This document shows positions 1 through 64,000 of a stretch of DNA of 64,000 bases, one piece after another. Numbering within the stretch: position 1 is the first letter of the stretch; the number at the start of each line of letters is the position of its first letter. The DNA is taken from positions 62,001 to 126,000 of the forward strand of contig JAVKOQ020000013.1 of the NCBI GenBank assembly GCA_031835245.2, read 5' to 3'. The notes beneath the pieces are model-generated. The model was given only the letters and a program-made list of their open reading frames with translations. It was not told the DNA's origin and did not search any database. Source of the DNA: Balamuthia mandrillaris (Eukaryota). Position numbers and translations under genes: made by a program.

Positions 1-3000
1 TAAATGCGAATATTTTCAAAGTTAATAACGAGCCAAGCCTTGCTAGTAAATTTGGCATCTTTGGTCTGCACAGCAACAAAAACAAACCAAGCATTGAGTA
101 AAGCACAGCCTAAAGCGTTCAGATGAATGAAGATAACGAACCTGAACAGGGAATGCACAGGTGCCATAAACAGTAAGCTTCATAAAGAGCCGCATGTAAT
201 GCTCTTTGGCAGCTTGGCCAACAAAGCCCGTAGTCTCAAAAATAAAATCACCCATAACGGCTATCCACTCTTCACGCTTTAGCATCGGTCTCATGTGACT
301 TGGTAAATAATCTAGTATGTTATTTCTACATTGCAAGCAGTTACCAGTGATTAGTAAACAGAATCAGGAGGGAAGGGTTGTGAAAGAAACGTGAGATACG
401 AACACGTTCAGCTGCTTTGGGCCAAGTTTGATGTTACCAAGGAGAGCAGCAAAGCGGCAGCCTTCCTCAATGGTGATCGGAATTCTGCTGTGCAGCACGT
501 CGTCAATGCACTGATTCAATATCAAGTTGAATGCTGCGCTGTCCTGGATGAGGTCCTCTTCATTGAACTCGTCCAACCAAAGCTTTTTCTTGAGAGTAAA
601 GCACGGCCGCATTTCTGATTGTTCGTCAGTGATAAAGTGGTTTTTCTTCAATGTCTTCTTGGATTCCTTGTTGTAGCGTGGGTGTGTGGATTCTGCCTGC
701 GCCATCACATCGCACACTTTCACATCAGAGCAGATGGGATAACAACCTTTTTGACCAGAAAAGCGAGAGAGAGAAAGAGAGTTGGTTCAGTATAGAGTTG
801 TCTAGGTGGGCAGAGAAAAGAGGGTGTACCAGCAGTGCTGTTTGTGAAGAGGCCCCACCCCTCCAACATCTGTTGACTGAGGCCAAGCTTCGACGTAAAT
901 TCAAGCACAACATTGCCAACGAGGGCATGGCTAGTCGTGTGAATGGCCTTAACTGTGCCGTCGCTAAGCATGGCACGCAGTACAATAGGACTGCTATCCT
1001 CCATGGCCTTGACCTCGGGCGCGCTGGGAGCCCACTCCCTGTCTCCGTGTTGTCGGGTTTCTTTAAGGTTGTCCATTGCAAGCTCCGCGCTAATTAGCAT
1101 TTGAACACGTCATAATAGTGAGCTAACTGTCTATCTTCAAGCATACAATAAAACAAAAAAAGAAAAGAAAAGAAAATGATAAGTACAGAGTAGCAATTGG
1201 TGCAGCATCTTCCTTCTTCTCGTCCAAAAATTGTTCCAGATAAGGCATAAATGTGTCAGAGGGAGAAAAAATGCTAGTGCAGAGCGCCAGTAACTTCATT
1301 CCCTTCTTACAGCTTTCACTAATTAGAGGTGTGGGAGATGAACCATCAGTAATGCGGGAAGTTGACGGACACCCTCAAAGACTATAATAATGAGAATGTC
1401 AAACAACAACAGCAACAACACACGTACGTCCTAGGATTCTTTGTAGTTTGCTTGCATATCTGACAGTAGAGCTCGTCTTTGAGGGCATCTTCATCAAGGG
1501 CAGCTTGGATTATCTCTTGGATTATTTGCACCTTGGAGGATTTGCCTAGCGGAAAGTCATCCATTACCTTCATTACAGCTGATGACATTTTGATGCTCAG
1601 TCACTGATGCATAGTGGAGATTTGTTTCAAAGATGAGAATGGGAAAAAGTACATTGAAACATGGAAATGGCTATCTTGTTCAAGGAAGAGCTCTTGATTT
1701 CAGTGAGAGAATTTTTGATAGGACTCTGTTATGGAAGTGATGAGAGGTCTTTGTCATAGCAGAAGAAGAGCAAGAAGAATAAGTGTACCAAAGTTAGGCT
1801 AAGTTGGGATGATAGATCAACTCTAGCGGTTTTCTTGCGGAGAGTGCCAATGGACACCGTTTTTCGGAAGTGCAAGGCGGCCCAAGCAGCCATTGTATGT
1901 TGGCCTCCAGCACTTCCATAGCCAAAGCCACGGTCTTTCAGGATTTCCTTGGTGCCTGTATTATCATGGAGAGATTTAGGCCTAAACTAACAGTGAGCGG
2001 AGAAGAGGTGTGTACCAGGTTCATCAACATTGGAATTACCCCTGGAGCGAGGTTTACCAAGACTGCCGCGGAGGGTAGCTACACCACTTATCGCACCGGC
2101 ATCATCTTCCTTCTCCTTATCCTTAATCTCACCAGAGGTTCCTCTGAGAGTACTGGCGCTTCTGCTTTGTCTGATGGTCTCCGACATTGAATTAGAAGGA
2201 AGGGAAAGGTCCATTCCACTCAATGATTCAGGCAGCCAGCTTTCGCCGGACGAGGAGGCGCTCAAGTAGGACGATGTTTGCAACGGCGTTTTGAGGCTGC
2301 GACGCTGAAGAGTACGGCGTCCTCTGATCGTACCCTTGCGTGGATCAGGAGCCAATGAGGAGGGGCTGCCACTGCTACCGCCAGCACTGCTACCAGCACC
2401 CGCACTAAGAGGAATAGAGGGCAGCGTTCCTCGCCTCAATGTGGCCTTTGTATTCTGTTTGATGATAAGATCGGACTTGGGAGGTCCCAGTAATAATTGG
2501 ACCTTGTCTGATGGGAACTGGCCCTTCCGCCCTTCGCATTCACCAAGGAACCATCCATCTCCATATTTTTCTTTGACAATGATGATGTCGTCTTTGTCGA
2601 AGCTGAGAAGTTCTTCATCATCGACCTGCACAACAATTAAAGGGTCAGCAGTTCATAACAAACCCGGAATTCTAAATTTGTTTAACGATCGGGATGAAGG
2701 GAAACGCACATGATAGTCTTGTAAGGCCTTGGCGTACCTGGAGTTTTCTTTGAGGTACTTAGCATAGGCTAGCAGTGATAAACAGACATCATCTGGGACT
2801 GGGGTTTGCACTTCCAGATTTTTGGAAATTCCTTCGTCATAAAGACCAAGCAGGAGGCTTCCAGGTCTCCACGACCACTGAGATACTTGCAAGAAAGTAA
2901 AGTGTTTGATTTCTTCCTGCATATTTGACCGTGGAGATATAGGATACGGTTGATAACGTCATGGTCAACAATTATTGGACAAACTTGTTCTCACAAAATG

Positions 3001-6000
3001 CGCTGAACGTTAACGTACCTTTGCCTCCCTGTTAAACAAATACACGCCGTTGATATTCACGATAAGATCAAACTTTTCAGTGAGGCTGGGCCACATTACG
3101 GAGGGTTTGTGCATCACCGGAAACACGTTGCTGCCATAGTATTGAAGGCCACGGGCGGCTGCAAGAAAATCATTTTCACATTCTTCCTTGCTTTTGTTTT
3201 TGATGCGCTCCTGTTCAGCATTAATTGTGGCTTCCCATTCTTCTGGCGAGTGCTGAGAAACCATTTCTTTTGACAAAAGCAGCGGGCTTTAAGAGAAGAA
3301 TGTGAGCGTTATTCTTGTTCTCAATTGTTGTTCTTGTTCTTGTTTTTCTTCTTTGGAAAATGGGGTGGCAGGGAAGGAGAACTTACAGGAGCTGCTTCAC
3401 GTCTCGAGAGGAATCCCAGTTTCCAAACTCGTACTGCAACTTAAGGGCAGCAAACAGGTTGGCATCAGTTTCGTTGCACAAGAGGCGGCCAGATACAATG
3501 TCGCTGTGGGCCTGGTGCACTAGAAGCTTCCGTTCAACTGGATCTATGACTACTTCTTGTGGGTCCATGAACAGTTGCTTTTTCAACAAGAAGCGAAGAG
3601 CAATGTCCTGTCCCTTCAAGTTAAGGGACTTCTTTATGAGCTCATATTTTGCCAACGTGTCTGGTATAATAAGGATTCAGTCAAATAACTTACAAGTGCG
3701 GTGAAAAAACAAAAACTAATTTGGCAGCCTACCCGCCAATCGGTCGGATTCACCAAGGCCACGGCACACGCCATTGAGGGTTACATAGATGGCCCAGCCA
3801 TAGGGGTCTCTAAGGTTTATTTTGTGACAGAATTCAGCTTTAGCCTCAGCCACAGTAGTGGCTGAGTCAATGTTCAAAGCCTTTACGGTTCCATCCAATG
3901 TTTGAAAACGGCACACTATTGGTTCCAATCGTCGTAGAGACTGCAAATGCAACAATTAGTGGAAAAAAATGGCGCGTATCCATGACAAGATTACATACCA
4001 CTAGCTCTGTTTCAGAAGGAACCATAGCCCGGTTGCCCACATGGTAAGTGTGGCGCAGGTTGGCGAATGCAAAGTCTACCAACTGCTTTTCGTCTCCTGC
4101 TTTTGTGCCTTCAGAAGTTCTTTACAAGGCAGATTTGAAATCAGGAAATTAAGATCAAACAGGTGAGGGAGATTGAAGGCAAGCCACTTACCTGTCAAAT
4201 ACATAAGCACAGAAATATTTCTCAAGACTCTCAGTTGGTTTGAATGAACAACAACAAAATATGATGAGGTGCCATATGTTTCGAAGTAATAACTTCTTGT
4301 CATTCTCTAGGGTCATTCTGAGCAATTGGCAATAGATTTCATCCCTCAATACAGGTTCGGATAAGCCTGCGGCACAACCAGGACAAATCCCGTGAGAGTG
4401 AGGACACGAAGAGGCAGCAAGAGAGCGAGCGAAAGTAGGAGGATGTCCATTACCTTTACGAATAATGTATTTAGCAGCGCTAGTTTGTTCTTTCTCCATC
4501 CACACCAAAATCTTTGCAGATATTTCAGCGGCGATCTTAGTATGGGGTTCTGCCTCGCGCAATAAAGGACCAGCAAGAGGCTTGAGAGACCAGCGAAGGA
4601 GGCCAGCTATCGTGGTGGCTTTCTTCTTAAGCTTGCCCGAAACTTGTTCTTGCCAATGCTTGGCTGCGTATTCCTTGAGCGGGTAGAGATGAACCTCTTC
4701 AGGGGTCATTATGGTGGGCAGTTGTGTTCTAAAGAGCACATAAAAGTATGAGTAATAAGAGATACACAAAATAGATGGAAGGATGAAAACCTAAAGTCGA
4801 TATAGGAAGAAACGCCTTTCCTGGGACTAGCGATTTGCTCAAACAGTTCCTCATTACGTCGGGCTTGCAGGGAAGACTCGGCGCGCCCTCTGGGAGACCG
4901 GTCCGGCAGTGGCGGAGCAGGAGCACCTCGGGCTGATGGCAGACTAGAAGTCATTATGGAGGGCATAGGGGGAGGAGGAATCGATCTGGCTGATGGCATA
5001 GCGCGTAGTTCTGCCGCGTCGTCACCCCCGGCTTCAAAGGGAATGGGAGGAGGTGGCAGATCAGGTGGCGGAGGAAGTGCATCAAATGGAGGGGGTGGAA
5101 GAGCAAAGGCTTCATTAAGTACTCCTACATGTGTGCAAGCAAAAAACCCCCATCATGACAAGTGAAACAAATGGACACAACAAAAATAAAGAGTGAGAAA
5201 CTGATTAATCCTGCTGCAGGGAGGGATGGGGCGTGAACTTTACCAATTGTAGTGTCAGCATAGTCGTTGAGTGCATCTCCACCATACATGTCGAGTTCGT
5301 TGCCCAGACCACTTTCCTCGATTTCTTCCCGATGACGAAGGGCTTCTCTTTCCTTTCTCTCTTGCTCCTCCTTTCGTCTGTTTTCTTCTTCTCTTTCTCG
5401 CTTGCGCCGCTCTTCTCTTTCCCATTCCTCTCGCTCTCTTCGCAACCGTTCCTGCTCCTCTGCCTCCAGGCGTTTCTTTTCCTCCTCCTTAGCTCTTGCT
5501 ATCTCTCTTCTTCTTCTTTCCGCTTCTTCCTTCTGTGCTCTTAGCTTGCTTAGAAGATTAACAGCGATCTTCCTGCGAGCAAACTTTTGCAATAGCGCTG
5601 TAGCCAACTTCTTAGCCTTGAAGTCGTCCTGTCTGCGCTTCATGCGAGCCACAGCCTGCAGGATGGCAGTGGCCTCCCAGCGTTGAGTGTAAGCTCGTTT
5701 GGTGAACCACATGAGAGTAGCCTGTTGCACTAGGAGGGCTACTCGACGTTTTTGTAAGAAGATTTTCCTGTAATGATAGCGCCTCCAAATGGACTGCATA
5801 GCCACTGCAAATTTGTAGAGTTTGGCAGCTCTAGCATCCTCCAACAAGCTCCACTGTCCATCTCGCAGGAAAATCTTGGTCTTGCCAAGCTGATGGATTA
5901 AAAATCACAAAAGTGAGTAAACTCACAATATGAATGTGGAAATACGAAATTACTTACCTGTACTTCAGAAGAGCTAACAATCCCTTCCTTCACGGCTACC

Positions 6001-9000
6001 TTTAGGATGCAGTCGCACCCGCTTCGGTAGTCACCGCTTGGAGCATGTGGAGCCAATACTCGAAATTTGTTGAAAAAGGCCTCGAAAGATTGGCGAACTG
6101 GAAAGCCCAATTGCCTGATGCGGATGGTTTCCATCATACCGGCGTAGCGTAGCTGCGCAAGCACCAGGTCCCTGTCGAATGAGTGAGGAGCTTTCATCGC
6201 ATTCGGCTTTAGGCATCGAACATAGTGTGGAGCCGTGGAAGACAACGTGTCCACAAGCTGCTTCAATTGCTCCTGATGGATGAGAAGATGAAGATGATGT
6301 CGTTTAGAGTTTATCATACATTATGTCGCACAGCACCATGATGAGAATGAGTACCCTGAACTGGTTGCCAACGGTAGGTGGCTTCTTGCCACCAATATCA
6401 ACCTTTTCTGGGAAGAGAGAGCGAATGAAGGGACACGAACTAGTCTGAATCCCTTCCAGAACGTCACTTCCCAGCGTGTCCCTATTTTTTTCCAAGAATC
6501 CTGTTGTCTCATATGATACCTAACACGTATACAAAGCCATAGGCGGATTGGTGAGCGATATAAAGACAACGACAGAGCGTAGAATAACGAACATCTCCAG
6601 CATAATGCTTCACAATAAAATTGTTTCCTCTGCGTTTTGGCATAATGTAATGTTCGTGTTTTTCATGGTTTTTGTGCAACTTCATCAATAAGGATTCGTC
6701 TGAAGCCTTCGGAAAACGAGATTCTTCGTCGAGCAGAGAGAGAATCCCAAGTGGTTTCTAAAGTGGAGTTAGAAAAGCAAATATCGGCAGCAACCAACCA
6801 ATGCAGCAAACCTTTTCGATCAAGTCAATACACTCAGCATTGTCCTTGAATTGAATGTTTGACCAGTTTATGCCTTCTTCATTATACTCTGCCTGTTCCA
6901 GCTTGAATATGTGCTGGTTGAAGTGTTGCTGCAGCTTTTCATTTGCATAGTTAATGTTGAACTGTTCAAAACTGTTGACCTATAAACAAATGGAGGGTGA
7001 GTAACGTTTACAGCAACAATAGTAGCGCGAGGTTACCTTGAAGTTCTCGAAACCAAAAATATCAAGTACTCCAATAAAATTGGTAGCTTTAGTTTGGCTT
7101 GAGCTACCAGATATGGACTCGTTAATTCGAGCGATAAGCCAGTTGAACAGGCGATCATATAAAGCTTTGGCAAGGGCATCTCGAGTGTCCGCTGCCTGTT
7201 TATCAAAGTGAAGGTGGGAGGGTTGGAGTAAGCTGAAGAGAACAAGTGAATCGTTGTCAGTATTACCTGTTGTCCGTTTAAAGGGACTTTGAAAGCCTCC
7301 TTTGCGATAATGTTCGTTCGAATGAGGAGTGCGTTCTTCAGATTTTGAGGTGTGCAGTGCAGAAACTCAGCAGCGTATTGTACCGCTGTATGTAGAGTGT
7401 AAATAACAAGCAGTGGAACAAACATCAGATGGTGCCGAGCAGTAAAACGCACCTTCCTCGTTGGTGATCACGGTGTGGTTGTCCTTATTACCAAAGGTAA
7501 TATTGCCAAGATGGAGGATCGCTGCAACCACTTTGAAAACGTTATGCAGGTCATTCATCCCAAGCACTCGCATAGCAGACTGTGAGTGAGGGAGAGGGAG
7601 AAGAGAGAGGGAGAGAGAGAGAGAGAGAGAGAGAAGAAGAAGAAGACTAGGTCAGCACGGTTTCTGTAAAGACAAGGCGTTTGACTAGGAGCAGAGATAA
7701 ACGAAAACAAACTTTAATGCGCTCCCAGTCCTCCTTCTCATCTTTTTCAGGCAAGCGGTAACAGTTACTCTGGTTGGTGTAGTGGTAGTCAATGGGGGCC
7801 TTTAGGTGGTAACGCTCTGTGGATTGTTCAACGTGCAGCCAATGTGAGAGAGGAAGAGTCAGCCAATATAAACAAAAGCGAGTAGGCGAACTCCCTCTGT
7901 TTTAACGTACGGAGCTCTTCTGGGCTAGCGCCGGACAACATGCAGTAGAATATGTGATAGTTCCTCTCTCCTTCTGCCTGATAGACCAACCGTGACTATA
8001 GAGACAAAGCGAGGTAAGAACACAAAGACAAAAAGAAGAAAACACAAAGCAAGGTGGAGTTCCCACCTTTTCCAGCAGATCTGGTTATCACAAGGAGAGT
8101 CAGCTCAACGTGCCAAAAAGAGAGCAGAGAGCAGAGGGTTTAAAGAAAAAAGACTAAACGTACAGTTTATGATACGTGCTCCACAGATGGAACTACCACT
8201 GCGGTCAAAATGGATCTCGATATATTTACCCTACGACCGCGGAGAGGTGTGAAGAGGCGTCGATCAGACTCGCGGGGAGAAGGGAAAGAGAACAGAGAGC
8301 AGAAAAGAGAGAGCAGAGAAGAGAGAGCAGGAGAGAGAAGGCATACAAAGCGGCTGGAGTTGTTGTTTCGCACAGTAGCGGCATTTCCAAAAGCTTCCAA
8401 GACAGGGTTGGCCTCCAAGATCTTCTCTTCCACTTCGGAGTGCTTATTGGTCCTTTGGGCCAAGAACTGCAGGATCAGCTGTTGTTTTGAGTTTTATTTT
8501 AGTTTTTTTTTAAAATAAAATAAAATTTGAACTAGCAGCGACGTTGGTCTCGGGAGGGGAGGCGAGAGAGTGAGGGCCTTACCTTGGTGGCCTCTGTTTT
8601 TCCAGCACCAGACTCACCACTGCGTCACCCCCAAGTGTTTGCAAAGGGACGAAGAAGAAAGAAGAAGGCAGGGGCAGCCCAAGGGCCAACAAAAAAAGTT
8701 AAGAAAACCCAATGTGAGAGAGAGAGAGAGAGAGAGAGCAGAAAGCGACCAGACCTGATAATGACGGACTGGTTGCAGTGGTCGTTTACGAGGCTGTTGT
8801 AGGCGGCGTCCGCAATGGCAAAGATGTGAGGGGGCAACGCTCCGAGACGATGCCCAAAGTAGGACTTTACTATTTGTTTGGAATAGATGGGGAGTCGCTG
8901 GTAGGGGTTCACCGATACCAAGATGTTGCCCGTATAAGTCTGGATAGAAGAGAGAGAGAGAAAGAGAGAAAGAGAAAGAATACATTAGATCCTTATGAAA

Positions 9001-9166
9001 AATATAACAACGAAGCATAGCTGCTTACGTATATCAAATCTTTGTGGTAGCGCATCTCAAGGTTAAGAAGCAGACCCTCCTCCGAGAGCTTGTTGAGAGA
9101 TATCATGTCCTCGACCCCTCCCTCGGGCACGCCGAGGGAGTCGGCATCAAAGGTATTTTCCTCCAT
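1..9166 (-). CDS. MYO7: MyTH4-FERM unconventional myosin (myosin-7 / Dictyostelium MyoI type), multi-exon, 3' end runs off the window
   Basis: ATG at 9166 ([24 protein letters not shown]...). Motor motifs after splicing: [12 protein letters not shown]-loop [13 protein letters not shown] (~8584-8620), [59 protein letters not shown]. These are followed by IQ motifs (~5600-5840), an E/R/K single alpha-helix (~5330-5560), a Pro-rich segment, MyTH4 (LRDEIYCQL), FERM, SH3 (LSFDKDDII...[16 protein letters not shown]), a second MyTH4 ([14 protein letters not shown]) and a second FERM. Frame is still open at position 1. Confidence 0.93.
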
Positions 9167-9807
9167 GTTGCCCGGAGAAAAACGCCCAGCTTAGACCTCT
9201 CTCGGCCTATCCTTGGCGGTTCCGCGGGGTTCGGAGCGCTCTGGTCTCTACTCCCTGGGTTTTTTTTTGAACAAAGAGGGGGAATTGGGGCGAGAGGTTC
9301 TTCCGAGCTAAACCTGGCGCGGGAGCTGTTTCTCCTGGGCCACTCCCTGGGTTTTTTGTGTGCGTGCGTGCGTGTCCTGTGGGGAGGCCAGAGACACCAG
9401 CAGCCGACGTTGAGTCACCAACAGACGCAGAGCCCCGCCGTTACCTTTTTTGGTCGCACCCTAATTTTTTTGGTTTTGGTTTTCTCCCTCTCCTCTTCCC
9501 CTCCCTTGCCCCTGTGCCCAGCCCCCCCCCCTTCCCTCCTTTTGGCCGTTTGGGCTCCCTGTCATCCCCAAGCAATGCGCCAGAGCCGGGAAGGCCCACC
9601 CGGCTTCATGTGGGTATCACTCTCAATCTCTGGAGTGGGAACGTGGTGGGATCAGCTGCCAATGTCGCTGCTGGTGTCTCCACACCACTTGCTTGATTTG
9701 TTGTTGTTTTTTTTTGCTTTTCGTTTTCATGTCTTTATTAGTTTTTGGTCTTTTTTTTGGGGGCTTCCCCTCTTGTTCCATCCATTGAACAGCTTGTCCC
9801 TTCTCTC

Positions 9808-9843
<36 letters not shown>

Positions 9844-9904
9844 CTCACTTTCTACAAGCATACCACCAGAATTATAAAAGAAAACAAACACGCAAGCACA
9901 AGCA

Positions 9905-10065
9905 AGCAACACATAAACCTTTATTTTTTTTTAAAAAAAAAAAAGAAACAAACTACAAACACACATAAAACAAAAAAACAAAAAACATAAACGTAAACAG
10001 AAAAAAAAAAAACAGAAAGACAAAACAAAAAACATAAAATATAAAAACAAAAACAAAAACAAAGC
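9905..10065. repeat. A-rich low-complexity tract (AAAAC/AAAC-like) between the divergent myosin and PHD genes
   Basis: Runs of A interrupted by single C/T/G visible directly; no credible coding frame. Confidence 0.7.
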
Positions 10066-10275
10066 GCAGAGGAGGAGGCTGCCACCACCACGCATTGGCA
10101 CATAAAATTGTATAAAAGAGGAGGAGAAGGAGAGGGATAATACATTTAGTGTCTGCACTTGCAAGCAAGTGGCCTCAAACTCGCAGCCCAGCAAACAGCG
10201 ACAGTCATTGTGGTTGGCGAAGGTGCTGGGGGGTGGGAAAGAGTTCCTTCAACAAGCGGGCCTGGTGGGAGAGAG

Positions 10276-13160
10276 ATGAGCAACGGAGCTGCTGCGCGGA
10301 GGAAATCCAACAGACTCCTACGAAAGAGCACCTTCTTGGGTGATGACTACGCGGTGGAAAGCCCTTTTAACCCCTCTCGCTCGCGTTCACGTTCCGCTAC
10401 ACCGCCCTCTTCAGAGGAAGCCGCAGAGCACACTCCTCACGCATTGAAAGCTGCCTTGGCCGCGCCCACGCCCGCTGTCACCAAGCAGCAGCAGCACCAC
10501 AGAGAACTACAGCCCCTTGCAGAAAGAGAGATGATGGAGGACGAAAACCAGGAATCACGCCAACTGGACCAGGACACCAAGAGTGAGGTTGAGCTCAGCG
10601 CCCTTTTCTTGCTGTTTCTCTAGTAGACTAACTTTTTTTTCTCATCCGACCAATCAAAGGTGGATTATTCAGTTTTGAATCACGATCTTTGTGATGCTTG
10701 TCGCGAAGGTGGAGAGCTGCTGTGTTGCGATGAGTGCCCCTGTTCCTTTCATTTGGAGTGCCTCAACCCCCCGCTGGAAGCAGTGCCTGCAGGCGACTGG
10801 TACTGCAATGCATGTGAATCACAAAAGAATCCTGTAGGCCACATTCTCCTCTCCTTCTCAAACCTCACACTACCCTTAACTCTATTTCTTCCTTTGCACA
10901 TCTGGGTAGCCGCCATCTGTGCCCCTTGCTCACACATCCTTTGGCAAGCTTATGCAACGCATCCACTACGCAAACCCGACATGCTTCTCTCTTCCTCAAG
11001 AGATACTCCTTTCTGTTACTGGTCTGATATTACCTCTCATCTTTACATTCTTTGCTTTTTTAGTTTGCCCTCATATTCATCTTTCTTTGCTGTTTACTGA
11101 CGCAATTCTCTTATCTCTTGTTATACAAAAGAATGCTATGAGCGTCCTCTAATGAATGGGCTTAGTGTTGACAACTACTCCGGTACAATAGGATTCAGGG
11201 GACGACGGCGAAAGGTACGTAGACGCAGCTTCTATTTGTTGTTGTAGCTCGAGCAATGGGCTAATCTAGCTGCTTTTCTCAAATGAGAAGAAACATGACG
11301 ATTTTTGTTATTTATGTGGGGTAGAATCCCAATATGGTGATGCAGATGAAGATTTGGTGCGGTGCCACCGCTGTTCTCATTCGTATCACCTTTGGTGTCT
11401 GGATCCTCCGTTATTATCCCATCCTCCGAATCACCTTGAGTGGATATGTCCAGTACACCTTAACAAGACCCAGGATATGGTACATTCTCAATTCACCATT
11501 TTACGTTAGTTGCATTTGCCTTTTGTAACCGTTTCCCAACTTTATCGCCCTTTCTAGTGTAACCAAAAGAGAAGAGGAATCAAATATTTACTACCAGACG
11601 AAACTTTCCGTTTAGATTTTTCAGAAGTAACTACTTCTTTGTCCCCATATTTTATTTGCGGTAAGTTACTAACTGGATATTGTGCTCTAAGAAATCGAGG
11701 AAACAACATCTGCATACTACCATCCAACAAATAGTACAAAATGACCTTGTTACTAAAGCAGAACAAAAGGAGGTGCGCTCCCTCTTACCCCTTTTCATCG
11801 TTCTCATCACCGTAAGCCCATCTTTGCTGACGTTTTTCTTTATTGTTTCGGGCTTTCTCAGTGGCTGCAAGATCTATTACATTTCGAAACTGAACTGAAG
11901 CGGCAAGTGCTAGAGCTGTTACACGAGGAAGAAGATCGCCCCGAGTCTGCAGAGCAGTTGCAAATCCTTTCTTTGGTTGGCGAAAACGAGCTGGACCTAA
12001 TCCAAAATGACCCTGCTTTCTGTCCCGAAGATGATGACAGAGCGAAGGAGGACGAGCCACCAATGGCCCGGCACACCCCCTCGGGGACAGCCCGTGTTTC
12101 TCTCATGCCAAAGCATAGCCCTAGGGCCATTTATTCGTTTATTCAGTTTTTAGGCATGAAGCAACTCATGCAATGGAATCAAGATTTAGGACAAAGTGGA
12201 GAGATCCCTCTTGCCTTCCGCGATACCTTGCAGGAGTATCGGGACCAGGGGTGGCAGAGAAAAGCAGAGCTGTACCTTCCTCTAGTCAAGTTGTTGAAAG
12301 ACTTGCACGATGAGCTGAAAGATGATACGTTGAACGAGAAGAAGAAAAAGCAGCAGCAGAAGAAGAAGAAGAGAGAGGAAGCGAAAACACTTCCCACCCA
12401 GCCGGACCTTTTGCATAACATTCTGGCTCCGCTTGATCAAACCAATTCGGACAAGGCTGTGTCTACACAGCATGTACTAGTCGATGACAAAACACGGCGG
12501 CAATCCCGAAAGACCAACCTTCATGAACAGACTGCAGAAGAAGCACAAACAGAGATAACAAGATGTACCTCAGCAAGCACGGGAAACAACGCAGCAACTA
12601 GCTCTACCAATGAGGCAGCTACAACTACTAACAACCAAGCTCTGCCCGAAGCGAAGCCAACCACCAACACCCGCAAGCGAAAAGGCCATCAGGATGCAAC
12701 GAACCAAGAGGGTCATGAGCCAACAACTGTGGCAGGACCCCACCACAAACGAACCAAGACAACATCTGGAACAGCAGCTGCCCCAGTCAAGAAAACCACT
12801 CTCAGAAAGACAACTGGTGCCTCCCAATCGACACAAGCCAGTCCCTCGACGTCATCATCTCCTGTCACTAACCTGCTTACACCCCCCACCACCACAAACA
12901 TCAAGCTAACACCCAACAATTCCCCTACCTCGAACCACACTTCCACACCTGCAAGTCTATCCGCTCAGCATTTGGACGGACAAGTAGCAAGTAGTAGCGA
13001 TAATCAACAAACCACTCCTCACACTCCTACACCCACTCTTCCTACTGCCCTTTCCCGCTCGCCACAAACTCCCAGAAGAGGACCCTATGGTGCCATTGAA
13101 TTTCAGTCTCAAACTCACGCAGGTGGGTTTCTTCATTTTGTGATCTTCGCTTGCCCCATG

Positions 13161-13196
<36 letters not shown>

Positions 13197-13520
13197 CTTC
13201 TAGAGGCAGTAACGATAAAAATGAACCAACCAAAACTACTACTGGGGAGGTATCACGAAGAATCACCACTAGTGGACCCCACCGCCCAATTCGTTGACTT
13301 GACGGAGTACACCAACCGGCCGCGCGTCATTTCCCGCATCCATGTCACTATTGAATTTGATCCACAGTCCGACAAGTATTATGTGTGCTCAGGGGGCCGG
13401 AATGGCACCACCCTTAACGGAGAGCTCTTGCAGCAACACAAAAGAGTGCCCCTCATCTCCGGCAAGTGCATCGGCATCGCCGACCTCTCTCTTCGATGGA
13501 AACGTTTCAAACGAGTGTAG
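10276..13520 (+). CDS. PHF12: PHF12/Rco1-like chromatin protein: two PHD fingers plus C-terminal FHA domain (Sin3/Rpd3S subunit), multi-exon
   Basis: PHD1 NHDLCDACREGGELLCCDECPCSFHLECLNPPL...WYCNAC (~10675-10820). FGKLMQRIHYANPTCFSLPQE resembles the NPxQFQLP motif of PHF12/Rco1. PHD2 CYLCG...RCHRCSHSYHLWCLDPPL...WICPVHL (~11290-11460). FHA LLLGR...ISRIHVTI...GRNGTTLNG (~13230-13500). Start codon is inferred. Confidence 0.8.
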
Positions 13521-13637
13521 CATTTATCTTGCAACACCATTGTTATTGCTGTTTGTCCAACAATATTGTTGTTGATAACCACTATTTTACATGCCGCTTG
13601 CTTCTTCTCATCTCGTTTCCTTTTTACCCTCTTATTG

Positions 13638-16553
13638 TCACCCTTTCTTTTCTTTAACAGGGTCCTTGCAAAATCGATGAAACCCTTTCTTGATGGCCTT
13701 GCGCGTCTTCTTGGGACCACGCACGCTCAGCAACATAGGCCGCACGTGAACGAGCCTCGTTAAGTTGTTGCAGTACAGAAACTCCACCGCCCATTCGAAT
13801 CTGAACCCACCATAGCGAGCCTCTGCGTCTGGTGCTGCCTCCTCCACTTTTCTGTGCGTGATGGAGATGGCGCCTGACCGCTCAAACTCTATAAAAACTT
13901 GCCATGCGTTCCTATGGTTGTATTGGTCAGCACAAATATGACACAGAGAAGAAGAAGGAGATAATGAACAAGAAGAACAAGAATAAGAAGAACGAAGAAT
14001 GAAGAACGAAGAATGAAGAACGAAGAACGAAGAACGAAGAAGATGACGAAGAAGATGGTGAAGAGAATAAAGAAATACAATGGCTACTGTACCTGACAGA
14101 GTTGAAGGAGAAAGGATTAAGCGCTGTTTTTAGGCTAGTGACAGAAGGGGCGATGAGCGCTTGGGTGGTACCCTTGATAAGCTGTAACAGTGCACATTCT
14201 TCCCCTATTACCCCCTCAAACAACTCTTGCAAACCTGTTGGATCTACCGAGTACAAATGTTAGCTTCGTGACTACCCAAACAAGTATGTACAAACCCAAC
14301 AAGTCTTGGTCGGAGGCGACGTGGGCATGTAGGTGAGTGGCAATGTCCTTCCGTAAAGTTCCTATATTCATCTGCATAGCCAACGTATCCAATATGAGCT
14401 TGACGCACTCCACTTTGCTCATATCCTCTGAGAAAGGACCGCAAACGATCTGTTTGTCCGCTGAGATTTGAAACTTTTTTGCCAACCGAGCAAAGTCTTT
14501 GGTTTGGTCCAGAGTCAGCTAAAGAAAAATACATCTACCAAAGGGCGACAGCATACACACCTTGGTGACAACAGAGAGAGGAGAGAGGACGCTTGATGAT
14601 CGGGGAACTAAGTTGCCAAAGCTGAGAACCCTCCTTATGCATGCTTGACGTTATTTTATCTTTGTTCTCCAATACTTGCTTGACCTCAAACTCCTCCAAC
14701 AAAAAAGCTATGAACATGTCTTTCTCCTGTTCGGTTGCCGTTTTTGGCAAACCTACCAATTCCACCATATCCTTTGTTTTTAAACATTAGTTTGAGTGCT
14801 TTCCCTCACTTAACTTTTTTAAAAGAGGAGGGGAGAAAGAAGGGAACGAAGAGGAGGGGGAGGAAGAAGAAAACAAAGAAGAAAAAAAACAACGCACCCG
14901 CAAAAGAATATCTACATCAAGAGTGGAGTATGTGGTAGAATGAATAAAGGTTGAAATGGCAACAGCGGGGGGCAGAGGCAACTTTTCCTCCTGTTCTTCT
15001 TCCTCGTCTTTTTTCTTTTCTTTTTTGGGTTCTTTGTCTTGCTCCTCGTTTCCTGTGATGAGGGAACCCTTGTTTAGGCTGATACTTCCATTACTGGCAG
15101 TGGGTGCTGGCGAAGATTCTTCTAACGAAGGCATCGACGATCTAAGAGGGAGATTGACATCTTCCTCTTCCTTCTTTCCGTCAGGTGTTGGCGAGGCGGA
15201 ACACTGCGGGTCTGCGGCTCTATCTCGTTCGCTTTCGTTGTCTTTCGACGTGAGCACAGGCAGAGAGCCAGTAGATTTTGAGCGATTGCTCTTGTGGAGG
15301 AACTTGGGGTGTCTTCTACTCGCTGAAACTCCATCCGCTTCTGTCAAGGCGCGCGAGGGGGTGGATTTACCACCAGCACTACTCCTTATTCCTGCAGAGG
15401 CTACCGCCAAAGCGCTTGGCTCTTCATTTTCCTCTTTTTTCGTGTTCACGTTTTTGCGTTTTGCTTTTGACGTTTCCTTATTCCATTGCAATTCTTTGGT
15501 TGATGTGCCGTCTCGTTCCTGCTCTTTAGCTTCATTGTTGTTGTCTTTGTATTTGGTGCCTCCTTTTTGCTGCCGCTCTGTTGGTGTGGCATCCTCTGAG
15601 TGTTGGTTCGTTGTGGGTGTTATGGCAGTGGTCATGTGCTGGCGTGTGGAACTGTTGGCAGCGATGTTAGATGAAGAAGAGATAGGCGCAGAAGGTGGAG
15701 TGGTTTGAGATTTGTTGATGTTTGCTTCGAGACGAAGCCTTAGGGTATGTTTGACGATGGCCAAGTCGCTGGGCTGAAGGCCTTTCAGGCGGTTGAGGGC
15801 ATTGACTCGCCCTTTTCTGAGCTTCTTGTTGGTGCTGAGTTGGCAATAAAAGTCCATTATCATATTCGGTCGGTCTTCCTCTTTATCACTTTTCTCTTGT
15901 TGTTGGGGTTGCTGTGGTGGTTGCTGCTGCTCGTTTTCCGTCTCACCCTCTCTTTCAGCTGAACGGCCGGAGCCTTTCCTTCCTTCATGCGCATGCGTGG
16001 ATGGTACTGCTTCTCTTCCTCCTTTGCCTCCCTCTCCTTTTCCTCCTTCTGTTTGCTTCGCCTTGCGAATAGCATCTTCGAGACAGTCTTTGCTGCGGCC
16101 TCTGCTTTTACTCCGCTTGCTGACCTGTTTGCGGCCGCCTCCCGTCGTGCTCTCGATGCTGCGGGAGCGGCTCTGCCGGGCCGCCGCTAGCTCCGAGCTG
16201 GTCATCTGCGAGCTCTTGCTCTTCTTGAATTTCTGCCGTTGCTCCCCCTGTCTTCGCACCGCCTTGGCAAACAAGCCCCTCTGCTCCACTAGCGCCGCTG
16301 CTGCCGCTGCTGCGGCCGCTTCGGATGAAGAGGAGTCTACCGGAGGAGGGAGGTGAGGAGATGGTGGCGGAGGGGGAGGGACGTCGGTGGTGGTAGTGGT
16401 CACTTGCGGCAGCGCAGCTGCTACCAAGGAGAGCAATGAAAGGTCCGCCTCGGCCTCTTTCTCGTCCTCTTCCTGTTTCTCCTCCTCCTCCTCCCTTTTT
16501 GCTGTTACGAGGGGCAGCGGATTCTCTGGCAGGGTTGGCTGGTCCTCCTCCAT
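13638..16553 (-). CDS. Hypothetical protein: long low-complexity N-terminus and a folded C-terminal domain reminiscent of the amoebozoan GflB-like C-terminal domain
   Basis: ATG at 16553 after an A-rich leader (MEEDQPTLPENP). Large first exon in ORF 14787..16655, then spliced exons giving ...NSVRNAWQVFIEFERSGAISITHRKVEE...GGFRFEWAVEFLY...; stop at 13638. The domain similarity is from memory only. Confidence 0.6.
13945..14062. repeat. Intronic GAA / GAAGAAC-GAAGAAT short tandem repeat
   Basis: Tandem 3- and 7-nt units seen directly, inside an intron of the minus-strand gene. Confidence 0.8.
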
Positions 16554-16954
16554 TTTTTTTTTCTCCCAATGCAAACCTGGGCTGAAACTGACGACAAATT
16601 TAAAAAAGAGAGTTTCTACGCAATCGCAGCCACCACTTCCCCCAGACCTTGCCAAAGAAACCCTCCTCTTCCTCCTCCCAAATGTCTTTGCTTTTTTTTT
16701 TTTCTGTTTCTTTGCCTTGCGGTGATACCACCCTCCTCCTCTTCCTCCTTTGGCTTTCTTTCTTTTTTTCTTCCTTATTTGGTCTCAAAATCCTTCCAAC
16801 CTATTATTGTTGCTGCCATACTATGAGGTTAGCTCTTTCATCGATTTTATTTCGAAATTTTGGCGATTTCTAATTTTTTTTCGACATTTCGATTTTTATT
16901 GGAACTCAGACGGAAAAAGAGAGAGACCACTCCACCACAGCACAGCATAGCAGC

Positions 16955-17377
16955 ATGGATCCCCATTCGCAGGTAACGTTTTTTACCATCATGTAACCTA
17001 TGCGGCAGTCGTCCCCCTCACACATGCCTTCAAAAGATCTCAATGATCTCTCTATCATTCCATTGTGTTTTTTTTTTTCGTCACCTCTCCACTCTCTCTC
17101 ACTCCTCACTCCTCATACTACGCCCCAGGCAAACATAGACCAGGTGAAGGTGCTACACTTGGACCTCACCCTCCACGTTGACTTTGAAAAGAAGGTGATG
17201 GCTGGCAGTGCCCTCTACCGTTTCTTGGTGGTAGCTGAGCAGCCCGTTGAGCACGTTACCCTCGACACGAGGGACCTTACCATCCACCGAGCCGTGGAGG
17301 AAGGGTCTGGAAAAGAGCTCACAGTATGATCTTTCCTTCTCGTTCTCACTCTCTCTCTCTTCTCTTCTTTGGCTACT

Positions 17378-17424
<47 letters not shown>

Positions 17425-20008
17425 CCTTCTTGACGCTGCTTACCCGTCAAACTAAAGTTTGAGTTGGGAGAGGTGCACCCCGCCTTTGGCGCTGCCCTTC
17501 GCATCCAACTGGCAGAGCCCAAGAACAAAGGCACTGAATTCCAATTGCGTGTCTACTACGAGACCACTCCACAAAGTTCTGGTCTCCAGTGGCTTCCTCC
17601 CAGGTTTGCTTATGCTTCGCTCGTTCTCTTGTCCCTTCTCTCTCTCTCTCTCTCTTGTATCAACACCAAGACTCACCACTGTCTTGTTACATGGACAGCC
17701 AAACAGAAGGAAAGAAGCACCCTTACCTGTTCACCCAGTTCCAGGCCATCCACGCTCGTTCCGGAGTACCCTGCCAGGACACGCCCGCCATCAAGATGAC
17801 GTACAGCGGCCACCTTACAGTACCTCAGCCGCTGGTTGCGTTGATGAGCGCCATCTCACAAGGTTCTGACGAACTGCCCGACTCAAAGTCCACCACATAC
17901 CATTTCGAACAACCTGTCGCTATTCCTGTGAGTTATCCCTCTTGGTCCTCTTTATTCATGCTTTAACTTGTTAATCGTTTGTTTGCCATTACAGTCGTAT
18001 CTGTTGGCGTGGGTTGTAGGTGACTTGGTTTCTCGAGAGATTGGTCCTCGCTCTAAGTACGTTTCAAGTGCTCTTTTCTCTCCTTCTCCCTTGTACGTCA
18101 TTCCTGCCTTAATGCTCACTGTTGTGACGCCTCAAAAGAGTGTGGAGTGAACGAGAGAAGGTAGATGCTGGAGCGTATGAGTTTGCGGAAACGGAGGACT
18201 ACCTTAAGACCGCTGAAGAGCTGCTTACTCCTTACGAATGGGGCAGATACGATATCCTCTTGCTACCTGGAAGCTTTCCTTATGGTGGAATGGAGGTTTG
18301 ACTATTTTTACGTGTCACTAACCAAGGCCTGCTTAGCCAGTATACTGAAACATAATCCTTTGTTGGTATTCTTTTATGCTGATAGAATCCATGCCTTACC
18401 TTTGTGACACCAACCTTGTTGGCTGGCGATAGATCTCTTTCTAGCGTTGTTGCACACGAGATCAGTCACTCTTGGATGGGCAATCTAGTTGGATGCCACT
18501 CCTGGGAACACTTTTGGCTAAATGTTAGTAGGACCTAGTCCCTGCTAGTGTTCTGGCATTACTTACTTTACGTCTCGTACCATCTATTAGGAGGGTTTCA
18601 CTGTTTTCGTTGAACGCAAAATCATCGGCCGCATGTTTGGAGAGAAGCAACGCCACTTCAGCGCCATTATTGGATGGAAATCTCTTAAGGATTCTGTTGA
18701 CCATTATGGCACTGAACACCAACAATTCACCACCCTTATTCAAGAGTACGCTTCATTCACACTGTTTTCTCCTCTTTTCTCTCCTGTTCTTTTTGTATTT
18801 CTCGTCTAACTCATCCTCTTTTTCCTAGTCTGAAAGATATCGATCCTGATGATGTACATACCTTTTTTAAAAAATATCTGACTCCCCTTTCTAGCACAAA
18901 CTTATTCTTCTCTCTCTCTCTCTCTGTACTGTGATGCTAGGCATTCAGCTCAGTTGTACGTACCGTGATTCCTGCAATGTGGTTACACTATTATTAATTG
19001 TTACTTACTGTTTATTAAGCCCTATGAAAGAGGATTCCAGTTTTTGTTCTTCTTGGAGCAAACAGTTGGCGGAGCTGAAGTCTTTGAACCATTCTTCCGG
19101 GCTTACGTAAAGGAGGTTAGCACATATTGGCATTTTTTTTTTGGTCTCAATCCCACTTTCTAACCATTGTGCCGTATCTAGTTCTCCGGAAAAACTGTTG
19201 TGTCTGAAGAGTTCAAACTGTTCTTCCTCAACTATTTCCAAAACTTGAAGGACTTTGATCAAGACAAATTGAAACAAATCGATTGGGATGCGTGGTTCTG
19301 CCAACCAGGCATGCCTCCTGTCGACCTGTTGCCCATGTAAGTCTCTCTCTCTCTCTTCCTGATTTGCATAGTATGCTCAACCTCCTTTTTTTCTGTCTTC
19401 AGGTTCGACGCAACGTTGGCCGACGCCAGCAATGCTCTTGCCAAAAAATGGGCATCTGCAACGACCGCCGAAGAGGCGAAAGACGTGAGCTCTGATGATA
19501 TGAAGGGATGGAGCTCCAACCAAATAGGTACCTTTTTATCTGCCATCAATCTTGGTTTTATGCTCGGGATTAACCTTGCTTTTGTTTACAGTTATGTTCC
19601 TCGAAAAGTTGCAGTTGGGAGGCAAGCCACTTCCTCACGATGTGCTCAACCGCATGGACGAGCTGTACAACCTTACCCCTTCCACAAACTCGGAAATTCG
19701 CTTCAACTGGTATCAGCTGTGCCTTAGCGCTGGCCTTGATCGTATATATCCTTTGGTCGTCTCTTTCGTCACCGAACAAGGTACCATGCCACAATGAATT
19801 CTCTCCCCTCCTCTTTTTCTCGTCGCCAAGAAAACTTTAACCAATGTTTGTGTTTTTTGCAGGACGTATGAAGTTCGTGAGGCCGCTTTACAGGAGCTTA
19901 GCGAAAGCACCTGGTGGCGAGGAGTTGGCTCACTCCACCTTCTTGAAGCATCGCTCCTTCTATCACAACATTGCAGCCAAGATGGTGGCTAGGGACCTCG
20001 GCCTTTAA
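16955..20008 (+). CDS. LTA4H: Leukotriene A4 hydrolase-like M1 zinc aminopeptidase, multi-exon
   Basis: First exon MDPHSQ (16955-16972). Motifs: [40 protein letters not shown] (HEXXH), [54 protein letters not shown] stop at 20008. Confidence 0.95.
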
Positions 20009-20099
20009 CGCTCATCTTTCTCTCTCTTTTTTTTTTTGCTTTTGTGCGAAAGAGCGTCTCTTAAAAAAAATAACAAAACCCCCTAAGAGAAGAAACCAT

Positions 20100-21945
20100 T
20101 CATTTACGGAAGAACCTGGAGAAAGAGCCACGACCATCCTTGCATCTTCGCATGATGATTTCGAGGCCGCGCAGATGAGGCAGGTCCTCCTCTCTACCTT
20201 TCTCCGCCAAGTATCGCACCACATGAGCGTAGATGAGCTCCACTGGCGCCACCAAAAACTCACACTTGTCGTGACCGCAAGCCACGCAGCTGACCTCCAC
20301 CGTCCCTAACTTTATCTGCTCTTCTCCTCCTCCTGTGGTTGCTGCTGTTGATGATGACGATGGGGTTGATGTGGTGAATGAAACATCCTTTGGGGCAAAG
20401 GCCTGTATGCACTCCTCAAAGTAGGCGTTGGCGTAGCCGCAGTGCAGTATGCATACGGGTGACGACTCCAATGCTGATGTTGTGGGCTGCTTTTTCTTGT
20501 TGCTGGACCGTTGCGATTCCTCTCCGCTCTCCTCCTTGTTTCCTTCTCTGTTCCGTTTTGCTTCTTCCTGTTGCTGAGCCTTCACAAAGGCAGCCGCCTC
20601 AAAGCTTTCCTCCAGAGTGTATCTATGAACGGTGTGAGGAAGAGCGAGCGTGAGGGATGAGAAACTGAAGATTGCTTCGCTAACAAACCTTAACAAAAAT
20701 GTTTTTAACTTGTTCTTAAAGTCAAATGCCAAAAGTGAGGAAGAGGAAGACACACTAAGCCTTCCCCAACCGAGGTACCGTAGCACCACTGATAGCGCAA
20801 AGAGTTGTTCCAAAATTGCAGCATCTCCTTTCAGTCTGTGCGACGTTTTTATAGACGGTAAACATTAACCAAACATTAAGCAACGAACGAGAGAGAGAGC
20901 GTGTAAGAAACATACGCTGCGGTTTTGGAGGTGCTGCTAGCAGCTCGTACGGACTTTCGGAAAAAGTTTTGGTCGCTGATGGCAAAGCAGCGGCCAAGGT
21001 CATAGAGGAAACTGGTGGCAAAGGAAAGAGCAAACTCGTCTGACACTTTCTTGCGTGCGGTGGTGGCTTCCTCCGCGTTGCTCTGTTGAGAGAGCAAATG
21101 GCCAATAACTGGATAGAAATCGGTGGAGAGCGTCTCGGCACGAAGGAAGAGATACCTCTCCTCACCATCAAGCGTGACTTCACCTTTAGAGGGGTCACAA
21201 ATGAAGTTGGTAAAGAGAGCAGAGTAAGACTTGTTGGCGGCGGCCTTGCAGTCCTCCTGTAGGGCTATTTCGTCGGTGGTGGCTGTGGAGATGACCGCTG
21301 CGTTGTTCAACTTGGATTCTATTTGCCTGGGGAGATGCTTCTTTCCAAAGACAGGATAGTTGACGGGCACGCCCTTGCTTCTTCCCGCAATGAAGCTATC
21401 GCTCCTCTTGTTCTCGTGTCTGCCAGAGGGAGATGGTGAGGACGATGACGAGACAGAAGACAAGATAAGCTTGTCGCTCCGCATCAAAGCATCTTTGGCC
21501 TCGAGGTTGCAGTAACGAATGACCTGATGGAACTTGCCAGGAGGAAGGTTGTGTGCATTGCAGAAGGAACGGATGGCCTTCTCCACGCCGTCTGGACGGC
21601 AGAGAATTAGGGTACATACGGCATCGCCACGGCCTCTGCATTGAGGCTCCACCGCACACATATCCACGTTGAAGGCGGCTGCCGTCCAGCCGGATGCAAA
21701 TCCACACATGTAATGGCAGACAGAAAGACAGGAGTCGGCTCCTTCCAGCTGTTTGTATTTAAGCAAAGCAGGGTTGAGCTTGGGCACCGCTGATCCGCTT
21801 GTGAGCCAGCAGTGAGCCTCAAAGCTAAAGTCATTGCAGCTCTCAGCGTAAAAGTCCTTCAAGCTCATTTTACATTTATCTGATAGCTCTGGATTAGCTC
21901 CCCCTGAGTAACTGTGTGATGATGATAAAGAGTGTAAGCACTGCA

Positions 21946-21978
<33 letters not shown>

Positions 21979-24190
21979 GCAAGGGAGAGGGAGAGAGAGG
22001 GAGAGGTAGCGACAGAGAGAATGAAGAAATAGGAAGCGTACACAAAATAAATAGGACCCATAGCCCAACGATCCACAACGCTGTCAGTGCCGGTGTGCTT
22101 AGCAAAGGCACGGCAATGACTGCTACCACATACATAACCAAAATCGTAGAGCAGCTTCGCGGTGATCTCCTCTGATAGTTCCGCAAACAGGCTTAGATTC
22201 CGTTTCTTGAGCTCAAACTCTTGCTCCTCAGCTGATGTTGCTGAGTCGCTTGAAGAACTGCTCTTTCCTCCGCCGGTACGAGAAGAAGACTTATCAACAG
22301 ACCCGAAGCCAAAGCCGACAAGTACAGCCTCGCTCTGTTCGCGTTGAGCGTTGCTCTCCAGGTCTTTCTTTTTGAGGCCAAAGAAGCCGAAGTTTTCCCG
22401 CAATGAGGAAAAGAAGTCAACGGCCATGGAGCTTGCTCTCACCAATATAAGTCTTTCCTGACCATAGAGCCTTTCATGTGGATCCATAAACCTTGTGGGC
22501 TTTACAACAATAGTGCCTTTGTTTATTTTTAAAATGTAGGTTAGAGAGTGGTGAGAAGAGAGTTTTAATACAGCGCAACGGGAACTTTACACGAACCTTT
22601 CTCGGTTGAGCGAACACAGTTGCTAAAGTACTCGTCCACTATCCTCTCTGCTCTGTGGAAAAATGGTACGAGGTGTTCAGGTACGATAATGCTGTTTACT
22701 TCCAGCTTGGTGGCTTCAAGTTTACTGGTATCGATGGTTCGTTTCTTTCGCTTGGCTGTCTTTTTCTTTTTCTTGCTTGTTTGCTTACCTTGTGGCTTAC
22801 TGTTCTTGGAACGCTCTTCCTTTTTCTCTTTTTCCTTATTAGCCACCATCTTTCGAAGGTCTGCTCCTTCATTCTTGCTCGCTGCTCTTTTAGAGTGATT
22901 CACGTCGGGAGAGGAGGCCTCGTCTTCAGAGTAACAATCATTCGATGTCAGCTCGTCCGCAGTGGCGCTGTCATCTGCGTCTACTCCAGAGCCAACGACA
23001 GCTGAAGAGGAAGATTGTTGGCTGTCGCTACGATCGCTGCTGTCTTCATCCTCCTTTATCACTTCTCTGTAGAGTACACAGAATAAGCTCATATTAGATT
23101 CACAAATATGATCTGAAGGTGAAAGCGAGTTTTATGCAAACGTACTCTACAACGTTATTAACCCACATACTTGGTTGAGCTTTTAAGGAAAGCATGTACA
23201 AGGCATCCTATTGTTAAAGTTGGGGTTTGAGAGAGAGAAAGAGAGAAGCGCTAGGAGCAAGGAGTGAAGAGTGGAGAGAGGAGAGAAGCAGAGAAACAGA
23301 GGAGAGGAAGAACGCACTTCATCATCAATGTACTGAATATTGCTAAGAAAGTTTTGAACGTCTTTCAACCTTGGAAGGTCAAAAGGCCGACTCTGGCACT
23401 CCGTCACTATTTTCAAACGATCCGAAATCATAGACATAAACTCAAAGTTGATCATTCCGTTCTTTGTGTAAGGTTTGTTTCCCTCCATTATAAAAGTACA
23501 GTCCCGCAAGAACAATGCTTTTCATGTTCTTTGTTAATCGCTGTTATGGGAGAAGAAGAACAAGAAGAACTAGACTTACCAAAATATGGGATTTTGGGAA
23601 ATGGTCGCTTCTTGAACTCAGCGTAATAAGCGCTAAAGTTTTGCTGATTGACCATCAGCTCTTCCATTTCCGCAAAGCTCGTTTTCTCTTTCTCTGGTAA
23701 GATCTGCAAGCAAAGCACGAACCGAGTGAGAACGAGAAAGAACGAGAGAGAGACAGAGAGTAGCCTCACAGACCTCCCAAGCGGCTTTCAAACGTTGAAT
23801 GGAGCTATTATTTAGCGCAGACAACACTTGCATGAGAGAGTTGAAGTTATTGAGTTGAAGAAACCGGTGAGCAAGCTGAATGAACTTTTTGATAACCGAC
23901 ATTTGCTCCTTCACACCACTCGTCATTAGAATCTCCGTTACAACCCAGTAACTCACCTACAGAATAAGGTGCATAGGTATTAATAATGAATAAGATGGAT
24001 GGCAAAACAAGTGATTCCTACCTCATTGAAGCGAGTGATATAAGCAGAAATGTTTGGAGCGGTTAAGTGCTTGTCTCGTTTTTGCCAAGTTTGATTGAGA
24101 AACTCTCGAATGTGAATCTTGCTGAACAAATCAAACTCCAGCATTGTCATCTCTCTACATCCATCGTAAGGATAAGCACTGGAGCAAACG

Positions 24191-24227
<37 letters not shown>

Positions 24228-24943
24228 AGAAAAAACCTAGCGACGGCTATACAAGACATGTCAAGAAAATCCATAGCGGAGGTCTCGGGGCCAGCCGTCG
24301 TGGCTGCAGCTGGAGTGATATCAATTACAGAAGAGGAAGAAGTTCCGCTGGCCACCTGAGAGGCCATCGTTGTCTTTTTAGGTTTGGTTTTGCTGAGGTC
24401 GACCATGGTGGCAGAGTCACCGGGCATTCCCAGCATTCGCTCTCTCTCCTCTTCCTCCGCGTCCCCTCCTTCTCGAGCGTCACTGCTATAACGCCGCCCC
24501 AACAGCATGGGCAGAAAAGGGCTCTTTATGAAACCGTAGTTGGGTGTTGGTCCAACAGAGGCATTGCTCGCGGTGGAGGGCTGCACAGCTTTGAGGAATT
24601 GTAGTTTGAAGGTGTTGACAGCGATGGGTTTGTGTTTCTTTAAGGCGTTCAAGATCCGGTTGATGGAGGTCTTGCTGAAGTCTTGAGGGTAGGTGTTCCA
24701 CCACAACTTCATGAACTCCAGCATCCTGTTTGTTTGTTTGTTTTGTTATTTAGCGTCAAAGTTCCTGCATTAGTATCAGCACAACAAAAAAGAAGAGTAA
24801 GATCAGGTGAGCTCGATAAAGTACGAACCTGTCAGCATTATACTTTTTGGTTTCCTTCTCGCTGTTGCAAGCCACCTCGAACCTTTAGAACAAAAAAGAA
24901 TAAGACAAACCCATGAGAAAGAGAGAGCGTGCACGAGTCAGAG

Positions 24944-24990
<47 letters not shown>

Positions 24991-25358
24991 GAGACAGAGA
25001 CAGAGACAGAGACAGAGACAGAGACAGAGACAGAGACAGAGACAGAGACAGAGACAGAGACAGAGACAGAGAGAGACAGAGAGCAGAGAGCAGAGAGCAG
25101 AGAGCAGAGAGCAGAGAGCAGAACAGTACTGTTCAACCCAAATGGTAAACAGATCACACTCTTGCGGCTTAAAATGTGGGTATGTCAACAAGAAGGCCTC
25201 CATGTTTTCTGTTGAGAACGTTCAATGAGCAAAAGGCAGCAATGAAGACAAAAAGAAGAAGAAAGGAGAGGCAGGTCACCGTCATCCTTTGTGCAAACCA
25301 CGTTCCTAGCGAGCAGTTCAAAAGCCTGCCGCTTCCCCAGCGGCATTTCCGCCGTCAT
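20100..25358 (-). CDS. RasGEF (REM + CDC25) fused to two tandem XylR_N/V4R small-molecule sensor modules, multi-exon
   Basis: REM: MEAFLLTYPHF...LEFMKLWWNTYPQDF. CDC25: SYWVVTEIL...FIQLAHRFLQLNNFNSLMQVLSALNNSSIQRLKAAW...PKIPYF...FLRDCTFIMEGN...INFEFM. Module 1 (~21580-22690): ERLILVRASSMAVDFF...LLYDFG...GPIYFVYSG...SFEAHCW...VCHYMCGFASGW...VEPQCRGRGDAVC. Module 2 (~20230-21230): ERYLFLRAETLSTDFY...FLYDLG...LGWG...ESFEA...PVCILHCGYANAY...VEVSCVACGHDKCEFLVAP. Start (MTAEMPLGK) is inferred. Confidence 0.85.
24946..25120. repeat. Compound intronic microsatellite (GA)n-(GAGACA)n-(GAGCAGA)n
   Basis: Three adjacent unit types seen directly, within an intron of the RasGEF-V4R gene. Confidence 0.9.
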
Positions 25359-26163
25359 TCTTTTCCTCTCCGGTCTAGTACGTCGCACACAGGACCAAAC
25401 ACACAAAATTTAACAAACGAACGGAGGAGGCTTCTTTTCGGTACGCCGTCGTGCCCGATGGCCAAACCGGGGACTCCCTTTGCGTTATGCTCTATGGCTG
25501 TGTTTTATCTTATTCGCCTCCCTCAACCAAGGCGTCAATCCGACCGGGCGGAGAACAGGGAAAAAAAAAGGTGCCTCCTTGATTGCAGGAGGGAAAATTA
25601 TAATAATAAGCTTTGCGCGGTAATTAAACGTGTAGAGTTGCCCTCCTTCGTTTTCCCTTTGCCGGCTATCTAGCAAGGAAGGATGGGCTACCCCAGCTTC
25701 AGCAGCACACCAAGCAAAAAAAAAAAGCACACCACCACCCAACTTTCTTGTAGCAAAGAGGACAAGCAAGAACAGCAGGGGAGTAATTTTCCCTCAAAAG
25801 GAAAAAATGTTTCATCTAACAGATTGTCATTTGCCATATTTGGAATTAGACAAGGGAAAAGACACGAGAGTTGTCGACAAAAACTGTCCCTGGAGAAGAG
25901 AGGACAACCCAAACCAAAAAAAATAAATCATTGGCACCGCATCAGCGTTCTCTGCCTGCTGTGTGTGTGCGTGTGTGTCACATGGGTTTTCCCAAGAGTG
26001 ACAATCCCTGCTGTGTTGTGCTGTGCTGGGTGGAGAGGGGGAGGGGGGCACAGGAGGAAAAGAACGACAACCCTCCACTGGAAAGGAAGACAGAACCCCC
26101 CCAAAAACAAAAGAGGCGACTAAGTAGCAAGCGCTCTTGTAGCGGCAACGGAAGACGTCCGAC

Positions 26164-29022
26164 ATGACCAACTTGGGCGTGGTGGACTATGTGGTAATGG
26201 CGGTCTACCTGGGGGCCATCACGGCCATAGGCCTGCTTTTTCAAAAGAAGGCCTCCAGTGGGATCCAATCTTTCTTCTTGGGTAGGTGGTGGACCTCTCT
26301 GTGTGTTGTGTTCCCATTTTTCGTGCTCCCAGCTCATCAGATGAGTTTTGTGCTCTTCTCGCTCTCTCTACGTGACAAACTTTTTGAAAGGCGGCAACAA
26401 GATCCCATGGTGGGCCTTGGCTGCCTCTGGCATGGCTTCCAACCTTGACATCTCTGGGACGATGATCAACACAGGTAAACACGCCTGAGCGTGAAAGTGG
26501 AACATCTGCCCAGTTTTTAACACTAACCGCTACGTGCCAACGGCAGCGCTTGTGTACGCGTTGGGTGCATCTGGCTTCTTCATCGAGTTCAGAGGAGGCG
26601 TGACGCTGGTGCTGCCCTTCCTGATGATTTTCATGGGCAAGTGGAACAGACGTGCCAAAGTGATGACGATGGCTGAGTGGATGATGCTTCGCTTTGGTGA
26701 GGGAAAGCATGGCAACTGGGCTCGTGTAGTCAGCGCCATCACCGTTCTGCTGACCACCGTCGTGATGATCACCTACTTTGCCATCGGCTCTGGCAAAGTA
26801 ATGTGATCTCTTTCTTTCTCTCTTCGCTCAAACGCACGTTGCGCAAAGTTTCTCACCCTATCACCACAACAAGTTTGTAGGCGAGTTCCTTGGGATCCCT
26901 TATTTCCTTGGTATTAGCCCGACGTTCTGGGCAGCCTGTTTGATGGTCTCTCGCTCTCTGCTTCTCTGCTCTCTTCTCTCATGCTTACATTTGATGAATA
27001 CAGGTGGGGTTGTCGATGTCATTTACAGTGGCAAGTGGTTTGCATGGGGTTGTTTGGACGGACGTGTTTCAGTCCGTTCTTATCCTTGGCATTATTATTT
27101 ACGTCTGCGTGGCCGCCATGGTTAAAGTAACTCTTCCTGATACGTTTCTCATTTCATTACCACTCGGTTCGGGCTCTGATGGAGGTATGTTCCGTTACTT
27201 CCTATTTATTTATTTTTTAAAAAGGTGCAAGTTTGTGTCTTTAACGGCCTTGCTATTTGTATCTGCAGCATTTCGCCAGCTTAATGTCACTAAAGAAGAA
27301 TGGGAGAGCGTGATTACGCCCTCCAAAGTGTGGAACCTTGGGCTAGACTCGGATTACTCCTACTCCATCTACAACTATTTTTATTTGACAGTCACATTCT
27401 ATTCCTTGAAAGTGTTGTTGGACGGCTTTGGGGGAGTCTCGGGTATGTATTTATTTATAATGAATACAGGGTTGAACGGCGCCAACAAGAATATCATCTT
27501 AACCAAAGTTCTTAGGATACATGCTGCAGCGCTTTCTGTCTGCGAAAAACGACAAGGAAGCTTCCAAGTTAACATGCTTATGGATCTTTCTCCTTTCCTT
27601 TCGTTGGCCGTTTATTGCTGCTGTCGCTCTCCTTGGTGTCTATTATGGCAATGTCTATAATCCAGGGCATGTTATTGCGGACCCTGAAACCGTCCTTCCA
27701 ATTGTCATTGGGTTTGTAACTTCTCTCTAGTCTCTCGTCTCTCGTCTCTCGCCTCTCGCCTCTCGCCTCTCGCCTCTTCTCTCTCGCTCTCTCTCTCTCT
27801 CCTCCGGTTTCCAAACTTAACGTCTCATCACATAGAGAGCTGTTTCCAGTGGGAATGAAGGGCTTGTTGTTAGCTGGCTTGACTGCTGCCGCTATTTCAA
27901 CTTTTGACAGCACGGTCAATGCAGCGGCTGCTTATTGGGTCAAAGACATATACCAAGCATTCATCCGGCCGAACGCCACTCCAAAACAACTCATGTTCCA
28001 CAGTAGAGTGTCCTCCGTGGTGATAGTGATTATAGGCCTTGCTGTAACTTTGATCACTCCAAACATCAACTCCATGTGGGGATGGGTTAACTCTGGCCTT
28101 GCTGGTGGAATGCTGGTTCCGCTCATGCTTCGATGGTACTGGTGGCGTTTGAATGGTTTGTAGCATCTCCGATTCTATGTTCTCTACTCTCCATCTCTTC
28201 CTCGCTTCTCTCTTTTATCTTGTATTCTCTCTGTGATGTTAATAAGTTGGTGGGTGATAGGAATGGGCTTTGCCATAGGGACCATAGGTGGTATAACAGC
28301 AGGAGTACTCCAGAAGATGGTATTGCCTGATATTGAGGAATACTATGCTTTGCTTTGGTCTGTTTCTGTTTGCATTGGTACTCACATCCTCCTTTTTTGC
28401 CTTGTCATCTCAATATATATTGCTTAACGTTCTTTGATCAATAGTGGCAATGCTAGTAACGACGTTTGTGACAGAAGAACCAGACCAAGAAACGTTGCTT
28501 CGATTCTACATAACAACAAGGCCACTTGGCTTTTGGCATCCGATACGTCAAAGACTTCAGCAACTTGCTCAACTGCAACCCGACAACGAAGATAACGAGC
28601 AGCAACAGGAAAAGGAGGTGCACAAGCTCCTGTTGAAAGAGTTGTCGCATCTATCCAGAACAAGCAACATTCACAACGTACACGACTACCTACGACGAAT
28701 CGATGCAGAGAACTCGAGAGACATGACGGCCCTTTTCTTCGCAGTGCCATGGCAGGTCGTCCTCTTCTTGCTGTGGATGTGCTGTGTGTTCAAGACGTGG
28801 ATAGCGTGCTTCGTGCTGGCAATACTGTGGATCAGCCTTAGCGTCGTGCTGTACTTCATCTGGTACTTGCCGTTGGACCATTCTTTGCAACGGGAGGAAA
28901 CGATAGCGGTGGATGAAAACGAGGAGGAAGTAAAGCGAAACCTGGAGCCACAAGATGCAGACGCCGAGGGGTTGGAGATGGAAGTGTGGAACGATGGTAC
29001 GGATGAGGAACTGCAAAGATAG
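26164..29022 (+). CDS. Sodium:solute symporter (SSS/SLC5 family), multi-exon
   Basis: SFFLGGNKIPWWALAASGMASNLDISGTM, MTMAEWMMLRFG, SGLHGVVWTDVFQ, MLQRFLSAK, DPETVLP, GMKGLLLAGLTAAAISTFDSTVNAAAAYWVKDIY, LRWYWWRLNG, FYITTRPLGFW; many hydrophobic segments. Confidence 0.92.
27728..27800. repeat. Intronic CTCGTCT/CTCGCCT 7-mer and CT repeat
   Basis: Tandem units seen directly inside an SSS intron. Confidence 0.75.
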
Positions 29023-29042
29023 AAAAGCAAAAATATCTATAT

Positions 29043-29266
29043 TTAAATAGCAGCAACGTTTACTCCCAAGCGAGCAAGATAACGCAACATCTGTGCATTC
29101 ATGTCGATCTTTTCATTTGCAAACCGGGCCAGCAATTTGTTGGCCAGCGCAACACCATTGGGGATGTGCAGCAAAGCCTTCTTTGGCATCTTCCCTTCCA
29201 ATGCTTTCTTCCTTTCTTCCTCAAACTTTTAGAATAAAATAATAAAGAAAATGAGTACATGCAACA

Positions 29267-29301
<35 letters not shown>

Positions 29302-31300
29302 ATAATGCACAAGTGGAATAAAGAATTGTAGGTCTGAACGTCAGGCTTCACTCCCATCTGCTCAAAGTACACATCAAAGGCTCTTCTCTTCCAGTCAAGG
29401 GACTCGGCCAGCTCGCAACCGCGCAAGAAGATGTTGAAAGAGATTATAGTCGGCTTGACCAAGGATAACTCGTCCTGAAAGGTGCTCTTATTATCTTTGG
29501 TTGGTTCTCCTTCCTCTTCTCCGTTTTGTTGTTTGCTTTGTTCTGGCAAAAGCCAGGGCTTGCTTCTTTTGAGGTATCTATCGCGGACCAGTTGTCTCTG
29601 TTTCACGACCAAGTCTTTCTCCTTTAATTGCTGCATCTCCAACAATAGGTCGTAGGCCATCTCTATGCCTTTGTCTTTGGCGCCCTCAGGAAAGTTGTTG
29701 GGGTTCTCGTTGATGCAGGTTTCCATCAGCGCGTGGAACGTTCGTGCTGTGGGTTTGAGGCCATGTGCCAGCATCTCCTTCATCAGCTGAAGGGCTGTGT
29801 TCATGCCGGAGAGGTTCTCCTCTGTCTCCTCGTCCGATACCTCCTCTTGCATAGCTCTATCAAGGGTTACAGCACGATCATGGAGCCACCGCTCTCTCTG
29901 CTCTCGTTCTTCCTCTCGCCGCTCGAACTCTTGAGCCTCCTTTTCTCCACCAATGGGGTCGTGTTCTCTCTTAACTTTAGCTTCCTGCGCTGCTTGATTA
30001 ATAAGCACCTCCGCCACTTGAATTACTTCATCCTCACCGCGAGCCACAACAGTCTCTCCCTGACTGACGCGCTCCTCCTCTCTTAGCCTTTGTTTCTTGC
30101 GGAAGGTGTCCTCGTCTGGCTGCTCTGACAAAGGCTTTCTCTTAGGGTGACCACACAGCCCAATCATGATGGTGTAGGCCAACGTGTCGGGGTGCTGGCC
30201 CTCCTCATTCATCCTATCCCAAAGCTCAAAGGCCTTCTTCTTCAGCCATATCCTTTCTTTGCGTCTCTTGTCCCGCAGTCGTTGGTTCTCCTCTGGGTCC
30301 TCATAGTCATTGGTTCTGAGGTGGAGGTCGTAGTAGATGGCATGCAGAAGTGAAGTATAGGCACGCAGGTCCGGCTTCTGTCCAACCGCCAGCAATCTCT
30401 CCCAGCTCAATAGTGCCTCCCGCACATAACCCCATTTACCAAACGCAGTGATGAGGAGGTTGAAGCCCCTGTTGTCGGTGTCGCCTGGTGACGGCACAGC
30501 GTGGGCCACCAGCCGTTTGATCCCGTTAGGAATGACCTGCTTGTCTGCTGCCTTCATGCTCACCAGATTGGCTAAGCCCTCTGCATCAACCTTTCCTTTG
30601 GTGTACGACAAAAGTAAATGAAGAAGAAGAAGAAGAAGAAGAAGAAGAACAAGAAGAAGAAGAAGAAGAAGAAGAAGAAGAAGCAGAACAAGAACAAGAA
30701 GAACAAGAAGAACAACAAGAAGAAGAAGAAGAACAAGAACAAGCAAAGAAGAACAAAGAAGAAGAACGAGAACGAGAACGAGAACGAGAACGAGAACGAG
30801 AACGAGAACGAGAACGAGAACGAGAACGAGACGAGGAGAGAACGAGAACGAGAACGAGAACGAGAACGAGAACGAGAACGAGAACGAGAACGAGAACGAG
30901 AACGAGAACGAGAACGAGAACGAGAACGAGAACGAGAACGAGAAAATGAGTTCACAAGGTTCAAAGGTCTCAAACCTTCTTTTAAAAGTTGCTCCTCCAA
31001 CGTAGCAAGATAGATACTAGTATCAGTGAAAGCAGTGAGATCTCCATTGGCAGCTCTCAACGCCGCAGCTTCTTTGTGCGGCTGTCCCCCCCGTCGAATC
31101 CAACGTGGGGCGGAGGCGTGCCATTCCCTCGCGCTAAAGGGTGGCCGCCCAAACTGGAACATGATGGCAGTGGAAGAGCGAAGGGAGGAAGAAAAAAGAG
31201 CTGGACTGCATCTCGCACGGTGTGCCAAAAGGGAGCCGCGCCGTCCAACCAAGGAGGCCCGACCAGTGCTTCCCAGTGTCACTCGTCCAACCCTGCTCAT
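29043..31300 (-). CDS. Pentatricopeptide-repeat (PPR) protein, probably mitochondrial, 3 exons
   Basis: Arg/Ser-rich, acid-poor N-terminus (MSRVGRVTLGSTGRAS...). PPR motifs FNLLITAFGKWG, KPDLRAYTSLLHA, HPDTLAYTIMIGLCG, GLKPTARTFHALMETC, KPTIISFNIFLRGC, GVKPDVQTYNSLFHLC. Last exon FEEERKK...VNVAAI, stop 29043-29045. Confidence 0.88.
30620..30943. repeat. Long intronic compound microsatellite (GAA/GAACAA)n-(GAACGA)n
   Basis: About 320 nt of tandem units filling most of PPR intron 1. Splicing LRPLNL to VDAEGLA restores the frame. Confidence 0.92.
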
Positions 31301-31916
31301 AATCACACCCAGTTCACCTTTCTTTCTGTTTGCGTTTTTTTTTGTTTGTCCGATAGATCAATGACTCCTCATTTAAGATGGTAATCGAACGAAGCCGCTT
31401 TCTTGCGAATTTCATCGCAGTAGCCGTCAAATTGCACCGGGGATTCACAAAGGGAAAAAGCCGAGAAAGAATCGGAAACTCCGTGAGGAAACCCTCGACT
31501 CCCCGATCACCCTCACCGAAACACAATTTTTCTTCGGCTCCCCCCCATTTCATTTTTTTTTTTTTCGGTGCAGCCAAACTTCCCACTTTTTTTCACAAGC
31601 GCGTAGCCGCGTCCCCTCCCCTTTTTGCTGCGGACTTTGTCCCCGTGCACTTTGGTCGCAACTCCGGCAAAGGAAGCTCCTTCCTCCTCTCACTGAGCAG
31701 TTTGCCTTTTTTACTGTTTAAGTGTGAGGTGGTTTTTATTTGTTCAGCAGCATCAAACAGCCTGCCTTCTACTTTTTTTCCTCTTTCGTTTTGATCTCGC
31801 TACTTTTTTTTAGCGATCAATCACTGGATTACACAGTGTATTTTTCACTTATTCAACGTGTGTGTGTGCTTTTCGGCGTTTTACCGCTTAATCCCCTCTT
31901 TTCCTTCTTCAACAAC

Positions 31917-32012
31917 ATGGCTTCTTACTCTTTTATTACGGGTCGCTCGTCGGCAGCCGCGAATGAACAGGCTGGCCGCACCTACCCCAGGAACACGACT
32001 GTCAGTGCCTAA
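31917..32012 (+). other. Candidate upstream ORF / small peptide (31 aa) ahead of the eIF4E gene
   Basis: aacaacATGg context; MASYSFITGRSSAAANEQAGRTYPRNTTVSA stop; non-low-complexity island in an otherwise T/A-tract-rich leader. Confidence 0.35.
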
Positions 32013-32351
32013 CCCGGGTTTCCAAAAGAACCGTAGCACTTTTTAAAAAAGAACGAACACAGCTGAGAGCGAGAAAATCGAAGCCATTCTCTCTCCTCCT
32101 GTGTACGTCCTTGTTGTTGGAAGGAAACACACACATCCCCCCCCCCAAAGCGACAAACCCACTCACACACACACCACATAAAAATACCCACTCTCTGTAA
32201 CTCTGCAACTACTTTCTTCTACTCTCTCTGTACTACCACAATCTCAACTTGAAAACCTTCACCAAACTTTCAAACACTCGCTCTGGTCCAAGCTAATAAC
32301 GCTACAGCTTGGCCGATACCAAAGACAGCAGACACAACACTTTGCTCGACA

Positions 32352-33820
32352 ATGAAGGGACTCAAAATGATGAGTCCTCTCTCTGCACCCTACTCGCCTC
32401 ATTCCCTCTCCACGTCCTCTCCCTCCTCTGGTTACGAAACCTACGTGGAGGTGGTGGAGGAAGAAGTGGAATACACGGGGTTGGACTTTGACGACAGTCC
32501 ATCTTCCTATGCGAGCTATGTCTCTCCCTACTCCTCTCCCCTCTACTCCGGCTACTCTAGTCCCTACTACAACTACGCCGGTGCTGCTGTATACAACCAA
32601 AACTACTACTACGACTATCAGGCTCCTTCCTACCCTGTCTCTCCGCAGCCAACGCAAGCTTCTTCGCTTGCGTCCCCTTCTGCACCCTCTTCTCTTACTC
32701 CTGTTCGTCCTTCGCAGCCTGTTGCTTCTTCGACCGCAAGGGCACCACTGCGCTCTCCTCAGCCTCTCTTCATCTGCCCCACACCCGTTGCTGCCACACC
32801 CGTGAAGAAAACCGTTGCACCTAGTGCTTCTCGCAAGCCCACTCCAAAACCTTCTCGCAGTTGGGTCGACATAATGGACGAGGAGGATGACGACGACGAA
32901 CTGATCAGTTTCAGCGAGGAGGAAAGCGGTAGCGACTCTAGTAACGAATCCAGTGACAACGAAACCGGGGAGGAGGAGCTGCGTTACGAGGAGTGTGACT
33001 CTCTAACGGCTACGCCAGCCACTTCCGTCCTTCCTTCGCCTGGTCCCTCACCACCGCCCTCCCCCGCTCGTGGCGTCTGCGTGAGCCCTGGTCCCGGTTT
33101 TCGCGTCCCCAGCCCTCCCATCTCCCAAGCGATGAGCCAAACCCAGTTGGAGATGCAGCGCTTGTTGGGCTCCGTGGTGTCCGTGCCCATCGTACTGGAG
33201 CACCCCTGGAGCTTCTGGTTCCATCGCTTTGTAGCCGGCTCGTCGTCTTCTTCGTCAGGGGCTCACTCCACGGCGGAACAATACGAGGCGGCCTTGCAAA
33301 GGCTGGGCTCCTTCCACTCTGTTCAGACCTTTTGGCAGTGGACCAACAACCTGCCCGCCCTCGCCAAGTTGGAGGCTTCCTCCACCCTTCACCTCATGAA
33401 AGACGGCGTTCGTCCCTTATGGTAGTTCTCTCCTCTCTTATTTTTGTTGTTCTTCTGTGCCCCACTCACCCTTAAACGTTATTTTGCAGGGAGGATGACC
33501 ATAACGCAGAAGGAGGAACAATGTCCTTCCGAGTACGCAAGGCCCAGACGGAACAGGTCTGGCAGCACCTCTTACTGACCGTAATCGGGGAACAGTACGA
33601 CTGCGTGCTGGACCCTCTGGACGAGATCTGTGGCGCCTCTGTCTCCATCCGCAAGTCTGGCGGGGAGAATGTGATCTCCCTATGGAACAAGCGGGCGGAC
33701 CGCCTCAACCAAGCGGCCTTGCTCCGCCGCATCCTCACCTTATTCTCTGGGACGGGTCTGGAGATTCGCAGCCCTGCCTACAAAGTGCACAAGAAGGAGA
33801 AAGACTTCAACAAACCGTGA
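32352..33820 (+). CDS. EIF4E3: eIF4E-family cap-binding protein, class III-like, with long Tyr/Ser/Pro/acidic N-terminal extension; 2 exons
   Basis: LEHPWSFWFHR...TAEQYEAAL...SVQTFWQWTNNLP...LHLMKDGVRPLW|EDDHNAEGG...VWQHLLLTVIGEQY...DEICGASVSIR...ISLWN...YKVH; intron ~33423-33490. Confidence 0.85.
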
Positions 33821-34009
33821 AAACAAGTCCTTCTTCTCTCTTTCCCCCATACAAAAAAAAAAGGCATAAAAAGAAGAAAGAAAATTTAGGAAAACCAAAA
33901 AACAAGTTATTCCGTAAGGTCGACCCGAATTCTGAATGATGCATACACGTCGACGTGGTAGAATGAAAAAATACCACAAAGAAAAGAAAAAAAATAGTGG
34001 AGAGAGCGC

Positions 34010-36399
34010 ATGATGCTGACGTCTCTTCGGCCTGTTGCAGCCGGCGGGAAGGCTACCCCAACGTGGGGCTTGTTGCTACTACCGCACACAAGAGCCGTTG
34101 CTAGCAACGTCTCCCCAATAAGGCTGCAGTGCCGGTGGCGGAGTAACAACTCCAAAGAAGATGAGGAAGCACACAAGCAAAGGAGCAAGAGCGATAGGCG
34201 TCCGCTTCCCTTTGAGCTGCCTACTGATATGCGTGACTATGGGAGCTACGAGCCAGTTATCACTTGGCCGTTTTCGTCGTCGTCGTCATCAGCAGCAGCA
34301 GAAACGGCAACGGAACCCAAAGAAAGGCAGGTCTTGATAGACAGAACGCCTCTGGCTCGCCCTGCTGGTACGCTTTTTTGTTTTTTTCAAATCAATGGAT
34401 CTGGTGCGAGAAAGGACGACACCACCGCAAACACTGCCCCGCCGTTTGTCGTGTTCTTACCGCACTAACCCCTTCTTTTTACCAGCCACAAAACCATCAA
34501 CCACGCCAAAGTCGCCCCGCACGCCTTTGGTGGAGTACCTTGCCTCGCTGCTGCAGTTAAGAGGACCCATACCCGTGTCTACTTACATGAAGGAAGCATT
34601 GACGAACCCCTTGCACGGCTACTACATGAACAAAGACGTGTTTGGGGCCAGCGGTGACTTCATTACCTCCCCAGAGATTACCCAGATGTTTGGCGAGGTG
34701 CTAAAACGCTCTCCTCTATGCTCCTCAATGCTTCCTGTTTCTCTCTTTCTCTCTCTCTCCCTCTCTCCCTCTTTGAATGTTGCATAAACTCATCCCTTCA
34801 TATACTGTATGCTCCGTTAAGCTGATAGGAGGCTGGTGTTGTGATGTGTGGGCTAAAATGGGCGAACCAAAGGAAGTACGCTAACCTTCCCCAACCTGCT
34901 TTAAGCAGTTCATTCTTATGGTTATTTTTACATTCGTTTTGTGACTTACTGAAATAGGTTCAATTGATAGAGCTTGGGCCGGGGCGTGGATCTTTAATGC
35001 ACGACGCTCTACGGGTTTGTTATTGTCTCTCTCTCCCCTCTCTCTCTCGTGTTTGACGTATGGATCTATTTGTTGCATGGCGTACGTGTATAGACCATTA
35101 AAAAAGCGCGGCCTTTCTTTGATGCGCTCACAGTCAACTTTGTGGAAGTCAGCCCATTCATGCGAGAAAAACAAGCAACCGCCCTTGGCTGCGATGTAAA
35201 TGCGCTTAAGGCATTTCATCAGACACAACAACCTTCCAAGCCTGCTGCTATCAGCGAATCAGTTGTTGTTCCCCCTTCGGTGAAAAGCACTGCTACCACC
35301 GGCAATACCGACATGGATATTTCCAGTTCCACTCCAGTGATGCAAGGCCACAATGGTATTAAAGTACGATGGCACCGGCATCTTTCAGATATCCCACAGG
35401 GTCTCTCTTTCCCTCTCGCTCTGCTTTCACTGCTCTGTTACTCTGCTCTCTTCTCTCTCTCTCTCTCTCTCTATTTGGTGACACTGGTGACAATGATAGG
35501 ACCTACCATCCTTTTGGCGCATGAGTTTTTTGACGCCTTGCCTGTTCATCAATTCCAGTTTACTGAGAAAGGGTGGCGGGAACGCATGGTCGATCTTAAC
35601 TACGGTGATGGGTTTGTTGTTTCCGTTCTTTGGATGGCCTTTCTGGTTTTATACTTATGAGAACGTAAAGACCTCATCATCTGCAGTACGTTCTGTCGCC
35701 TTCGGAAACGTTAGCTACCAAAGTAATGCTTAAACACTTTGAAACAGATAAAACGAAACCTTCCATTGGTAAGATTTTGTGTCCATATATTGCTGCAACA
35801 ATACTCTATTTTTCTGAACAAAAACATTAGGAGCCTCTGTTGAGGTTTGTCTTGAAGGGATGGCCTACTCCCAACAAATAGCTACACGCCTAAAGCAGAA
35901 CAAAGGAGCAGCATTGATCATTGACTACGGCGAGAACTTCACACAAGGAGATACTGTCAGAGCCATCAAGGACCACAAGTTCACCGACATTTTCTGCGAG
36001 CCCGGCCGTTGCGACATCACTGCCGATGTAGACTTTTCAGCGTTAAAACAAAGCGCTGCTTCGATCAGTTTGTCCCTCTTAGCATATTCTCTTCTCTCTT
36101 CTCTTCTCTCTCTCCTCTCTATTATCCTTCTTCTCTAGCTTCTCACACTCTATCCATTAACAAAATAAACCACAGCAAACATCAACGCATTTGGCCCGGT
36201 CACACAATCAAGCTTTCTGCAAGACTTGGGAATAGACGCCCGCACGGCCATGCTGCTCAAAACCGTCAAGCCCTCCGAAACAGAGGACTTGATAGCAGCC
36301 TACGAGCGGTTGGTCGATTCCTCCTCCTCTGGCATGGGCCAGTCTTACAAAGCCTTGGCCTTGTGCTCCGTTGGCATCCATCCCCTTGGTTTCCAATGA
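34010..36399 (+). CDS. NDUFAF7: NDUFAF7/MidA mitochondrial arginine methyltransferase (complex I assembly), multi-exon
   Basis: GPIPVSTYMKEALTNPLHGYY...FGASGDFITSPEITQMFGE, IELGPGRGSL, AHEFFDALPVHQF, GWRERMVD, ALIIDYG, PGRCDITADVDF, MGQSYKAL...GFQ stop 36399. Confidence 0.95.
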
Positions 36400-36503
36400 G
36401 GGTTAAACGATGAGAGAAAAAATAACAATTTTTTTTTTGTTTTGGCGAGAACACCACAGAGGAGAGAGAACACACGAAAGAGAGAAAGGAGGGTTTTGAC
36501 TGT

Positions 36504-36999
36504 ATGGCTGCTGAGCACTTTGACATCATTGTGATTGGTCTTGGAGGTGCTTCTTCTTCTTCTTCTTCTTCTTCTTCTTCTTCTTCTTCTTCTTCTTCTT
36601 CTTCTTCTCTCTCTCTCTCTCCTCAGGGGCAACTTCATATATATGTATATATAAAAATATATAGGCTTTGGTTCAGCTGCATTGTACTGGGCGGCGCGTA
36701 CCTCTGGCCCACGCACAGCGCATGGTAAACGCATACTCGGGCTGGAGCAGTTCAACCTGGGGCACCACCATGGCTCCTCGCAGGACCACTCCCGCATCAT
36801 CAGGCTGGCCTATGACAGCCCTGCCTACACCCGCATCGCCCCCGCTGCCTACATGATGTGGGCTGCCGTGGAGGAGGAGTCTGGCGTGCAGCTTGTGCAT
36901 AAGACTGGAGGCCTTGTTTTTGGAGACAAAGATGACGTGGTACTTGGCTTTTCGCTGTTCCTTTCTTCCTCATCCCGTCTCATTCATCTCTTCTTCCAA

Positions 37000-37043
<44 letters not shown>

Positions 37044-38181
37044 GCAAGTACTCATTTGTGGTTTTATAAAGCACGTTGACAAATATGCTAGAGCCATGGA
37101 GGACCAAGGCATTCCATTCCAGGACATGAGCGGCGAGGAGGCCATGAAGAGATGGCCTCAACTCACGCTCAGCAAAGACGAGAGGGTGCTGTACCAAGCG
37201 GACGCTGGTATCGTGGACCCTGCCAAAGCCAACGCCGTGCACGTAACGCTGGCCCTAGCTCATGGCGCTGAAGTCATTGAGCATGCTAGAGTGCTTCGCT
37301 TGGTGGCGTTGGGGAAGGACAAGTGCCAGGTGATCACCGAGCAGGTGACGCCCACGCCATCAGCCTATACCACCCCAGGACAGAAAACCACCAGGAAAGA
37401 GGTCACGTACACCTGCTCCAGGGTGATCCTTGCCACGGGCGCCTACACCAACTTTTGCCTAAAGAGCCTCGGCGTGAAGCTTCCACTGACCATTACCAAA
37501 GAGCAAGTGACCTACTGGGCGACGCCTCACCTGAAGCTGTTCTCCCCCAAAGTATTCCCGGTGTGGATCACTTATCACACAAACTCCAGCGGTGGCCAGA
37601 AGGTACTGAATGAGTGTTATGGCTTTCCTGTATATGGAGAAGTGGCTACCAAAGCTGGAGTACACCACGGTTAGCTCTCTACCTCATTCTCTCTCTTATC
37701 TATCGATTTACCTGTTCGTGCTGTTTCCGTTTCATGCAGGTGGCAAAGAAATCAGCATTGATGATTTGGTTGCTGGCAAGAGGGATATTAAAGAAGTGGA
37801 CTATGATGCATTACATCGGTTGGAAACCGTGCTAAAGGAAAAGATACCGCTGTTTATTGGCAAGCGGTTGTACACAAAGCCTTGTCTCTACGAGAACACC
37901 AAAGACTACGAACTAGTTATGGACACATTGGAGGTACACCTCTTCCTTCTTTACAACATTCTTGGGTTCTCATCTCTCACTCCCCTCTCCTTAAGGCATG
38001 TGGCTATCCTCAAATCAGTGTTGCCTTGGGGAGCGGCCATGGCTTCAAGTGGGCGTCCTTCATTGGTCTTGTATTGAGCCAACTGGCAAACAAGGGCAAG
38101 TCGAGCTATCCCATCGACAGCTTCAGGATCGACCGACCCACCCTTGGCTTTGAACGTCTTCCTGCTTCCTCTGCTCTCTGA
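36504..38181 (+). CDS. Monomeric sarcosine oxidase / N-methyltryptophan oxidase / pipecolate oxidase family flavoprotein, multi-exon
   Basis: FDIIVIGLGG|FGSAALYW (dinucleotide-binding motif), LEQFNLGHHHGSSQDHSRIIRLAY, VILATGAY, YGFP, KPCLYENT (covalent-FAD Cys position), GSGHGFKW; ends ...ASSAL. Confidence 0.9.
36550..36622. repeat. (CTT)n-(CT)n microsatellite in the first intron of the oxidase gene
   Basis: Seen directly, immediately after the GT donor. Confidence 0.9.
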
Positions 38182-38412
38182 GCCGTTGCGCTGTCCGCAA
38201 AAAAAAAAACAACAAAGACATGAGAGAGGATATGAGATTAGAATAAGACATGAGCGAGGACGCGATCGTGGATACATGAGATTAAATAAGGACATGAGAG
38301 AGGACGCGAGCAGAGACACGAGAGAAGAGACGAGAGAGCAAAAGATTTTCATGTCGTCACAAAAAAAAGAAAGAAACAAAAGAAGAAGAGGGAACACCCA
38401 ACAACAAGGGTC

Positions 38413-38913
38413 ATGTCGGCCAAACAAAAGGGAGAGGAGGCGTTCAAGAGGTTGGATAAAATAGTGTGTATACGCCCCTAAAAAATACTTTTTGTCATTT
38501 AAAAAACATTTGCGTTCATTCTGGTAACCCAAACATTTTGTTTTGAAAAAAAAAAAAAGAATGCTGAACTCTTCACGCTTACTTATGGCTCCATTGTGAT
38601 GCAACTCATCAAAGACTTTGACACTGTTGAAGAGGTCAATGAACAGCTCGACGAAATGTAAACCAACACTTAACTCTCATCTCAACGGTCTCTTTTTTTG
38701 TTGGCTTACATCGCTTGGCATTCAAAAACAAAAGGGGTTACAACATAGGTGTTCGCTTGGTAGAAGAGTTTCTGGCCAAGTCTGGTACACAATGCAACCG
38801 AAACCTTCGTGACGCAGCGGAAACCATTGCAAAGGTTATTCTTTTACCTCCTTTGCCTCTCGTCTTGCTTTCTTGTCGTTTCTTTCTTTCTTTCTTGTCG
38901 TTCAGCCTTTGTT

Positions 38914-38953
<40 letters not shown>

Positions 38954-39361
38954 AAGCTGATTCTTTTTAAAAAAATAAATTTGGGTTTGAAGGTGGGCTT
39001 CAAGATGTTTCTTGGCGTCTCGGCTCAAGTGCCGCCAGGGAGCTGGAGCGCAGACGGCAACGAGTTCAGCCTAGTCCTAGAGGACAACCCTCTCACCGAG
39101 TTTGTGGAGCTGCCCGAAGAGTACTCGGCCTTGTGGTACTCTAACATCCTTTGTGGCGTCATTCGTGGAGCCCTTGAGATGGTTTGTTTGCTTTGCCGAG
39201 CTGTGTTTTTGTCCTCTCTCAAACTCATTTGTAATGCTGCAACACAGGTGCAAATGGACGTGGAGTGCAAGCAAACACGGTGCACGCTGAAAGGGGATGA
39301 CGCCACGGAGCTTCGAGTCTTTTTCAAGGGCATGATCAAAGACGAGGCACCTGCCTTCTAG
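38413..39361 (+). CDS. TRAPPC3: TRAPP complex subunit BET3/TRAPPC3, multi-exon
   Basis: MSAKQKGEEAFKRLDKI|NAELFTLTYGSIVMQLIKD...M|GYNIGVRLVEEFLAKS...AK|VGFKMFLG...DNPLTEFVELP...LWYSNILCGVIRGALEM|VQM...LKGDDATELRV. Confidence 0.96.
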
Positions 39362-39489
39362 TCTCTGATTTTATGCTTCAATGTAACACGCAACAAACAA
39401 AAAACATCGTTAGACATAAGGTTCTTCTTCATTCTCCATTCTTTCTATTCTTTTTCTTTCTTTTATTTGCTGCATGGGGATAGTGCTAG

Positions 39490-40251
39490 TTACACTGAGT
39501 TGAAAGTAAGTAGCTCTACGTCATCGTATTCATCATCGCTGCAGTTGCTCGATGAAGAAGAAGCTGAAGAAAAGCCCCCATCGGCAGTCGTAGTTGCAGC
39601 AGCAGGAACGGCTGTAGCCGCGACACTGCTATCCTCAAAGTTGTGCAGAGGGTGTTGATGCTGATGTAAGAGAGCGCTGTTATCATTCGAAGTAGAGGTG
39701 GAATCTAATGGAGCACCAACGAGAGCACCGCCGCCACCACCGACATTATCACTAGCAGTGGTGTTTGCGGCCGCACCGCCGTTCCAGCATCGCGGATCAC
39801 GAGAGGGAGACGAAGGCAAAGGAAATGCAGGAGACGGCGCCTTTCTTCTCTTCTTGCGTTGGATGTAGAGCTCGAGCAGGTACAGCCCCACGAAGCAAAG
39901 GCCCAGCAGCACTACGATAGTTGGCAACGCTATGGTGATGACGAGGAAGGCTATGTTACTGCCACTACTCTCCCTCTCTCCATACTCCCCATGACGCTGA
40001 TGCGGTGGCGATGATACCTCTCGTAGGGAACGCAGACCTCCTGCTTCTCCTCCATAATCTCCTTTCCCGTCATCATGTTGGAAGGCCATGCAGGACCATG
40101 CGGAGGAAGAGGAAAACGTGGTGAAGGAGGAGAGGGCCGCTATCATCATCAACAGCATGAGAACCACCGTGTTCGTTGCGATCATGCCCATCATCGTTAT
40201 CGTCATCATCATCATCGTCGTTAGTATCGTCCTCTTTCTCGCCATTCCCAT
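39490..40251 (-). CDS. Hypothetical single-pass membrane protein (N-terminal hydrophobic leader, one TM, Ser/acidic tail)
   Basis: Single ORF. Met/Thr-rich hydrophobic N-terminus, TM IAFLVITIALPTIVVLLGLCFVGLYLL followed by the basic stop-transfer QRKKRRK. No family recognised. Confidence 0.6.
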   Translation of the reverse strand: MGMARKRTILTTMMMMTITMMGMIATNTVVLMLLMMIAALSSFTTFSSSSAWSCMAFQHDDGKGDYGGEAGGLRSLREVSSPPHQRHGEYGERESSGSNIAFLVITIALPTIVVLLGLCFVGLYLLELYIQRKKRRKAPSPAFPLPSSPSRDPRCWNGGAAANTTASDNVGGGGGALVGAPLDSTSTSNDNSALLHQHQHPLHNFEDSSVAATAVPAAATTTADGGFSSASSSSSNCSDDEYDDVELLTFNSV

Positions 40252-40259
40252 CGCCCCAA

Positions 40260-40290
<31 letters not shown>

Positions 40291-40716
40291 ACTGCTTTCT
40301 TGCTTGGTCGCTGATGATGTTAACGGTTCCTTCTCGTTCTGCAAAGTAGTGGCAAAAAACAAAAAAAGGTCTCAGGAGGAGGAGGAAGAAGCGAAGGCGG
40401 AGGCGGAGGAAGAGGAAGTGGGAATGGGCCATAGGGAAAAGTGAGGAGTGAAACGAGAGAAAGTTGGTGGGTAGCCCTCAGCATTATCATTTTGCTCTGT
40501 GAATGAAATGAGCGCCAGGGTGAGCTTGTTGGGTGGTGGGTGGTGGGGCTGAGAGAGAACTCACCCTTCTTGGCTGCTGGCCTTGTCCGTCATTTGTGTT
40601 GGTCGATGGGGATGGGGGTTGGAGGAAAGGCTGCTGTTTCCTTTGAGGCCTCCTCCTCCTCCTCAAACCCTCCGCACGTCCTCGGTTCCACCACTTTCAA
40701 CTCACAAAAAATAAGA

Positions 40717-40754
<38 letters not shown>

Positions 40755-41102
40755 CAACCAACAGGCAAAACTACACCCACCCACACACCAACGATGAAGA
40801 TGAGGCCAAGCAGCGACATAGATGGCGTGGGTGTTATTTGGTTTCCAACACAGCAAGCAGGGGCTCACCCGCACCGGGTTTAATAATGAAGGCTTAATGA
40901 ACCCTGCACAGCGCCATAAAGAAGAAGAGAGAGTGCGCGAGTGCACATAAAAACAAGTCTGCTGCCATCTCTCTATCTCTATCTCTGGGCTGTGAGGGGT
41001 GGTGAGCCTGTGTGACAGCGACACAAGGAATCTCTCTTCTTCTTCCTCCCCCTCCCCCATCGTTCTGTTCAAGCACAACAGCAGAGAGGACACACCAACA
41101 CA

Positions 41103-41340
41103 ATGCAACAACGGCTGCGGAAGATGACGCGGCGGCTTCAGGGCTCTGCCGGGGGTGCTGGCGGTGGTGGCGGCCCTGCGGAGGGGAGCGGGGGTGGCGG
41201 CGGCGGCGGCTCGCGAGGCAGGTCTGGCAGCATCTACGACCGCCCCGTGCCTCAACCATCCGTTACAACCGAGGCCAGGCCCCCCGAGTTCAAGATTGTG
41301 CGCACTGCCTCCTCCTTCTTTGTCATCTTCTGTCCCCCTC

Positions 41341-41383
<43 letters not shown>

Positions 41384-41611
41384 TGCTTCTCTCTTCTTGG
41401 CTCTCTGTGGTGCCCTCCTTTTTTCTTCCTTTATCATTTTTTTTTTCGGTTTCTTCAACTCAACGTAATGGATGGGCACCATTTGCAGTTGGTGGTCGGC
41501 TCTGCGGAGGTAAATAAGGATCAGTTCATCCTTCAGTTCGTGAAGAACGAGGTGGTACGCTACCAACAGCTCGAACGTTCTGCCATGGGCATTGGTTGGC
41601 TTCTCTCTCTC

Positions 41612-41647
<36 letters not shown>

Positions 41648-41926
41648 TCTCTCTTCCTCTCTCTTCCTCTCTTCCTCTCTCTCTTCCTCTCTCTCTTCCT
41701 CTCTCTCTCTCAGTTAAAGTTTTGATTTCCTCTTAGAGGATGGATGGTTGAAGTTGTTGACGTCGTCCTGTTCTTCTTGTTGTGTTGTGTTCTGCAGATT
41801 TTTATGCAAACTGGAAGAAGCGCGTGGATGTCGATGGGAAGAGCTATATACTGGACTTGCACGATTGTCCCTCCTCTGTCGACTCCAATTCAGACAGCAC
41901 AGGTGCATTAATAGACGAGGTCCGTT

Positions 41927-41965
<39 letters not shown>

Positions 41966-44900
41966 ATACCAAGAACTCATTCGCTACCCAACAAACTCAA
42001 AAGCTCATACGCACAGCCGATGGCTTCATATTTATCTACAGCATAAACTCAAGAGAAAGCTTTCAGGACGCTCTTCTCAGTAGGGGCTATGCGCAGAGAG
42101 CACGCGCCGAGGGCACTCCCTTGCCTATGATCCTAGTCGGTAAAGATGCGTCGCAGGCAAAGCCACCGCAAGCCAACAACTCTGCTGCTCCCTCTCCAAT
42201 ATCTCCATTCTCACAGCCTCCTCGCCGCGTTTCAGTATTTGTTCATCCATTACTACCACAAACGTTCCATCCGACAACTGCCTTACCTTCGCCAGCAAGA
42301 GAGCAAAGAGGACGAACTGTTGGACCCGCTCCTGCTGTTGACCTGCGACAAGTAGATAGAGATGAAGGAAGAAGAGCTGCTCTCAACTTTGAATGTCCCT
42401 TTCGAGAAATCCCAACGTTCGTTCCTGAGGAATCTGCCAGCTGCTTCCTTACACTCGTCAAAGAGATTGTACGGTATAAACAGCTGCAACAACAGGCTGC
42501 AGAGGGAGGAACGAAACTCAATCCTTCGCGAGCAACAACGCAGGCTGCCAAGGAGGCACGCAAATCCAAGTTTCGCTTTACGGTGATGAATATGGAGGAC
42601 ATCAAGTTTGAACAAGTACAAAATTCCACACAACAGCCTCGCATCATTGCTGCCAGCATTATGCGAGTGGTGGAACGAATTACCTACGAGAAGTACCCCT
42701 GTATGACCTCCTCCTTTCTTTCTAATGTCTTAAGCCGAGAAGCTTCTTATCTGAACGTTTCCATTTGCTTTTATGCAGACCCTGCCCTTACAGCCAGTTT
42801 TCTACTTACGTACCGAAGCTTTATAACACCTTCTGAGTTTATGGAGCTACTGTTCGAGCGTTATATGATAGCACCCTCACCAGGCATGCGACCCTTAGAT
42901 GCTCAGTCTTTTGTAGCTACTGTACAAACTCCCGTACGACTTCGGTACTAATCCTAGCTCATCTCACGCTTCTCTCTCGCTTCTCTCTCCCAAGAGCTTT
43001 CTGTACGTTTACTCATCGTAATGCTACTATTGTTCAGAGTCTTCAATGTATTGCGGCTTTGGGTTCTTCATCACTTTTATGACTTTGAAGAAGATACCCA
43101 ATTAATGGCGACTCTTCAACAATTCATTGTATGCATTACGGTTTCTTCATAATCTTGTTAAGTTGTTGTCTAACTGTCGACTTAATTGGTACATTCAAAA
43201 AGGATGGTCCTATGAAAGCACACAGTCCGTCATGCGGTGAACAATTAGATAATCTGATCCAACGTCAAGTAAACTTGCTTTCTCTCTCTCTCTCTCTCTC
43301 TCTCATTCTCACCCTAAAAAAAATTACAGCTTGTGAAGCGGAGCAAACAACGGGAGCTGATGTTTGATGTACCGCCTCCCAAACCCATATTACCAAAGAA
43401 GCGGCTTACTCTGGGCGAGTTCAATTTCTTGGACTTACACCCGTTAGAGGTAGCGCGACAACTTACGTTGATTGATCACAAGTACTATAAAGCCATTACA
43501 CCCAATGAGTGCCTGCTTTGGCATAAACTAAGAAGCTCGGAAGAAAAGAAGAAAATATGCCCGAATGTCAGCGAAATGATTAACCGTTTTAATAGGGTCT
43601 CTCCCTCTCTTGTTCCTTCTCCCTTCTTCTGGTTTCATACAGTGCCTCATACTTAAGTTTATAGGGAAGCTTGTTTGTACGAGCTGAAGTGGTTTTATTA
43701 GAAAAAGCGAAAGCTAGAGCCAGTTGTATTTCACGTTGGATACAGGTTGCACAGGTTAGAGCTCTCTCTCTCTCTCTCTCTCCCTTGTTATTTCTCCCAC
43801 TTAAATTTGTTTCCATTCAATACAGGCATGTCTCTCTTTGAACAACTTCAATGGTACCATGATGATTGTTAGTGCTCTGGAGGATACTGCCATATATCGC
43901 TTGAAAAAAAGTTGGAAACTGGTATCGAAAAAAGCGGTACAGTGCTATGAGGACATTAAAGTGGTGGTGGAGGCCAGAGGCGGCTACCCTAACCTCCGTG
44001 CTGCTTTAAAGAACCGAACTGGTCCCCTTATCCCGTACCTCGGTACTTCCCTCTCTGTTTCTGTTTTTTGTTTATGTTCTTTTGTCAAATATGGATTCTC
44101 TTGGCTTTTTCTTATGTTGAGTTTTGGATAATAGGGTTGTTTCTCTCTGACTTGCTGGTATTAGATGATACTATGCCAGACTATTCAGATGAACACGCCC
44201 TACTCATCAACATCGAGAAATGTGAACGAGTGGCAAAAGTGATACACAACCTGCAGGCTTGGCAACAAAGTCCCTATTGCCTTACCTCAGTGCCTGCAAT
44301 AGGTAACTTTCCTTTCCGTTCAGTTCTCTCTTCAAGTTGATTCTTACAGTTTTGTGATACCTCCACTTAAACAGAGGCATATTTATCAGAAGATGTACCA
44401 TACGAAGAACAGGAATTATATAGAATGTCGTGTAAAGTAGAGCCCACAGATTCAAGACCAGCACCAACTGCCCCATCATCACCCTCATCTGGCAGTGCCT
44501 CTGCACCTTCCACACTATCCCGAAAAACTGTTGTCTTCCAAAACGAGACGAAAGCCAAAACGATCGCTGCTGTACCTCAGCGCACCACCGTAGCCTCCAA
44601 CACCATCTTTGCGTCACCATCTACAACGTCAAACACAACCACGGTGAGCACCTCGGCGTCCTCTCCAGCTGTACCCGTCCGACCGCATCGTCCTACTCCA
44701 CCAATGCTTAGCGCTCCTTCTCGTTCCACTTCCACGAGCACTCTGGAAGACCTCTCCAAAGTGCGCCATTCCAATTGGCCCTCCTCGAATCTTTCATGTT
44801 CTCTGGGCTCTCTTCCTCCGCTTCCGCAATTGCCGCGGGCGAAGCAGACTGTTACTTCGTCTACTCCTCCCCCAATTCCTCCTTCCTCTTCAAAACCTCG

Positions 44901-47354
44901 CTCGTTGTCAGGAGCAAATACCGCGAATAATTCCGTTCATAAACAAGTGCCCACATCAGCTCCACAATCTCCTGTACGGCTTCCTGCTGCATCGCCAACT
45001 TTAACAGCTCAAACTCGTGCATCACCTCCAATTCCTTCTTCTCCAGTTCTTTCGTCTTCTCCCCAAACCCCTCCCAGAAGTAATCGGCCTACCCTTACTT
45101 CTTCAACTGGGGGATTACCTACTCTATCCTCTCTTCCTCCCGTTTCTTCTCTCCCTCCGCTTCCTCCTCTCCCAACTGAATCTGATGTCACATCATCAGT
45201 ATTGCCGACAGCATTACCACCTTTGCCAAGCACCGAATTCTCTTCATACTTTTCTCCAACGGATAAACGTCGGTCTGGTGGGAATAGGGTGGCCACGCTG
45301 CCAGCTAGAGTTAATCACGAGAAGCCCGCTCCTCCTTCAAGAGCGGGTAAGGCTACCTTCTACTCCGAACAACAATTATCCTCGATTGCCACGGTACCCA
45401 CCGCCACTACTACTCCTGCTGTGCAACATCCTTTTCGTCAGTCCTCGTCCTCAGAACCCAACAGAGCTAGAGCAGAAGCCATCAGTGTCAGTACCAATAA
45501 CGATGGGCAAGGTGGCGGTGGTTTCCTCCTCAACAAGGCTAGAAAGCCTTTGGCCAAGAATTTCGAGGATATAGTGGGTCAAGTAGAGCGGTTGGCCGCC
45601 AACTTGCGAGGAGAGGCTTTGAGCAAAGCTATACAAGAATGGTTGGAACGATGGGACAAATCAGAGGCTGTTGTATCTCAAGGTGGGCACAGTCCCTTCA
45701 AGCGAGCCTTGCTCCACAGCACGGCCTTAGAGGCCATCTTGAAGCTCCTTCTCACTTCGGAGGGACTGGAGAGAAAAGATGCCACCAACGAAGCCGCCTT
45801 TCAGCTGCTCTCGCGAACGTTGGTCGGGCGACAGCTCTTCATCAAAGACGTTTGTACGTTTGTGACTCGGCTGACTGCCAACTCAGAGTTGAGCAGCATT
45901 CTGAAGGCACAAGAGGGAGGAGAAGCCTCAGCAGGCCTCAAAGAGGCTCTAGTGGCTGTGATTGCCGCATTTAAGCTTCAGCCCTTGGACTTGGAATTAC
46001 TGGAAGACCTGACTGAGTCCAATCAGAGAGCAACGGAGATAATGCTCTCCCTACAGGAAAAGGAGGACATGGAAGGCGCTCACTCCCTTCACATCAACGA
46101 GGAGAAGATTGAACTGAGCTTCCGTCTCGTATTGACCGAGGAGAGCATTACCGATATCATTCGTAAGCTCCGCTCGGTGGATCCCGCAGGAACAAGACAG
46201 ACCATAACTTACCATCCGCAACTCTTCTCACAGCTGGAGGAAGCCATCACCCTTTGCAGAAAGGAGAAGCCGCTTCGTCCCGAAACGTTGGAATTACTAA
46301 AAGAGTTTTTCACCTTCTTCCAAGCTCGTCTTCGCGCTCAAGCTTCCGAGGACGAAACCAATCTCAGCGACAGCCTTCGCTCTGTGGCCGAGGACCAATT
46401 GGACAGTTTGGACCTCCACGTGCAACAGCTTTGGGACCAAATGTATCTTTTGCATCGTCGCGTGATGAAGCTTCACCATCTAACTCAGAGCTCACCAACA
46501 ACACAATCCCCAACGGAGAGTCCACAGTACCAATTGCAGGTCGAGCAAGCAAACGCGGAGAATCTACAGATGACACGCAAATTACTGAGCAGAATAGACC
46601 TCATTGAAGGCAAGCTCAACTCCTTTGTCGTCTACTACGAAGGCCTCATCAACGGAAACTTGAACCTTGCTGGCATCGGGCCTCACGAAGCGCCCAGCAG
46701 GCGAAGCAGTTATGCCATTCAGGAAGCCCTTTTGGCCAGCAACACGGAGTTAGGCAACAGCGGCCAGGTCATCCCGCGCGGTGGCAGCAGACGCCAGCGA
46801 TCCAGACAACGAACCATCCTGGAGGCCTCACCCTCCGTCTCCGAAACCATTCGTGGCGTCTATGCCAACTTGTTGCGTCTCAGAAACCTACAGAGAACTC
46901 TGGAAGCAAAGCTCTCCCCACAAGCGCTTGTCTCGTCAGGCAAACTGATGACCAACAATGCTGACGAGGAAGAAGAGGACGATACCGACTTTTTCGATGA
47001 TATCAACGCTAATACTTTGCCGTCTTCCTCTCTCAACAATAACAACAAGAACAACAGTCGTTCAACATTTTTGGATGAAGGCGACGACCTTGCGGATTGG
47101 CTCTCTTCCTATGACGATAGCTCTCCTTCCTCCACTCACCCTTCCATAACATCAAGGGAAGGAAGTGAACTTTTGCATTCACCCAAAGCAACCAAAGTTG
47201 GCGCTCGTAGTTGGAGATCAAGCGCTCCTCCTTCAAGACATAAGGCCAGGGACTCTCCTTCTTTCGTGGGTAAGCGCAGAACGTTCTCGCCAGGTGCCGC
47301 CCAGCTTCCTTTGGATGCCACTGCCGACGATACTTCTACCGGCACCATTACTTG

Positions 47355-47355
<1 letters not shown>
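41103..47355 (+). CDS. Large RasGEF with an N-terminal degenerate Ras-like GTPase domain, REM, CDC25, Pro/Ser-rich linker and a helical C-terminal region, multi-exon
   Basis: Ras-like: [22 protein letters not shown]...[17 protein letters not shown]...[19 protein letters not shown]...PMILVG...[12 protein letters not shown]...[20 protein letters not shown]...[12 protein letters not shown]...DF. CDC25: [13 protein letters not shown]...[13 protein letters not shown]...IYRLKKSW...IPYLG|LFLSDL...INIEK. Final exon is ORF 44425..47355. Confidence 0.88.
41600..41712. repeat. Intronic CT / CTCTTCCT pyrimidine repeat
   Basis: Seen directly. Confidence 0.85.
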
Positions 47356-47397
<42 letters not shown>

Positions 47398-47544
47398 ATG
47401 GATTGTAATTTTTTTAAAAAAGCTTTATTTATATGTTACAAGTAACGAACCACTTTTTTTTTGTTTCTGTCTCTCTCTTTTTTTTTTTTGCTTTCATTCG
47501 TTCATTCATACCTACAAAACAGTTTAAACAATTCACACAACAAT

Positions 47545-47585
<41 letters not shown>

Positions 47586-47592
47586 GCATAGG

Positions 47593-48528
47593 TCATTTGG
47601 TGATTTCATCGCGAGAGGAAGGAGAGCCTTTGTGCTGCGGGCTGGACAGCGAGTTCCGTTTCTTCTTGTCCTTTTCTTTGCTGGCCTTGTCCTTCTTCTT
47701 CCCGCCGTGCTGCTTCTTGTCGTTGCCCAGCGAAGGGCTGCTCGGTGCGGACTTGGAGGCACCGGCCACCTCCAACAGGTTCGGCGAGGACACGAACACG
47801 GGGTTCAGCGTGCGCGGTCGTGGTTTTCCTCCTCCTCCATCAGAAGGAGCTGCAGCATCACCAGACAATGAAGGTCCTCGTTTGCGTCCCCCCTGTGGGT
47901 CTTTTTCTTTGGAAGCGCCAGAAGCAGAACTGGTAGAGCCTCTCCGTTCTGCGAGGAGAGCGGCGGCGCCGCTGAGAGGGGCGCTGAAGTCGCCGTCCTC
48001 TATCTTCTTGTACTTGCTCTCGAACATGCAGCGCAGCTCGGCCGTCTTCCTCTCCTTCTCCTCCAGCTGCCTGCGGCGCGCCTCCCGCATGTTGTTCAGC
48101 TCCGTGGCCAGCTTCTTCTCCACCTTGCGCATCTCCTCCACCTGCAGGACGGCCCTCTCCATCTCTCTTTTGAGCTTCTTGACCTTCTCCTCCGTCCATT
48201 TGGTCTTCTCGTACTCGCCGTCCGCCATTTTGAGGTAGTAATGCTGCGTTTCTTCCTCCAGCTCCGCCGCACTCCGTCGTCTTTGTGCGCGTGTTAGTTC
48301 GCCTGCTCCTCCGTTGGAGAAGAGGGACGCGTTGTTGTTGGTTGAGGAGGAGGAGGTGCTTCCTCCTCCTCCTTCGGCGCTTCCGTTGCCTTCTTGTTGC
48401 AGCAATTTGGCCACCTCCCCGCGCAGATTCATGTGACCGCCACCACCGAGGCCACCGCCCCAGTTTCCAACGCCGCCATAGCCTCCTCTATCGCTTCTTG
48501 TTAACTTCTTGCCGCTGACGAAAGACAT
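47593..48528 (-). CDS. Hypothetical intronless coiled-coil protein with Gly-rich N-terminus and Lys/Ser-rich tail
   Basis: 311-aa ATG-initiated ORF with GC-rich third positions; central E/K/R heptad segment (EEKVKKLKREMERAVLQVEEMRKVEKKLATEL). Confidence 0.7.
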   Translation of the reverse strand: MSFVSGKKLTRSDRGGYGGVGNWGGGLGGGGHMNLRGEVAKLLQQEGNGSAEGGGGSTSSSSTNNNASLFSNGGAGELTRAQRRRSAAELEEETQHYYLKMADGEYEKTKWTEEKVKKLKREMERAVLQVEEMRKVEKKLATELNNMREARRRQLEEKERKTAELRCMFESKYKKIEDGDFSAPLSGAAALLAERRGSTSSASGASKEKDPQGGRKRGPSLSGDAAAPSDGGGGKPRPRTLNPVFVSSPNLLEVAGASKSAPSSPSLGNDKKQHGGKKKDKASKEKDKKKRNSLSSPQHKGSPSSRDEITK

Positions 48529-48645
48529 TTGGCCTTTTCTCTCACCCCCTCCGCTCTTTCTTTCTGCTGTTCAGCGGAACCTCTCACTATGGCTTTCTTT
48601 TTTTTTTTTTTGCTTTGCATTTATCATTAATTAATAGATCTTTAT

Positions 48646-48728
48646 TGTCGACATTTCAGGGACAGGAGAGAGCTCGTCTCGGACATGAGAGTGAAAGTGT
48701 TCAGGGTCGACACAAAAAGCACGTCGAC
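48646..48728. promoter_or_regulatory. Cluster of three GTCGAC palindromes in a 236-bp divergent intergenic spacer
   Basis: GTCGAC at 48647, 48706 and 48723; same motif recurs in other spacers. Regulatory role is inference. Confidence 0.45.
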
Positions 48729-48764
48729 AATATATTGTTAAAAAAAAAAAACAAAGAAGAAAAG

Positions 48765-49992
48765 ATGGACGTAACCTCAACAGCAATGGGTTCTCGTGAG
48801 GGAATCACCAGGATTGCTGTGTGCAGCGGAATAGAGGGCCTTGCTGCGATGCTTGAAGCGAGGCTTCGAGTGGAGAACATGGAGAGGGAAGTCGGTACCT
48901 CTCTCGAGGTCATAGACCTGAGCGATGAGTTCGTGAAAGGTCACGCTGGACGGGTTAAGCTGGGCGAATCTGGTGCTGAGATCCTGTTGGCTGATCCCAG
49001 TCGAGCAGCAAGCCTGTTGTTCCCTCCACTACAACAACATGGCAGTTCCACAAGTGGCGAAGAGGGAGAAACAGAAGAGCTGAGCAGCCTGAAATGGTAC
49101 CAGTCCACTTGGGCGGGAGTGGACACTTTGTTCAAGGCCATGAATAAGAGCCCTGGTACGCCTCAACCACCAAACGTTACTCTCACGAGGCTTGGAGGCG
49201 TTTTGGGGCCAGCGATGGCGGAATACGTGTTTGCCTTCATCCTTGCTCAGGAACGGCGGTTGGCCGAGTTAGCAACGGCACAACAGAACAAACAATGGGC
49301 ATCTGCTGGGTACTCCTACAGGTTTTTATTCCCGTCTTCAGCCTCTCTCTTTCTCTCTCTTCTGTTCTCTCATCATGCTTAGGCCTTTATCACAGCTTTG
49401 TTTAGGTATCATAGGGGTGGGTGACATCGGCGGAACCATCCTTCAGGTAGCCCAAAGCTTTGGAATGAGGGTGCTTGGTCTCGTTAGAGATCCCTCCAAA
49501 CATCATCAGCAGAGCTCAACTACCACCACTCGCTGTCGCTACTTTTCCTCCAGCAAACCAGACGAAATGAAAGAGTTTATGGCCAACAGCGACTACATCA
49601 TCAACGCTTTGCCGAGCACTCCACATACGACACGAATGCTCACTGCTGACTACTTCTCTTGGTGTCAACAAGAGAACGGTGACATAGCAAGGAAGAAGAG
49701 GGAGGTCTACTTCATCAACGTGGGTAGAGGAGATGTTACCACGGAAGCGGACCTATTGGAGGCACTGGAACAGGAATACATTACCGGAGCCGTGTTGGAT
49801 GTGTTCCAAGAGGAGCCCTTGCCCAAAGCTAGTCCTCTTTGGGCGCACCCCAGATGCAAGATAACTCCTCACGTAGCGGCCATATCCCGCCCTGACGACG
49901 TGGTTCATGTGTTTTGTGACAACCTTCGGAGGTACCTCCAACAAGGAGCGCCGTCCTTGCAGTACATTGTAGACTGGCGCAAGGGCTACTGA
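48765..49992 (+). CDS. D-isomer-specific 2-hydroxyacid dehydrogenase (glyoxylate/hydroxypyruvate reductase A-like), 2 exons
   Basis: WYQSTWAGVD, LGPAMAEYV, LGIIGVGDIG (Rossmann), INALPSTPHT, FINVGRG, GAVLDVFQEEPL, ITPHVAA, VDWRKGY stop. Confidence 0.92.
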
Positions 49993-50032
49993 CTGAAGCA
50001 CAACAAAAACCACCGCATGTCGACAAAATAAT

Positions 50033-50099
50033 GTCCGCAAAAAACGTATGTCTACAAATAGTGCCCCGTATTTTGTCGACAAATGTTTTTTTTGCGGAC
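50033..50099. repeat. Imperfect inverted repeat in the GhrA-GT8 spacer
   Basis: Left arm GTCCGCAAAAAACGTATGTCTACAAATA; the reverse complement of the right arm reads GTCCGCAAAAAAAACATTTGTCGACAAAATA; loop GTGCCCCG. Confidence 0.7.
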
Positions 50100-50193
50100 C
50101 GCAATAAATAAACAACTGAAAAAGTGACACGTTGAAAAAGAAAAAAAAAAGCAAAGGAACGGCAACAAAAAAAAACCAAGTGAAGAGAGGGAG

Positions 50194-51342
50194 ATGGCGC
50201 TGAACCCCATCTTTCGTCCGCTGTACTTTCGGCGGAAAATGCTGACTGGCATCGCTGTGTACCTGGGGGTGCTGATCTTTCTGACCTACATCAGCATGAA
50301 CCACGTCGGCAGCATGTACACGCTACGCGGTTGGGTCCACAAACATCAACAAAAATGGGAGGTGCGTTTGGGCGACGAGGATCACCGCCAGAAGGAAAAG
50401 GACATGTTGGCCCTCGCGGAGTTTAAGCACAGACGTTTTATCTATGAGAACTCTCATCTTCTCTGCCAGCATGACAGCAGCCACAGCAAAGACGCCACAG
50501 GAGGCGGAGGCAAGGAACGAATGGCTTGGCTCACCGCTACCATCAATGATGACTACGTAGTGCCCGCTGTGGCGTTGGCTCACTCCATCCAAAAGTTTTC
50601 CTGTGTGAAGACCATGCTGGCTATCATCAGCGATGCTCTGAGCCCCTCCTCGAGGAACGCCCTGACTAGGGCCGGATGGCAGCTATTGGAAAGGCCTCCG
50701 CTGGACTGCGCTCATGAAGGCCAGGAAGGGATCGATGACCTGGCCAAGATCCGTGGTGCCCACATGCGCTTCCACGCCTGGAACCTCACCGAGTATGACC
50801 GGCTGATCTACATGGACTGTGACATCATGCTGCTGGACAACGTGGATGAGCTCTTTGAGATGCCGCTGGAACACGATGAGATTTACGCCTCTTACTTTGC
50901 TGCTCCTGGCGTGGTGACCTGGGGCTTGAACTCGGGGATCATGGTGCTACGGCCATCGGAGGCCACCTGCGTGGCGATGTTGAAGGAGTGGAGAGCCCTG
51001 TTCTCCACTACGGGTTGCATGAACGACCAGCCCTATCTTTGGATATTCTTCAGTCAACCGGGACGTCAGATGCGCTTCCTGCCCTATGCCTATAACGTCC
51101 GCAAGGATGTATATCACCCAATGCGGGTCTATCACTTGGCAGGACCGAGACCGCAGAAGGTCTGGCTCTATCCGCGCTCCAGGGAGGAGGCCAAGAACGT
51201 GCCCATCATAAACACGCCGGAGGACGTGTCCTCGGTATGGTGGTTCATGTTCTACGATGCGTTGGATGGCTTTGGATTGCATGAGTGGTGGCAGCAACTT
51301 CATAGCCCCAACAGCAACGACAACAAAGAGCATTCCCGGTAA
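50194..51342 (+). CDS. Glycosyltransferase family 8 (glycogenin-like fold), type II membrane protein, intronless
   Basis: N-terminal TM (MLTGIAVYLGVLIFLTYISM), NDDYVVPAVALAHSI, WNLTEYDRLIYMDCD (DxD), NVDELF, LNSGIMVLRPS, NDQPYL, LPYAYN, VYHLAG...KVW. Confidence 0.92.
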   Translation: MALNPIFRPLYFRRKMLTGIAVYLGVLIFLTYISMNHVGSMYTLRGWVHKHQQKWEVRLGDEDHRQKEKDMLALAEFKHRRFIYENSHLLCQHDSSHSKDATGGGGKERMAWLTATINDDYVVPAVALAHSIQKFSCVKTMLAIISDALSPSSRNALTRAGWQLLERPPLDCAHEGQEGIDDLAKIRGAHMRFHAWNLTEYDRLIYMDCDIMLLDNVDELFEMPLEHDEIYASYFAAPGVVTWGLNSGIMVLRPSEATCVAMLKEWRALFSTTGCMNDQPYLWIFFSQPGRQMRFLPYAYNVRKDVYHPMRVYHLAGPRPQKVWLYPRSREEAKNVPIINTPEDVSSVWWFMFYDALDGFGLHEWWQQLHSPNSNDNKEHSR

Positions 51343-51962
51343 CGCAATCAGCGATCATTCATGATCCCATCTTTGCTGCTGCTTCATGCCTGCTGGTACA
51401 GAGATTGAAAGCGGAAAGCGGATCAGTTGTGTGCAAACAACTGTGTGTGCGCGCGCGCAAAAAGTTGTTGCGGGTTCAGGTTTTTTATTTATTTCTTCTT
51501 CTTCTTCTTCAACAAAGTATTTATTAGCACACCCCCCCTATGGTATCCGGGGGACCCCAGCACCCGTTCCTCCAATCGTTTTTGTTTTTCCGTTCAAAAA
51601 AAAAAGATGCTAATGCAGCAACGAAAACGAAAAAAAGTCCGATTTTGTCACGTCGACCCAGCTGCTGGCGGCAGTCAAACCACCACCCAGCGAAGCAGCG
51701 AACTTCATACTGGTGAAACTTCAACGGTAACAGCCACCGCCAACACACACCCGCACAAAAAACGCCAAACCCCCCCCCCCCCCTTCCCTTCCCCTTCCCC
51801 TTCCCCACCCCTCCTCTTCCTCCCTCCTCTCCCCAAAAAACGCTCCCTTTAAGGGCATTGTTTGTGTTTTTTTTTTACTTCAGTCTTTACACTACCACTT
51901 TATCCAGATTCGCCGATCAGGAGGGGGAGGTTTTTTTTTTTGGAGGGGCGGGCGGTAGGTAG

Positions 51963-53680
51963 ATGGTCACCTTCCTGTTGTTGTTTTATCTCTTCAGAGG
52001 CGTGGCCTGGTTGATGCGCCTCCTCTTTGCGGGACGCTACGCGACGTTGCAACGGGACAGCCAGCAGTACTTTGAGAAGCGGGTGCACAAGGCGGAGGAG
52101 GAAGGTCGGAGGGTCAGGGTGCTGCTCATCGGTGGTACAGGCACGGTGATCCTTTATTCTTCTTCTCCCAGCTCACTGAAAAAACGAAGTTACTGACGAG
52201 GGGATGTGAACCACACTACAGGTGCTGTGGGACAAAACATAGCGAAACGACTGCTCTCCGCTTATTTTTCACGCCCATGCGAGGTTTACCTCTGCGGTAG
52301 AAAGAGCAGCCGTTGTGCTGCTGTTGTAGAGCAACTCGTTGCTGAGGGTTTCGACCCTAAGCTCCTCCACTACGTTGTTTTGGATCTGCATCACGGCAAG
52401 GAGGCCATCGTGGAAGCGATGAAAAACATGGATTTGGTTGTTCACTCCGCGAGCCCTTTTCAGAACGCGCCACCCGTGGTATTCTTTCTTACTTTCTGTG
52501 TCTTTTTGTTCCGTCGTTTCTATTCAGCTCCTCTATTTGACCAATCTTCTCGCTTCCTTTCTATCATGTCTCTTTGCTCCGTTCTGCTTCTCTGCTGTTT
52601 TTTGTTAAGGTTGAGCTCTTCTAACGATAGCCTGTTTGATGAAAGGTGTTGGAGGCAGCTATCGCAAGCAAAATAGATTATATTGACGTATGCGGAGACA
52701 TAGAGTTCTGCAAACGTTGCGTAAAGTTGAAAGCGGGCGCGCAACGAGCGCGGATAAAAGCCATCACAGCGGGTGGAGTATTTCCAGGCTTGGCCAACGT
52801 AATGGGAGCTGAGCTGGTGGAAGCTTTTGCAGCTAAAGGGAAAAAGGTTTTTATACTTGCTGCTTCCTTCTTTCTCACTCCTCTGACATTGAATGATAAC
52901 CAGGTGAAAAGCCTTGAGTTCAACTATTTCGTAGCAGGAACAGGAGGCTTGGGACCAACACCCATCACTACAACCCTATTGGTGGCTTCGCGTCCCAACC
53001 TTACCATGCGGGATGGAAAGGAGCACTGGGTACCCTACTTTTCACACCCCAAGAACGTTGACTTTGGAAAGCCTGTGGGAGTTCGTGGCTGTGGGTTCTA
53101 CGAGCAGACAGAGGTTTACTCCATGCATCGCTCCTACCGTGTGCTGAATGTATGCTCTCGGTTCGGCATGGCTCCGGGCATGTTCCGCAGCTTCTTGTAT
53201 TGGCTGTCGAGAAGCGCACCGGCGTCCTGGTTGGCCAATCTTCGCTTTAATCACATCGTAATGACATCCATCAGTCCTCTCATGGACATCGTCGACTTGT
53301 TCACTGGAAGGACTCTGGCCATTGCCGTTACAGCAAAGAGCAAAACATCGGTGACAGAGACAGGGAAAACAAAAACAAATGGAACGAGGAAGAAGAAGAA
53401 GAGAAGGGGAAGGAAGACTGACGAAGCAAAAGCAACGGGGGATGCACAGGACAATGTAACATCATTATCGGAGGAAGGAGCAGAGATGGCAGAGAGCAGG
53501 TACATCCACTCCAATGGAGTGGTGGCCACAGCAACGTGCGTGGTGGCAATGATAGAGGAAATGTTGGCGGAAGAGGGTGGGATAGGCCCCGGCGTTTGGT
53601 TCCCAGAAGAAGCCATACAACGAAAGGCACGGTTTATCGAGAGGACCACCGTGGATGCAATAAACTTTTCAAGACTATAG
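51963..53680 (+). CDS. Saccharopine-dehydrogenase-like oxidoreductase with N-terminal hydrophobic segment, multi-exon
   Basis: RVLLIGGTG|AVG (Rossmann), DLVVHSASPFQ, YIDVCGD, GGVFPGLANVM, YFVAGTGGLGPT, VDFGKPVG, SRFGMAP, PGVWFPEEA; ends FSRL. Confidence 0.85.
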
Positions 53681-54004
53681 TTACTCCCTCTCTCTTTCTC
53701 TTTCTCCTCATCGTCGTCTCTCTTGTTCGTTACCCCAGTGTCGACAATTTCACGACGACACGACATGACTCTTTTCCCGCCCTTTTTTGTTTTCTTCACC
53801 GCAAATGATAGACCTTTGCCAATGTGCAGTTTGGGGCGGTGAGAGGGACATGGAGGGTGCAGTGGGAGGGGTGAGGTGGCGGTGGGGGTACTGCACTGTG
53901 CGTTAGCGGACACGGCCACCACCAAGTAGAATAGAAAAAAATAACAGAGAGGAAAAGGAGAGAAGACAAAAAAAAAACGTAGCGGAAGAGATTTGAAGAC
54001 ATCG

Positions 54005-55399
54005 ATGACGAGTGCGTGCAAGTGTAACATTTGTTGGAAGGATTTGGGGGAGTATGCCTACATCACCACGTGCTCTCATATCTTCTGTACGCATCTCCTG
54101 TTTTAAAAAATGGTAGTGAAAAAACAAGCACTGATACGCACTGATTTACCAAAGGTGAAGAGGATGCGCGCAAACACTTTGAGTCAGAAAGCAGTTGTCC
54201 GGTCTGTGATACTCCTCTTCCCTCAAGGTTTGTAATCCTTCTGCTTTCTTCAGGCTGTAAGATAACAGCCGACCTTACCAACAACCAAAGGGGCGTGGCT
54301 GCAGTTGAACTAGCACCAACGATCGACAAAGCCATTCAACTCTGCGGCCTTCCGCCTGGTTCCATCATGGAACTCTCCACAAAGGCTCTTCAGTTTTGGG
54401 ACTACCAGAAGCAAGCAGAACTGAACTACAAGGCCCAAATATTCAAGGAACAGCAGGCCAGGAGCCAAGCCTTGGAGCAGCAATACCACGAAAAACTCGT
54501 TCAAGCGCAAAACAAGTTGAACGTGCTCAACCACCAACTGTCTGCCACCAAAGATGAGCTAAGTGCTCAGAGGAAGGCCTTTGAAGAACTTCAAGAGAAA
54601 TACCAGGAGAAGTCTAGGTTGGTGCATAACTTAAACATTTATCTCTTACCTCTTTTCGGTAGCACCTACTGATCCTTTGCAACCCAGACAAAAGCGTAAG
54701 CTTGCTGAACTCTACGACTCCCTTAAGCAACGTCATGAAGCCTTGGCCGGAGACAACAAGAGAGCCACGGCCTCCCCTGCTATGCACACAAGTTCACCGC
54801 TTCTACGGTCCCCCGTGAGGAAGACAGGTTTGCTTTCGTCCGAACCCCCCAATAGGTCTTTCCAGTTCCTTCACCATGGACAACAATCTTCGATGGAAAG
54901 CTCAGCTATCAAACCTATCACGGCTGGATTTTCAAGCATTGGTTTCGGCACAGAGAAGCGAGACACAGGCTCTGTTGCACCTAACCTAAAGCCCAAGGAG
55001 TTGGACCGTACTGTGCCTCTTCATCTTTCTTTCTCTCGCTCTCGCTTTGTCGCTCTCTCGCCGCCTTTTGTGCTGTTCTTTCTCGATGAAAACTAACAAC
55101 AATACCTCCATAGGCTTTTCTTTGGTGCGAAGACATAGCCCCAAAGGGAATATGAAGGTTACTGTTCCAAAGATACCGCAACCCACCTTTAGCTTTTCTC
55201 GACCAGTGCGACCGGAAACCCCACTATTTCGGAAGCACCTCCAATCCAGGCGGTAGGAAGTTCTCTCCCATTATCTTGTTCTACTTTCTCTCCATTTCGT
55301 TAATCATACGCTTCTCATGGTCATTATACCATTAGCTCTGATAACTCATCTTTCCGCTTGTCAGAGAGAAACATGCTTGGTAATTTGTCTTCTGCCTAA
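54005..55399 (+). CDS. HEI10: HEI10/CCNB1IP1 meiotic RING E3 ligase, multi-exon
   Basis: Spliced N-terminus absent from the ORF track: MTSACKCNICWKDLGEYAYITTCSHIFC|EEDARKHFESESSCPVCDTPL. Then LCGLPPGSIMELSTKALQFWDYQ and coiled coil LQEKYQEKSR|QKRKLAELYDSLK. The last exon (stop 55399 versus 55256) is uncertain. Confidence 0.88.
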
Positions 55400-55640
55400 A
55401 CGCTTCTCGTCGCACAGTACTACTGAACACCCATTGTATATGGCATTGAACTCATAAACTAACGACATCAGAGAAAAAAAACAGGAAGATGAGAACGAGA
55501 AGATAAAACACGAAGCATCGAGTTTTTTTTGGAAAAAAAAAAAACACAGAAAATAGAGAGGAACGTCGAACGCCTTTCTCCATCTGCATAGGTTTCTTTC
55601 TTTTGCCTCTCAGAGAGAAACAAACAAGAAAGCGGCTCTT

Positions 55641-56175
55641 CTAGCAAAACATGCAGAGCAAGTTGAACCTGTCCCTGCACCTAAGGCAACTGGTGGTGGC
55701 GCTCGACGAGCACAGGGACTCGCATTGGGCGGAAATGGCATCGCAGAGGATGCAGCTGCTTTGCCCATAGCCTCCGCCGTCTGGGTCCGCACCCCTCAAG
55801 GAGTACGCCAATTGGTAGTCGTTTGAGAGTATGTTCAGTTGTTGTCTGTTTGCGTGCACGGCAAGGGTCAGAAAAAACACAAGACCAAGCCATGTGTGCA
55901 GAGAAGATCAAACGTTTGATTTTACCTCACGGTGAGTTCGAAGAGGGGTTTCGAAGGGGTGGACGGTGGGTTCGTGCTGCACTGGGAAGCAGCAGGGAAG
56001 CGCACGGCGCCACCGAGGTCAAAGTTCACAGTGGTTCCTTTATTTGTTTGTGTTTAGGGTGAAAAAAACAGAATAACAGAACTTTTGCCCCACAGAGGGC
56101 GAATGCCGTAGTACCGTAAACGGAGGCCACGAGGAAGGCCAAGAGGAAAAGGGGAAGGGTCGGGTAAACCGCCAT
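55641..56175 (-). CDS. Small secreted cysteine-rich protein, 125 aa, 3 exons (56175-56115, 56037-55926, 55845-55641)
   Basis: Two GT-AG introns give an intact 378-nt frame: MAVYPTLPLFLLAFLVASVYGTTVNFDLGGAVRFPAASQCSTNPPSTPSKPLFELTVRQQLNILSNDYQLAYSLRGADPDGGGYGQSSCILCDAISAQCESLCSSSATTSCLRCRDRFNLLCMFC. Signal-peptide-like first exon. Confidence 0.78.
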
Positions 56176-56385
56176 ATCGAGACTTCTTCGCCGTTGAAGG
56201 AAGATAAAGCAGAAACAAATAAAAAACCAAGGAAGGAAAAAATGCTATATCTCACGGTTTCCTTTAATGGGGCGTCGACACGCCTCTTCGTCGAAGAACG
56301 AGAAAAGAGCTCTTATGCGGCACAGATACCAAAAGGGGGACCAAAACAAAAAAAAAACCTGCCCTTTGAGTGGTCTGTCCGCGCT

Positions 56386-57865
56386 ATGGTGAACAACCGT
56401 CGCTGTCATGTTCGGAACAACCACCTCCGGATAGAGTGCTCCTGGCTCTGGGCGACGTTCCTCACGTTGGTTCTTTTGCTATGCACAACCCAGGCTGCTC
56501 GTTCGTCACCCCTTTCGTCCGTTTTTCGTTTTGCGTTTCCTTCTAACGAACGCACCCATCCACTTTATTAGGGTTGGTTATGCAACCAGCGACCTTTCAG
56601 TGGGTGGAAGTGTTCACCAACGAGCTCAACAGCATAGAAGTGCTGATGCTTAACGTTCATTTCAACCAGCCTATTTATCTGGGGAGAGTTCCTGTTACGA
56701 ACCTTTCGGCGGTTACGGCAGCCAAGCCAATGACTGGAACCCCTGACCAGCTCTGTTGGCCCCCTTTTGGGTGTCAAACGATGAAGCAGTGGATGCTGGC
56801 CATGGAGGGAGTGGTGGAGCTGACTTGCGATGGTGAAAAGCAGTTGTCGTACCCCGTTCCTTCCGGCAACTCGGACAATACCCTGCCGAACTTCTTGCTT
56901 GGAGCACCTCCCACAAAGAACCCTTTGCTCAGCATGTTGGCTGACTTTGGGTAACGCACCTGCCCTGCTAGTGTGCCCCGCTTTTATTTCCTCTCTTGAC
57001 TCTTTTCGTTTGCTTTAGCATATCTTTATCTCTTTTTCACTTTATTCTTAACTTCTCTATAAACGAAAGGTTCTTGCCCGAAGACCCATACCCCGAAGTG
57101 AGGGACAACCAACTGTCCTTCCTTCTGCTGAACCGGCTGCGGCAGGAGGGAGAGGACGTCTTCTACCCCATCACCAACTACGGGCGGCGCTACTTCACCT
57201 CACCGGATGGCAGCACCCCTCCCGCCGCCCTGCAAGAAGGAAGGTGCACCGTGAGGATGACCGTCCGCCCCGACAGCCACGGCGCGCTGGTCAACGTGAG
57301 GGACTCGGCAGGGTTCTTCAGCCCTGTCTTGACCTCCACTTCTTCCTTCAAGCAGGTTTCTCGCTTTCTTCCTTCTCTCTCCTCTCTTTCTCGCTCCTCT
57401 CTCTCTCTCTCTCTCTCTCTCAAAAAAAAAACTGATCAGAACGTAATGGAAGGTGGAGAGCAGCAAGTGCAACTACGAGGCGCTCAAGTTGCGGTCGGAG
57501 GAGCTCAGGGCCTTCATTCTCAACGTGTCGACGGACTCCAGCGAGTTGGACCTGACCTCCGGCGGTGCTTCATGGAACGACCTCGAACGAAGCCTTTGGC
57601 AGGTCGGTGTTTTGTTGATCATCCCTTCTTCGCCTCTCCGAGAAACGTTACGTTACGTTACGCTCACAGCTTCCTTTTTTTTTTTTGGATTAAAGGTGGG
57701 GTACCTCTTCTCCACGGATGAGATGAGCGACTGTGATCGTTTGTTGAACTCTGTGTTGGAGCGGGAGCAAACGAATCAGCTGGTGGACAGCACCGAGTGT
57801 ACCGCTCCCAAAGGAAGCGTTGAGTGGGAGAACGACTCCTGTTGTAATCCCAGGTTTCTATCTCT

Positions 57866-57900
<35 letters not shown>

Positions 57901-60900
57901 GAGTTATTGCTGTACACTGCAGTCTACTGTTCGAGCAGTGTTGTGCTCCAAGACCGGTCCAACGTGCTGTCACGCTGATCACTGGTCTCAAGAAAGAGGC
58001 CGAAGCGGTCGTGGGAGGACAAACCTGTCCCATCTCTGGCGACCTGAACCTCCTTCTCAAGGACTATGTCGCCACCGCTAACGCTGGCATCGACCCACGA
58101 ACCGGGTGTGCAGCCAGTGCTCGCAGGGTTTTATTTCTCACTTTCTCGTTCTTCCTTCTTGCTTCCTTCCTTCTCTCTCTCTTCTTCCTTCTCGTGCTTC
58201 TTCCTCTTCTTCTCATCACTCCAGTACACAGATTGCAAGCGATGGTCTATTCGATGAGTTTCAGGCCTTTACGGACGAGTGCATACAAGCCATCTACGGA
58301 CCCATCCCGCTGTTCAACGGGCCTGCTTGCGAGGAAGATAGCGACTGCTATTCACCTATAGTGGGCGAGAAGCATGGGGTCTGTGACACTGCATTCAGTC
58401 GGTGTTACGTGCCTTGGTTTGACCCTGAACCTGCTTTATGGAATGTACGTTTATGATTCTCTAGCCCTTTTCTTGTTCTCTCTCCTCAATAACTGTTGCC
58501 TTTGCTTCTGCTTATCTATCATCTTTTAGTGTTTTGTGGACCGAATGCAGCCGATAGTCAACCAGTTCATGAGACGACGCTTCGGCCTTCTCGATGGGGT
58601 GGCCATCACACCAGAAGAATTCTACGAAGCCTTCAAGAACAGCGACACCTGGTCGGAGAACTGCATCGGCTACACCTCCTCCCTTTACACTTTCTCCCAA
58701 AACAGCGCTGGAGAGAACGTCTTTCAAATAGCAGACCAGTTTCTTTGCCTGGACGACCGTTACTGCAACTGGAATGCAGCCCTGACGGGAGAGCTGGCCG
58801 ACTTTTTCTGCTTCTTCGAGGAGGGATTCTTTTGTGCCGAATGCTACTCGGATGTGGTTTGCTTCGAAACCAGTCAGGCTGCAACCTGCCTCCTTAATAA
58901 CGTGCTTACCAGGACGGAGTGCAGGGCTAGTAGAGGCTCGTGGAATCCGGACCTGCAGCTTCCTTGCACGTTATTGTCTGCAAGTGGATCTAGGGAGGAT
59001 TGCCTTCCTCCTTCAGTTTGTCCTTCCTTACCGGTATGGGTTTTCTTGTTTCTCTTCTTCGCGTTGCATTCCATATGACAAAGAGTTTATGTTACAGCGA
59101 GGAACAGAGTCGGACCTGAGTAAAACGTACTGCGGGAGACCGTTTTGCTTTTCTACCGACGAGGCCCTTACGCCTGCGCTTTGCCTTGCACGAAATAACC
59201 AGAGCACCGCTTCATGCCCTCTTACGCAAGACGGTGTCACTCACGATGCCTATTACTACTACTGGGACGAGACGTTGGCCAGCGGAAACGGGTTATGCCT
59301 CAAAAACGTGCCTCGCAAGACAGACTGCGAGACAGCCACAGCACCAGAATGGCAGTGGTGGCCGGGACGCCATTACCAAGAAGAACTATATACCAGTCAG
59401 GAGGCCTGCGAGAGAGGAGCATGTTTCGCTCGTGGGAGACGACTGCCCAACAGCGATGGCCTGAACTGTGAGGAGAAGATAGGCTGCACTTCTGACTGCG
59501 CCAAATGCGCATCCACAACTGCTTCCACGCTTTGTTTGTCCAAGGATATTGACCAGGTTTGCGATTGTCAACACGACGGTGGATTTTGGGTGGTTGAAGA
59601 GCAGGTGTGCGTCTATCCAAACCTTCGGACTGAGGAAGAGTGTACTGCTCAAGGATATATCTTTCAGGTTTCCTCTTCGCTTTCTTCTGGTTATCTTTGG
59701 TCGCTCTTTTGTGTCTTTCTGTTCTCATCTTTCTTTGTTTCTTGTTTTTCTGTTTGTTTGTTAACTTTGAGTTTTCTATAAGGGGTGCGACGATCTCACA
59801 ATGGAAGAGTGTGAGGCATGCTATCAATATGGCAAAACTGGAACGGGGGAGTGTATTGGTGGTGACGGCGAGCGATACTATCAGAGCCTGTTGAGCTGTG
59901 CAAGAGGATGGAGAGTTGCCTGCAACGACCAGCAAGAATGTGAGAACAATGGTGGAAGTTGTAACGACGCAGACAGGCGTAACCCTTCCTCTTCGGGATG
60001 TGACTTTAGCGAACGCTTCATCTTTGATGAGTTTTGGTACCGACTGAATTCGCTCGCTTCTCTCTCTCTCTCTCTCTCTCTCTCTTTGAAACATACTAAC
60101 TTTCTAAACACACAGTTTCAGCTCGTGTATATCCAACTTCACGATAACAGAGGAAGGCACGCCCTCCTGTCCAGGTGCCTCCCTTACTAACTCTGGGTGT
60201 AGCTTGTTGGGAGTGAGATCAAGAGAGCAATGCGAGGCAACGGGTATCGGAGAATGGCACACCACTTCTTTTCGACAGCAAGAAACCTGCTTGGCAGAGC
60301 GAGGGTGCGCGGATGAGTTCACCGAGAGCATCAGCATTCTGAGTGCCCGAAATGAGGAAGAGTGCAGCAAGTGTGGAGGAGAACGAAAACCAATCTACAC
60401 CTGGACTCCTGTAATTTTCTTTCTTCATTTCGGTTCACTCCCAATTTTAACTCTCATACTTTCACAAACAAAAAAAACCAGAGCCAATGGCAGCCCTCAA
60501 CGAACAGAGGATTTACGTGGAAGGAACGCACAATAGAGTACTCCAACACGTGGCGTCGCACCCTGGACTACAACCGGTTCAAGGTGTTGGTGTCCCAACT
60601 CATTGCGGATAAGTTGTCGCTGGCCACTCAGACCGAGGCCATGTGCAACTACTTTCCAAGGTTGCAGGCGTTGGAAGCCTTGGCTTGCTCTTGTGCGGGC
60701 GATGGAAGCAAAAGCAAATGCCTGTCGGGACTACGAGGCATTGCAGCAGGCTTGCAGTTCTTTTGCAATGGCATTCCTGATACTTTGCGAGTACAGCTTT
60801 TCCCTCTTTTCTTCTCTCTACTTTTCCTTTTCTCTCTCTTCCTTCTCTCTTCTCCCCTTTCTTGCTCTCTCTCTTCCCTCTCCTTCTCTTGCGTTGCGGC

Positions 60901-62966
60901 CTACCTCCTGAGTTTGATGTACAGACAGGTCCATTGGAAATTGCAGTTATTGAGAAACCGACTGATATCTCATCCATTATTAGTTGTTTTGAAATAGAGG
61001 TTTGCTATTATTTTCTCTTGCTTGGTTGTTTGTCTTCGCTGGTGCAAAGGTCGTCTAACTTTCAAACTAAAAGGTGACTGTTCTTTCCGCGAGTCAATTC
61101 GAGGTTTCTGCGGATGGCAAAAGACTTTCCAGCTCTCTTCTTTCCCAAAGTACATCCGAGCGGGGCAGACGTTCATCAAATCCATATGCCACCATCCTCA
61201 ACAAAAACGGAGTTGTGGTGGGGCAGCTGCTTGGTGATGGTGCCTCTCTCGAGTTTGACGACTCCAAAGTCACAGATAACTTTACTCTATGTGTAGATGG
61301 ACGGGTATTTGCAAACCTCTTTAGTTTATTTTCATTATCTTCAATTGAACTAATAATATAACATGCTTGTCGACAGCCGGATATTTCTAAAGATACAAAC
61401 GCCTTTTCTGTGTATGACTTTGCGCTATATGACAGCGCATCGGATACCTGGACACCGCTGAACGCGAACGTAACTTTGACGGAGCGAGAGGAATCAGGCA
61501 GGGACATCACCGCCTACTGCATCTACACCGCAACGAGCGGTACCTACTTTCCTATATATCGAATGCTAGGCTGGGAAACCGCTGAGAACGATCCTCTTTT
61601 CACGGAGGAAGAGGAGATCGCCTTGTGGATTCTGTCGGCCATCTACTTTTGCATAGCACTGCTGTCTATCGCTTCATTGGCTTACAACTTCAAAAATGGC
61701 TTCTTCCTCATTATTACTGTCCAAAGGGTCATTCTGTTATTGTTAATTATTTTTGCTTTGGGTACATTCTCTCGCTTTCTCTCTCTCTTCATGCAATAAC
61801 ACATTCCCTTGGCATATGCCTCTACTAGTGCGAGGAATCTTTTTGGCCCTTCAACCTAATGAGGAAGTTGAAGACCTATCTGATTGGCTCTTTACCATGT
61901 TTTCTGAACTACCAATGTACATCTTCTTCACTATTTACTCCCTTCTTATATTCCACTGGTACGTTCTCTCTCTCTCTCTTGTATCTGAGTCTCAATTTTC
62001 GTGTCACACAACAGGGTGCACATGGTCTCAGGGAGAGACAACACGTTCTTGGGAGTCATGCGTTATCCCTTTATCATTGTCAACACGCTGGTGTACCTCT
62101 CCTTCATCATAGTACTCATCATCTACGAAGAAGTCATACAGGACGAGGACCAGGACGTGCAGGAAGATGTTAATAGGGCCTATGTTACTGTCATCAGCTG
62201 CGTGGTGGTCATTGTCTTGGTCTTCTTTTGGGCATACGGAGGACGTCTGCTCTACCTTGCCAAAGCTACAGCTCCCAAGAAAGTATTAATACGGGTAACG
62301 TTGGTGCTGCTGACCTGCTCCATAGGGTTGGTAATGCAGTTTACATTCCTGTTGGTCATCACCTTCCGTGGCAGCCTCGACTTTTGGATCACCATCGCGC
62401 ATTACCTCTGCTTCGAGATATTGTCGTGCTTGGCCTTGTTAACCGCTTTGTGGAAGCCTCCCTCAAAGCGAGCCTTCAAGTCGATGCAATCCTCTCGCGG
62501 GCAGGATCACAAAACGACCAGCAAAGAGAAAGGTTACTCCTCGGCCAAAGGAGCAGGGGACAGTGGCTCCGTCGAAGATGGGGGTGGAGCCGCTGCTTCC
62601 TCGGCCGTTAGTGGCGGAGGTGGAGTTGGTGCAGGCAGCAGGTTTGAACGTGGTACGAACATCTCGGAAGCCAGGAGTGGAATAGGTGGTGGTGGCGGGG
62701 CTGGAAGCGCGTTTGGAGGAAGGAGAGGGTCGAGAACGGTAAAGAGACAAGACTTGGTGCAAGACGCCAAGGCACCGACGGAAGTGCGACGGTTTACTCC
62801 CACCGTGAGGAGAGAATTGAAGAGGAAAGAAAACGAAGGACAAGGGGAACCAAGAAACAGAGTGCTCAACACGAGACTCTTTGGTCCGTCCAAGCGTCAT
62901 CTGCTTCAATACCAAGAAGACGAAACGGAAGAAGAAACCTCAACAAGCGAAGAAGGAGAAATATAA
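56386..62966 (+). CDS. Large receptor-like protein: signal peptide, very long Cys-rich ectodomain, seven TM helices of THH1/TOM1/TOM3-GPR137 type, Gly/charged cytoplasmic tail; multi-exon
   Basis: Leader WLWATFLTLVLLLCTTQA. Cys-rich exons ~57450-60730 (e.g. TSQEACERGAC, SREQCEATG, NEEECSKCGG). Seven hydrophobic segments 61620-62450 with ELPMYIFFTIYSLLIFHW, VNTLVY, YGGRLLY and HYLCFEIL motifs; stop 62966. Confidence 0.82.
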
Positions 62967-63032
62967 ATAGAAACGAATATAAAAGAAAAGAAAGTTTTAA
63001 AAATGTATTATGTAAATGCGACAATGTCTCGC

Positions 63033-64000
63033 TTACAGTTTCAACATGCCAGCAAAGTTCAACGCGACGTTGAGGACTACGCTCTCCTCCGTCTCACATC
63101 CGCTATTGTCATCCTCAAAGGTAGGAGGCAATCCTTCCAATGTAGATATCAGGGACTCCTCCAGCTCCAACGCCCTCGCGTCGGAGAGCTCAGAGCCAGG
63201 GACAAGGTCCAGGTCACCGTGAAGAGTCACCGTCACTCCGTTTTGGCCGTTCACGAAGTCCTCCACGAGGGCCTTTCCGGCATTACACTCATCGAATTGC
63301 ACGTTATGGAGAAGACCAGCATCCACAGCTTGGTTGAGGAGGTTCTCATCGATGGGGATGTTGTAGTAGTTGACCACTCCTTCGGTGAGGGGGTTGGCCC
63401 AGACGCGGAACTCGTCGACGAGGCCGCGCAATCCTCTTCCGAGCTCAAACTTGAGCTCGTTGTTGTTCCGCTCCAGTAGTTCTGCAAATGCCAACAAAGT
63501 GTATTCTATTGGAAACAAACGTGGCGTCAGTATGCGGAAGAGAGAGAGAGAGAGAGAGAGAGGAGCATTTACCCTTCACAGTGTCGCTCAAGGTAGTGGT
63601 AAAGACAGGAACATGTCCAACATAGACGGTGGCCTTGCTAGCGAGACCGTCGATGGCTACGGCAACGTTGGTCCACCTTTCAGGCAGGACGAAGGGCTCT
63701 CCGGTCACAGCAGGATAGATGTAGTCGTTCCAGTCTGACTCAAAGGGTCCCAGCCTGAAACGAAGGTCTCCGTCGGTGTCTGTTCCCATTTGGAAGACGT
63801 TCTCCAAGGTGACAAAGTCGGCGCGCTTGCTCTCCCCAACGGTGAGCAGATCAGGATAGACAGCAATCTGAAGGGTGGCATACAATGGATCGAACTCCTC
63901 ATGGATGCTTGTGTTGACGGCCACAGATACATACTTGGTCTATATGGCCATACCATTGAGTTAGTCTTTGCATGTGGATAGAAAGGGTAACAAAGAAAAG
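63033..64000 (-). CDS. 3' part of a gene with a concanavalin A-like / laminin G (LamG3) domain; 5' end outside the window
   Basis: LPERWTNVAVAIDGLASKATVYVG...FELGRGLRGLVDEFRVWANPLT...LLHNVQFDE pattern across an intron at ~63485-63572. Confidence 0.65.

What the first reader, a model, noticed from the sequence alone, without database searches (positions are those of the whole stretch)
20100..25358. RasGEF fused to two prokaryote-type XylR_N/V4R ligand-sensor modules: candidate small-molecule-gated Ras switch
Seen: a complete REM+CDC25 RasGEF continues, via GT-AG introns and a Ser/Lys-rich linker, into two tandem ~200-aa modules with the same motif order (GxI/V...ERx(I/L)(L/F)(V/L)RA...LYDxG...SFE...VC-x4-G(F/Y)...VExxC-x3-G-x3-C). 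Established: this order matches XylR_N+V4R sensory domains of the phenol/hydrocarbon regulators DmpR/MopR/PoxR, where Cys/Glu/Cys/Cys bind zinc and the domain dimerises; both copies keep those four residues. Inference: a bacterial sensor was recruited, duplicated into an intramolecular pseudo-dimer, intronised and wired to Ras activation, giving a one-component intracellular chemosensor (e.g. for prey-derived aromatics). I know of no characterised RasGEF-V4R protein.
Basis: partly seen in the sequence, partly recalled or inferred. Interest (0 to 1): 0.88.

Follow-up and report, generated by a model that had tools for sequence, protein, structure and literature searches.

The report
Ras activator with twin bacterial sensors
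In the amoeba Balamuthia, one spliced gene joins a predicted activator of Ras-type cell switches to two copies of a sensor fold likely taken from bacteria; the same fusion occurs in two other amoebae and probably lets a still-unknown signal, likely not a phenol, control that switch.

Summary
The fusion is real. The minus-strand gene (25358-20100, 14 exons, 1337 aa; Balamuthia mandrillaris QOT17_002542) encodes a weak REM, a clear CDC25 domain, a ~130-aa low-complexity linker and two XylR_N+V4R modules. A spliced contig joins CDC25 to module 1 in frame. A paralogue's model matches the PoxR/MopR sensor fold (Z 18). The four zinc residues are kept in both modules. The architecture is not a one-off: 9 RasGEF fusions were found (6 Balamuthia, Luapelamoeba, Cavostelium, one unnamed), and the same tandem sits on a RasGAP and on tyrosine-kinase-like kinases. 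The phenol idea is weakened: 0 of 28 eukaryotic modules keep the His or Trp anchors of MopR/DmpR, and their nearest kin are a kinase-linked bacterial V4R subfamily, not DmpR-type regulators. Best reading: an intramolecular pseudo-dimer that regulates the GEF in response to an unknown, probably non-phenolic ligand (about 0.45). A ligand-free scaffold or a redox switch remain open. Ligand binding, zinc, pairing of the modules and GEF gating are all untested. No paper found in the library searched.

The parts
20100..25358 (-). Whole gene, 14 exons, 1337 aa: REM-CDC25-linker-V4R-V4R (B. mandrillaris QOT17_002542; NCBI model truncated at 1127 aa)
   Evidence: Gene model; spliced joints; identity to P0004
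24584..25331 (-). Short, divergent REM (RasGEF_N) domain, aa ~10-118, exons 1-4
   Evidence: Pfam RasGEF_N E 0.0043, below cut-off; paralogue model residues 20-431 align weakly to REM-CDC25 structures
23166..24262 (-). CDC25 (RasGEF) catalytic domain, aa 226-461, with hairpin motif PYFALFLRDCTFIMEGN and a C-terminal QPSMW motif
   Evidence: Pfam E 2e-59; Epac2 E 1e-38, SOS1 3e-30; motif in 9 of 9 fused GEFs
22700..23165 (-). Low-complexity linker, aa 462-590, acidic/Ser-rich then Lys-rich
   Evidence: spliced contig crosses it in frame; pLDDT under 50 in paralogue model
21551..22699 (-). XylR_N+V4R module 1, aa 591-903; zinc-site residues C848, E871, C874, C882; Phe and Asn at the MopR His106 and Trp134 positions
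   Evidence: paralogue module 1 vs PoxR Z 18.0, rmsd 3.0, 196 of 200 residues
21245..21550 (-). Inter-module linker, aa 904-1005, partly conserved among the five close paralogues
   Evidence: Alignments
20199..21244 (-). XylR_N+V4R module 2, aa 1006-1305; zinc-site residues C1221, E1273, C1276, C1284; Leu and Leu at the His106 and Trp134 positions
   Evidence: Pfam V4R E 7e-6; paralogue module 2 aligns to V4R/Bet3 folds at Z 8-10
20103..20198 (-). Conserved basic C-terminal tail (ends SRFFRK; GYFSRLFRK in four paralogues)
21912..22041 (-). Intron inside module 1; the one junction in the V4R half that no listed contig or joint bridges
   Evidence: Inferred from frame and motif, same as NCBI model; DNA contig of another strain matches up to 21913 and then diverges
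20623..20915 (-). Last two introns (20915-20836, 20688-20623) with the exon between them; missed by the NCBI model
   Evidence: Spliced contig X1 record 1; paralogues continue the same way

Best explanation
One spliced gene encodes a CDC25-type Ras/Rap exchange factor joined by a long flexible linker to two V4R-fold modules, which are predicted to bind zinc, likely pair up within the chain, and likely switch the exchange factor on or off in response to an unknown small molecule that is probably not a phenol. Shown: single frame, splicing, domain order, kept C/E/C/C residues, loss of the His/Trp phenol anchors, spread across Discosea and Evosea. Inferred: a bacterial kinase-linked V4R sensor entered an early amoeba once, was duplicated once, and the interlocked dimer of the bacterial sensor became an intramolecular pair. 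Module 2 (uniformly hydrophobic pocket positions, slowest-changing in the Balamuthia paralogues) would be the structural partner; module 1 (variable pocket positions) would be the ligand reader, retuned in each paralogue. Because the output lies N-terminal, behind 90-185 disordered residues, the helical lever of DmpR cannot be the coupling; control would be by docking and release, or by relocating the protein, as in Epac or RasGRP (recalled).
For: Spliced contig X1 record 3 (1718 nt) runs from module 1 (22045) into CDC25 (at least 23954) with introns removed, while a DNA contig keeps intron 22596-22517. Transcriptome-derived proteins of Luapelamoeba hula and Cavostelium apophysatum have the same order. 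Fold: PoxR/MopR/DmpR Z 16.9-18.0 against Bet3 Z 11 or less; the match includes PoxR's N-terminal arm from residue 9, the part that interlocks the dimer in DmpR (PMC7264223), and both arms are modelled at pLDDT about 85-93. Zinc residues: C, E, C in 28 of 28 modules, last C in 27 of 28. Strain variants listed in the coding region: 21 silent vs 4 changing (X1), 10 vs 1 (X2). The nearest prokaryotic kin are N-terminal sensor-position domains: of 64 scanned, 52 carry PAS, 36 a histidine kinase, 7 GGDEF. The tandem is reused on three signalling outputs: RasGEF, RasGAP, kinase. 9 of 9 fused GEFs share a QP[SG][LMI]W motif right after CDC25 that the window's other RasGEF lacks.
Against: No ligand, zinc, pairing or activity was measured. 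The pocket residues that are near-invariant in the bacterial subfamily (His105 131 of 140, His134 140 of 140, Asn158, Ser162) are not kept in the eukaryotic modules (His105 6 of 14, His134 2 of 14 in module 1), which fits loss of ligand binding as well as retuning. No ligand is known for the bacterial subfamily either. V4R folds have other uses: redox sensing by the same three cysteines in MsvR (PMC3729527) and scaffolding in Bet3 (PMC2253512). Structures are of the paralogue P0006 (46% identical), not of the window's protein; its GEF part is modelled poorly (rmsd 13 to known GEFs). A confident N-terminal arm may be recalled from solved dimers and is not proof of pairing. The tree does not give the direction of transfer (unresolved base, 87/87; module 1 clade only 77/9), and the bacterial sample was chosen by similarity to the query.
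Confidence: 0.45

Rival explanations
1. The tandem is a ligand-free structural module: a zinc-stabilised pseudo-dimer that localises the protein or brings GEF, GAP and kinase partners together, much as the Bet3 pair does in TRAPP.
For: Zinc site and core glycines are kept while the ancestral pocket residues are not. Module 2 has Leu in place of the Gly of the GP pocket motif in 13 of 14 sequences. Basic amphipathic helices lie between the modules in 5 of 14 proteins (2-9 of 200 shuffles as good). All named outputs are signalling enzymes of GTPase/kinase type.
Against: Fold and sequence are far closer to ligand sensors than to Bet3 (Z 18 vs 11). The Luapelamoeba module 1 is still 48% identical to bacterial sensors and keeps His134. 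The window's own inter-module linker has no such helix, and its tail helix is not above shuffles (31 of 200).
Confidence: 0.3
2. The signal is redox or zinc status: the cysteines release zinc or form disulfides on oxidation and so switch the GEF, as proposed for MsvR.
For: The cysteines are the most conserved residues. MsvR uses three V4R cysteines for redox-dependent change (PMC3729527, passages). Module 1 of the window carries extra cysteines near the site.
Against: The same C/E/C/C set is a structural zinc site in DmpR, a ligand sensor (PMC7264223), so its conservation does not point to redox.
Confidence: 0.15
3. One reading: a DmpR/MopR-like sensor of phenolic compounds from prey.
For: Best structural and profile matches among solved proteins are the phenol sensors. 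XylR senses toluene/xylene with Tyr in place of the His (PMC7264223), so plain aromatic hydrocarbons are not excluded.
Against: 0 of 28 modules have His at 106 or Trp at 134; these anchor the hydroxyl in all characterised phenol sensors (PMC10715001). Identity to sigma54-type sensors is 17-23% against 26-48% to the kinase-linked subfamily; the tree separates them (100/100). The phenol sensors top the lists because they are the solved members.
Confidence: 0.08
4. Two neighbouring genes, or a decaying remnant, wrongly joined.
For: Two junctions in the linker (23317-23208, 23145-23067) rest on one contig of a run whose RNA status is a guess; no listed record spans the whole gene.
Against: Continuous frame, spliced contig across the boundary, the same fusion in 8 other proteins of at least three genera, mostly silent strain variation.
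Confidence: 0.02

Closest known systems
Sensory (XylR_N+V4R) domains of PoxR, MopR and DmpR/CapR (PDB 5FRV, 5KBE, 6IY8)
   Same: Fold (Z 16.9-18.0, rmsd about 3), N-terminal interlocking arm, C/E/C/C zinc site, motif order.
   Different: No His/Trp phenol anchors; two copies in one chain; output is an N-terminal RasGEF behind a disordered linker, not a C-terminal sigma54 AAA+ domain; eukaryotic and intron-containing.
Unnamed bacterial V4R subfamily at the N-terminus of PAS/histidine-kinase/GGDEF proteins (Planctomycetota among others)
   Same: Closest sequences (26-48% over the trimmed alignment), shared extra N-terminal VxVP helix, YSGW and SFE..W motifs.
   Different: Single module per chain in all 142 examined; invariant His105/His134 pocket that the amoebal modules mostly lost; itself without a known ligand in the papers found.
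Epac2/RapGEF4 (PDB 3CF6) and other ligand-controlled CDC25 GEFs (RasGRP)
   Same: Closest solved CDC25 domain (E 1e-38); a small-molecule-binding domain and a REM-CDC25 unit in one chain. Gating by cAMP is recalled; the PDB title names the cAMP complex.
   Different: Sensor is a cyclic-nucleotide domain N-terminal to the GEF; gating is proven there and untested here.
Bet3/TRAPPC3 pair of TRAPP
   Same: V4R-related fold in a eukaryote (Z 8-11), works as a pair, tied to small-GTPase exchange (PMC2253512, PMC10933270).
   Different: Much more distant; mouse TRAPPC3 has replaced the zinc site (PMC10933270); separate subunits; Rab GEF chemistry is not CDC25. The amoebal modules are a separate entry of V4R into eukaryotes (inferred).
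MsvR of methanogens
   Same: V4R with three conserved cysteines used in signalling (PMC3729527).
   Different: Archaeal HTH transcription factor; not among close hits.

Membership tests
CDC25-family RasGEF | CDC25 homology domain | tested here: met
   Pfam PF00617 E 2e-59 over 2-179 of 181
CDC25-family RasGEF | Helical-hairpin motif intact | tested here: met
   IPYFALFLRDCTFIMEGNK aligns without gaps to Epac2 IPFMPLLIKDMTFTHEGNK
CDC25-family RasGEF | REM domain | tested here: inconclusive
   RasGEF_N E 0.0043, 17.7 bits vs cut-off 28.3; helical region aligns weakly in the paralogue model
CDC25-family RasGEF | Exchange activity and substrate (Ras, Rap, Ral) | not testable with these tools
   Needs an assay
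XylR_N+V4R sensor fold | Fold | tested here: met
   Paralogue module 1 vs PoxR Z 18.0, rmsd 3.0, 196 aligned; module 2 vs MJ1460 Z 9.7, rmsd 4.5, 143 aligned; profile vs MopR E 6e-13
XylR_N+V4R sensor fold | C/E/C/C zinc-site residues | tested here: met
   Both window modules; 27-28 of 28 eukaryotic modules per position. Zinc binding itself not measured
XylR_N+V4R sensor fold | Interlocked dimer | tested here: inconclusive
   N-terminal arms present and confidently modelled; no contact data were returned
DmpR/MopR/PoxR phenol sensors | His and Trp that anchor the phenol hydroxyl | tested here: not met
   Phe/Asn in module 1, Leu/Leu in module 2; 0 of 28 (numbering)
DmpR/MopR/PoxR phenol sensors | Sigma54 AAA+ and HTH output domains | tested here: not met
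   No such Pfam match in P0004-P0006
DmpR/MopR/PoxR phenol sensors | Grouping with XylR-type sensors in a tree | tested here: not met
   Four plasmid XylR-type rows separated at 100/100; MopR, PoxR and DmpR themselves were not in the tree; long branches flagged
Bet3/TRAPPC3 | Closest fold match and loss of zinc site | tested here: not met
   Z 11 or less vs 18 for PoxR; zinc residues kept
Ligand-gated GEF (Epac-like) | Ligand changes exchange activity | not testable with these tools
   Needs ligand screen and GEF assay
MsvR-type redox sensor | Redox-dependent change through V4R cysteines | not testable with these tools
   Cysteines present; behaviour unknown

The most novel reading that the evidence does not exclude
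Amoebae acquired a bacterial small-molecule sensor once, turned it into a single-chain pseudo-dimer and use it as a plug-in receptor on Ras activators, a Ras inactivator and kinases: an undescribed family of intracellular chemoreceptors wired straight into Ras signalling, with the six Balamuthia GEF paralogues reading different ligands through diverged first modules. It would be a second, independent entry of the V4R fold into eukaryotic GTPase control, beside Bet3/TRAPP.
Probability: 0.35. Interest if true: 0.85.

Novelty: new variant of a known kind. Interest (0 to 1): 0.68.

Why it matters
The one paper on V4R and eukaryotes that I read at length treats Bet3 as the eukaryotic descendant of a prokaryotic domain (PMC2253512). 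Here V4R modules with an intact zinc site sit in ordinary signalling proteins of two amoebozoan phyla. If they bind a ligand, they give amoebae a direct chemical input to Ras, which drives feeding and movement in these cells (recalled from Dictyostelium), and they name a concrete, assayable receptor family in a poorly studied human pathogen and in harmless relatives. Even as a scaffold, the tandem is an unannotated eukaryotic module, and the bacterial donor subfamily is a large orphan sensor group.

Tried and rejected
Complex prediction of the tandem with CDC25 (paralogue P0006): no answer, score 0.00, alignments not used; no evidence either way. No whole genome is held, so paralogues come from protein searches and the count is a minimum. 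One search listed no holder on record as RNA; the laid reads are what count. Second lay listed no joint for intron 22041-21912; depth was 0-4. Viral contigs: nothing with A2 or P0040; viral structures: no match at E under 0.001. Atlas feature search gave V4R clusters at 0.84, a lead only; later Atlas look-ups did not complete. First model (tandem alone, 8 rows) had pLDDT 54; the 24-row full-length model replaced it. Word-based searches found no eukaryote other than Balamuthia; only the profile search did, of which I saw 150 of 1220 hits, so absence from Acanthamoeba or Dictyostelium is not shown. Asgard origin: not tested directly; two archaeal genomes with the subfamily gave no profilin or actin match (the profilin control rang nowhere), and 1 of 151 genomes of one's phylum had a full-strength match. 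Membrane-helix idea for the window's tail: not above shuffles. Earlier scan notes held no matching eukaryotic case.
Full report
Gene structure. The finding lies on the minus strand. Thirteen GT-AG introns give one open frame from ATG 25358 to TGA 20102-20100, 1337 aa. Laying four runs gave 10 joints that match 10 of my 13 introns, all in contigs of run X1 (RNA is the tool's guess), four of them also in raw RNA reads. One 1718-nt contig runs, spliced, from 22045 in module 1 through the linker to at least 23954 in CDC25. Two further contigs cover 20228-21703. A contig of run X2 keeps intron 22596-22517, as DNA should. No listed record bridges 21704-22044; that intron is inferred from frame, motif and the NCBI model. 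The protein is B. mandrillaris QOT17_002542; the NCBI model equals mine to residue 1115 and then reads into an intron. Listed strain variants in coding sequence are 21 silent and 4 changing in X1, 10 and 1 in X2; the changing ones lie mostly in linkers and inserts.

Domains. CDC25 is clear (Pfam E 2e-59; closest solved relatives Epac2, RalGPS1, RasGRF1, SOS) and keeps the hairpin motif. REM is weak. Pfam V4R and XylR_N matches to the window's pieces are all under cut-off, but a profile of five paralogous and three bacterial stretches hits MopR (E 6e-13), PoxR (3e-6) and DmpR (4.5e-5). Because the complete spliced protein was not available as a stored protein, the paralogue P0006 (46% identical) was folded. 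The full-length model has pLDDT about 85-95 over most of both module cores and under 50 in the linkers. Module 1 matches PoxR at Z 18.0, rmsd 3.0, 196 of 200 residues; Bet3-type chains reach Z 11; module 2 matches the same fold class at Z 8-10 where it is the best-aligned part. The GEF part of the model is poor.

Spread. Five close Balamuthia paralogues share the architecture. A profile search of 1.84 billion representatives gave 1220 hits; of the 150 shown, 2 were known paralogues, 9 were further tandem proteins and 139 had one module near the N-terminus. The nine are: RasGEF fusions from Luapelamoeba hula and Cavostelium apophysatum (both transcriptome-derived), a sixth Balamuthia GEF and an unnamed one; a Balamuthia RasGAP fusion; two unnamed tyrosine-kinase-like kinases; two with no recognised output, one of which may be a cut kinase gene. 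Balamuthia and Luapeleamoeba are Discosea, Cavostelium is Evosea. A metagenome contig holds another kinase fusion beside MKT1 and C2 genes, so that type is eukaryotic too. All 9 fused GEFs end CDC25 with QP[SG][LMI]W; the window's other RasGEF and Epac2 do not. With two controls only, this hints at one fusion event.

Origin. Of the 139 single-module hits, 64 were scanned: 52 PAS, 36 histidine kinase, 7 GGDEF, no sigma54 domain among the 25 families shown of 26. A scan with one member found 22 loci: 20 Planctomycetota and 2 uncultured archaea; this is one query's neighbourhood, not the subfamily's range. The tree used 57 rows by 224 columns: 28 eukaryotic modules, 18 of 33 dereplicated bacterial-type rows (15 dropped for time), 6 of 22 genome loci, 5 plasmid rows. 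All 14 second modules form one clade (100/100); the 14 first modules are one side of a weak branch (77/9); four XylR-type rows are set apart (100/100); the base is unresolved and long branches were flagged. One clade for all 28 is not rejected (p-AU 0.57). So one old duplication is well supported, one acquisition is allowed, and the bacterial direction rests on distribution, not on the tree. An Asgard source was not tested directly; an earlier scan note reports a tandem V4R in a Heimdall archaeon, and no such protein was among the 150 hits shown.

Pocket. With MopR numbering read, the zinc residues C155, E178, C181 are kept in 28 of 28 modules and C189 in 27 of 28 (the miss has a very long insert before it). 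His106 and Trp134 are kept in 0 of 28. These two anchor the phenol hydroxyl (PMC10715001, PMC7264223; PMC9556785 reports that mutating either abolishes activation). The bacterial subfamily has its own near-invariant set (His105, Phe106, His134, Asn158, Ser162, Trp165). First modules vary at these places, even among the five close paralogues; second modules are uniformly hydrophobic. This fits retuned ligands in module 1, and equally loss of binding.

Mechanism. In DmpR the N-terminal arms interlock two sensor domains, and the signal leaves by a C-terminal helix; the paper suggests the sensor dimer restrains the output (PMC7264223). Both arms are present here, so pairing within the chain is the simplest reading, but no contact data were obtained. 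The output is N-terminal and 91-185 disordered residues away, so control would need docking or relocation. I put ligand-dependent regulation at 0.45, scaffold 0.30, redox 0.15, phenol 0.08, artefact 0.02.

Literature. No paper held V4R with RasGEF, or V4R, XylR, amoeb- and horizontal gene transfer together; V4R domain with eukaryot- and amoeba gave one review on LECA (listing only); none of the 15 listed contained '4-vinyl reductase'; one search gave four unrelated listings; one search gave none. The library lacks most subscription journals. The databases already carry Pfam V4R plus RasGEF labels on three paralogues, so the architecture is visible but, as far as these searches reach, not discussed. 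Seen: PMC2253512 first of two parts of the text; passages only of PMC9556785, PMC10933270, PMC10715001, PMC3729527, PMC7264223, PMC4053784 (the last has no main-text mention of V4R or RasGEF). No supplements were read; the Acanthamoeba transfer tables could list such genes. Epac and RasGRP gating and the roles of Ras in amoebae are recalled.

Verdict. Observation confirmed; interpretation partly supported. A real, conserved, apparently undescribed fusion and a wider amoebozoan module; new variant of a known kind; interest 0.68.

Noticed in passing
window 41760-47350, + strand: A second RasGEF gene with an N-terminal Ras-like GTPase domain (Pfam Ras E 4e-5, RasGEF_N 4e-10; CDC25 exons at 43432-44095) and a long Ser/Pro-rich tail: a GTPase and a GEF in one chain. 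Gene model not built.
   Followed up: partly
L028 5367-10877: Eukaryotic contig with a stop-free 1836-codon frame for a tyrosine-kinase-like kinase plus tandem V4R, next to MKT1 and C2-domain genes.
   Followed up: partly
P0013-P0159, L001-L022: A large bacterial V4R subfamily at the N-terminus of PAS/histidine-kinase/GGDEF proteins with an invariant His105/His134/Trp165 pocket and no ligand found in the papers searched.
   Followed up: partly
P0126 (Balamuthia, NCBI name 'Neurofibromin 1'): RasGAP fused to the same tandem V4R; its first module keeps His105 and His134. The same sensor fold would sit on both an activator and an inactivator of Ras.
   Followed up: partly
P0040, P0093, P0103, P0126, P0012 inter-module linkers: A basic amphipathic helix between the modules in 5 of 14 proteins (2-9 of 200 shuffles as good), possibly for membrane binding.
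   Followed up: partly
P0005 and P0009: Two paralogues have near-adjacent locus tags (QOT17_003230, 003235) and the same longest-contig length, suggesting a local duplication; P0005's model has a 25-aa hydrophobic insert at the site of the window's intron 22041-21912, likely a wrong splice acceptor.
   Followed up: no
window about 17900-19990 (+) and from 26160 (+): Neighbours: a leukotriene A4 hydrolase-like aminopeptidase upstream on the other strand (Pfam E 1e-17), converging on this gene with about 110 nt between stops; and what looks by eye like a sodium:solute symporter (no Pfam match for the one exon tried).
   Followed up: no
window 24945-25125: Long AG/AC microsatellite inside intron 2; the pile of reads there is a repeat artefact.
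   Followed up: yes
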